Positions 1-64,000 of a stretch of DNA of 64,000 nucleotides are shown piece after piece. The stretch is from Mobula hypostoma (lineage: Eukaryota): positions 63,800,001 to 63,864,000 of the forward strand of contig NC_086108.1 of NCBI RefSeq assembly GCF_963921235.1, given 5' to 3'. The notes under the pieces are model-generated. The model worked only from the letters and a program-made list of their open reading frames with translations. It was not told the DNA's origin and made no database searches. A program made the position numbers and the translations under genes. Position 1 is the first letter of the stretch. Every line of letters begins with the position of its first letter.

Positions 1-2893
1 TGGTTGAAATGTGTCTATTTCAACACTAGGAGTATTAGAAATAAAGTGGATGAACAGAACATGGATCAGTACGTGGAACTACGATGTTGTGGCCATTACT
101 GAAACTTGGCTGGAGGAAGGGCAGGATTGGCTGATGCAGGTACCGGGGTTTAGGTGTTTTTAAAGGAATAGGATGGGAGGTACAAAAGGGGGGGGGGGGG
201 AGTAGCATTACTGGTCAGCGATAGTATCACGGCTATAGAAAGGGAGGACACTGCAGTGGGAGTGTCCACTGAGTTGTTGTGGGTGGAGGTCAGAAATAGG
301 AAGAGATCAATCACTGTGCTGGGAGTAGTCTATAGGCCCCCCTAAATAGCCCATGGGACACTGAGGAGCAGATAAGCAGGCAGATTTTAGAATGGTGCAG
401 GAAATACAGGGTGGTAGCTATGGGTGATTTCAACTTCCCTCATATTGACTGGCACCTCCTGACTGCAAGGGGGATAGATGGGGCTGAATTTGTCAGGTGT
501 GTTCAAAAAGGATTCCTAACAGTGTGTGGACTGGCCAATGAGAGGAGAGGCCATACTGGATCTAGTTCTGGGTAATGAACCTGGTCAGGTGGCAGACCTC
601 TTGGTGGGGGAGCATTTTGGTGAGATTGACCACAACTCCCTTAGCTTCAGCAAAGCTATGGAAAAGGATAAAAACAGACAAAATGGGAAAGTGCTTAACT
701 GGGGAAGGGCTAACTATGAAGAGATGAGGCAGGAGCTAGTGAGAGTAAATTGGAAACAGATATTCAAGGGTGAAAGCACAGAAGTAATGTGGAGGAAGTT
801 TAGGGACCACATGCCTGGTTCAGGATAGGTTTGTCCCACTGAGACAAGGAAAAAATGGTAGGAAAAGGGAACTGTAGCTGACGAGACCGTGGCTGATGAA
901 ACACGTGAGGCAACTCGTCAAGAGGAAGAAGGAAGCATATGTTAGATTTAAGAAGCAGAAAGCAAGAGGGGATCATGAGAAATATAGGGTAGCCAGGAAG
1001 GAGCTTAAGAAAGGACTTAGGAGAGCTCGAAGGGGGCATGAGAAGGTCTTGGCATGTAGGATTACAGAGAACCCCAAGGCGTTCTATGCGTATGTGAAGA
1101 ACAGAAGGATGACAAGAATGAAGGTGGGGCCACCAAAGGATAAAGAAGGCAACATGTGCCTGGAGGTGGAGGAGGTTGGGGAGGTCCTAAATGAATAATT
1201 TGCTTCAGTATTCACAAGTGAAAAGGACATTGATCAGGGTGATGTAGAAATTGAACAGGTCTGTGTGCTGGACACTGTGGAGATTAAGGAAGAAGAAATG
1301 CTGAGTCTTCCTAAAAACATCAAGATTGCTAAGTCCCCAGGACCGGACGTGATATACCCCAGGTTGCTGTGGGAAGTGAGAGAAGAGATCGCTGGAGCAG
1401 TAGCTATGATCTTTGAATCCTCTTTGGCTGCAGGGGAAGTGCCGGAGGATTGGAGAATGGCAAATGTAGTTCCCTTGTTTAAAAAAGGTAATAGGGAGAA
1501 TCCTGAGAACTACAGACCGGTGAGTCTTACGTCGGTGGTCTGCAATCTATTGGAAAGGATTCTTAAGGATAGGATCTACGAGCATTTGGAGAAGTACAGT
1601 CTACTCAAGGATAGTCAACATGGCTTTGTGAAGGGAAGGCCGTGCCTCACGAGCCTAATTGAGTTTCTTGAAGAGATAACAAAAGAAATTGATGAGGGTA
1701 GGTTTGTAGATGTGGTCTACATGGATTTTAGCAAAGCATTTGACAAGGTCCCCCACGAGAGACCCATCCAGAAAGTCATGCGGCATGGCATCAGTGGAAC
1801 CTTGGCTGTTTGGATAAAAAATTGGCTTACAGGAAGAAAGCAGAGGGTAGTAGTGGAAGGAAAGTATTCTGCTTGGAGGTCGGTGACTAGTGGAGTGCCG
1901 CAAGGATCTGTCCTGGGACCCCTGCTCTTTGTGATTTTTATAAATGACCCAGATGAAGAGGCAGAAGGATGGGTGAGAAAGTTTGCGGATGACGCGAAGA
2001 TTGAAGGAGTTGTGGATGAAGCTGTAGGTTGTCAAAGGTTACAATAGGATATAGGCAGGATGCAGAGTTGGGCAGAAAAGTGGCAGATGGAATTCAATCT
2101 GGATAAGTATGAGGTGATGCATTTTGGAAGGACAAACCAGAAGGCTGAGTATAGGGTTGATAGTCGGTTACTTAAGAGTGTGGATGAACAGAGGGACCTT
2201 ATGGTTCAAATCCATACATCCCTCAAGGTTGCGGCACAGGTTGATAGGATAGTTAAGAAGGTCTATGGGATGCTGGGTTTCATTAATAGGGGGATTGAGT
2301 TCAAGAGTAGAGAGGTTATGTTGCAACTCTACAAATCTCTCGTGAGACCACACAGGGTATTGTGTTCGGTTCTGGTCACCTCATTATAGGAAGGATGTGG
2401 AAGCTATGGAGAGGGTGCAGAGGAGATTTACCAGGATGTGCCCTGGATTGGAAAACAAGTCTTCTGAGGCAAGGTTAGCAGAGCTGGGACTTCTCTCTTT
2501 GGAGCGTAGAAGAATGACAGGGGACTTGATAGAGCTCTACAAGATTATGAGAGGCATAGATAAGGTGGATAGCCAGAACCTGTTTCCCAGGGCATGAATA
2601 GCAAACACCAGAGGGCATGTGTACAAAGTTAAGGGAGGGAAGTTTAGAGGAGACATCAGGGGTAAGTTTTTTACACAGAGGGTTGTGAGTGCCTGGAATG
2701 ACTTGCCAGGGATGGTGGTAGAGGCTGAAACATTAGGGGTATTTAAGATCCTCTTGGACAGGCACATGGATGAAAGAAAAACAGAGGGTTACAGGGTAGT
2801 GTGGGTTTAGTACTTTTTTTTAGGAATATATGGGTCGGCACAACATCGAGGGTTGAAGGGCCCGTACTGTGCTGTAGTATTCTAGTGTCTAGC
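1..2893 (+). mobile_element. CR1-clade LINE, near-complete ORF2 (APE endonuclease + RT), inactivated
   Basis: EN motifs (LKCVYFNTRS, GDFNFP, LDLVLGN), RT motifs (KSPGPD, NYRPVSLTS, DFSKAFDKVPH, GVPQGSVLGP, FADD) and CR1 C-terminus (FFTQRVV). Stops at 1196-1198 and 2045-2047 plus frameshifts. TCTAGTG-like 3' tail at ~2880-2893. Confidence 0.95.
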
Positions 2894-4697
2894 GTCTTCT
2901 AGTATCCTCAGCTTCTCATCACCTTGACTCTGATATGGCACATACTAGGGAGTTCACCTGGGCACTTCACTTCAATTAGTGACTGCACACAGGTCAGTGT
3001 CTTCATTACTGGGTGAGAAAAGTGGAAAGAGGGGCACTTAAGGGGAGGTTCAGTAATATTAATACACACGTGTTTAGAAAAGCATTTAATAAAACATCTG
3101 ATTGATGTAGCTACTGAAATGTACTCTTCATTGAGTTAAACGACATTCAAATTTATAGAGGTATTGCAACCTTTGGATTAGGGCTCATGAGATTCACAGA
3201 GTTAATTTATTCCAGAACATTCAGTTTTGGAGTTTTGCCAAATGTGTCTCTCAGATTCAGTCTACATCAGCACCTGCTCAATTAACCCATGTAGGTACTA
3301 AACAGGCACCCTCTATACAGGAAACCAACTTGTTTTTTCCAGTCACTTACATTTAGGTTTATTATGTGAGAAATTGCCGTTAAATGAGATAAAGATGGAC
3401 TTAATTATTGAAGTAGTTATGCAGGCTTGTGACATGCAAATATGTACATAATACAAGTATTTGGGAATTGTATTGCTTGTCTATCATCTCACAGAAATAA
3501 TAAATTTAATAAAATAGGAATGAACATTATAGGTAAATGATGATGAAGCGAAAAAAATAATAATGGAAAATAAAACCTATCTTTGATTGTAAAATGCTGA
3601 TCATTTAAGGGCCAATTTTAAATTACATGACTTTCATATTGTTCTTTTGTATATGTGGCTGATGAGGGGATGTCCTGTTTAAACTAATTTAACTTAAAAT
3701 ACATGTTCTAAGCTGCTTACAGATTTTTTTCTGTTATTGATTTAAATATATTAGTAGAGTTGGTGAACATATTCTTAAAGTTAGCTAGTTTCTCTGTTAT
3801 CTTCAGTTTGCAAATCTCCAGCTTGGCTTCAACCTCACCCTTGATTATGATTGATAACATAACTATGCCTTTGCTGCTTTAAATTTCTTCTCTTGTTTTA
3901 ATACATTCCATTAGGTCATCTTTCAATTTCCTTCATCCATTTTTATCCACAATGTGTTATTGTCTGCAATTAAACTTCACTTCCTGGAAATCCCTAAACT
4001 GTCCTGAAATTGCCTTTTATTCATTCAAGAAGGGGACATCAGTTCTATGCGACAATCGGCATCCTATCCCTGACAAGGTGTGTCTCAGGTCTCCTGGCTA
4101 ATGTTTATATCCCTTCTCTAGTCAGCATCATATGGCAGTGACTGCATTCTTACTTCATGAACTACTGCAATTACAGCTTGATACCACTAAGTGATTGACT
4201 AGATCAGTTAAGAGTCAATCATGAACTGGAGTTCATGTACAAGATGTAGATAGTTACAGTTCTTTAAGGACCAGTTGATGAACCAGTTGAGTTTTTACAT
4301 CACTTGAGCAATTTTACCAATATATCCAATATACTGATGCATTTCAACAGTCTGCTGGTTTGGCCCTGGTACCATTCTGGTAGAACCCATAAGTACCAAG
4401 GTTTCCAAGTAAGCCTTGTATGTGATAAAATCAGAGAAGTGAATGGGAAATAGGGTCTTGCTATGTTGAGAGATTGCCACTACTGGTTCAAAAGAGGCAC
4501 TCCATCCTTGCATAAATGACCTCTCATAGTCAATCCGTTGCAAAGATAATAAGTAAATTTTGCTCTGGCCCTTTACACATGAAGACAGTAGGAACATAAA
4601 ACAGCGCTCTATACCCATACAAATGGCATCTTTTGTTGTTCCCCCAAGTCCCCCAATGCAGCTCCAGAAAACTAAATATGGCTTCTACTGTGGTAAT

Positions 4698-4855
4698 TAG
4701 AACATAGAACAGTACAGCGTAGTACAGCCCTTCGGCCCACAATGTCATTCCGACCCTTAAACCCTGCCTCCCATATAACCCCCCACCTTAAATTCCTCCA
4801 TATACCTGTCTAGTAGTTTCTTCAACATCACTAGTGTATCTGCCTCCACCACTGA
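4698..4855 (-). mobile_element. CR1 3'-end fragment
   Basis: Its reverse complement matches the 3' end and UTR of the CR1 copy at 59257-59767; TTCTATG-type tail. Confidence 0.85.
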
Positions 4856-6596
4856 TTATTGAGTTAGAGATTTTTTTTGTCATCTATTGACTTTAGTAGG
4901 AACCACTGCATTCTTTTAATCTGATGTTTAACTGTAACTTGTAAAAACATGACAAATAAAAAAATGATGTAATTTTAGAAAAAAGAAAATTATTGACAAA
5001 ACCTATTAATAAACACTTGGCATTCAATAAATTAATTTATTGGAATATTAAAGCAGTAATTATTTGTGTGTGATTCATGTTTTAGGACAATTGTGATTAA
5101 TTTACATTAAAAGCCAATGGATAATGTTATTAATTAAGCAAGTTCACAAACAACCTAAAATAAAAGGGTGTAAAAGAAGAAATCACAAATTAATTTCCTT
5201 TTTTGAACAAAACTGTTATAGGTTTAATAGAACCTAGAGATCTTGATTAGTACTGGAATACATTCGTAGAAAATGAAACATTTGAACTCTCATGATATAC
5301 AAACTCTGAACAGCTGTCACTCTGACAGCTCTTAACTTGAGATAATTTAAAGTATTCTTTTTGTAACACTTTTCATTTTCCGAATTGAATAGGAGGTCTT
5401 TAAGTACTGAGACTCACTTTAGAAGGGAAGTAATTGAGAAAAATAATGCTCCATTTTATGATTACACAACTGCTTTAATTACTTCTAGTTCAGAATGAAT
5501 ATATCTGGTAAGCAAATTGTAGATCTGAAAAATGATCAACACTTCCTGGCATATGTTGGAATCAGAATTAATGCCTGTATTAAGAGATAAATTTGGACTA
5601 AAGTAATGTTTCTAAGTTTCATTTGCGTAACTGCTACACTCACTAATGTATATATCCTGTGTTTATTTTTGTACATATGTGTGAGCATGTGTGACAGAAC
5701 ATTTGTCATTGCAGTTATAAAGAACCTTCGAAAAGATGGTGATAGATTTTCAGGCACTTTCAAAGGAATACTTCTTTTATTCTTAATATCTGGTCTTTAA
5801 GTCATTAAAATATTCAAAACAGAAAGTAGCCTTTTAGCCCAAAGTGTCTGTGTTGGGTCTTTGAATGAGCTATCCAATTAGTTCCCACTTCCCTTCTTGC
5901 TGGCTGTACCATATAAATGTTTTCCTTTCAGATATACAGTACATTCAATACAATTTTCAAAGCCGTACTGGATATGCTTCCAAAATCTTTTCATGCCATG
6001 CACACCCGATCATAACGACTCATTGCTTAAAAACAAGTTGTCCTTAATTCCTCTTTGCTTCTTTTGCCAAATGTTTGTTATTAGGCTTTTTCAAGATTCT
6101 TTTCCTCTCTAAGAGTACATCAAAATTCACCATTTGTTGAATTTCTACATGTATGGCTAGATGGAATGTATTGAAAGCTTTGGGTAGAATTTTTTTTTAA
6201 TATCTGAAGGGATTTTTTTAAAGTAAAATTTAAAAACTGTTTAAAATAGAGCAGTTATATTTTTGAGCTTTAGTCAATAATGTGCTACAAGATGGAACAT
6301 TTAGAACTGAGACATTGATTCCTATAAAAGCTTTAATGACACTTACTCTAAATTGCAATAAATAAAAGCCAATAAGTATATGGAATATTTTAATGAATTG
6401 GTTTAAAAATGAGGAAATAAAGCCATTTTCAAGAATTAATACTGAATTAAATAGTTATTTAAATAGGATCTAATATTTTTTCTGAAAATGTTATAATACA
6501 ATTGATCTGTACCACGCACAGAACTACTCAAATTATATTACCCATAAGGGTTAGATTCTTCAGAACTAATTTATCGGCTGTGAACGTAGTTTGGGA

Positions 6597-6885
6597 TTTT
6601 ATTTATTTATTTATTTGGTAATACCGTGTGGATTAGGCCCTTCCGGTCCTTTGAGCCAGGCTGCCTAGCAACCCCTGATTTAACCCTAGACTAATCACAG
6701 GACAATTTACAATGACTGATTAATCTCCTAACTGGCACATCTTTGCACTGTGGGAGGAAACCAGAGCATCTAGAGAAAACCCATGCATTCCAAGGGGAGG
6801 ATGTACTTACTCCTTACAGCTGACATCAGAATTAAAGTCCGAACTCTGATGCTCCGAGCTGTAATAGGGGTGTGCTGACCGCAAC
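6597..6885 (-). mobile_element. V-SINE (HE1-like tRNA-derived SINE)
   Basis: Reverse complement of the V-domain (…ggtttcctcccacagtgcaaagatgt…) and a (TAAA)n tail at 6597-6617; homologous to 57711-57975. Confidence 0.8.
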
Positions 6886-6992
6886 TCTATTATTGTCATG
6901 AGATGTAAAAGTTTACTTAAAGAATTTGAAATTTAAATTAATCAGTTTGCTTTAGTTGAGTCAGGGTCTTTATCCAAATGATATCCACATAC

Positions 6993-7407
6993 CTGTATAT
7001 TGAATACAACAGGCTCCTCTCTCATCTGGCCATTGACTAAAAACCCGTGATTGGTTCCATCAGACGCCATGAATGTAAAGTGATCTAGCTCAGAGGGCCC
7101 AGTTTTGTGCTTGTATGAAATGTCCAAATTATTCACATCCAGCTGTGTGAAGTGACCCTGGGAAAGAATATTCCTCCTCAAGTATAGATTGCCATACTGA
7201 GGAGGTTGTATAACAATGTAAGTTAAATTTATCAAGGGTGTGTCGGGATCTGAAAGTTGAAGGCTATCAGGAGGGATGACCATCATGGCTCCATCTTGTA
7301 AATGGAGTCCTTTGTTAATAACCAGAGTAGGCAGGACACGGTCAGTGCGTTCAATGTTAAACTTCATGGAGCTGTTTTTAACAGTCATTCCATTGCTGAC
7401 AAAAAAT
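6993..7407 (-). CDS. FREM1: FREM1-type exon (415 nt, phase 2 to 0): (R)FFVSNG…LQLSDPDTP…EEPVVFNIQ
   Basis: cacag| acceptor and |gtatgt donor. CSPG-repeat peptide recognisably homologous to FREM1; in phase with the preceding exon. Confidence 0.93.
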
Positions 7408-8826
7408 CTGTGGAAAAGAAGAGTTTGAATGAGAGAAGCTTTTAACTCTACCATAAGATAACAACATCTGTTAGGAGTTCTCATTTTTTAGTATAATTAT
7501 CCCAATCAATCGTGATGAAAAGGTTTTCACTTTAAATTCAAATGTCTGTGCCAAGGATAGTCATTTTGTTAATCATCTGCATCCATCATCTGTGGATGTT
7601 CTTTAGACATTGTTCCCCTTGCTCACAAATAGAAGTACACATCTTTCTTTACGACCAAGGCGTAACACAGTCTCATTGTTGATAACAGGATTATTCCGTA
7701 ATCTTTTAGACATTTTGATGCAGGTCGCTTTGAAATTTAAAATAAAAAGCATATTCTGTGTACTCGTTGTATCAATGTGTTTTTATATAAAAATGAATTA
7801 TTCTCTATCTCTTGCACCCAGCCTGTGTCTGTCAGAATTGATCAGTGCTCCAACAAGCCCTAATAAGATTTTTTTTTTGCATCTCTTTTCAAGCTTTAGA
7901 ATCTGTCACAATTGGTATTAATCTAATCTGAAAGAGAATTGTCAAGTGTTGGTGCATGAACAGGCCTTGACAGTTTGTCTTTCTGCAAAGTACAGACAGA
8001 TTGCGAGTTAGGAGCTGCCGAACAGATGGACAAGTTAGGAGTCGCACAATAAAAAGTAATTTAATAAATCACCTGGAGCCAGATCACTTCCAAATGCTGA
8101 GGATGAATTATAGCAAAGCTGATAGGGAGCTGGGCTTTGGCACCAGATTATGCCAGAAGGTACCAGCTATAAAAAGTGATAAACATTCATGAAAAACATC
8201 TATTCCATCATAGTCAAAGACTGGGGGCCCGCACAGGCCACTATAGTCTAAAAAAACAACTTACTTTTTATGATAAAATAGATATTATATTGTAATATTT
8301 GTATATATTGAATTATTATCCACAAATTAGATTTCCATAATTACAGTTAATGAACTAGGCATAATTAACACAATTGTTCCCCTATAGAAAGCAATTAAAT
8401 ACTACCATAGTATTACACATAGATACAAGTTCATACCCTGTATGCCCTATGAACTCTCAGTGGTTAGTCATCCCTGACAAACATATTCTGTTTGACTAAC
8501 TTTATAGCATTGCAAATTACATTTGTGTTATTTCAAAAGACAATTTGAGAAGCTTTTGGAAGGGCAATTGTAATTTACTGTAGGACTGAAAAATGACAAC
8601 AAAATTTAAAAAAAGTAATTGTCTTAAGCATTGTTCTTATGCACATTTTCATTTTATGACACTCATTGCATTTAGCTAAGGATATGAATTTTTGAAATCT
8701 ATTCTTGTTATTAAACATCACTGACTCAAAAGAATCATAAATCTTCAGTTATGATCAGCATTTTCTGCTTTAAATTATACTGTTCTTGTTAGGAGAGCCA
8801 GATTATAACAGAATAGGCCTCCTCAC

Positions 8827-9091
8827 CTGAATTCGTCCGTGTTGGCATCACGACTGTTGTCATGGTTGTAGCAGACCTTCTGGGCTGCTACCTCCAACTG
8901 GCTAAAACTGGAAATGGCCAATCCTGGATAATTGATGTACTCGATCTGACCATGTGCAGGTGGCACAGAGATGGCATACAACAGCTCTTTGGGTTTGCCA
9001 GTGCCATCTGTTGCCATGAGAACATCTGTCGTCAAGGTGACCCTGTCACCCTCTGTTAAAGTTACAGGTTTGGTGAGTACAACAATATCAC
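8827..9091 (-). CDS. FREM1: FREM1-type exon (265 nt, phase 1 to 2): GDIVVLTKP…GQIEYINYPG…DEF(R)
   Basis: ctatag| acceptor with a pyrimidine tract and |gtgagg donor; CSPG-repeat peptide. Confidence 0.93.
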
Positions 9092-12000
9092 CTATAGAAT
9101 TAAAAACAGGGAAAGGAAGGGAGAAAAGAGAAAGCAAAATTCATATATTGTTGACCACGAACAAAGCCTCAGCTGTGTTAGTGATGAATTAGCTTAATTT
9201 AATTGGTAAAATGCAGCTCTCCTCTTTCATTTGGAGGTGGCTTTGATTTTATGAACTCCCTAATGTCAGCACGATGCAGCAGATTGAGTAAATGTTCAGG
9301 ATTTACAGTATGCAGATGGCACTCCTCATTCTCACCAGTTGTGACTGTGAATGTTCGTCAGAAAACAGTGCCAGGCTCAGCCTCCAGAGAGACGGTTACT
9401 TCCATTTCTCTCATACCAATCACTTGCTGGCAGCTCTGCTGTTCTGCAGAAGCTGAACCCAGTTCTCTAAGTTGACTGACACCATTTCAGGCAAATTTAC
9501 CAGATTTTCTAAACTTGCGGCCATCAATCATGAAGATACTCAGCTTACGATATGAAAAGATATATTAAATGATTATATTCACCTCATAAATTTTGACGGT
9601 GTACAACAGAACCATTAAAAGTGGAAGATCAAAAAGGATATTCAGTGTCAAGCAGCTTGATATGACATCACTTTCTGAGGGTTCTCTTACCGTAGGCTTC
9701 ACATTAAAGGTGAACACATGGGTTCTGTACACTGCTTCCAGCTGGTGCTCCACAGAGCACAGCCAATTTGCAATGTATGAAAAAAAATCAATATGCCACA
9801 CAGTTGGGCTAAACTCTTATTTCTGATGTGCCATTGAGGGCTCCTACAGTGCTTTTCAATGAATTAGACTTGAAATAATGTTACCATTAGGTTCCAAGGC
9901 ATGTCTTAGAGAGCAACAAAAATATTGCAGATGTTCAAAACAGATTTGCATGCAGAATATTTTATTCCCCATGTTATTATATGTTATCCTAAGGGTTTCC
10001 ATAGAATTAGATTATATTATTATTTCATTTGATAGATAATTGGGTTTTCCAGCAAATATGCTATTTTTGTGCCTGATTAACGAGCAGTTCAGCGTACAAA
10101 AATCAGAATGAAGTAGAGGTGAAAAGATATATATATATATATAAACCTGCAATGAAATGTGTTAGGAACAAAGAGCAGTTCAAGCTGATGGGTGTGATCT
10201 CTGATGAGTTCTGGCAAAGGCATAAATTTATTGTCCTTTTGGAACTGCTGAATTTTAAGACAAGTGCTGGTAATTCTGATTATTTTTGCCTTTAGCTTGT
10301 GTGTTTGCTATATTTAATATATTATTGAGTGAAGTTCTCTTTTCAGTTAATGTATGATTAATGGCTGGCTTGTGCCAGCAGTGGTAATTTATGCATACTC
10401 CAGACAATGGTGTTTTCAGATGTTGGCTCCAGTTCCCTCAATGGCAATGGATTTTCATTATCAAGCGCATCAGTAATTTTGTTTTTTTTTATTCAAATGC
10501 TATGAGGAAAATACCTCATTTGGTTATAGTTGAGATGACAGCACTTGGCGATAAGCAGTTTAATTCCACTTCAGCTGTCTTCTACAGAGAATACTGTACC
10601 TGTCAGAAGCACTTGACAAGACGTCTTCATAAAATAATAAACCAATTTCTTTATCTGGTGATCAACAATGGTAGCACATTTTCTGTATTAATTAAAATTA
10701 ATGAAACTTGATGTATGATCTTTGTCAATTAATACACATTGGCACTAAAATTAAAGCTTTTATTTGAGGGGTAACACAATGGATATTTTATTATTCTTAA
10801 TTAAATATCTACCAGTTAGTTAAACTTTTACTGATTATTTAATTTTGACAAGAATGGTGATCAATGCTGAAAATGTTTGAATACTGCAAGGCTAGAATTC
10901 AATAGTTTCGGCCCGTTGCTTCCAATGCAGGCTACATGCCAAATTTGTGCTGCATGCTTATTTGCATGATAGCAGTGTGCAGCCAGTGCTATTCATTAGT
11001 TGGACATCTAAACAAGAGGGCAATATCGCATATCTAGCTCTATTTAACACTATCCTGTACGATTTAAAGTCAACGATCACCACTTAAAAATGAGGTGCAC
11101 TGCTACTGCAGTGAGTGACGGCTGTCACTCAAGAACTCATTCTCACCTCAGAGTCAGCCCTGGATTGAGATCTCCAAAGTTCTCTTACATTGCATTGCAG
11201 GTTTTGGTGAAGGACACATGGAGAAAAAGATAATAACCCCTGCAAATATATTCTGTAAAGGTGGTGTGAGCAAATTGAAAATAGTGGTTATTACCCAAGA
11301 GCAAAAGCAATGGCAGATAATATAGGGCCAGATTTTGCAAGCCTGTCTACAGTACACCAACATCCATACTTACTTAGTCGAGACACAGACAAAGGGATAA
11401 GCTCATTGGCTTCTGTAGAGACAGAGTCCAAAGAACTGATGCAAGCTATAAAACAGCCTTCAACAACGCAATCAGTACAGGCCCAGTGGCGTTGTCAGCT
11501 GTAAATGCTCTTTACTAAATTTAAACATTTTTGATATTCAAAGATAACTTAAAAATTGAATAACTAATGTGGAAAATTTAAAAATGTTTGACTTTTTAAA
11601 TAATGTAATTAAAAGAAGTATAACTGATGAAAAATATTTATAGATATTGAAATGAATTATAATTTATTTTCTGCTTTCTCCTTGCAATCCTATTGAAATT
11701 AGTGGGACCATCCTTTCTGTGCCACAACCTTAAGGATATAGCTGAGAAATTCGAGCCAAACTACTCTCTGCTGCAAAGCAAACCAGCAGTTATGTCCTCC
11801 AAATAAATCAGAAATCTTGCATTTTTGAAATTGATAGTGGATATGTTTGAATTTGCTACTTAAACTGTTAAATGTTTGGAATTTCATTTGTCTTTCCTGG
11901 GAATATCCAACAGGATTCACCCTAAAACCTTCATGGCTAACCATCCATTTCAATTTATAAGCTGTACAGAGTGTGACCATGCACTTCTTACTTAGGGCCT

Positions 12001-12121
12001 ACTGCTCAAGCTTGCATCTGTTCTTTGCCATTAAAAGTCCTAAGAAATAGAACCTGGCCTGTTGAGTCCCCAACATTTGAGGGACATGGTTTGATTCAGA
12101 ATGTCAAAGGGTCAAGGAGCT

Positions 12122-12608
12122 GGTTCACCAGATTGATTCCTGGGATGGCAGGACTTTCATATGATGAAAGACTGGATTGACTAGGTTTATACTTGCTGGA
12201 ACTTAGCAGATTGAGGGGGGATCTTATTGAAACATATAAAATTCTAAAGGGATTGGACAGGCTAGATGCAGAAAGATTGTTCCCGATGTTGGGGAAGTCC
12301 AGAACGAGGGGTCACAGTTTAAGGATAAAGGGGAAGCCTTTTAGGACCGAGATGAGGAAAAACTTCTTCACACAGAGAGTGGTGAATCTGTGGAATTCTC
12401 TGCCACAGGAAACAGTTGAGGCCAGTTCATTGGCTATATTTAAGAGGGAGTTAGATATGGCCCTTGTGGCTAAAGGGATCAGGGGGTATGGAGAGAAGGC
12501 AAGTACAGGGTTCTGAGTTGGATGATCAGCCATGATCATACTGAATGGTGGTGCAGGCTCGAAGGGCTGAATGGCCTACTTCTGCACCTATTTTCTATGT
12601 TTCTATGT
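12122..12608 (+). mobile_element. CR1 3' fragment, young subfamily
   Basis: ORF2 C-terminus (…FFTQRVVNLWNSLP…) and (TTTCTATG)n tail; highly similar to the copies at 36712-37064, 37904-38878 and 47117-49485. Confidence 0.95.
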
Positions 12609-14819
12609 AAGCAGCGTACAAATATAAGAATTAATACACTTCTAAAGCAATGAACTTCCAAAGCAATATCTTTCTATATATGCAAGTTCAAAACTCAGGA
12701 TTATAATACATGATTCCTTAATAACAAATATAACAAGGAATTCTAGAGGAATTTATTCCCTAGGAGAAATTATAATGTGCATTTGCTCAAATGTGTAATG
12801 GCTGAGTAAGTAACATTGATGTATTGAAAGAAGCGCTGAATAAATCAGAGTGAGGAAAAAATGGAACGATATATCAATGGGCTAAAATAAAATTGAGGGA
12901 TTTGAGTACAGCATAAATATCAGTGAAGATCAAATGGACTGAATAGCACTTTTCTGTGCAGTAGAAATTCTTTGCAAGTCATCTTTTCTAAGTAATTAAT
13001 TCCATTAACTATATGACCAATAGAAATACTGGTCAACGTCAAATCACGGAGCTAATTGCTGTTAGCCAAGCACTGGCATTAATATAGATACTATAAGATT
13101 TAGATGCATTTATAGACTGCAAGACTTAAAGGAGGAAACAAATCCATCTGGAACTTAAGTTTACCAGGAAATATATTTCTAACACGGCAACAACTTTTTA
13201 TCAGGCATGATTGACATAAACACGTGGTGTGCAAATATTAGAGACCTGAAACAAAGACTCTATGGAGCTGATATAACACAGGGTGAAGATGGAGATGTAG
13301 AGAGCCTCTGCCAGGCAACTGCAGGCAGATCTAGTCCCTAGCATTTGTGCTCTGAAGGGTGAAAGAATTTGGAATCTGGAGTGATGGTATGAGGCACTGT
13401 GGGTGTAGAGGCTAGAGAAATGTTTATGTGGAAACAAAATGTCCATGTATTGTCTGTTAATTGAGAGCCACTTGCTATTGGAGCATTTATAAGTAGAAAA
13501 ACAAGAACAGAGGGAATGCAGAGAAGGAACTGTTAAATGGGAACTTCATAACAAGCAACAAAGAATGAATTCAGGTGTGAGCTAGCGTATCAGTTCAGGC
13601 ATCAAGTGAAAGCTATTGATGAGGGACTTAAAGCACTGCAGGTATAGTATTTATGGGGAAAATGATGCAAAGTGGAAGAAGATATGGCAGCGACGTCAAG
13701 AACCATTGGTGCCGTACAAACTACAGCTATCTTTTAGCATCAATGCTGGCTGACAAAACTTATACCAGCCAATATCTATAGGGAAATTGGTTCAATCTAT
13801 CAATTAATCAGTCTCAGACATCAATTTAGTTTACCTTTGCTGTGCCACCTTCAAGACAAACATATCCTTTTTTACTTATGAGTAAAAATATATGCAGTTA
13901 AGTCTTATACATTACACTTTCACATGCATTTGTCAACATTAAAAGTTTATAAAATTGCCCACACTCCTTATTAAAAAGTATTGATGACAGCACCATTCCT
14001 GTCAAGTTATCAGTTTCTTGCTTTCTCTGTCATCACCAATTCAATTTCAACAATTGTGCTCTATGATAAAATAAACAAAATCTGAACATAAGAAAGCATT
14101 GTAAAAATTACCTGCTTGACCCTTACTTTTTTGTCTCTATGAATGTCAAAACAACCAAAGTACATTGCTTTAGAAGAAGAAAAAAATAATGATTTTAAAT
14201 TCATGCCTCTTTTTGAGTAATGGGAATTGGAAATGTACAAGGTCTCTAAGGAATGGTCAAATAGTTGCCCATAAAATTCTAGTACACACAGCTAAATATT
14301 ATTAATGTTGAATAGATCACTAATTTGAATGCAGAACAAATCTTTCCAGCTCCTTGTTACAATTCAGATTCATCAAGAGTATTCAATGGATAGCACAACA
14401 GCTTAAACGACTTTAGCAAGAAGAACTGAGAATTAACTGCCCTCCATATTGAAGGATGTCTACATTCATCAAACTGCAATGTGGCGACAATCCCATGGGT
14501 AAGTGTTGCCACATAATGAAAGGATAGAATAATGACAGACTTGGTATTACTCTGAATGGGATGTTGGCAATTGCAAATGACTCCAAAAGGTAAAAAAACA
14601 AAAAGTATATCTTTCTTAGTCATAACTTGGTTAAACAAGATGGATCCATGAAATATTATTGAAAGAATAAGGGATTCTTCTCATTTATGGTGATCAAAAA
14701 AGAAAGGATTAGTATTTATACTGAATTTTTCTTCAACGTTTCAGAATAGTAGTCAAAAAAGTGGTTGTTATTCTCAAAGGATAATTGCAGTTTACAACAA
14801 ATTTATATCCTTCCAAAAC

Positions 14820-17680
14820 ATAAAATCCCAATAGGAAAATTGGCCCATTCATGGCTAACAAGAGAACTTAAAGATATTGTATTTTTATCTCAAAAGCATT
14901 GTGCTGTTACCAAAGAGAGAAATAAACCTAATGACTAGGAACAATTTGGATCTTCAAGAACCAATCTATAAGGAAGATGTTGTCAGAATACTGGAAAGCA
15001 AACTAATGAGAAAGTATAAAGACTGTGAAAGCTTCCATAGATGGGCAAAAAAAAGTAAATGCTAATGTGGGTCCCCCAGAGATTTAGTCAGGAGAAATAC
15101 ACCAGCGTATAAGGAAATAGCCCAGAAATGAAACATATATTTTATATCTTTCCATGGGAGAAAATTCAGAATACTTCTCAGAAGTATGAATGAAGAGCAA
15201 AATGAAAATAGCAATAATAAAAAAATAGCACTGATGGAACGGAATACTAATCAATCCTCAGCATCTGATGAATTGCATGAAAAATGTGATTATGAAGCAA
15301 CTGAATAGGTTGGTTTTCATCTTCCAAAGTTCCAGTGATTTCAAACATCTTCCATAGATAGGAAATGTAATGAAAGGCAAAAATCGGCAACTATAGACCA
15401 AGTAGCTTGATACTGGTTGTGGTGAAAATGCTGAAATCTATTATTAATGAAGTGCAAGCAGGACAATTAGAAAATAATAATGATTAGAATCAACAGATTT
15501 ATGAAGGTTGAATCAAATTTAACAAATCTATTAGAGTTTTCTAGGGGTGTGATTGGAAGAATAGATAAGTAGTATCAGTGGATTTTATCCATTGAACTTT
15601 TAGAGGTACTTGATAAGGTGCCACATAAGGGATTTTTGAGCAAGATTAAAACACGTGGGAATGGGGATAATACACTGGTATGAACTGAGGACGGATTAAC
15701 AAACAAGAAAACAATGTGAGAGTAAATAGATTTTTTTGGAATTGGAAGAATGTAGGGATCTCAATCTACAATCAATAGTATAGATGAGGGGAACAAGAAC
15801 AATATATCCAAGTTGTCTGCTTTTTCACAGTTATGTGGCAGTGTGTGTAAGTATCAGAGTTCATATACGTCACCACATACAACAGTTTTTCTGTGGGTTA
15901 GGAAGAAGATAGAAAGAGGTTTCAGGGATATACATATAAGACAAACTAATGAACTAGCAAGGACAGATAAGACTGAATACAATGCAGCAAAATATATGAT
16001 CATAAACTTTGGTAGAAAAATAGCAAGGCAGGGTATTTTTCAAATGGTGAGAATTTGACCAATGGACCTTGTACACAACTCACTAAAAGTTAACATAGAA
16101 ATACAGGTGGTTGGAGCAAAGAATTGTATGGGGGATCACAGAACTAGGCTTTTTACACAGAGTGAAGCACGCAAATGTATGGAATGCACTGTCGGCGATG
16201 GTGGTGCAGGCAGATACATTAGGAACATTTAACAGATTCTTAGATAGGTACATGGATGGTTATGTGGGAGGGAACGGCTAGATTGATCTTGAAGTAGGTT
16301 AAAAGTTCAGCACAACATCATGGGCCAAAGGTCTGTACTATTCCGTAATGTTCTATAGCAAACAGATAGGATAGCCAACAGTATGTTGGCCTTTATAATA
16401 AGAAGATTCTAATTCAAGAGTTAAGCTATCTCATTAGAATTCTGAAGGACATCTGATGCAACTGCATCTTATACAGTATATGTTTTATAAGCTTGATCTC
16501 ACTACTGAAAACAAGGTATACCTGCATTTGTAGAATGATGTCTGTTAGACTAGTACGGTACAGCACAGGAACATTCCCGTCATCCCACAATGTCTGATAG
16601 AATGATGTGCCACACAGGAACATTCCCTTCAGCCCACAATGTCTGCGCCAGCCATGAGGAATAACTAAAATAAACCTGCCAGCCTGCATGTTATGCATAG
16701 TCATCTATTCTCTGCATATTTATGACCACCCCTGAAAGCAAAACACAGGGGCCTACTACCCCGCGTATTTGGAAAAAAAACATACCCCACGCTTCCCTTT
16801 CAAATTTTCCCCCTCTCACCTTAAAGCTATGTACTCTAGTATCTGACATTTCTACCCTGGGTAAAGACTCTGACTGTCTACCCTATCTATGCCTCTCATA
16901 ATTTTAAAAGCCTCTATTAGATCTCCCGTCAGCTTCTGTTACACCACAGAAAACAAACCTTTTGTCCAATATATCTTTATAGTTAATGCTCTCTAATCCA
17001 GGCAGTATCTTTGTTAAACTCTTCCACATTTCCTAAAAATCCTTTATATCCTTTCCGTAATGTGGGCAACAAGAACTGCACACAGTGTTCCAAATATGGC
17101 CTAACCAAGGCTTCATACAGTGTGACATGACTTTCTGACTCGTATACTCAATGCCCAGACAGCTGAAGCAAGAATGCCAGTATGCTTTCTTTACCACCCT
17201 ATCTATTTTTCAGGGAGCCAAGGATGAGCTCTTTCTCGGATCAATTGCAGGGACGGGGAGGAGGGATTGCCCTATAACAACAGATTGAGTAGCCAAGGCT
17301 CTCTTCTTAAGTTTAGAAGAATGAGAAGTGATCTCTCTGACTCTCACCCAAAGCTTAACAGGTAGATGCAGGAAGGACATTCACCCTGGATGGGAAGTGT
17401 AGAATCAGGCTTCACAGTCTCAGAATAAAAAGTTGACCATTTAGTATTGTGAGACTGTAGGAAGGAGAAAAACAAATCACTAGTGGATGGCAATTGCTTG
17501 GGATTCACTGACTAATAGGGCTCTGGTGTCAATGGATATTTGGATATTAAGTGACTCTGGGGATATGGGTTATGGCAGAAACATGGTGCTAAGACTGAGT
17601 ATAATCCATTAACACACTGACTGGCTGAGCAAACACAAAGGACTAACTGGCCTATTCATATTTTGTTTCTATGTTCTTAC
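14820..17680 (+). mobile_element. Old degraded CR1 carrying nested CR1 3' fragments (~16130-16357 on +, ~16555-17210 on -)
   Basis: Decayed RT remnants (ttgataaggtgccacataag, atatccaagttgtctg), a tail at ~17665-17678, and nested 3' ends with their own tails. Confidence 0.7.
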
Positions 17681-18090
17681 ATTCTTAATGTCCCAAAGCT
17701 CCTTATAATCTAATAAAATATGTAACCACTTTTGTCGAATAGAAAACGCAGCAGCAATGTTTGCATAACAAGCTTTCCCAAACAATATAATAAAGCATAA
17801 TCTGAATTTTATGGTGCTGATGGAGGGATAAATAATGGCCAGGAATATGAAGATAAAATCCTTGCTCTTCTTCAAAGTAATGCCCATGTGAGCTTCCAAT
17901 GTAGCTGAGAGAACTGATGGAGTCATGGCTTAATATCCCATCTGAAAGATTGCACCTCTAACAGTAGAACATCCCGGCAGCATTGCAAAGAAGAGTTAGC
18001 CGAAATTTCTGTGCTCAGATCTCTGGAATAGACTTTGATTCATTAACCTTATGGCTCAGAAACATGAATGTCACTAATTGAAATACAGCT
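17680..18090 (-). mobile_element. DeuSINE (SacSINE1/AmnSINE1-like), near full length, degraded
   Basis: Deu-domain-like blocks in reverse orientation: gagggataaataatggccagga, ttgctcttcttcaaagtaatgcccatg, catctgaaagattgcacctctaacagt, with the head at ~18000-18090. Recognised by motif, not by search. Confidence 0.7.
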
Positions 18091-18271
18091 GATATGTTCC
18101 GCGCACTGAAGCCCAAAACACAAATTTTGTAGGTCATAGTAAAACCATTGAACTTGAAGTTCTAAGTTTTCAAACAGAATCTTTTTCCTACACCACTAAG
18201 ATAAAACCTATCATTTAATATTTTGTAACAAAGCAGAAGAAACAGCTGTCCAAAATTATTAATTTACTCAC

Positions 18272-18467
18272 CTTTCTCCATATTTTTCAATGATATATGA
18301 AAATTCTGGGAAGGGGATGAATTATCCCCATCTGTAACAAGGAAACGAAAGCTGTCATGGCCTGTTGATCCCACAATGGTAGTATGGAGATACCAGAGTC
18401 GGTTCATATCGATATCTTCTTGACTAAAGTTCATGCCTGGGTAAAGTCTTATCCATTCAAACATAGT
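18272..18467 (-). CDS. FREM1: FREM1-type exon (196 nt, phase 0 to 1): TMFEWIRLYPGMNFSQED…KNMEK(G)
   Basis: aaatag| acceptor and |gtgagt donor; in phase with both neighbouring exons. Confidence 0.93.
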
Positions 18468-19740
18468 CTATTTAACGTGAATAAATAAACCAGATTAATA
18501 AATGATTTTAATACCAATTGTATCATTGTATTTAGCCCTTGATTATGAAGCCTGTAATTTCCCTGGAGTGAAGAGCTGTCTCCACTGAACGATTGCTTCC
18601 CTGCTAAACTCATTCTCTGACCTTGAGCAAATCATATAGTGAAAACTTCCTCAATGGAGCCATCTCTAACCTATCGCTGAGGTCTTGCCAATCACAGACA
18701 TGCCTGGATACCTGGTTTAGCCATCACTGCTGGTTGAACCAGCCATCGTGTGAATAAACACTCAAAAACCATAAAAATCTGAACAATATTAAAATGCAAT
18801 ACATTTGGTAATAATGAAGTACATATGATTTAACATTTACAATGTAGAAGGAAGATATCCCTGTGTACATTCTGGGAAACTGCAGAAAGCTCACACTCCA
18901 TTACATGAGAAGTGCAAGGTCAGAGCACAATTTAAAGACAAAAGTTCGGGACTTTCACATTCACATATGCTTGCATGACAGTGCCAAGGTCCCTGACAGT
19001 AAATGCCAGCAACTCCATATGGAACTGTCAGGCCTTTAAGAAGAAATAATTGCAGGCTGTAGCCAATTCCCCTTTCACATCACTCCCATCCTATGAATTA
19101 CAACAATAGAGCATTTAAATAACACCAGGGTATGACAGCAGTGAGATGAAAATTCTTTCTGTACATTTTAAAATATTACTGCTCGTAACTGACATACAGT
19201 AAGGTTAGTTTCTTTATACCAACACACCAACTTTCAGCAGTTAGGATTCTATAGCAATAAAATATGTAACTGGCTAATGTGTTTTAGTAGCCTTGATTGT
19301 AGAATGTGCTTTGAGCAAGGCACCATGAAAACCATCTGTTCTTGTCCAAAATGTTTTTTTGATCCACTTGAGCAGGCAGACAAGACCACTATTTCATGTT
19401 CTACCCTTAAGTATTTCATGTTAGTTAAGCTAACGAAGTCCATAAACACATTGTTGTCTATAAAGTCCATTAGCTACTCTACAACAGCGTCCAGTTGTTT
19501 ATTAAATGTTCAATTGATCTTGCTTTCACCATCATCTGGAATTCTATTAGGCACATCAAAAGCTTTTTGTGTAAAGAATATTTTCTTAATATGATTAATT
19601 TTATTAGTTTGATTTTTTAAACCTCAAAGTAGTTTCTGATGTTATTCCTTTCAAACTTTATAACCCTAAAAGGGGACCGAGACAAGTTCAAGTTTTTCTT
19701 GCTTTAACCTCTCTCAGATCCTGAACAGTGAGTGAAAGAT

Positions 19741-19905
19741 TGTAGATGCTGGAAACTTACAACAGAAAATGCTGGACACACTCAGCAGTTCAGGCAACAT
19801 CTGTGGGAAGTAAAACTGAGCTAACATTTCAGATTTCAACGTTATAGAGTAAATCTGAAATGTTGACTCTGTTTCTCTTCCAACAGGTGCAGCCTGATCT
19901 GAGTA
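19741..19905. repeat. Palindromic hairpin repeat (Penelope-like terminal derivative), copy A
   Basis: Inverted arms ~19780-19836 and 19851-19904, with a perfect 14-bp innermost stem aacatttcagattt/aaatctgaaatgtt. Confidence 0.75.
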
Positions 19906-20444
19906 TGATCAATCTTTAAAACTAAACCCAATTGGTTCAGTATTTTTTGGACATGTTGTGATTCTAGACCACAAGGAGTTAAGCATTAAACCTTTATTAT
20001 CTACACCTTTGGCTTGTTCAATACATTTCATAAAATGTGCAACTCAACAATTTCTGCTAACTAATCATGGCATTCTGTATTTGCTTACATTACGTTTAAC
20101 TAATCCTCTTTCATTCCTGATACTTGGAGTTGACATCCACTCTAATCTAGACTATAGTTTTAATTCATTAGGAATGCTTAGGCATCTGGTAAGACAGCAT
20201 TTTTTTGCCCAGTTCTAATTGTCCTTGAGAGAATGCTGATGATCTGCTGTCTTGAAATGCTGCAAATTGTGTCCTGAAGATACTCTCTCTTTTATACACC
20301 TCTTTTCAATCAGCCTTCCCAATATTACAACTCCTCTTTAAAATGCATGAATGCCTCACCTCAACCTTTGCGTCTCTCAGTAATCCTTCATCAAGAACTT
20401 ACATTTTTAAGGGATATAATTTTCTCAAGTCGATGTAGAAATTC

Positions 20445-20570
20445 AGGCATTACAGTCTTCCCTCATTATAGCACCAGATAGTCTGACTGGATTATGTACT
20501 CATGCTGTGGTGGCGTATGAACGCATAATCCAATGACTCAGATGGAAAAGTGACAGCAGTTCAGGCAAAC
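20445..20570 (-). mobile_element. DeuSINE 5' head fragment
   Basis: Similar to 17960-18090 (ctggattatgtactca…tgactcagatggaaaagtg). Confidence 0.5.
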
Positions 20571-21064
20571 CTGCACCCAAGTCCACACAGGTAAAAGACA
20601 CTGCACTAGAAATTCAATTGCAGAATGCAGCATTTACGTGTATCACATGATGGGATATAACCTAAAAGCCAATCGCTCTGCTCTGCTTGATCTATAGCAA
20701 CTTCCTGAAACTAAAAAACCAAGTTCAATTTTTAATAGACATTGATTAAAGAGGGTTGCTGGGGTATGTTTTAGTGGTGCCATTGGGCTTGCTAAATACG
20801 ATTAATGCCACTTTCACCATGTGATACAGCAAGTAAGTACTCAGGCCTGCTCTACAGCAGCTGATGAGACCATGTAGCGCTGGCCAACTCCTGTCTCACT
20901 TACAGAATTTGCCTCATTTGTAATTTTGCCAGAAAGCCCAACCTTGAAGATTTCACAGTGACAACCCTGATGATTTCCTTCTTAATGGAAGTTCATCTTT
21001 TTTTTTCTTTAGGATGTGCAGCAGATGGGAGAATCAAGTTTTCATTATTATGACGCCTGCCATA

Positions 21065-21665
21065 TTCAAATCAAAGTAAAGTCACATTTATTGTCATTGT
21101 CACAAGTATATATCTATGGAGGTGAATGAAAATTTACTTGCAGCAGAATCACAGGAACATAGCATCTGTTACCCAATGTTCACAAGAAAACCAAATTAAA
21201 TACAAATTACACGAAATTGTACAAGAAGGGACTCTCAATTAGAGCAAAAGTAGTAATCAAAGTGGTTATAGTTGTTGCTATACTGAGGAAGTAATTAAGG
21301 TTGTGCAGGTAGGTCTTACAACCAAGTGGTTGAAGGGAAGTAGCTGCTCTTGAACCTGGTGGTGTGAGATTTCGGGCTTGGTGTTAGTGATGAGAAGGTG
21401 GCATGGTCTGCATGGTGGGAATCTTTGATGATGGACGTTGCCATCCTGTAGATACTGCCAGCGGTAGGGAGGGATGTATTGGGCTAAATCCACAACTTCC
21501 TACAGCTTCTTATGTTCTTGTGCATTCAGATTGCCAAGCCAGATCAGTCAGGATATTTTCAATAGTACTTCTGTAGAAGGTTGTTCAAGTGTTCGGTGAC
21601 AAGCCAGACCTCTTTGGCCTTCTCAGAAAGTGCGGACACTGGCGTGAGTTTCTTGTGATTGTATC
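21065..21665 (-). mobile_element. Rex1/Babar-type LINE 3' fragment
   Basis: Reverse complement of …caggttcaagagcagctacttccc…, homologous to the 3' ends at 55421-56050 and ~34600-34700; TTTGA-type tail. Confidence 0.75.
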
Positions 21666-21749
21666 CATGTGCTGGGTCTAAGGGAGATCAGGACAGCTCA
21701 GGAATGATATTGAGAATAGACGCTTTGAGAGATCCCACCACAAAAGGAA

Positions 21750-21985
21750 ATTGCAGAAACTGCAATATAAACAGAAAAATTCTGGAAACACTCAGCAGTC
21801 CTGACAACATATGTGAAACAAGAACAGAGATGATGTTTTAAACTGAAGACTCTTCATCAAAATCCTTTGTTCTGGTGAAAGGTCCTTGACCTGGAACTCT
21901 GTTTCTCTTTACACAGATGCTACCTGGCTGTTGAGTGTTTCCAGATTTTTCTGTTTTTACTTATGATTTACAGCATCTGCGGTTT
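21750..21985. repeat. Palindromic hairpin repeat (Penelope-like terminal derivative), copy B
   Basis: Arms aaacagaaaaattctggaaacactcagcag and ctgttgagtgtttccagattttttctgttttt; hammerhead-like core remnant near 21871-21898. Confidence 0.75.
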
Positions 21986-22939
21986 TCTTCAAAGTTGCAT
22001 TGCTTGCCAGTGCTTCCTTGCACTGGATTTCGGAAGTACTGATTCTAGCACGTACAAAGGAATGCACTGTCTGTGTCGGATATTGCAGTTCAGATGCCCA
22101 GAATAAAACTGGCGTGGCCCTCTCATCCAATGGCACTTCAGTCTGTGTTTTCACACATGGAATTAAAAAGCCAGGGTTAGCAAGAGAAGTAGGGCACAAC
22201 CTTGATTTGCATGGTGACAATAATGCACATTCAGCTTAAAGGGAACATTTGTCGTCTGGACAAATTTGAACTGCTTGAGGTCACAAGAGCTAAGAAACCT
22301 GTGTTACGTTGCTCAGATCCCTAAACTTTGAGCTGCTCTGCTGGGCACGTGCCCTTGTAATCCTGACAGAGGCACTCAACACTGAATAATAACCCTGTCT
22401 CTTGAATATGAGACAAAGGCATGGCGAGGAGAAATTGAAGACCATTCTTCACCCTGCTGCTGTTCCAGCAGCACAATAGCACTGCCAGAATTATTAAGCC
22501 TCTTACACTGGTTTCCCAATTCAGTTGAATGAAATTATAAAAGGGAGGAGGAGGACAAATTTATTTGGTGTCGGTGATGAGCAATATTATAAAGAAGGAT
22601 ACGTTTCTCATGCAGAATGCCCGTGGGTTGTGTTTTCAACATGCTGGTGTGTCTTTCCTCCTAAACACTTACTTAATTTCATTGGAACCACTGACCACAG
22701 GGAACCTTCAGCAAACTGAAGAAACCACTGTACAAAAGCAGCAGAGGAAATCTTTCCCTCTGGTGCCACCACAATTTAAAAATAATCGTCCATGAATGAT
22801 TAATGAGCCTTGCTTTTCTGAGGAGAATAATCACAGTTCCTGCATGGTGCAGTTATTTAAAGCCAGGAATTAGTTTTTCTCTGAATTCCTTCCATGTGTA
22901 GCATATGAGAATATTCTGTAGTTTTGTTTCAGATTTTAC

Positions 22940-23081
22940 CTTTAACTGCAGCTGTCCAAATACAGGCGTACTGTTGATGATATAGTGGAGCTCAAATCGT
23001 GGTGTGTCCTTATCTTCAGCCTCTAAGGCCACACTGGATATCACCTTGTTTTCTCCCATTCCCACTTCCAATCCGGTGTTC
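22940..23081 (-). CDS. FREM1: FREM1-type exon (142 nt, phase 2 to 0): (K)NTGLEVGMGENKVISS…GQLQLK
   Basis: tttag| acceptor and |gtaaaa donor; in phase. Confidence 0.93.
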
Positions 23082-24152
23082 CTAAACACACAACTGTCAA
23101 TGTAAATCCGTCCAGTGCTTCAATAGTTTGGGAATGAATTCACCAGCACAGAAATATGTAATCTCTGGAATATTGTTAATTCTCTTTTAACCACTGAAAG
23201 CCACAGCACAGCTTCCTAAATTTATCAACTAACACTCCGACAATTGAAATATTTTACTGAAGTGAGCATATTTGATCTTTTAGCATTTTAAGACCATAGT
23301 CACAATGAAAGGATTTAACAAACTGACTGTTTTGGTATTTATCAATTTGTTGGATGGTAGACGTCAAATATCTAGAAACTGTAAATGTCTAGAAACTGAG
23401 CACTGTCTAGTGAGCTTCAGATATATCATAACCAGGCTGAACATCCTCACACATACATTTGCCAGCAAATGTTACTGGAAAGCAATGCAGTAAATGGAAA
23501 GTTTAGCAGATTTTCCTTTCCTTTGCTCTGTGTGCTGAAGCCAACTGCACCAGTGATACTAGTATCCCAGCTGAAATCAGTCAAGTCAGCACAGGAACTT
23601 GGAACTTCCTTGGCAGTGCTGTTGAGTTTCACACTGCAAAGTTCACATAACTGCTGGACCAAAAAAGAATAACTGAACCCATCAACTTGAACAAAGGATA
23701 AAATGATGATTTAAGCAGTAGCAGGTAAATCTATTTTATAAATTATTATTTATAACAGACAACGTTGTCCTTTGTGTCATTCAGATATATACAGGAGCAT
23801 GGGCTTTGTATAATCTGTTGCCTAATCTGATACCATTATGTTCCTTGATGACCTTAATTTGAATTTTTTATATATTTTGATAAATTTGCCAATCACAGTG
23901 AGAGTAGTTTTAAAAATTTTTCATTAATTGATGCTAAATAGTAATGCAAGAAACTATTCCATCTTTGATCATTATCTAGCGGTTCCAAGGACAAGCCACA
24001 AAATGAAAAAGAAAAAGAACACAAATGAAAAACTGAATTAAACTTCATGAGTCATTTCTCACCTCCCTCAAAAACATGCTTACTCACTGCTCCCGTTGAA
24101 ACTACACAAGGAATTCATGCTCTGGATCTCTCACCAGAGAATCAAAGCTTAC

Positions 24153-24297
24153 TTTGAAATAACTGGTTCCTCGTCATTGACTGATATAACATTGATATAT
24201 ACTGTGCCGTGGACCATGTGCTTGCCATCTGTCAGCTGGATGGTAAAAAAGTCCTTTAGGGTTTCTGTGTCATCGTGCATGTACATGAGCTTCATTC
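24153..24297 (-). CDS. FREM1: FREM1-type exon (145 nt, phase 1 to 2): [27 protein letters not shown]…VNDEEPVIS(K)
   Basis: ttttgcag| acceptor and |gtaagc donor. Not in the supplied ORF track; translated by hand. CSPG motifs YxHD, TDG and VNDE. Confidence 0.93.
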
Positions 24298-25117
24298 CTG
24301 CAAAAAGAAGTTACAACGAATCAATGAGTGCACGTGACCCCCTAAACATCTAAGCTCTCCGCAATCACACAGCACTTCATTAAGCATAGGGTATTGTTCA
24401 GTACAAATATGATGAAAAGATGCCTCAGGGTAGTTCACTTATGGCATTACATGAAAGACAATTCCAGGTTTTACTCGCTCAGGTGCCATACTTCGATTTT
24501 ATTTGGTTTCATCGATTAGACAACTTTTGAAGAAGTTAGTTGAGAGTTATATCAATTAAGAAAAAAGTTACAGCAGAAAATAATCTACAATATTAACAAC
24601 CTGTAACCTAGGAAGTCAGGCAAAACATGAAATGCAGGTATCTAACAAGGAAATCAATGCAAAAATACTTCTTAGATGTAGATTCCTCCAGGCAATTAAA
24701 CTCAGTAAAAGATGCAACCTTACAATAACATAGGCATCGTTTCCTCCAGCAACAGCCATGTTCATTTCTCACCCCACCAAATGTCGATACCCAAATAAAG
24801 GAGTTTAAAAAAAAACAAAGAAAGATTGTTCTAGAACCTTTGTTTGAATTGCCAGCCCTTGTTTAAGTGAACACCCAGCCACACTTGGGCTACAGGAAGA
24901 AATTGTCAAATATCTTCTACTATGAAGACAAGATATTCTGACTGACGCCCTGTAAAGTAGCCAGTTGGAGGACATGAAGCTTACCTGAAGGTATTACAGT
25001 GAAGTTGTGGCACATGGATTGAATATTATATCAGGTTTTGTGGATCTGCCATTTCTACTTCAGGGCAGTTAACATATCAATGTCCTAAATTAGGAAAAAC
25101 ACACTTCTCAAATGGTG

Positions 25118-25372
25118 AGAAAATGATAGAAATACTCAGAAGGTCAGGCCGTATCAGTGGGAAGAGAAACAGCGCTAATGTTTCAGGTTGTGGGCCCATT
25201 GTCAGATTTGGAAAGGAAATCTCCTTCCCAATTCTGAAGAACAGTCTTCAACCTGAAAAAATACCTCTGTTTCCCTTCCTAGAGATGTGGTCTGACTTCA
25301 TGAATACTTTCCAGCATTTTCTGTTTTTTTTTAAATTTTAGCTTTCCAGATTTCCTGCATCTACAATTGTTT
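25118..25372. repeat. Palindromic hairpin repeat (Penelope-like terminal derivative), copy C
   Basis: Inverted arms around 25210-25230; CTGAAGA…GAAA on + and CTGACAA…GAAAC on -. Confidence 0.7.
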
Positions 25373-25983
25373 TGAGCTGTACATCTCCACTTGTGGAGGT
25401 AGCTGTGGAATGCCCATGGGGACAACTCCCTTAAATCCATATCAGAAACCACCACTGCACCCTCCAGCAGTATGGGAGTTCAGCTCACTCCATTTCCTGC
25501 CACAGTCCATTTTCTGCTTCAATATATTTTTCTCCATTTTGTATTTTATTCCAAAGACTTTTTGTTCCATTCAGGGTCTTTTCCTTTCTGGGAAAAAAAA
25601 CAAGTTTATTTCTGTATGTGGTTGTGCACTTTTACCCCCTGTTGACTGTTTTAGCACACCTATCATCTTGTAGCCAGTTATCTTTAAATGTTTGCATTCA
25701 CACCACTGTGCAAGTTCTCAGCAGCATGTGCATCTCACATTGCAAGTCTATAATGAAAGTGCAATTGTGACCAACCCCAGGAGATCTGGCAAATTCTGAA
25801 ATGAGTCTTGCAGAGAGTCAATTATGGAAAACTTTGGAAAACTATCACACTACTGTAACCAGCCCTCAACTTGTTTCAGCCACAGCCTTAGCTATTATAA
25901 CATAATTTATTATTCAGAACACTCAACAATCTTCTTCATTTTTCAGTGTACACTTGTTTGTATTAAATTTTATCTGCTCTTGC

Positions 25984-26750
25984 TCAAAGTTAAAGTATAT
26001 TTATTATCAAAGTATGTATGCAGTATACAACCTGGAAATTCATCTTCCCATACGCAGCTATGAAACAAAGAAAGCTATGGAACCCATTCAAAGACATCAA
26101 ACTCCACCTTCCAAAGTGCAAAAAAAAAGTTTGCACTAAAAAATGAGTGACAAACACAAAATTTAAAACACCAACCCACAAAGTCATCATCAAGAGAGTC
26201 CAGGCATATTCAATTCAGTTCAATCTAGTACCATTCCTTTTCTGCAAGTGACCCTAATCAAAATCTCACAAAATAACAACAAAAAAGGAGTGACCAGAAA
26301 CCAGAAATACATCATAACCTGAATTACAGAGTCCAATCCACAAACCATGTTGATTAAACCTTGCCCAAGACTCAAGACTCTGGCACCATCCTCTGACAGC
26401 ATCGAGGGAAAGAGAGGCTATTCAAATGCATGGACTTTCTTCCCAGAGCAGCGAGCGAGAGGGAGAGACAGACCATTACATGTAGACACCTTCCTCCGGC
26501 AGTGGCAAGCCAGAGTCTGGTAGACAGCACTGAACACCTGCTCATCCTCGCACTTGTCTCAATGATTTCAATCTTCACCTACACTGTAATCTGTGATACC
26601 GGCCAGAAATGGAGGTGATCATGGGCCCACACGCCATCTCCAGGCTTCTTGACCTCGAAGCTACACATTTCACTCAAAAGCTCACTGAACAGCCTCAGAG
26701 ACAGCCAGATTGCTCAATTGGCTGTACTCACTTCCTCATTTTACCCAACT
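25984..26750 (-). repeat. Unclassified non-autonomous retroposon-like repeat
   Basis: AATAAA followed by a CTTTGA-like tail on the minus strand at ~25984-26005; more GC-rich 5' part; no coding signature. Confidence 0.45.
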
Positions 26751-27394
26751 CATCTCGAGGTTCCTTCCTGCCTGTCGGACTTCGGTCCTTTTAACCGTGT
26801 TTAATTAAACATCAAGCCCAGCTTCTATGTCTTGAGTTGTGTAACAGTTGGGAACCAAGTAAGAAATATAAGGTATCATAAAAACTTGCACAGGATGTCT
26901 CTACTTCTACATGAAACACATGAGATTTTCTGCATAAATCGAGTTTCTCATTGAAGATGTACGACTTTGCTGTTGATTCTGAAAATAGTTTAGGGATTTG
27001 CTTGGTACCTGACTGAGGAAATTCTGAAAGAAAGTTTTGTTTAATTGCAATGCCTCAAATTCTTTGGATCAAATTTCTTGTACACTCCTGTCTTAGTCTA
27101 TGCTCATGTTTTATAGGAGAGCTTCAGGAAAAAATCTGCAAGTCAAGCTGGTCTATTACGTTTGTACACTGAACCACTTTAGATGGAGATAGATTGAGCA
27201 ATCCAAAATATTCAAATAAAATGATATTAGTGGATGACAGTGATGCTTTGATCATTGCTAATTGAATTAATCATGATATGAAAACATATTTAACATAACA
27301 AAACAAGAAATTATTAAACATCATAATACAGAAAGAGTGGAATATTTATTTTAGCAATTATAATTTGCCAAGTGAATGCTAATATCATTAAAAT

Positions 27395-27530
27395 GGAAAC
27401 ACAAGGGACTGCAGAAGTTGGAATGTGGAGGAAGAAAATCTGAGCTGTTCAAGGAGCTCTGAGTCAAGCAGTATCTATGGTGAAAAAGACACAAATGAAG
27501 TTTCAGGCCAAGTTTCAAGCAACAGTTTGC
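27395..27530. repeat. Single arm of the Penelope-like hairpin repeat family
   Basis: acacaagggactgcagaagttggaat…gcagtatctatgg…gtttcagg resembles the left arms of copies A-C. Confidence 0.45.
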
Positions 27531-27587
27531 TTATCGCTCACTGAAAAATTGAAATATTTTATCTTGACGCTTCATTGTTTATTTTCT

Positions 27588-29278
27588 TTTTTTTAATATA
27601 ATTTTTATTAAATTTTCAAAAAGAATACATGAAAAGATAAAATCTACCCACCCCCTCCCCTTAACCCTCCCCCCCCATATATATAGTCCTACCTAAAAGA
27701 AAGAAAGAGAAAAAAAAAAGAAGAGCCGCCTGGGTATTGGAAGGTATCCACATGCTCCATGGGATTCAAAATAAATTTGGTATAATTATTCGTTATTTTC
27801 CCCAAGTAACCAAATTCTTTGTTGGAGCACTTAAATATGACATCCTATCTTTTGTAAGTAAGGGCGCCAAATATTCAAGAATGTTAGATAATTATCTCTT
27901 AAATTATAAGTAATTTTTTCAAGTGGAATAGAACTAGCCATTTCATTATTCCAACGATCCATACTTAAATACGAATCAGATTTCCAAGTAACTGTTATAG
28001 TCTTCTTAGCTACTGCCAATGCAATTTTTATAAATTCTTTCTGATATTTATTCAATTTAAGTTTCGGTTTTATCCCTTCAATATCACCTAATAGAAATAA
28101 TACAGGGTTATGTGGAAGTTGAATTCCAGTAATTTGTTCCAATAAGACTCTTAAATTTATCCAAAAGGGTTGAATTTTAAAACAAGACCAAGTAGAATGT
28201 AAAAAAGTACCAATTTCCTGATTACACCAAAAACATTTATCAGATAGATTTGAATTTAATCTATTTATTTTTTGTGGTGTAATATATAATTGGTGTAAAA
28301 AATTATATTGTACTAATCTAAGTCGAACATTTATTGTATTTGTCATACTGTCCAGACAAAGTCTTGACCAATTTATTTCATCAATATTAATATTCAGATC
28401 TGTTTCCCATTTTTGCTTTGACTTATGGGTTCCTTGTTTAATTGTCTGTTCTTGAATCAAATTATACATACAAGAAATAAATTTTTTAATTTTCCCTTTT
28501 TGAATTAAAATTTCAATTTCATTAGCTTTTGGCAAAAACATTGTTTGACCCAGCTTACCTATTAAGTAAGCCCTTAACTGAAAGTAACAAAAGAAAGTAT
28601 TATTAGATATTTTATATTTATCCTTTAATTGTTCAAATGACATCAATATACCTCGCTCAAAACAATATCCTATAAATTTAATCCCTTTTTGGTACCAATT
28701 ATATAAAAGTTGATTTATCGAATAGATTATCTAAATATTTACCAAAATTAATACATATGGATCAAACAAGATTTATTAAAAATAGACAACTGGCAGATAA
28801 TGTAACTCGGCTACTCAGCATAATTTATTTGGCACAAAAAAGGGATGAGAAGAGTATAGTAGTAGCTTTGGATGCAGAAAAAGTATTTGATAGATTAGAA
28901 TGGGATTTTTTATTTAAAGTATTAGAAAAATATGGGTTAGGAACATCTTCTATAAATTGGATTAAAACTTTAAATTCTAACCCTAAAGCTAAAGTAGTGA
29001 CAAACTCTCAAATTTCAACACCATTTCAGCTAAAAAGGTCAACTAGACAAGGTTGTCCACTATCACCTGCTCTATTTGTATTGGCGATAGAGCCATTAGC
29101 AGAACTAATTAGATTGGATCCAGATATTATGGGTTTTAGAGTTAACCAAGAGGAATATAAAATTAATCTTTTTGCCGATGATGTTTTGATCTATTTAACA
29201 AACCCACAACATTCGTTACATAAATTATCTTCTAGATTGGATGAATATGGGAAGGTATCAGGTTACAAAATAAACTGG
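27588..29278 (-). mobile_element. L1-clade LINE, 5'-truncated with an inverted 5' segment
   Basis: Minus strand: ORF2 C-terminus with a CCHC knuckle (CFWC…H…C, 27831-28646), AATAAA and an A-rich tail. Plus strand ~28716-29278: RT core (LDAEKVFD, RQGCPLSP, LFADD). Flanked by the 15-bp TSD cattgtttattttct (27573-27587 and 29279-29293). Confidence 0.93.
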
Positions 29279-29734
29279 CATTGTTTATTTTCTGAACATT
29301 TAATGCACTTTTTAATGTTTTTGTTTTTCTTTTTATAAAGCACCCAGCTAGAGTTCAATACCACTCTCAGATAGGCATCAAAACATGCTATCGCACCAAA
29401 CTAATAATCAAGAATACTAACTTACTCCTTAATATCCTATTTTGTGGAAGTTAAGTTCACCGTTAGAGCATTGTAAGCTTTCAAACCCAGATGTCATTGC
29501 TTGAAATGCTCTTATCAGTGGGTGTTGACACTGCAAGATCTGAGCTTGTGAATTTTAACTTCTTTGGCCTTGTTAACGTTAAGAATTGTGTTAGGACTAT
29601 AGATTATAGCTTTTTATACAGCTTCTCTCTTTAATGCAAAGTGCTGAAATATAAAAAATAATTATCTGCAGGCACATACTATTGGCCACATGGAAGATTA
29701 ATATCATGATTCTTTTTAAGCTGGTTGTGGACTA

Positions 29735-30261
29735 CACCTCAGACGGTTTAAGAAGTTTAGCGTATGTCCCCAAATCCTAAGAACTTTCTACAGGGGCACA
29801 ATTGAGAGCATCCTGACTGGCTGCATCGGTGCCTGGTATGGGAACTGTACTTCCCTCAATAGCAGGACTCTGCATAGAGTGGTGTGACAGCCCAGTGCAT
29901 CTGTGCACTTCCCTCAATTCAGGACCTTTACAGAGACAGGTGCGTAAAAAGAGCCCAAAGGATCATTGGGGACCTGAGTTACCCCAACCACAAACTGTTC
30001 CAGCTGCAACCATCCGGGAAGTGGTACTGCAGCACTGAAGCCTGGACCAACAGGCTTCAGTACAGCTTCTTCCACCAGGCCATCAGACTGATTAATTCAT
30101 GCTGATACAATTGTATTTCTATGCAATGTTGACCGTCCTTTTGTACATACTATTTATTACAAATTACTATAAATTGTACATTCAGATGGAAACAAATGTA
30201 AAGATGTTTACTTATATATGTGAAAGATGTAAGAAATAAAGTCAATTCAATTCAATTCAAC
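29735..30261 (+). mobile_element. Rex1/Babar-type LINE 3' fragment
   Basis: IESILTGCI-type and SFFHQAIRL-type C-terminal remnants; AATAAA and (TCAAT)n tail. Confidence 0.85.
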
Positions 30262-31594
30262 TTAAGAAAACTATCTCCATATCTCCATTTAAGAAAATAT
30301 GATCAACCCCCTAGTCATGGTGATAATACACAAGGTAAAATCAGTACATAATGCCTTAATAAAAGGCTTATTTAGTCAGCATGATGAGATTTGAACCATT
30401 TTATATTCTTGAAAATGCTGTAAGGCTTTGTTTCAGGTGATGAGCTGCTTGCAGCTCTCTGGTGGTTCTTTTTTAAAAATGGTCAGTGTGGAGCTGTAAT
30501 TTGTCACCTGTAATTACTGGGATCATGCACCATCTTGAACTGCCATTCTCAGTTTGGGAAATGAGAGGGGAAGTTACAATTGGTCGCATTTTCCCTGGCT
30601 GAGGCAGAAGAAGGAGCTTGTCAATAATCCAACAATCCTCCTGGAAAGTTCAACTACATGCGTGCCAGCTGAGAAGAGGATTGGCTCCTGCTGCAAGCCT
30701 GTGCTGCTTGAACAACGGGCTAAAATCCATAATTTTGGCTCTGATGCAATGCCATCTGATGGTATCTGAGATTGTAGGAATGACACTTTCAGTTAAATTA
30801 TTGGAAAATAGAAAGCAATTCGTTTTGTATTTTCGTTGTGTGAAAATAGGAAGCAAATTCTTAATTTCACTGTTCACTCACTACATCCCTTTTTCAGATC
30901 GATGCACACCTAATTGTAGTCTTACTTAAAGCAACAGCTATTTCTATAATCAAGGTCAAAGAGTTTTAACTTTTAGCCTACATTTCAGATGAGCTCCTTT
31001 GTATGCACATCCAACCTCAAACATTTTGTTGCTTATCTCAGTTTTTACAATTCAATTAAGACAATGAGTTAACACAATAACAGTTATAATACTGTAATTG
31101 TAAAGTATCAAATATATCAGTTACAATTTGCTATGGTATGGTTAGTACTTTGTTGGAAGTTCAATACATCGGGAAATATCTACATTGTATGAAGTTCTTC
31201 TTAATTTTGATTTAAATTAATTGGATGAATGCTGAAATCAGTTGTTTTCCACCTTGAATTTCCATACTCCCTAAAATATAGTCCTCCCCAGTCTCTAACC
31301 AATATATGGTTTATAATATACAATATATCTCAAACCCTCGTAGCCCTGGACCAAAATATGGCACAGCTGAAGTTTGACAGCAGACACCTGTTTGACTCTG
31401 TGTACTTCCTGCTGCCATTCTTAACTGTTAGTTAAAGGATTATTTGTATCTCCTAATGTTTTAATGAGAATGGATAATCTCTTGGCATCAGTTAGCCCCA
31501 AAGGAGATCCTAAATGTCTAATGACTCACAAAATATGTAACATCTGACAAGAACACCTCAGGCAACCATTGTTTGCAATCTTTATCTGGTAGTA

Positions 31595-32138
31595 TACATT
31601 CAGCAGCCAAGTTATTAGCTGAACCTTCACACCTGCTTATTAATGCAAATATATGCTCAGCCAATCATGTGGCAGCAACTCAATGCAGAAAAGCATGCAG
31701 ACATGGTCAAGAGATTCAGTTGCTGTTCAGCGCAAACATCAGAATGGGAAAGAAATATCATCTAAGTGACTTTGACTGTGGAATGATTGTTGGTGCCAAT
31801 CAGAGTGGTTTGATATCTCAGAAACTACTGATCTTCTGGGATTTTCATGTACAGCAGTATCTAGAGTTTATGGTACGAGAAATGAGAAACATCCAGTGAA
31901 CGGCAGTTCTGTGAATGAAAATGCCTTGTTAATGATAGAGGTCAGAGGGAGATTGCCAGACTGGCTCAAATTGACAGGAAGACAATAGTAATTCAAAGAA
32001 CCAGACCACTACAACAGTGGCGCACAGAAGAGCATCTCTGAATGCATAACACATCAAACCTTGAAGTGGATGGACTACAGCAACAGATGACCATTTTATT
32101 AGGAGCAGAAGGTACCTAATAAAGTGGCCACAGTGAGT
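31595..32138 (+). mobile_element. Internally deleted, degraded Tc1-type DNA transposon
   Basis: Degenerate TIRs (tacattcagcagccaagttattag and ctaataaagtggccacagtgagta) and a transposase N-terminus MGKKYHLSDFDCGMIVGA. Confidence 0.8.
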
Positions 32139-32442
32139 ATATAGTTTTTATATTAAAAAGGAAGTAATTAAAATAATTTGTACTCCTTACCAGATACTGA
32201 TCTTCAACTCTTATTAATAAATAATCTGCCAGAATTCTTATCTAACGATCTCTAGCAAAGTTATGGATGAAAGAATTCCAAATTATTTTCTTTTGATTGC
32301 AGACCAGACGATATTTGCAATTGCATTTGAACCCATATTTTCAACCTGAGCTAACACGCAAGAAACAAAAAGAAGAGATATGGAGCCATGCAGTAATATC
32401 TGGTGTCCAGCAGAGGACACCTGCAGCACACAGTAAACAAAC

Positions 32443-32668
32443 CTTGTTTGAGTTCATCCATGCTGAAGTTGTGTAGTAGCAGACTGTGATATAGCACTTC
32501 AGTACTCAGCCGTTTGTACGTGGCAATATCAGTGCCATAGATAGCATTCAGGAGCACTCCATGGGATGGGGGATTAATCACTGAGAAGATGAGTGTATCA
32601 CGAGGGACATCCATATCTACAGCATTCAGCACTCCAGGACCAATCTCACATGCATCGCCTTCTAAAAT
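32443..32668 (-). CDS. FREM1: FREM1-type exon (226 nt, phase 0 to 1): ILEGDACEIGPGVLNAVDMDVP…FSMDELKQ(G)
   Basis: atgcag| acceptor and |gtttgt donor; in phase with both neighbouring exons. Confidence 0.92.
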
Positions 32669-33054
32669 CTGCATCAAAATACAGTTTAATTTAGATCCAG
32701 AATCTTCTGATAACACAGGAATATATAACAGATTCCTTAGCAAGTATTAAGTTATGAATATTATATGTTTTATGGTAGTGCTTGAAAATTTTGGCCAACC
32801 ATCCATGTGAAGAGGAGCGATATTGTGGGTGGAGAAATCACCGTTGTCACTATGGTGGAGAGAGCACAACTGTGAATTGAAATCAGGATCCCTGAATTTC
32901 CATCTTATTTTGGGTCCCCAAAAGTTCTCATCAACAAGCAACATCTGAAGTATTCAGAAGGTACCGTATCAGTAATTTTGATTAGGAAATGATTTTGCAA
33001 CCCAAGTTCTAATCCACAGAAAATGCTAGGTTCTCAAAAATATGATCATTGAAA

Positions 33055-33300
33055 AAAAGGGTATTAAGAGGAATCTTAAGGGGAGGGAGGAAATAAGAAG
33101 GAGAAGGGAGAAGGGGGAAGGTTGAAATGATAGGTGGAGGGGTCGAGAAGAGGAAAGGGGGACTAAAGGGAACTAGGGGGCGAGGGGTAGAGAGGAGGGA
33201 AAGGGATAGAGGGGAAGAGAGGTGGGAAAGGGATAGAGGGGAAGAGGGAGGAAAGAATGTGGTGGGAGGGAGGTGGGAGAGGGGTGACAGGGGGGAAGTA
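33055..33300 (+). repeat. Polypurine (G/A-rich) low-complexity tract
   Basis: About 240 nt that are mostly G/A, including an internal repeat of ggaaagggatagaggggaagag. Confidence 0.85.
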
Positions 33301-33309
33301 CAGATATAA

Positions 33310-34878
33310 GGATCCAGATAACCCTGTGATGTCTGCCTCGGAGGCTGACGTCAGGTTGTCTTTCAGGAGGGTTAACCCTAGCAAGATGACAGGGCCCAAT
33401 GGAGTACCTAGTCGGACTCTGAAAACTTGTACCTACCAGCCAGCAGGGGTGTTCAAAGAGATTTTCGATCTCTCATTGCTACGATCGTTCTCAATTGCTT
33501 CAAAAGGGCAACAATTATATCAGTGCCCAAGAAGAGCTGCCTTAACGACTATCATCCAGTAACACTCACGTCTACGGTAATGAAGTGCTTTGAGAAGTTG
33601 GTTATGATTAGATTCAACTTCTATCTCAACAAGGATCTAGACCCACTGCAATATGCCTATCACCACAATAGGTATATGGTGGGTTCAAATCTCATTGGCT
33701 ATTCACATGGCCTCGGTTCACCTTGGAAATACAAATACCTATGTCAGGATGCTGTTTATTGAGTACAGCTGAGTGCTTAACACAATCATTCCTACAACTC
33801 TGATCAAAAGGCTCCAGAACCTGGCCTTTGTAACTCCTCCTGCAACTGGATTCTCGACTTCCTAACCGGAAGACTACAATCTGTGCAGATCGGAAATAAC
33901 ATCCCCACCTCACTGACAATCAACACTGGCGCATCTCAGGGATGAATGCTTAGCTCACTGCTCTCCTCTCTCTACACCCACAACTGTGTGGCTAGATATA
34001 TCTCAAATTTGCTGATGATGCAACTACCGGTGGCAAAATTTCAGATGGTGATGAGAGGGCTACAGGAGCAAGATGTATCAGCTAGCTGAGTGGTGTTTCA
34101 GCAACAACCTTGCACTGAATGTCAGTAAGACCAAAGAACTGCATAACTGTAGATTTCAGAAAAGGTAAGTTGAGGAAGCACACACCAGGGATCAGAAGTG
34201 GAAATAGTGAACAATTTCAAGTTCCTGGTCATAAATACCTCTGAGGATCTATCTTGGACCCAACATATCATTGCAGCTACAAAGGGGACACAACAGTGGC
34301 TACATTTCTGGACTAGTTTGAGGAGATTTGGGATGTCACCAAAGACACTTGCAAGTTTCTACAGATATATCATGGAGAAAATTCTAACTGGCTGCATCAT
34401 GATCTGATATGGCAGGGGTGGGGTGTAGAATGGGACTACTGCACAGGATCAAATAAGTGCATAGAGTTGTAAAATTATTCAGTTCCATCATGGGCACAAG
34501 TCTCCACAGTATCCAGAACATCTTCAAGGAGCAATACCTCAAAAAGGTGGCATCCATTATTAAGGACCCCCATCACCCAGGTCATGCCTGATTGCTACCA
34601 TCGGGAAAGAGGTACAGAAGCCTGAAGGCACATACTCAATGATTCAGGGACAGCTTCTTCTCCTTTGCCATCTGATTTCTGAATGAGCATTGAACCATTG
34701 AACACTACCCAACAACTTCTTTATTTCTATTTTGCCTTACTTATTTAATTTAATGATAATATATGTATTTACTGTAATTCACGTTTTTCTATTATGTATT
34801 GTGTTGTACTGCTGCCACAAAGATAACAAATTTCATGATATATGCCAGTGATATTAAACCTGATCTAATTCTGATTCT
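33310..34878 (+). mobile_element. Rex1/Babar-type LINE, degraded RT to 3' end
   Basis: [41 protein letters not shown] and an (ATTCTG)n tail. Confidence 0.88.
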
Positions 34879-34919
34879 TCACTTAGCTTTAACAACTATC
34901 AGTAGAAAATCAATAGAAA

Positions 34920-35275
34920 GGCTGTGGATTTTTGGATCATTGGGCTCTCTTCCAGGAAAGGTGAAGCTGTACAGAAGGGTTTGCACCTGAACTGGAGGGG
35001 GAATAATATTCTAGTGGGTGGATTTGCTTTTGCTGCATGGGGGGGTGGGGGGGTTGCAGTTTATGTAGAGCTTTAGGAAGATGGGAACCAGAGAACAAGA
35101 ACAGATAGTGGGGTGGTTGTGGAGAAAGATGCTATTACATAAAAAATTCAGGAATCAAAAGTTTGGGCATCATGAGATTAATGTTCTGAGCTGCATATAT
35201 TTCATTGCAAAGAGTATAGTAGGATGAGCTTAGGGCATGGATCAGCATGCAGAATTGTGACATTGTAGCCATTAG
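34920..35275 (+). mobile_element. CR1 'A' left part (inter-ORF region and EN start); outermost host of the nested stack
   Basis: Ends …gacattgtagccattag (DIVAI) and resumes at 50087 with tgagacttgg (ETW). Confidence 0.75.
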
Positions 35276-37565
35276 ACCATAAAACCATAGGAGCATAATT
35301 AGGCTATTTAGCCCATTGGGTCTGCTCTGCCATTTCATTATGACTGATCCATTTCCCTCTCAGCCCCAGTCTCCTTCCTTTTCTACCTATCCCTTCATGC
35401 CCTGATTAATCAAGAATATATCAGCCTCTGCCTCAAATATACCCAATGACTTGGCCTCCACAACTGCCTGTGGCAACGAATTTCACAGATTTACCACTCT
35501 CTGACTAAATAAATTCCTTCTCATCTTCATTCTAGATGGTATTAAACAGGAAATTAGAAATGTGTGCAATAAAGGAACAGCAGTTATAATGGGTGACTTC
35601 AATCTACATGTAGATTGGGTGAATCAAATTGGTAAGGGTGCTGAGGAAGAGGATTTCTTGGAATGTATGCGGGATGGTTTTTTGAACCAACATGTTAAGG
35701 AACCAACTAGAGAGCAGGCTATTCTGGAATGGGTTTTGAGCAATGAGGAAGGGTTAATTAGCGATCTTGTCGTGAGAGGCCCCTTGGGTAAGAGTGACCA
35801 TAATATGGTGGAATTCTTCATTAAGATGGAGAGTGACATAGTTAATTCAGAAACAAAGGTTCTGAACTTAAAGAGGGGTAACTTTGAAGGTATGAGACGT
35901 GAATTAGCTAAGATAGACTGGCAAATGACACTTAAAGGATTGACGGTGGATATGCAATGGCAAGCATTTAAAGGTTGCATGGATGAACTACAACAATTGT
36001 TCATCCCAGTTTGGCAAAAGAATAAATCAAGGAAGGTTGTGCACCCGTGGCTTACAAGAGAAATTAGGGATAGTATCAATTCCAAAGAAGAAGCATACAA
36101 ATTAGCCAGAGAAAGTGGCTCACCTGAGGACTGGGAGAAATTCAGAGTTCAGCAGAGGAGGACAAAGGGCTTAATTAGGAAGGGGAAAAAAGATTATGAG
36201 AGAAAACTGGCAGGGAACATAAAAACGGACTGTAAAAGCTTTTATAGATATGTAAAAAGGAAAAGACTGGTAAAGACAAATGTAGGTCCTTTGCAGACAG
36301 AAACAGGTGAATTGATTATGGGGAGCAAGGACATGGCAGACCAATTGAATAATTACTTTGGTTCTGTCTTCACTAAGGAGGACATAAATAATCTTCCAGA
36401 AATAGTAGGGGACAGAGGGTCCAGTGAGATGGAGGAACTGAGCGAAATACATGTTAGTAGGGAAGTGGTGTTAGGTAAATTGAAGGGATTGAAGGCAGAT
36501 AAATCCCCAGGGCCAGATGGTCTGCATCCTAGAGTGCTTAAGGAAGTAGCCCAAGAAATACTGGATGCATTAGTGATAATTTTTCAAAACTCATTAGATT
36601 CTGGACTGGTTCCTGAGGATTGGAGGGTGGCTAATGTAACCCCACTTTTTAAAAAAGGAGGGAGAGAGAAACCGGGGAATTATAGACCGGTTAGCCTAAC
36701 GTCGGTGGTGGGCTAGATGCAGGAAGATTGTTCCCGATGTTGGGGAAGTCCAGAACAAGGGGCCACAGTTTGAGGATAGAGGGGAAGCATTTTAGGACCG
36801 AGATTAGGAAAAACTTCTTCACACAGAGAGTGGTGAATCTGTGGAATTCTCTGCCACAGGAAACAGTTGAGGCCAGTTCATTGGCTATATTTAAGAGGGA
36901 GTTAGATATGGCCCTTGTGGCTACGGGGGTCAGGGGGTATTGAGGGAAGGCTGGGGCGGGGTTCTGAGCTGGATGATCAGCCATGATCATAATAAATGGC
37001 GGTGCAGGCTCGAAGGGCCGAATGGCCTACTCCTGCACCTATTTTCTATGTTTCTATGTTTCTAAATGAGTGTCCCTCTATCCAGAGGCTGTGTCATCTG
37101 GTCTTAGACACCCATAACAAAGGAAACATCCTCTCCACATCCACTCTATCGAGGCCTTTCAACATTTGATAGGTTTCAATGAGATCACCCCTAATTTTTC
37201 TGAATTCCCATGAGTACACTCCCAGAGCCATCATATGTTCCTCATATGTTAAGTCTTTTATTCCTAGTTTCTGTTTATGAACCTCCGCTGAACCTTCTCC
37301 ATCCTTTCTTAAATAAGGGGCCCAAAACCACTTACAATACTACAAGAGAACCCTCACCAGTGCCTTATAAAAACTCAACATTACAATCTTGCTTTTATAT
37401 TCTAGTCCTCTTGAATTGAATGCTAACATTACAGTTGCCTTCCTCACCACAAACTCAACCTGCAAATTAAGCTTCAGGGAATCCTGCACAAGGACTTGCT
37501 AGTCCCTTTGTACCTCAGTTTTTTTTTTGTATTTTCTCTCCATTTAGAAAATAGTCAACCCTTTC
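35276..37565 (-). mobile_element. CR1 'B' 3' part, interrupted by CR1 Y1; continues at 46560-46888
   Basis: Tail accataaaaccatag at 35276. The host sequence is continuous across 35534/37060 and across 37565/46560. Confidence 0.8.
35535..37064 (+). mobile_element. Young CR1 copy Y1, 5'-truncated, RT core deleted at ~36711
   Basis: 384-aa ORF (EN C-terminus to RPVSLTSVVG) fused directly to the ORF2 C-terminus; (TTTCTATG)n tail; ttcta at both junctions. Confidence 0.93.
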
Positions 37566-39826
37566 TACTCTCAGTCCTTTAAACCTATTTTGTACCGCTG
37601 CAGAAAATCTTTCACTATACTCGCTGTTCTTCAGTAGGTCCATATCCAGCTTTCTTGGTTGCAGCCTTAATCTTTGTCTTCAGTGCAATCTTCACCCTAA
37701 CAACCACTGGATTGTGATCCGAGCCTATATCAGCACCTGAATAATTCTTGGCCATCCTAATACTTCTCCTGAAGCATTTCCTCACTGCAATATAGTCAAT
37801 TTGTCTCCTTCCAGTATCCCCAGGCTTCTTCCAAGTGTATAATTTTCGCTTGGATAATTTGAACCATGTGTTTGCTACCATCAACTCATACTGTTCACAA
37901 AATTGTATAATGACTTGGATGAGGGAATTAAATGCAGCATCTCCAAGTTTGCGGATGACACGAAGCTGGGTGGCAGTGTTAGCTGTGAGGAGGATGCTAA
38001 GAGGATGCAGGGTGACTTGGATAGGTTGGGTGAGTGGGCAAATTCATGGCAGATGCAATTTAATGTGGATAAATGTGAAGTTATCCATTTTGGTGGCAAA
38101 AATAGGAAAACAGATTATTATCTGAATGGTGGCCGATTAGGAAAAGGGGAGGTGCAACGAGACCTGGGTGTCATTATACACCAGTCATTGAAAGTGGGCA
38201 TGCAGGTACAGCAGGCGGTGAAAAAGGCGAATGGTATGCTGGCATTTATAGCGAGAGGATTCGAGTACAGGAGCAGGGAGGTACTACTGCAGTTGTACAA
38301 GGGCTTGGTGAGACCACACCTGGAGTATTGTGTGCAGTTTTGGTCCCCTAATCTGAGGAAAGACATCCTTGCCATAGAGGGAGTACAAAGAAGGTTCACC
38401 AGATTGATTCCTGGGATGGCAGGACTTTCATATGAAGAAAGACTGGATGAACTAGGCTTGTACTCGTTGAAATTTAGAAGATTGAGGGGGGATCTGATTG
38501 AAACGTATAAAATCCTAAAGGGATTGGACAGGGTAGATGCAGGAAGATTGTTCCCGATGTTGGGGAAGTCCAGAACAAGGGGTCACAGTTTGAGGATAAA
38601 AGGGAAGCCTTTTAGGACCGAGATTAGGAAAAACTTCTTCACACAGAGAGTGGTGAATCTGTGGAATTCTCTGCCACAGGAAACAGTTGAGGCCAGTTCA
38701 TTGGCTATATTTAAGAGGGAGTTAGATATGGCTCTTGTGGCTAAAGGGATCAGGGGGTATGGAGGGAAGGCTGGTACAGGGTTCTGAGTTGGATGATCAG
38801 CCATGATCATAATAAATGGCGGTGCAGGCTCGAAGGGCCGAATGGCCTACTCCTGCACCTATTTTCTATGTTTCTATGATATCCTTGTATTTCACATTTC
38901 CTATTCTAGCATTCAGATCTCCCATAACAAAAAGTACATCCAAGCTCTTTGCATTTTTTAAAGCAGATTCTACGTCCTCATAAAACCATTCCACCTCTTC
39001 ATCCTCATGCATACACTTGGACTATCGTAACAGCGAAAGGCTTTCCTTTTAATTTTACCATTATGACTATCAGATATGGGCCAAAACCCATCCATTGCAT
39101 TGTAGATTTTCTTCTTCATAATAATTCCAATGCCATTGGCATGGCTCTCTCCTCCAGAGTATATCATCACAAAATCATTCTTGTCAACTGTTCCAGCCTC
39201 TGTCCAACGGACTTCGCTTACTCCCATGATATCCAGCTTCATTCGAGATATCTCAAGAATTGCATTATCAAGCTTCCCCATTTGATACATTGTTCAAACA
39301 TCCCATGGCCCTATCCGTAAGATACTTCCCGTAGTTTTCAGTCTATCATTAGCCAGTGCCACGTGTCCTTTCGGATTTGGTGTGCCGCCTTCATTCCCAA
39401 CAGACCTACAATTCCCAAGGTCGTTATCTTCTTCCTTGTGGCTATGTACAGCAGAATTGCTTGCAAGGGGCCCAGGTTCATCTGCACAACGCATGTCTCT
39501 TCTAACTAAGTGCATAGCATACGATTCGTAAGAGGGAGATACGTGGTGAGGCTTTAATCTCTTCCACGATGATGGCCGTTGGCTCACAAGGAGCTCATCC
39601 GCCCTTTGTCAGGTCTTGTTTTTCAGTCCTGCTGGGTGTTCTCACACCCTCCTCACCAGATTGAGTGCGGTGGCGGAGCCGGTTTAGTTGCGGACCACTC
39701 AACCATGAACAGGTTGTACTGGATTACATGGTTACCAGTAGCAGGGATGTGATGGCTGTTCGCTCGCTCGGCTCCGAGGAGAGCTTCTGCGTTGATGGCG
39801 TCGGTGTTTTCAGTCAGTCGTGCGCT
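37566..39826 (-). mobile_element. RTE-clade LINE, inverted 5' segment (5'UTR + endonuclease)
   Basis: DIMGVSEVRW, IYSGG, ANTWFK, YTWKKPG, RQIDYI and GSDHNPV motifs; interrupted by CR1 Y2. Confidence 0.9.
37904..38878 (+). mobile_element. Young CR1 copy Y2, 5'-truncated
   Basis: Uninterrupted 294-aa ORF from NDLDEG…FADD to the C-terminus, with tail. No TSD, and host EN codons appear to be missing at the site. Confidence 0.95.
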
Positions 39827-41724
39827 GAGTATAGTGAAAGATTTTCTGCAGCGGTACAAAATAGGTTTAAAGGACCGAGAGTAGAAGACATGGAGCCAAC
39901 ACCAGATAACATGTGGTCAAACCTGAAGGACTGTATGCAAATGGCAGCTGAAGAATGTCTCCCCAAAAAAAGGCACGTAGCTAAACAAGCCTGGATGACA
40001 GATCACATTCTGAAGCTCATGGAAGGGAGAAGGAAGCACAAGAAGGATACATCTAAGTACCACGAAATGGACCAACAAATAGAGAAGAATGTGCAAAAGC
40101 TAAATAACAATGGTTTATCAAATGGTGTGAAAAGATAGAGACCATGGGCATGTTGCATCGTTCAAGGGATATGCACAGGGAGATTGCAGAGATGACCAAC
40201 AGGAACAAGAAACAACCAAGGACTGGCATTATTCAAGACAAGGACGGGAACATACTCTTTGAGAATGACAAGGTGGAAAGTAGATGGATGGAATACATTA
40301 GGGAATTGTACTACGATGCTAGAAATGATCAAGTGAGTGAGAAGAACACAGAAGGTCCGGAAATTTTGGTAGCGGAAGTAAGAGCAGCCATTGGAAAGTT
40401 AAAAACTTGTAAAGTTTGTGGTGTAGATGGTATTACAGCCGAAATATTGAAATGCCTTGGCGACTCGGAGGTTGAGGAGAACACGAGGCTTTGCAATACA
40501 ATTTACTGAACAGGAAAGTGGCCAACAGATTTTGTGGTGTCAGAGTTTGTCATGATCCCAAAGAAAAGTAAGAGCACAAAATGCTCAGACTTTAGAACTA
40601 TTAAGTCTTATAAGTCATGCCTTCAAGATCTTGTTATTAATACTTCTAAGCAGAATAAAAAGGACAGTTCTTAATGAAATTAATGAGTGCCAGAGCGGAT
40701 TTATACCAGGTAAGGGTACCCGTGAAGGATTTTTGAATTTGCGAATGATTGTGGAACGAGGTCTAGAAAAAAGAAGACATTCCTGCATTACGAAAAAGCT
40801 TTTGACCAAGTCAATCATGAACAGCTGGTCAATTGCCTGAACTCATTCGGGCTGGATGGGAAAGATGTTCGACTGATTGTGAGTCTGTACTGGCATCAGA
40901 AGGCAGTAATAAGAACTAGTGGTGGGAATTCACCAGAAGTTGAGATCCAAAAAGGGTTCGCCAGGGCTGCATTATCTCCCCTTTATTATTTAACATTTAC
41001 TCAGAGGTAATCTTCAGGGTGTTGAACGATGAAGCTGGTGTCCAAATTGGTGGAGTGACGGTGAACAACTTGAGGTAAACAGGTGATTCAGTGTTGTGAG
41101 CTGAGACTGAGGACATTACTCAGAATAGTAGATAAGATAAATACTGAAGGAGAACGATTTGGAATGAAAATAAATGCTGCAAAGACGAAGATAATGGTAG
41201 TATCACGGAAGAAAGAAGTCCCCAAAATCAGTATCAAAATTAATGGAGTAAGCATAGAGCAAGTCAAGAAGTTTGTGTATTTGGTCACGGAGGATGGGAA
41301 ATGTGATACAAAAATTAGACAAAGAATTGAGATTGCAAGATCAACGTTCTGGAGCCTGAGTGAGGTGCTGTGTGGCAAGAGGTTGGACTTTGGGCTGCGT
41401 TGTAGAATTTGGAAATGCTACGTCTGGAGCAGTCTGTTGTATGGAGTCGAATCGTGGACCTTATGCAAGGAGGCGTAACGATGACTGGAAGCATTTGAAA
41501 TGTGGAGTTTAAGGAGAATACAGAAAATTAGATGGGTGATGAAGGTCAGTACTATGGAAGTATAGAAGAGAGTGAGGAGAGAAAAGGAGTTGCTGAAGAA
41601 TGTACAGAAAAGGAAGCTGGAATATGCCGGGCACTTGTTAAGAGGTGGTGGACTGCAGAAATTGTTATTGGAAGGGATGATAGAAGGAAAGAGGGAAAGA
41701 GGAAGGCAGTGAACTACTTGGTAC
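39827..41724 (+). mobile_element. RTE-clade LINE, sense segment (linker + RT), degraded
   Basis: CGVDGITAEIL, QSGFIPGKGTREG, RQGCIISP, GMKINAAKTKIM, LLYGVESWT; the YADD motif is decayed. Confidence 0.9.
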
Positions 41725-42676
41725 ATAGAAAATAGGTGCAGGAGTAGACCATTCGGCCCTTCGAGCCTACACCGCCATTTATTATGATCATGGCTGATCA
41801 TCCAACTCAGAACCCCGCCCCAGCCTTCCCTCCATACCCCCAGATCCCCCTAGCCACAAGGGCCATATCTAACTCCCTCTTAAATATAGCCAATGAACTG
41901 GCCTCAACTGTTTCCTGTGGCAGAGAATTCCACAGATTCACCACTCTCTGTGTGAAGAAATTTTTCCTAATCTCAGTCCTAAAAGGCTTCCCCTTTATCC
42001 TCAAACTGTGACCCCTCATTCTGGACTTCCCCAACATCGGGAACAATCTTCCTGCATCTGGTCTGTCCAATCCCTTTAAGATTTTATAGGTTTCAATCAG
42101 ATCCCCCCTCAATCTTCTAAATTCCAACGAGTATAAGCCTAGCCAATCCAGTCTTTCCTCATATGAAAGTCCTGCCATCCCAGGAATCAATCTGGTGAAC
42201 CTTCTTTGTACTCCCTCTATGGCAAGAATGTCTTTCCTCAGATTAGGGGACCAAAACTGCACACAATACTCCAGGTGTGGTCTCACCAAGCCCTTGTACA
42301 ACTGCAGTAGTACCTCCCTGCTCCTGTACTCGAATCCTCTTGCTATAAATGCCAGCATACCATTCGCCTTTTTCTCTGCCTGTTGTACCTGCATGCCTGC
42401 TTTCAATGACAGCCAGGTCTCGTTGCACCTCCCCTTTTCCTAATCGGCCACCATTCAGATAATAATCTGTTTTCCTGTTTTTGCCACCAAAGTGGATAAC
42501 CTCACATTTATCCACATTAAATTGCATCTGCCATGAATTTGCCCATTTACCTAACCTATCCAAGTCACCCTGCATCCTCTTAGCATCTCCTCACAGCTAA
42601 CACTGCCGCCCAGCTTCGTGTCATCCACAAACTTGGAGATGCTGCATTTGATTCCCTCGCCTAAGTCATTAATATA

Positions 42677-44278
42677 CAAACCCCATTTCCAGAAAAGTTG
42701 GGATAGTTTCCAAAATGCAATAAAAACAAAAATCTGTGCTGTTAATTCACGTGAACCTTTATTTAACTGACAAAAGTACAAAGAAAAGATTTTCAATAGT
42801 TTTACTGACCAACTTAATTGTATTTTGCAAATATACACAAATTTAGAATTTGATGGCTGCAACACACTCAACAAAAGTTGGGACAGAGTTAAAATAAGAT
42901 TGAAAAGTGCACAGAATATTCAAGTCACACCCGTTTGGAAGACTCCACATTCAGCAGGCGAATTGGTAGCAGGTGAGGTATCACGACTGGGTATAAAAGT
43001 AGCGTCCATCAAAGGCTCAGTCTTTGCAAGCAAGGATGGGTCGCGGCTCACCCCTTTGTGCCAAAACTCGTAAGAGAATTGTTAGTCAGTTCAAAAGGAA
43101 CATTTCTCAACGCAAGATTGCAGAGAATTTAGGTCTTTCAACATCTACAGTACATAATATTGTGAAAATATTCAGAGAATTCAGAGATATCTCTGTGCGA
43201 AAAGGGCAAGGTTGGAAACCACTGTTGAACGTGCTTGATCTTCGAACCCTCAGGTGGCACTGCCTAAGAAACCGTCATGCTACTGTGACAATTATAGCCA
43301 CCTGGGCTCGGGAGTACTTTGGAAAACCATTGTCACTCAACACAGTCCGTCGCTGCATCCAGAAATGCAACTTGAAACTGTATTACGCAAGGAGGAAGCC
43401 ATACATCAACTCTATGCAGAAACGCCGGCGAGTTCTCTGGGCCCGAGCTCATCTCAGATGGACCGAAGGACTGTGGAACCGTGTGCTGTGGTCAGATGAG
43501 TCCATATTTCAGCTAGTTTTCGGAAAAAACGTGCGTCGAGTTCTCCGTGCCAAAGATGAAAACGACCATCCAGATTGTTATCAGCGAAAGGTGTAAAAGC
43601 CAGCATCTGTGATGGTATAGGGGTGCATCAGTGCCCCCGGCATGGGTGAGTTGCATGTATGGGAAGGTACCATTGATTCTAAGGCGTATATTAGGATTTT
43701 AGAGAGACATATGTTGCCATCAAGGGGATGTTTCTTCCTGGGACGTCCATGCTTATTTCAGCAGGACAATGCCAGACCACATTCTGCACGGGCTACAACA
43801 GCGTGGCTTTGTAGACACAGAGTGCGTGTGCTTGACTGGCCTGCTGCCAGTCCAGGTCTATCTCCTATTGAAAATGTATGGCGCATCATGAAGAGGAGAA
43901 TCAGACAATGGAGACCACGGACTGTTGAGCAGCTGAAGTCTTATAACAAGCAAGAATGGACAAAATTTCCAATTGCAAATCTACTACAATTAGTATGCTC
44001 AGTTCCAAAACAATTAAAAAGTGTTATTAAAAGGAAAGGTGATGTAACACAATGGTAAACATGCCTCTGTCCCAATTTCTATTGAGTGTGTTGCAGCCAT
44101 CAAATTCTAAATTTGTGTATGTTTACAAAATACAATTAAGTTGGTCAGTAAAACTATTGAAAATCTTTTCTTTGTACTTTTGTCAGTTAAGTAAAGGTTC
44201 ACATGAATTAACATATCACAGATTTTTGTTTTTATTGCATTGTGGAAAATGTCCCAATTTTTCTGGAAATGAGGTTTG
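42677..44278 (+). mobile_element. Tc1/mariner DNA transposon (DD34E), full length, 1602 bp
   Basis: TIRs of roughly 200 bp beginning caaaccccatttccagaaaagttggga, with internal direct repeats (aaaagttggga). TA duplication at 42675-42676 and 44279-44280, confirmed against the uninterrupted CR1 site near 48085-48100. Confidence 0.96.
43036..44058 (+). pseudogene. Tc1 transposase, 340 codons, two nonsense codons
   Basis: HTH N-terminus, WSDES, QQDNARPH, then 34 residues to PIENVW. Single reading frame with stops at 43594-43596 (TAA) and 43618-43620 (TAG). Confidence 0.93.
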
Positions 44279-46420
44279 TATATTGTAAACAACTGGGGTC
44301 CCAGCACTGAGCCTTGCGGTGCCCCACTAGTCACTGCCTGCAATTCTGAAAAGGTCCCGTCTTTTCCCACTCTTTGCTTCCTGTCTGCCAACCAATTCTC
44401 TATCCACATCAATACCTTACCCCCAATACTGTGTGCTTTAAGTTTGCACACTAATCTCCTGTGTGGGACCTTGTCAAAAGCCTTTTGAAAATCCAAATAT
44501 ACCTCATCCACTGGTTCTTCCCTATCCACTCTACTAGTTATATCCTCAAAAAATTCTATGAGATTCGTCAGACATGATTTTCCTTTCACAAATCCATGCT
44601 GACTTTGTCCGATGATTTCACCGCTTTCCAAACGTGCTGTTATCACATCTTTGATAACTGACTCTAGCATTTTCCCCACCCCCGATGTCAGGCTAACTGG
44701 TCTATAATTTCCCAGTTTCTCTCTCCCTCCTTTTTTAAAAGGCGGGGTTACATTAGCCACCCTCCAATCCTCAGGAACTAGTCCAGAATCTAAAGAGTTT
44801 TGAAAAATTATCACTAATGCTTCCACTATTTCTTGGGCTACTTCCTTAAGCACTCTGGGATGCAGACCATCTGGCCCTGGGGATTTACCTGCCTTTAATC
44901 CCTTCAATCTACCTAACACCACTTCCCTACTAACATGTATTTCCCTCAGTTCCTCCATCTCACTAGACCCTCTGTCCCCTACTATTTCCAGAAGATTATT
45001 TATATCCTCCTTAGTGAAGACAGAACCAAAGTAGTTATTCAATTGGTCTGCCATGTCCTTGTTCCCCATAATCAATTCACCTGTTTCTGTCTGTAAGGGA
45101 CCTACATTTGTCTTAACGAATCTCTTTCTTTTCACATATCTATAAAAGCTTTTACAGTCAGTTTTTATGTTCCCTGCCAGTTTTCTCTCATAATCTCTTT
45201 TCCCTTTCCTAATTAAACTCTTTGTCCTCCTCTGCTGGACTCTGAATTTCTCCCAGTCCTCAGGTGAGCCACTTTCTCTGGCTAATTTGTATGTTTCTTC
45301 TTTGGAATTGATACTATCCCTAATTTTCTTTGTCAGCCATGGGTTTATTCTTTTGCCAAACTGGGATGAACAATTGTTGTAGTTCATCCACGCGATATTT
45401 AAATGCTTGCCATTGCATATCCACTGTCAACCCTTTAAGTATCATTTGCCAGTCTATCTTAGTTAATTCACGTCTCATACCTTCAAAGTTACCCTTCTTT
45501 AAGTTCAGAACCTTTGTTTTTGAATTAACTATGTCACTCTCCATCTTAATGAAGAATTCCACCATATTATGGTAACACTTACCCAAGGGGCCTCTCACGA
45601 TAAGATTGCTAATTAACCCTTCCTCATTGCTCAATACTCAATCTAGAATGGCCTGCTCTCCAGTTGGTTCCTTGACATGTTGGTTCAAAAAACCATCCCA
45701 CATACATTCCAAGAAATCCTCTTCCTCAGCACCCTTTCCAATTTGGTTCACCCAATCTATATGTAGATTGAAGTCACCCATTATAACTGCTGTTCCTTTA
45801 TTGCACGCATTTCTAATTTCCTGTTTAATGCCATCCCCAACCTCACTATTACTGTCAGGTGGCCTGTACACAACTCCCCTCAGTGTCTTCTGCCCCTTAG
45901 TGTTATGTAGCTCTACCCATATCGACTCCATATCCTCCCGGCCAATGTCCTTCCTTTCTATTGCGTTAATCTCCTCTCTAACCAGCAATGCTACCCCACA
46001 TCCTTTTCTCTCATGTCTATCCCTCCTGAATATTGAATATCCCTGAATGTTGAGCTCCCATCCTTGGTCACCCTGGAGCCATGTCACTGTGATCCCAACT
46101 ATGTCATATTCATTAATAACAATCTGCACTTTTAATTCATCCACCTTATTACGAATGCTCCTTGCATTGACACACAAAGCCTTCAGGTTTGCTTTTACAA
46201 CACTCTTGGCCCTTATACAATTATGTTGAAAAGTGGCCCTTTTTGATTTTTGCCCTGGATTTGCCGGCCTGCCACTTTTACTTTTCACCTTACTACTTTT
46301 TGCTTCTACCCTCATTTTACACCCCTCTGTCCCTCTGCACTTGTTCCCATCCCCCTATTGTGAACTAACCTCCTCACTCCTAGTCTCTTTAATTTGATTC
46401 CCACCCCCCAACCATTCTAG

Positions 46421-46559
46421 TTGGTACGATAATGTGAGGCAATGGACTGGGTTGAGTTATGCTGAGGCCAGAAAAAGAGCGCAAGATCGTTGAAAATGGA
46501 GGTGCATAGCTGCCAACCCCGGATTCGGGACAACACCCACTGACTGACTGACTGACTGA
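46421..46559 (+). mobile_element. RTE 3' end with (TGAC)n tail
   Basis: WYDNVRQWTG…AQDR*KWR continues the frame from 41724; the tail is followed by the TSD caaccctttc at 46560-46569. Confidence 0.9.
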
Positions 46560-46902
46560 CAACCCTTTCATTTCTTCTACCAAAGTTCACTTCCTGACAT
46601 TGTACTCCATCTGCCATTTCTTTGCCCATTCTCTTAATTTGTCTAAGTCCTTCTGGAACTTCCCTACTTCCTCAAAACTACCTGCCCCTGCATCTATCTT
46701 CATATTATCTGCAAACTTTGCAACAAAACGATCAATTCCATTGTCCAAATTATTGACATATAATGTAAAAAGAATTGACCTCAACACAAACCCCTGTGGA
46801 ACATCACTACTCACTGGCAGCCAGCCAGAAAAGGCTCCCTGTATTCCTACTCTTTGCCTCCTGCCAATCAGCCACTGCTTTCTCCATGCCTTCCTTGCCA
46901 CT
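46560..46902 (-). mobile_element. CR1 'B' 5' part (RT)
   Basis: WLIGRRQRVG, VPQG and KFADN; continuous with 37565. Confidence 0.85.
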
Positions 46903-49812
46903 ATGTGGAGCATTGTGAGGGTTTTGGTCACGGCCCTAGAAGAAAGATGTAAATAAGGTTGAAAGAGTACAGAGAAAATTTTACAGCAATATTTGCTGGA
47001 TCTAGATGAACTGATTTAATCGAAAGATTGAATAGATTATAACTGTATTCCTTGGAACATAGAAGATTGAGAGGAGATTTGATAGAGGTATACAAAGTTA
47101 TGAGGGGTATAGATAGAAACATAGAAACATAGAAAATAGGTGCAGGAGTAGGCCATTCGGCCCTTCGAGCCTGCACCGCCATTTATTATGATCATGGCTG
47201 ATCATCCAACTCAGAACCCCGCCCCAGCCTTCCCTCCATACCCCCTGACCCCTGTAGCCACAAGGGCCATATCTAACTCCCTCTTAAATATAGCCAATGA
47301 ACTGGCCTCAACTGTTTCCTGTGGCAGAGAATTCCACAGATTCACCACTCTCTGTGTGAAGAAGTTTTTCCTCATCTTGGTCCTAAAAGGCTTCCCCTCT
47401 ATCCTCAAACTGTGGCCCCTCGTTCTGGCCTTCCCCAACATCGGGAACAATCTTCCTGCATCTACCCTGTCCAATCCCTTTGGGATTTTATACGTTTCAA
47501 TCAGATCCCCCCTCAATCTTCTAAATTCCAACGAGTACAAGCCCAGTTCATCCAGTCTTTCTTCATATGAAAGTCCTGCCATCCCAGGAATCAATCTGGT
47601 GAACCTTCTTTGTACTCCCTCTATGGCAAGGATGTCTTTCCTCAGATTAGGGGACCAAAACTGCACACAATATTCCAGGTGTGGTCTCACCAAGGCCTTG
47701 TACAACTGCAGTAGTACCTCCCTGCTCCTGTACTCGAATCCTCTCGCTATAAATGCCAGCATACCATTCGCCTTTTTCACCGCCTGCTGTACCTGCATGC
47801 CCACTTTCAATGACTGGTGTATAATGACACCCAGGTCTCGTTGTACCTCCCCTTTTCCTAATCGGCCACCTTTCAGATAATAATCTGTTTTCCTATTTTT
47901 GCCACCAAAGTGGATAACTTCACATTTATCCACATTAAATTGCATCTGCCATGAATTTGCCCACTCACCCAACCTATCCAAGTCACCCTGCATCCTCTTA
48001 GCATCCTCCTCACAGCTAACACTGCCACCCAGCTTCGTGTCATCCGCAAACTTGGAGATGCTGCATTTAATTCCCTCATCCAAGTCATTAATATATATTG
48101 TAAACAACTGGGGTCCCAGCACTGAGCCTTGCGGTACCCCACTAGTCACCGCCTGCCATTCTGAAAGTGTCCCGTTTATTCCCACTCTTTGCTTCCTGTC
48201 TGCTAACCAATTCTCCACCCACACCAATACCTTACCCCCAATACCGTGTGCTTTAAGTTTGCACACTAATCTCCTGTGTGGGACCTTGTCAAAAGCCTTT
48301 TGAAAATCCAAATATACCACATCCACTGGTTCTCCCCTATCCACTCTACTAGTTACATCTTCAAAAAGTTCTATGAGATTCGTCAGACATGATTTTCCTT
48401 TCACAAATCCATGCTGACTTTTTCCGATCATTTCACCGCTTTCCAAATGTGCTGTTATCACATCCTTGATAACTGACTCCAGCAGTTTCCCCACCACCGA
48501 CGTTAGGCTAACCGGTCTATAGTTCCCCGGTTTCTCTCTCCCTCCTTTTTTAAAAATTGGGGTTACATTAGCCACCCTCCAATCCTCAGGAACTAGTCCA
48601 GAATCTAACGAGTTTTGAAAAATTATCACTAATGCATCCACTATTTCTTGGGCTACTTCCTTAAGCACTCTAGGATGCAGACCATCTGGCCCTAGGGATT
48701 TATCTGCCTTCAATCCCTTCAATTTACCTAACACCACTTCCCTACTAACATGTATTTCACTCAGTTCCTCCATCTCACTGGACCCTCTGTCCCCTACTAT
48801 TTCTGGAAGATTATTTATGTCCTCCTTAGTGAAGACAGAACCAAAGTAATTATTCAATTGGTCTGCCATGTCCTTGCTCCCCATAATCAATTCACCTGTT
48901 TCTGTCTGCAGGGGACCTACATTTGTCTTTACCAGTCTTTTCCTTTTTACATATCTATAAAAGCTTTTACAGTCCGTTTTTATGTTCCCTGCCAGTTTTC
49001 TCTCATAATCTTTTTTCCCCTTCCTAATTAAGCCCTTTGTCCTCCTCTGCTGAACTCTGAATTTCTCCCAGTCCTCAGGTGAGCCACTTTCTCTGGCTAA
49101 TTTGTATGCTTCTTCTTTGGAATTGATACTATCCCTAATTTCTCTTGTCAGCCACGGGTGCACTACCTTCCTTGATTTATTCTTTTGCCAAACTGGGATG
49201 AACAATTGTTGTAGTTCATCCATGCAACCTTTAAATGCTTGCCATTGCATATCCACCGTCAATCCTTTAAGTGTCATTTGCCAGTCTATCTTAGTTAATT
49301 CACGTCTCATACCTTCAAAGTTACCCCTCTTTAAGTTCAGAACCTTTGTTTCTGAATTAACTATGTCACTCTCCTTCCTCACTCAATCCTCTTCCTCAGC
49401 ATCTTTACCAATTTGGTTCACACAATCTACATGTAGATTGAAGTCACCCATTATAACTGCTGTTCCTTTATTGCACACATTTCTAATAGGGTAATTGCAA
49501 GCAGGCTTTTCCCACTGAGGTTGGGTGGGACTAGAACTAGAGGTCTTGGGTTAAGGGTGAAAGGTAAAAAGTTTAAGGGGAACATGAGAGGAAACTTCTT
49601 CAGTCAGAGGGTTGTGAGAGTGTGGAATGAGCTGCCAGCACAAGTGGTGCATACGAGCTCGATTTCAACTTTTAAGAGAAGTTTGCACAGGCACAGTACA
49701 TGGATGTAAGGGGTATGGAGGGCTATGGTGCTGGTACAGGTCGATGCGAGTAGGCGCAGACTAGATGGAAGAAAGGTCTGTTTCTGTGCTGTACTTTTCT
49801 ATTACTCTATTA
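46903..49812 (+). mobile_element. CR1 'C' 3' fragment (46903-47116 and 49486-49812), host of Y4
   Basis: …atgaggggtatagatag|ggtaattgcaagc… is continuous across the insert; tail at ~49795-49810. Confidence 0.85.
47117..49485 (-). mobile_element. Young CR1 copy Y4 with an uninterrupted 723-aa RT-containing ORF
   Basis: ORF 47211-49382 contains all RT motifs. 5'-truncated within EN, with small deletions near 49373-49385; atag at both junctions. Confidence 0.96.
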
Positions 49813-50086
49813 CCATTGACTCAACCTGTAAATTAACCTTCAGGGAATGCTCCATGAGGACTCCCATGTTCTTTTGTACCGCAGATTTTTGAGTTTTCTC
49901 TCTGTTTAGAAAATAGTCTACACTTCTATTTCTCCTACCAAAATACATGCCCATACACTTCCCAACACTGCAGTCTATCTGCCATTTCTTTTTTTCATTC
50001 TCCTAATCTGTCTAAGTCATTTCGTGGCCTCTCTGCTTCTCCAACACTACCTAAGCTTCATATTGTCCACAAATTTAGCCACAAGT
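49813..50086 (-). mobile_element. CR1 fragment related to 'B'
   Basis: VAKFVDNMK; diverged parallel of 37445-37565 plus 46570-46720. Confidence 0.7.
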
Positions 50087-50577
50087 GAGACTTGGTCGCA
50101 GGAGGGGCAGGACTGGCAGCTCAGCGTTTTGGGGTTCCATGATTTTAGACATGATAGATTGGGCGAGATTAAAGAGTGATGGATGGCATTACAAGTCATG
50201 GCAGTGTTCAGTCCAGACAGACTGGAGAGCTTGTCTAGTGAAGATTTTTGGGTAGAACTGAGGAAAAAAAAGAGTATGACCACATTGGTGGGATTATATT
50301 ATAGAAGACCCAACAGTCCATGGGATTTAGAGAACCAAATTTGTAGAGAGATCAAAACTGTTTGCAAGAAACATAAGGTTATGATAGTACAGTAGGTGAT
50401 TTTCACTTCCCACATATTGACTGGGGCTCCTATACTATAAAAGAACTGGATAGGAAAGAGTTCATCAAATGTGTTCAGGAAGGTTTCCTTACTCAGTACA
50501 TTGAAGTGCCATCAAGAAAGAGTGCAATATGGATCTACTATTTGGGAATGAGACAGGGCAGTGATGCAGTTGTTAGG
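50087..50577 (+). mobile_element. CR1 'A' right part (EN)
   Basis: ETWSQEGQDWQL, WVELR, YYRRPNS, GDFHFP. Confidence 0.8.
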
Positions 50578-51165
50578 GTGCTCACTACAGCACGTCTGTA
50601 GAAGTTCGTGCACATCATCATTGATGTGGAAGGTCCAGCTCTCTTTGACCTCCTCAAAAAGAAGAGGTGTTGGTGAGCTTTTTAGACTGTGTAGATTGTG
50701 TTCTGGGACCATGACAGGTTGTATGAGATGTGCTCTCTCTGAAGTTTGAAACTTCTTGTAGTTTCCACTGCTGTGCCACCAATGTAAAGAGCCATTTGAG
50801 TGGTGTGAATTCTCCTGAAGTCAAAGACAACCTCCTTTGTCACATTTACATTGAGGAATACTTCATTTGCCTGGCACTAGGCCTTGAGATCTTCCACCTC
50901 CTCTCTGTAAGCTGTCTCAAAGTTTCCGGTGACGGGGCCCACCACTGTCGTGCCATCGGAGAACTTGAAAATGTAATTAATCGGGTGTTTGGCTGTGCAG
51001 TTGAGTGTGAGTGGAGTGTACAGCAGCGAGCTCAGCACACAGCCCTGTGGGGCATCTGTGTTGAGGGTGATGGGAAGGGAGGAGCAGTAGTGCATCCTGA
51101 CTATCTGATGTCTGTTGGTTAGGAAGTCCAACACCCAGTTGCACACTGTTGAATCCCAACCAAGA
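50578..51165 (-). mobile_element. Rex1/Babar-type LINE RT fragment
   Basis: CNWVLDFLT…APQGCVLSSLLY…KFSDGTTVVG. Confidence 0.85.
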
Positions 51166-51794
51166 TATGGTGTGTATAACTAAACACAGCCCTCCTGTTG
51201 TGTTTTAATGTGGGATGCCTGCATGTATGAGTCCAATCATTCAATAGCTACAGGTAACTGAATGGCAAGAATTTTGACAGATGCAAATTTTAATGGATGC
51301 AAATTTCATGAGATATAAATTTTAAAACATGGATTAGCAGTTTTCAAAAGTTAGTATTCGTTAAGTTAGAAAATATGTTAGTTCGCTGAGATACTTAAAG
51401 TGTTCAAAATACAAACTAACTCATAGAACACAAAATCAAAATCTCCAGTGGCATTTCTGCTGCCTTTTTGTTTATTCTAGAATGGAAATAATTAAATTTT
51501 TTGAACTAGAGGTAAATGCAGCATTGTAATTTGAATTTCAACACTTCAATTTCTTAGCATAAATATCTTCCAAGAATTTGTCTCTGGTTGATTGTGTACT
51601 TGATAGAAATCAGTGGAAATAAACCTCAGAGGCAGAACACAATAAACTCACCATGATAAACAAAGCACTTATTGTTACCAGATTGGGGTGGATTTCCAGT
51701 CAATGCTGCAGAAACTTTGCTTTAAACTTTAAACTCAAACTTAATTTAAAGTGCTTAATCATGTGTAACATGTCTACGTAAACTTATTTGCAGT

Positions 51795-52157
51795 TTGCTC
51801 GTTTATTATTTATCATGTCGTATGGTATGGGCAATCATGCTTTTTCAGGATCATGGCAAATTTTTCTTCAGAAGTGGTTTGCCATTGCCTTCTTCTGGGC
51901 AGTGTCTTTACAAGATGGGTGACCCCAGCCATTACCAATACTCTTTAGAGATTGTCTGCCTCATGTCGTCAGTGGTCACATTACCAGGACGTGATATGCA
52001 CCTTTTGCTCATTTGATCATTCGCCATGGCTTCACGTCACCCTGATCAGCGGGCTAATCGGGTGCCACACCTTGGCCAAGGGTGATCAGCAGGTTCACGG
52101 AGGGAAGAAGTGCCTTATACCTCCTTTGGTAAAGACATATTTTCACCCTGCCACCCA
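51795..52157 (-). mobile_element. RTE-associated SINE / non-autonomous element
   Basis: Minus-strand gaaggcaatggcaaaccacttc, an RTE/BovB-related SINE-type motif; AT-rich tail at ~51800; no ORF. Confidence 0.6.
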
Positions 52158-52609
52158 TTTGCAATAACTTGTAAAACACTGAAAATTCTGCTTTTTTACA
52201 ATTATCCTGAAACCGTGAGATGCAAAAATAAATAATAGCCACAGAACTTTTTATGAGAACTTCTAAATGCTAACTGTAACTCTTACCGAAACTTGAATAC
52301 ACTATTTAATCTATGTAATTTTAATCAATTACAGTTTAAGTTCCAGTCGATCAGAAATCCAGATGAAATGCTCAATCTATCAATCTTTCAAAACTGCAAT
52401 ATTTAATAGCTTTTCAAAATGTACCAAAGAATTAATCATTCTCATTCTATTTTAATTTCATACATTTACTATTTGAATTTGACTGACAGAAGAATGTGAG
52501 AAAGACAGAACATTATAGCTGAACTGAATCCTCATTCCACAAAGCAGCTATATAAAAACATCTTCCAGACTTAGAAAAGAAAGTTTGCTCTTAGACTGTG
52601 CTTTTAACA

Positions 52610-52805
52610 ATCTGAAGATACAGTTTACAGCCAACAAATTGCTCTTAATGTTAAGTCATTGATTTAATGTAGAAAAAATAGCTAATTTAAACATAGCCAG
52701 CTCCCCCATGCAGCAGTATATTAATGACCTGATAACTTGCTTTCAATAACTAGTGATGTATATTGTAGATTAAATATTAGCTATTATACTAGTGATAATT
52801 CCATG
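52610..52805 (-). mobile_element. DeuSINE 3' fragment
   Basis: tttacagccaa…taatgtagaaa…gctaattt…taatgacctgataa…taaatattagc parallels 17690-17850. Confidence 0.55.
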
Positions 52806-53315
52806 TATCATGACTGATCTCCAGAACTTATAGAAAAAGCTTTTTAAGCAAATCCAAGTTTGACATAATTTCACTACCATTTGGTTTAGCTCTATTAACA
52901 TCATTATTTTGTTTTGCCCCATTGCAAGATTCTGTTATTCATGTAAACTACAAGATAGGAATTAAAAATGATGATTTGCCTAAATTTGGAAGCATTGGGA
53001 AAAAATTATACAATCGTCTTTGCATTTTTTTTAGTAAAAAATGAAAACACCGGGTGTTTACACTCCATTGACAGTGTTCTAGAGAATAACCTCATTTGTA
53101 TTTCTTTCCCACAATTTCAAACAACTAAATGTGATTCAACTGGCTGATTTTCAGATTTTCAGTGAACTGTTATAAATAATGAAACATGTGGCAAAATGGA
53201 AAATAATTTTTTAAATGTTACGTGGATTAAAATATAAAATAAAGTCTGAAGTAAATAGCATAGTTTCTGAATAAACATGAATGGTATTTTTCTTCTTTTC
53301 TATGTCAATACTCAC

Positions 53316-53512
53316 AGTGATGTTTCCCAGCTGCAAAAATGGAGTTTCATCGTTGGTAGGGTTAATGATGACATAAAACGGAACTGCCATGGATTTATGT
53401 ACAGTGTCACTAACAGATACCACAAAGTGGTCAGCTGTGGGCTCCATCTGGTTATGCCTGCACTGGACATAGTTGATGTAACCTGCCCTGAGGTGCTGTA
53501 GACTGAAGGAAG
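53316..53512 (-). CDS. FREM1: FREM1-type exon (197 nt, phase 1 to 0): (A)SFSLQHLRAGYINYVQ…INPTNDETPFLQLGNIT
   Basis: tttaaag| acceptor and |gtgagt donor; FREM1-like INYVQ/EPTAD/INPTNDE. Confidence 0.93.
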
Positions 53513-53839
53513 CTTTAAAGGAACAGATTAAATCAAAAATCTCCAGTTTCAAATTGCATAGAAACATAAGAATGTCTCCAAATAATTCACATTCATGTCA
53601 CATTCCTTTGTGTGGGATCATGGGAAACAGTCACCAAATTTCTGTACTCTACAAATAGCCCACTTTGAGCGTCTTGCTGAAAAGATCAGTTGCATCAGCA
53701 AAAGGAGATGATTTTTAACAACTAGAACAAAATATACATAAGAGAGCATGGATTTAATTTGATAAAAGAATGAAGATACTGAACTTCAGTTCTGTCCGAA
53801 CAATACTTAATGAAAAACTAATTTGATCTCTTAGGGCTT

Positions 53840-54610
53840 AATCTGTTGTTCTTAAGTATAGAGCACCTGCTCCGTTAGCTTTTGGGTCAGAAGTTTTATC
53901 ACAAAACACGTGTATTCCTGAGCTAGTCTCATTTGCCTGTATTTGATCCATATCTAAGCAAACATTCCTACTAATGTACCTGTTGAAATGTTTTTCTTAA
54001 CATTGTAATTGTACCTTCCTTTTAAAATTCCTCTGGTGGTTGCATATACCCACTACCCTCTACTCAGGTACCTTTTAAATCTTTCCCCTCTCACCTAAGC
54101 CTTCTAAATTGAAACTTCTCTATACTGGGGAAAGACTATGAAAATTGGTCTCATCTATGTCCCTTATGATTTTAAAAAGTCCATAAGGTCACACCTCAGC
54201 TCTTTTATTCCAGGGAAACCAGCCCCAACTTATTGAGTCTCTCCATTTAACTCAAACCCTCCAGTTCCAGCAACATCCTTGTGAATTTTTGCCTCACCCT
54301 CTCTAGGTAATCATACTTCTCTCAAAGGTGAGCAGAACTACACACAATATTCCAGGTAGGGTCTTACCAACATCTTGTACATCTGTGACACAACATCCCA
54401 ATTCTTTTATTCAGTGCTCCATCTGATGAAGGCCTTCTTCACCACCATGTCTATCTGTGTCTTTTCTTTTCAGGAATTATGTACTTTTACTCCTTGGCTT
54501 CTCTGTTTTACAACTATCTGCAGGCCCCTGCCAGTCATGTTGTAAGTCTTGCCCTGCATTCACTTCCTAAAATGTATCACTTTGCACTGTCTGAGTTAAT
54601 TTACATCTGC
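53840..54610 (-). mobile_element. Degraded CR1 3' fragment
   Basis: Reverse-complemented CR1 C-terminal remnants (…cagaactacacacaatattccagg…, …ttaaatctttcccctctcacct…). Confidence 0.7.
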
Positions 54611-55005
54611 AATGCTTAACTGGCAAGTCGTTCACCCACCTAAATACTCTCTCCATCTTACAAAGGCTGAGTGTGCATCACCTACAAAGTGAACTCTAAT
54701 AACTCACCAAGACTTCCTTGAGAACATTTCACAAATCTGTGACTTCTGTCATCTGGAAAGGCAAATACAGCAGCAATATGGGTATACCAGCACCTACAGG
54801 TTCCCTCCAAGTCACTGTATAGACTTGGGAATAGATACCGTTCCTGCGTTGTCACTGGGTTGAAATCCTTATATTGATATATGTTGCAGCACTTAACCGC
54901 AAGGTTTGCCCTACTTCATTAATTTTTAATCATTGCTTCAAGAGTAATTTCGTGTGGGCTGTAAATGTTGTGATGAAGAGCAATCCCCGTATCCTATAAA
55001 AGTCG
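54611..55005 (+). mobile_element. Old LINE 3' fragment, family uncertain
   Basis: ggttccctccaagtcac…gacttggga…gtcactgggttgaaatcc resembles an elasmobranch LINE 3' end (recognition only). Confidence 0.45.
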
Positions 55006-55033
55006 TGAAAAATATGAATGATTTGTAGAATTA

Positions 55034-55420
55034 CCATAGAACCATAGAACATTACAGCACAGGAACAGGCCTTTTGGCCCTTCTTGGCTGTGCTGAAACA
55101 TTTTTCTGCCTAGTCCTACTGACCTGCACCTGGACCATATCCCTCCATACACCTCTCATCCATGTACCTTTCCAAGTTTTTCTTAAATGTTAAAAGTGAA
55201 CCCGCATTTACCACTTCATCTGGCAGCTCATTCCATACTCCCACCACTCTCTGTGTGAAGAAGCCCCCCCTAATGTTCCCTTTAAACTTTTCCCCCTTCA
55301 CTCTTAACCCATGTTCTCTTTTTTTTTTCTCCCCTAGCCTCAGTGGAAAAAGCCTGTTTGCATTCACTCTATCTATACCCATCATAATTTTATATACCTC
55401 TATCAAATCTCCCCTCATTA
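55034..55420 (-). mobile_element. CR1 3' fragment
   Basis: MRGDLIEVYKIM…FFTQRVVGVWNELP; TTCTATG-type tail. Confidence 0.92.
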
Positions 55421-56050
55421 CTTTATTAGGAGTCTGAAGAGATTTGGCATGTCAACAAATACACTCAAAAACTTCTGTGGTTGTATCGTGGAGAGCATTC
55501 CGACAGGCTGCATCACTATCTGGTATGGAGGGGCTACTGCACAGGACCGAAAGAAGCTGCAGAAGGTTGTAAATCTAGTCAGCTCCATCTTGGGCATTAA
55601 CCTACAAAGTACCGAGGACATCTTCAGGGAGCGGTGTCTCAGAAAGACAGCGTTCATTATTAAGGGCCTCCAACACCCAGGGCATGCCCTTTTCTCACTG
55701 TTACCATCAGGTAGGAGGTACAGAAGCCTGAAGGCACACACTCAGCGATTCAGGAACAGCTTCTTCCCCTCTGCCATCTGATTCCTAAATGGACATTGAA
55801 TCTTTGGACACTACCTCAATTTTTAAAAAATATACAATATTTCTGTTCTTGCACATCTTTTAAAAAATCTATTCAATATACGTAATTGATTTACTTGTTT
55901 ATTTATTATTAGGTTGTAAATTATTTATTATTGTTATTTGTTTTCTCACTGCTAGATTATGTATTGCATTGAACTGCTGCTGCTAAGTTAACAAATTTCA
56001 CATCACTTGCCAGTGATAATAAACCTGATTCTGGTTCGGATTCTGATTTT
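55421..56050 (+). mobile_element. Rex1/Babar-type LINE 3' fragment
   Basis: VESIPTGCITIWYG…LLPSGRRYRS…RNSFFPSAI; (GATTCT)n tail. Confidence 0.92.
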
Positions 56051-56369
56051 GAATTAGAGGATAAAATGCACCTCTTCAGGGAACAGGGTGGAGAGAATTT
56101 TACTTCAATGAGTAGGCCACCATAATGTCCTCCACCATAATTAAAACTAATTATACTTCAGGTTAATAAAATAAATTTGAAATACAGAATGACACAAATG
56201 GCAACTGTGCATCCTCTGTACTGTAAAGATTAACGTCAAAAGCACATGAGGCTGATTAAAAAAAAGTACAATCAATCAATATGGAAAGAATATAACTCTG
56301 CCATTTGTAGAAGTTAATGTATATATATACCATATATTAGAGTCTTGAATTATGGGAGTTCTACAGGAG

Positions 56370-57582
56370 CTCTCTCAGAGATTTACCAGGATGCTGACTG
56401 GACTAGAGGGGATCTCTTATAAAGATAGGCTGAGTGAGCTAGACCTTTTCTCTTTAGAGTGAAGGGTGATAAATGGTGTCTTGATCGAGGTACATAAAAT
56501 GATAAGCGGCTTCACTAGCTGGTGGTGTGCTGGTGTCAACCAAAGGTGTTAATGCATTTTTTAATTATTCTTTTACAATCACAAGACACTGCTGGGCATC
56601 AAGTACTGCAGGTCTACCCCACCTATGAGTTGCTCATTTGTGGAGAAGCTGGAGGAGCTGGACGTGGTGTGGACCGTGTCGCTACTTGCTGCAGAGAGGC
56701 ATCGGAGTCGGTGTGTGAAGGCTGTGTGCTGTCCACAGTGAATTATTGGCTTAGTCACTTCTCATGTGATCGTAAGACCCTGTTGGACATTAGTAATGTA
56801 AAATACTGCAAGTCTCTTTCACTAGATTATTGTTAGAACCGACAGTGGGGGAGCTGTGTGGCCTTGGTTATAGTGTGGAGTAGGCCTCAGTTGTAATGTG
56901 GAGTGGGCCTGATGCCGTGGTGTCTCCTGTTGCAGCTGCCCAGGAGAGGTGACGCTGGAGGCAGTGCTGCCCTCCAGTGTTTGCTCAGTGGAAGACAAGC
57001 TGGATTGTATTTGTCTGCAGACAGCTGCGGGCTTGTTCTTGCAGACAACATCCATGGACTCGGGCACTTGTGCTATTTTTTTTATGTTGTGTGACTGTAT
57101 GATTACTGCTATTTTACATGTGTGATATGTGCTTTGTCCTGTGTATGATTGTCGATACCTTGGCCCTGGAGGAACGCTGTTTTGTTTGGATGTATTCATT
57201 GGTATTTGTGTATGGTTGATCGACAATTAAACTTGAACTTGAGATAGAGTGGTCAGCCAGTGCCGCTCTCCCATGGCAGAAATGGTTAATACAAGGGGGC
57301 ATAATTTGAAGATGATTGGAGGAAAGTACAGGGACGACGTCAGTGGCAAGTTCTTTGCACAGAGAATGGTGGGCATGTGGAACGCCCTACCAGGGCTGCT
57401 GTTAGAGGCAGGTATATTAGGAACATTTAAGAAACTCTTAGATAGACACATGATTGGTAGAGAAATGGAGGACTATGTAGGATGGAAGGGTTAGATCGAT
57501 CTTAGAGTAGGTTAAGGTGTCAGCACAACATCGTGGGTCGAAGGGCCTGTTCTGTGCTGTAACTTTCTACATTCTATGTTCC
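56370..57582 (+). mobile_element. CR1 3' fragment split by an unclassified ~730-bp insert (~56512-57242, AACTTG tail)
   Basis: The host reads …atgataagcggc|gatagagtgg… across the insert; tail ttctatgtt. Confidence 0.75.
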
Positions 57583-57710
57583 AATATATATGTATGGGCT
57601 TCCATAAACTGGGCATTTGTATTCTCGCATGGTCTATAGATCTATATTTTTGCAGTTACTTTAGTTATTAGGTAGAAATATTACAATGTCTGTTCATTGT
57701 ATTTGAGATG

Positions 57711-57975
57711 TGGGGCAGCACAGTAGCCAGTGACTTGGGTTCAATTCCTGCCGCTGTCTATAAGGAGTTTGTACATTCTCCCAGTGACCGCGTGGGTTTC
57801 CTCCAGGTGCTCCGGTTTCCTCCCACAGTCCAAAGACACACTGGTTGGTAGGTTAACTGGTCATTATAAATTGTCCCATGATGCAGCTAGGGTTAAATTA
57901 GGGGTTGCTGGGTGACATGGCTCGAAGGGCTGGAAGGGCCTATTCCACACTGCAGCTCAATAAATAGATAAATAA
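57711..57975 (+). mobile_element. V-SINE (HE1-like)
   Basis: Pol III B box gggttcaattcc (57737-57748), V-domain gcgtgggtttcctccaggtgctccggtttcctcccacagtccaaagac, and a TAAA-type tail. Confidence 0.88.
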
Positions 57976-57999
57976 TTTATTTAAAATATTATATTATAC

Positions 58000-58185
58000 C
58001 TATGTTTATTCCAGCATTGCTCTTCTCATATCCTGGTGATGGCAAAATATTCTCCAGATATCCATATTGGGGCAAACTTTCCAGTTCAAAGACAAGTTCT
58101 TCTGAGATAGTGTCCTCATCTGTGGCAGAGAGGAAATCCAAATGCAAACTGGTTTGCGATGCTTCATCCACTATAAACATGTCTC
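58000..58185 (-). CDS. FREM1: FREM1-type exon (186 nt, phase 1 to 1): DMFIVDE…PQYGYLENILPSPGYEKSNAGINI
   Basis: ttttacag| acceptor and |gtataa donor; FREM1-like GYLENILPS…EKSN. Confidence 0.92.
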
Positions 58186-58579
58186 CTGTAAAAGAAAAGG
58201 TTATACAGTGTATACTACCAAAGTAAGATTTGCAATACCAATATAAAAAGAAATTTCACAGTTCTGCAAGGAAAAGACTGACACATTTATACGGTGGATT
58301 TTGCACTCTATTTTGAACTAGCAAGAAACTCATCAACAGTAGATTCTTATCCCTCACCCGCAGCATTGTTTCTGATGTCCTCTAAGAATCCATCTTTTCC
58401 TTACTATTCTTCCAGAGCATGTAGTCTTCAATCCCTTTTTTTATTGACTACAAATTTGAAATTGCAGAGGATTCCACTATTACATCCAAACTTGTAAAAA
58501 ATACTGTTCCACTGTTATCTTTGTGCTATTACATATTCTTTCACAAATTTTATTTTTTTAACTGTTGGTGAAAGTGGTT

Positions 58580-60490
58580 CCTCAGGGGAATTCAGTCAGA
58601 GGTAGAAACATGGCATCATGACAAAAAGAAGGAGGGATGACACAGCAAAGGCATTGTGGGTTCAATGATGAAGCTGAATCCTGGATGGTACATGGTCTCC
58701 CTGGTGTTTTGTTTACGGATGTGACTGAACAGCTACAGAGCATACTGAAAGGGAAGTGGGAGATCCAGAAGATGTGGTCCACATTGATTCCCATTACACA
58801 TGTAAAGTAAATTTGAGGTTCCTGCAGTTACATTTTTGGAAAACTAGGAAGGAAGATTAAAGAGTTGAACCTCAGAATTAGTAATCTTATGATTACTCAC
58901 AATGCTACACGATGACAAGTACAAAACTGTGAAGGTAAAGTAACTCATGGAAACTAGGGAAAACTAGTTTAAGATCTCAATTGATGCGATGAAGAATGCT
59001 TAATTGATTATCTAGTCATAAAGGAACCATTGGGGAAGTGTGACCATCAAATAATGAAACTTTTACACAGAAATTTAAAGTGATGTGGTTCAATGTGAAA
59101 ATAACACCTTAAATCTAAACAAATGAAACTATGAAGGTATAAGAGGAAAAGCATTGTGGTTGATCAGGATTTATATTGAATGATATGATGAAGAAAAGAC
59201 AATGGCTAGCATTTAATGCATAATTTGCAGAAAATATGTATTTCTTTAAGGCATAAAGTCCCCTTCTGGTCGCCTCACTATAGGAAGGATGTGGAAGCAT
59301 TGGAAAGGGTACAAAGGAGATTTACCAGGATGCTGCCTGATTTAGAGAGTATGCATTATGATCAGAGATTAAGGGAGCTAGGGCTTTACTCTTTGGAGAG
59401 AAGGAGGATGAGGGGAGACATGATAGGGGTGTACAAGATATTAAGAGGAATAGATAGAGTGGATAGCCAGCGCCTCTTTCCCAGGGCACCACTGCTCAAT
59501 ACAAGAGGACATGGCTTTAAGATAAGGGGTGGGAAGTTCAAGGGGGATATTAGAGGAAGGTTTTTTACTCAGAGAGTGGTTGGTGCACGGAATGCACTGC
59601 CTAAGTCAGTGGTAGAGGCAGATACACTAGTGAAGTTTAAGAGACTACCAGACAGATATATGGAGGAATTTAAGGTGGGGGGTTATATGGGAGGCAGGGT
59701 TTGAGGGTCGGCACAACATTGTGGGCCAAAGGGCCTGTAATGTGCTGTACTATTCTATGTTCTATGTATAAACACTGGACAGGAAAAGCGGCTGATCCAT
59801 GATTGAGAGCAGCAATTAAAGGTAGTTTTAACTGCAAGGACAGGGCTTGTAAATGTGTCAGATCTAGCAAATGGCCTGCGACCTTCTATAGATTTTTACA
59901 AAGGAAAAGATTCTTAAGAGCAATTATGGGTACCTTGTGAAGCCAGGAGAACTTTAAGTGGGTAATAACAATATTGTGGATCATTAAATACTCTGTGTGT
60001 GTTTTCAGGGAGAAATATCCAGTGAGAATGAGGTACTGAAGAAGTATCAGTATGAAATCAGAACTTGAAAGCATAATGGCACTAAAAGCCATTAAATTCC
60101 ATGGATCAGATGATCAAAACCAGAGTTTTGTAAGAGATAACTATAAAGATAATGAACACTCTGGTTATCATCTTCCCAATTTCTATACATTTTGTAATAG
60201 TTCTTGTGGGTTGAAGAAGATTAAATGTGACCGCCCCCCCCCTCAGTTTAAGAAGGTATAAAGATCAGTTGCCAATATGTTGGTCCAGTTTCAGCTAAAT
60301 GTATGATAAAGGAGTAAGTTCTTGAAATAAATAATGGCACTTTCTAGTTTCAACATGTATATATGAAAGGGAAAGGATATTTGACTAGTCCACTAGAGTT
60401 CTTTGAGAATGGGACCTATCCAATAAGGAAAACCTGTCAGCTTGTTGAACTTGGATATACAAAAAACTTTCAATAGTGTAGCTAGTAGGA
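58580..60490 (+). mobile_element. Old degraded CR1, host of 59257-59767
   Basis: Remnants ttggggaagtgtgaccat, aaattccatggatcagatg, ctagagttctttgag. Confidence 0.55.
59257..59767 (+). mobile_element. CR1 3' fragment
   Basis: [23 protein letters not shown]…FFTQRVV; (TTCTATG)n tail. Confidence 0.95.
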
Positions 60491-61229
60491 TTTTTGATGA
60501 ACAAAACAATATGTTTGTGAAGAAGTATTATGACAGGTTACCAAAAATTAGATGGATTTTAAGATGTGTCTTTAAGGAAAAGGAGAAATAGAGATTTGGC
60601 AGATGAAGAACATTAGGTACAGAATTCCAGCATTTCGGTTTTAGAATTAATCATGTATATGGTTTTGACAACAATTATACAATTCTCTCTTTACATTTTT
60701 GGATAGGAGAAAAATTTAGAAGGATAAAAATATTAAAATCTTAGATGTTCCAACGTAGGGACAATTATTTGCTGTTTAGTATTTCTTTGCTATCGCACAG
60801 ACTTAATCATTTTATTTTGAGAAAGAATCATACTTAGCAAATATTCTTGACTCTACCTAATAACATTTCATTAATAGCAAACAGAATTGTAGTGTTGGGT
60901 ACTATTTTGAATCTCTATTTCAATAACTTCAGATTTATATCTATTTATCTAAATCAAAAGCTGCATGTGGGTGATTGCCTACAGCTCCCATATGGGGCTC
61001 AGCATCTGTGTCTGATGGCTACAGTACTTCCAGATTCTTAACTCTGAATATAGTGGACTTAAAAACTACTCATATGTATTAATATTTCCTGTGACTTCGC
61101 AATCTAGCAGATGGATTGCTCTGTCATTAGTGACCTTGATCAACTTTATGCATGAATGCAGTTTCAATGCTCCTTGCCCATACTAGCTCCTATATCCTCT
61201 CTAATGATATGAATGAATCACGTTTCATT

Positions 61230-62596
61230 CCTGAGTCATAGCTGAAAGGAGATCGTAGTTGGGAGCTTAACATCCTTACTTCTGGGGCGCTATACACGGG
61301 CGACCTGAAACAGCAGCTCTCATTGATTCTGATGCAGACTCTGTATGTTGTATCGAAAGGACAGGCAGGTAAGCAGAGGAATGGGGTGGCTCTGTTGATA
61401 GAAATTGAAACCAAATCCTTACAAAGAACATAAGAACATAGAAATAGGAGCAGGAGTAGGCCATCTGGCCTGTCAAGCCTGCTCCACCATTCAATAAGAT
61501 TATGGCTGATTTGGCCATGGACTCATCTCCATCTGCCTGCATTTTCCCCATAACCCCTAATTCCCTTACTATACAAAAATCTATCCAACTTTATATTACA
61601 AAGGTGTGACAGAGAATGGGAAGATGTAGAATCTTTGTGGGTAGAGTTAAGAAAGTACATAGGTAAAATGACCCTGACTGGAGATATATTCAGGCCACTG
61701 AACAGTAGCCAGGATGTGGGATACAAATTACAATGGGAGATGGAAACGATATGGGAAAAGGGCAATGTTATGATAGTCATGGGGGATTCCAATATTCAGG
61801 TAACTTGGGAAAATCAGTTTGATGCTGGATCCCAAGAGAGGAAGTTTGCAGAATGCTTATGAGATGGCTTTTTAGAGCAGCTTGTGGTTGAGCTCTCCAG
61901 GGGAAAGGCAATTTTGGATTGGGTGTTGTGTAATGAACCAGATCTGATTAGAGAGCTTAAGGTAAATGAACCCTTGTAAGGCAGTTATCATAATATTATA
62001 GAATTCACCCTATAGTTTGAGAGGGAGAAGAAAAAGTCAGATGTATCAGTATTATAGTGGAGTAAAGGGAATTACAGAGGCATGAGAGAGGAGATGGCTG
62101 AAGTTGATTGGAAAGGGTCACTGCAGGGATGATGACAGAACAGAATAGCTGGAGTTTCTGGGGTCAATTCAGAAGGTGCAGGAGAGATACAACCCACATG
62201 TATGAAGATGAATTCTAAAGCAAGGATGAGGGAACTGTTGAAGGTAAGGTGATACCAAAGTTTGAGAGATAGAGATTGAGATAGAGAAAAAGAGAGATGA
62301 GAGTGGACAACGGACCACTGGGAAATGAAGCTGGAGAAGTAGTAGTAGGAGACAAAGAAACGGTGGACAAATTTAATAAGTTACATCAGTCTTCACTGTG
62401 GAAAATACTAGCAGTATGCCAGAAATTCAGAAGAGTCAGGGAGGAGAAGTGAATGTATTTGCTATTACTCAGCAGAGGGTTCTAGGGAGGCTGAAAGGTC
62501 TGAAGGTAAATAGGTCAAGTGGACCAGATTGACTACACCTCAGAGTTCTGAAAGAGGTACTTGAAGAGATTGTGGAGGCATTAGAAATGATTAAAA
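61230..62596 (+). mobile_element. Degraded CR1 EN region with a nested minus-strand CR1 3' end (~61425-61597)
   Basis: GVALL, WVELR, MGDSN, ILDWVLCN; the nested copy has the tail aagaacataagaacatag. Confidence 0.8.
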
Positions 62597-64000
62597 CTAT
62601 AATACATAGGAGCAGAATTAGGGTATTTGCCCTGTCAGGTCTGCTTCACCATTCAATCTTAGTTGATCCTTTTCTCCCCTCCTCAGCTAATCTGCCCGGC
62701 ATTCTCCACGTAGCCTTTGATGCTGTGTCCAATCAAGAACCTATCAATCTTCACTTTAAATGCACCCAACGACCTGGCCTCTACAGCTGCCTGTGATAAT
62801 AAATTCCACAAATCCACCACCCTCTGGCTAAAGAAATTTCTCCACATCTCTGTTTTAAATGGATGCCCTTCTATCCAGAGGCTGTGCCCTCTTGTCTGAG
62901 ACTCTCCCACCATGGGAAACATCCTTTCCACATCGACTCTGTCTAGGTCTTTCAACATTCGAAAGGTTTCAATGAGATCCCCTCTCATCCTTCTAAATTC
63001 CAGCGAGTACAAACCCAGAGCCATCGAGCGTTCCCTGTATGATAACTATTTCATTCTCGGAATCATCCTTGTGAACCTCCTCTGAACCCTTTCCAATGCC
63101 AGCACATCTTTTCTAAGATGAGGAGCCCAAAACTGTTCACAGTACCCAAGGTGAGGCCTCACTAGTGCCTTATAAGTCTCAGCATCACATCCCTGCTCTC
63201 ATATTCTCGACCTCTGGAAATGAATGTTAACATCGCATTTGCCTTCCTCACCACCTACTCAACCTGTAGGTTAACCTTTAGGTTGTTCTGCACAAGGATT
63301 CCCTAGTCCCTCTGCATCTCAGATTTTTGGATTTTTTCCCCTGTTTAGAATATTGTCTGCACATTTATTTCTACTACCAAAGTGAATGATCATGCATTTT
63401 CCAACATTGCATTTCATTTGCCACTGTCTTGCCCATTCTCCTAATCTGTCCAAGTCCTTTGGCAGCCTACCTGTTTCCTCAACACTACCTGCCCCTCCTT
63501 CATATCATCTTCGCATCATCTGAAAACTTGGCAACAAAGCCATCTATTCCATCATCTAAGTCATTGATATACAGTATAAAAAGAAATGATCCCAACACCA
63601 ACCCCTGTGGAAAACCACTAGTCACTGACAGCACAACTACCACTCAGCCAATGTTCTAACTACACCAGTAACTTTCCTGTAATACCATGGGCTCTTAACT
63701 TAGTTAGCAGCCTCATTTGTGGCACCTTGTCAAAGGCCTTCTGAAAGTCCAAATATACAATATCCACTGCTTTCCTCAAAGAATACCAACAGGTTCGTCA
63801 GACAAGGTTTTCCCTGAAGGAAACCATGCTGACTTTCTCCTATCTTGTCCTGTGTCTCCATAACCTCATCCTTAACAACTGACTCCAACATCTTCCCAAC
63901 CACTGAGGTGTGGCTGAATGGTCTATCATTTCCTTTCTGCTGCCTTCCTCCTTTCTTAAAAAGTGGAGAGACATTTACAATTTCCAGTCCTCTGGCACCA
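62597..64000 (-). mobile_element. CR1 RT to 3' end, running off the window
   Basis: Reverse-complemented DFQKAFDKVP, KFSDDAK and LYSLEFRRMRGDLIE…FFSQRVV. Confidence 0.9.

Follow-up and report, generated by a model that had tools for sequence, protein, structure and literature searches.

TILRR (FREM1 isoform 2, NP_001171175) is a co-receptor of IL-1R1 in tetrapods. In human, its lead, MVTQESMLKAALPLFT, precedes R17 and is encoded in the intron before exon 25 of FREM1 (PMC4009816). In the accessible part of that study, the 16-aa lead was found in 37 tetrapods and in none of five teleosts, with cartilaginous fish not sampled; an origin from non-coding DNA in the tetrapod lineage was favoured, and the alternative of an ancestral lead that was later lost was named and set aside (PMC4009816). 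The tetrapod origin is repeated in the accessible sections of a 2021 review (PMC8346017). Furthermore, a second start at Met7 has been described as the more potent, and a signal peptide has been predicted in the lead, according to the portion available of PMC2844171. Among teleosts, the available text on zebrafish describes frem1b as partly redundant with frem1a in the fin's basement membrane (PMC2855323). A literature search on TILRR and FREM1 in sharks and other cartilaginous fish, with most subscription journals outside its scope, returned no report of such a lead.

Results

The window (the whole stretch of 64,000 nucleotides that was analysed, positions 63,800,001 to 63,864,000 of NC_086108.1 from Mobula hypostoma) carries a gene of this family on its minus strand, with the following features around the intron of interest:

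6993..7407, minus strand: frem1b exon homologous to human FREM1 exon 25, the first exon shared with TILRR, with a phase-2 acceptor (homology and spliced contigs)
7408..7454, minus strand: shorter in-frame lead MVELKASLIQTLLFH from the ATG at 7454, 47 nt to the AG, with weak peptide likeness and no DNA likeness to TILRR leads
7408..7484, minus strand: open in-frame intronic lead from the ATG at 7484, spanning 25 codons and the AG that belongs to the junction Arg codon (sequence and translation)
7465..7467, minus strand: ATG out of frame with the lead, whose own frame runs for 29 codons and terminates in the exon (frame scan)
7488..7490, minus strand: in-frame TAA bounding the lead frame upstream (translation)
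8827..9091, minus strand: preceding frem1b exon, joined to 7407 in RNA contigs (homology and spliced contigs)

The last 77 nt of the intron, 5' of the acceptor at 7407, are open and in frame with the exon, and the minus-strand frame across the intron end and the exon start reads stop-K-MRTPNRCCYL-MVELKASLIQTLLFH-R-FFVSNG. The TAA at 7490-7488 is followed by a single Lys codon and then by the ATG at 7484, which has A at -3; the ATG at 7454 has G at +4 and C at -3, and between these two in-frame ATGs lies the out-of-frame one at 7467. The intron immediately preceding the exon-25 homologue thus carries an in-frame ATG lead, and the exon itself shares both intron position and phase with the TILRR exon. 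The original prediction, of a possible TILRR-like start in the FREM1 gene of a cartilaginous fish, had described the 25-codon open lead, its two ATGs and the upstream TAA exactly; it was also right about the kind of animal and the homology of the exon, and its background on TILRR (an intronic lead of about 16 aa, absent in teleosts) agrees with the accessible part of PMC4009816. Its naming of the gene did not hold, as set out below.

Four sequencing runs were aligned to the window: X1 and X4 show no differences from it, X3 corresponds to organism C, a related species whose exon differs by about 5%, and X2 gave no contig that could be placed. None of the runs listed as carrying this sequence is registered as RNA; the spliced contigs show that X1, X3 and X4 contain RNA, and in these three of the four runs they support the acceptor at 7407 and the donor at 8827; since they join 8827 to 7407, the acceptor is real and frem1b is transcribed. 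Downstream frem1b exons match residues 154-389 and 589-715 of TILRR P0019, and an RGD is present in the exon that matches residues 374-465 of P0131. Judged by these exon matches, frem1b retains the C-terminal CSPG, Calx-beta, RGD and C-type lectin parts (domain names after the accessible sections of PMC8346017). Within the exon stretch 7021-7377, 11 non-synonymous and 4 synonymous differences from organism C were listed (pN 0.039, pS 0.052, contig-based and small numbers), and these sequences suggest weak constraint on the window exon in rays.

Regarding the identity of the gene, a genome search with the window exon located a second locus (L002) in the same genome at 53% identity. The L002 exon matches P0002, which carries the name frem1a of Mobula hypostoma, at 100% identity, and the window exon matches P0002 at about 50%. 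Over the whole loci, turtle FREM1 matched the frem1a locus at 62% and the window locus at 54%, whereas catfish frem1b (P0001) matched the window locus at 56% and the frem1a locus at 50%. Moreover, a quick tree of 34 rows placed the window gene with frem1b-type proteins of frog, sturgeon and teleosts (SH-aLRT 100), and ray frem1a and whale shark with tetrapod FREM1 (SH-aLRT 99). In an 11-row tree with bootstrap, the AU test rejected all three alternatives to the frem1b placement; among these were a ray-specific duplication and a sister relationship between the window gene and tetrapod FREM1. The window gene thus clusters with the named frem1b of teleosts and separately from frem1a and tetrapod FREM1, and on this phylogenetic evidence it is frem1b, an ancient paralogue (sister) of FREM1 and not the orthologue of tetrapod FREM1 that had been predicted. 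The frog (Eleutherodactylus coqui) and sturgeon proteins P0090 and P0131 sit in the frem1b clade with the ray gene; consequently, the frem1a/frem1b duplication is not confined to teleosts, and frem1b persists in some tetrapods. The duplication would date to the early vertebrate genome duplications.

By the tree and the AU test, the window lead is not encoded in an orthologue of tetrapod FREM1, and because this orthology was tested and not found, the lead is not classed as TILRR. The implicit assumption at the outset was that it is the orthologue of the tetrapod TILRR lead, in line with the same exon, the same phase and the MV...LF ends. Nevertheless, the gene is frem1b, and a closer match exists at frem1a, both in peptide (31 vs 11) and in DNA (112 vs 34), so that this orthology, refuted by the AU test and the frem1a DNA match, retains next to no probability.

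The closer match was found at the intron end of ray frem1a (L002), which reads a stop followed by NQENLLKALTLFA-RFIVSNG. Against eight reference leads, this ray lead reached a peptide score of 31.1, above all 4233 null frames (maximum 19). At the DNA level, it shares 77% identity over 88 nt (E 3e-13) with the FREM1 intron end of a bird (L048, a metagenome contig called bird from its match to P0032 and bird clusters), in an aligned stretch that includes about 35 nt upstream of the start codon and scores 112, against a null maximum of 63 among 1409 sites. In the assembly sequence, on which this reading is based, the ray frem1a lead is broken and lacks an intact ATG and frame: it has ACG for ATG, an extra base that leaves 48 nt to the AG and so takes the lead out of frame, and an in-frame TGA. 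The same intron end (L002:1410-1500, G000:C12) also carries a deletion. In both ray frem1a and bird FREM1, a pyrimidine run with YAG lies 0-3 nt before the start codon. The conserved upstream block of about 35 nt could accordingly be a promoter or 5' UTR, or else supply an alternative acceptor to a first exon that is non-coding; a TATA-plus-initiator reading of it was dropped, there being no TATAWAWR near the lead in ray or bird.

An intact lead was identified in the frem1a protein of the whale shark (P0023, EukProt Rhincodon typus), a FREM1 orthologue with a homologous Met-initiated lead, MVNQKNLLKVALPLPLFV-R, identical at 11 of 16 residues to the amniote row P0025; it is a single gene prediction from one genome, at the protein level. 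Furthermore, P0015/P0042, a pair that the tree places as sister of ray frem1a, reads xNQEHLLKAALPLTLFA-R, in which a GTG called as Met may underlie the first residue. In some bird-like ORFs (P0027, P0044, P0048 and P0045) the first TILRR-lead ATG is out of frame or replaced by Leu and the second Met (Met7) is kept in frame, in line with Met7 as a working start. From the intact whale shark lead, the conserved bird-ray intron end and P0015/P0042, we conclude that the TILRR lead proper is very probably present at frem1a of cartilaginous fishes, that it would predate the split between cartilaginous and bony vertebrates, and that teleosts would have lost it. The original prediction that TILRR is ancestral to jawed vertebrates is therefore upheld in its conclusion, although the evidence comes from frem1a (whale shark and ray L002) and not from the window lead on which it had been built.

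As for frem1b, its intron end may be a usual pyrimidine tract with branch region in which the open frame and the ATGs are fortuitous, with TILRR having arisen only at frem1a, after the duplication; we consider this a serious possibility, if somewhat less than an even one. Indeed, an open in-frame ATG within 25 codons occurs at about a fifth of acceptors, namely in 911 of 4233 acceptor-like frames and at 11 of 54 other real acceptors of the two genes (31 of frem1a, mapped exactly, and 23 of frem1b, placed by homology; eight frem1a exons gave no frem1b acceptor and lie outside this set). Hence, open frame and ATG alone are not beyond chance; the peptide score beats all 54 other acceptors. The window lead scored a mean of 11.1 against the eight TILRR leads; the others reached 4.1 at most (mean -5.2, sd 4.8; z 3.4), and the two top-scoring of the 56 real acceptors both belong to this homologous exon, that of frem1a ranking first and the window lead second, which argues against chance. 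Among the null frames, 37, 96 or 190 of 4233 attained the window score across three scorings, and 13 of the 37 were also open with an ATG. The resemblance to TILRR leads is thus modestly above chance, with p no better than about 0.01-0.045 against acceptor-like sites.

Also in favour of chance, the window intron end has neither DNA homology nor the conserved upstream block: compared with the ray frem1a element, an alignment score as high was reached by 923 of 2000 shuffles and by 289 of 1409 sites, and compared with the bird intron end its score was 34 for a null mean of 39. Likewise, no lead was seen by eye in the bony-vertebrate frem1b-like ORFs with a visible N-terminal extension (P0061, P0062, P0063, P0193, P0131 and P0166). 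Searches for relatives of the window lead gave weak blanks: with lead and exon, 4 of 108 candidates (proteins of 269-2000 aa) and 4 of 10 proteins of near length matched, none of them a shark or ray frem1b, and the best 150 of 1737 clusters at 50% were mostly multi-repeat proteins and included no frem1b with a lead. In metagenomes, a scan with P0023 found none among 519 stretches, and one with alignment A1 found nine loci out of 297, one of which is the bird FREM1 intron end; neither scan gave a further elasmobranch frem1b intron.

Regarding RNA from the intron, two further features were placed:

7456..7725, minus strand: purely intronic X3 contig stretch, candidate 5' UTR or pre-mRNA, single copy, with nine upstream ATGs above 7484 (contig alignment)
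7780..7789, minus strand: sole sense-strand TATAWAWR cluster of the 1419-nt intron, candidate core promoter (post hoc)

The sole intronic cover was one 270-nt contig of X3 (7725-7456, 7 differences), with a depth of 5.7 vs 4.3-4.6 for exon contigs. It stops 2 nt short of the ATG at 7454, and no contig spans 7407/7408; X1 and X4 gave exonic or spliced contigs and none intronic, which does not count as absence, since contigs drop minor forms. A repeat origin of the contig was not supported, with one match in the genome by a search that skips common words. Compared with synonymous sites it was not significantly more conserved (7/270 vs 4/78, p 0.27), and its proximal 148 nt contain only one listed difference (post hoc). 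The nine upstream ATGs of the presumed 5' UTR open frames that all terminate before 7484. The TATA cluster lies 62-64 nt above the contig start, for which chance is 2-3.5% in a span of 60-100 nt (post hoc). A T-rich run ending in AAG at 7728-7749, just above the contig start, is a possible cryptic acceptor, one not used by any spliced contig.

Taken together, contig and TATA cluster hint at a transcript start inside the frem1b intron. For a transcript begun there and unspliced into the exon, the evidence is one intronic contig in one of four runs, unjoined to the exon, and contigs cannot show starts; against it, this is one contig from one study, which pre-mRNA or DNA could give. Under a chance origin of the lead, the contig would be pre-mRNA, retained intron or DNA, although sole intronic contig and sole TATA cluster both adjoin the lead.

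Discussion

Our tentative preference, held at slightly below an even chance, is that the frem1b lead is a diverged sister of the TILRR start, used as an internal start for a short FREM1b protein. This reading builds on what was observed at the locus: the paralogy, the open frame, the splice sites and the retained TILRR-matching downstream exons with RGD. Transcription would begin near 7758, driven by a TATA box at 7789-7780, and, by analogy with TILRR, the RNA would run unspliced through 7407, so that the 3' end of the intron becomes a first exon. Ribosomes would then reach the ATG at 7484 or 7454 past several short upstream frames, and the moderately hydrophobic lead could replace the signal peptide of the full-length protein and direct secretion. 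As in TILRR, the resulting short protein would begin with the lead and comprise the last repeats together with the Calx-beta, RGD and lectin parts. Against a used start, the nine upstream ATGs and the overlapping out-of-frame ATG would hinder translation, and against homology there is no DNA likeness to the frem1a element, although bird and ray keep 77% identity there.

Alternatively, the frem1b lead could be homologous to the TILRR lead and have been in use until recently, being now untranslated. Peptide likeness without DNA likeness would agree with such a relic, the ray frem1a lead seems to have met the same fate, having already lost ATG and frame, and the pN of 0.039 vs pS of 0.052 to organism C (15 listed differences) hints at relaxed constraint on the exon. 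However, the frame and both ATGs are intact, and peptide likeness would not be expected to survive in a relic dating back to the duplication; we regard this alternative as quite improbable.

Extending the preferred reading of a used frem1b start, the intronic TILRR-type start might predate the frem1a/frem1b duplication, so that early vertebrates would have had two short FREM1 isoforms. In the ray lineage, the frem1a start would have decayed while frem1b still makes a short isoform from an intronic TATA promoter, a reciprocal retention that would yield a second, undescribed TILRR-like protein. This scenario is, on the whole, unlikely.

The whale shark lead and the bird-ray intron end contradict the published tetrapod origin of TILRR. 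The TILRR start would be an element of the jawed-vertebrate ancestor lost by teleosts, which changes the reading of differences in IL-1 between teleosts and mammals. It also becomes testable, in catshark or skate, which role the short isoform had first, that of an IL-1 co-receptor or that of a matrix protein. Should the frem1b lead be in use as well, the short isoform would be older still, and with a sister. The finding is a correction within one gene family and not a new mechanism.

Comparison with known systems

Zebrafish frem1b belongs to the same paralogue as the window gene by the tree, through catfish frem1b P0001; the accessible portion of its published account describes no short isoform (PMC2855323), and teleost frem1 genes are reported to be without the TILRR lead in the available text of PMC4009816. 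The frem1a leads of cartilaginous fishes (whale shark P0023, P0015/P0042 and L002) share with the window lead the intron position, the phase, L-K-A and the terminal L-F; they are clear peptide and DNA homologues of the tetrapod lead, whereas the window lead is not clearly so.

In relation to TILRR itself, the window lead lies on a different paralogue, frem1b, and is weakly alike; its best 11-residue Kyte-Doolittle mean is 1.4, compared with 1.9-2.05 for TILRR-type leads. The window gene is without the conserved upstream DNA block of frem1a and without the Ser-Gly at the mammalian GAG attachment site, which is also missing in several tetrapod and shark rows. TILRR is an IL-1R1 co-receptor, whereas the short form of window frem1b is a predicted product. 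In brief, both leads are Met-initiated, encoded in the intron before the exon-25 homologue and in frame with the junction Arg; they are similar in length (15 codons in the window, 16 in TILRR), and both are followed by the same downstream exon series, with RGD, to the C-type lectin end.
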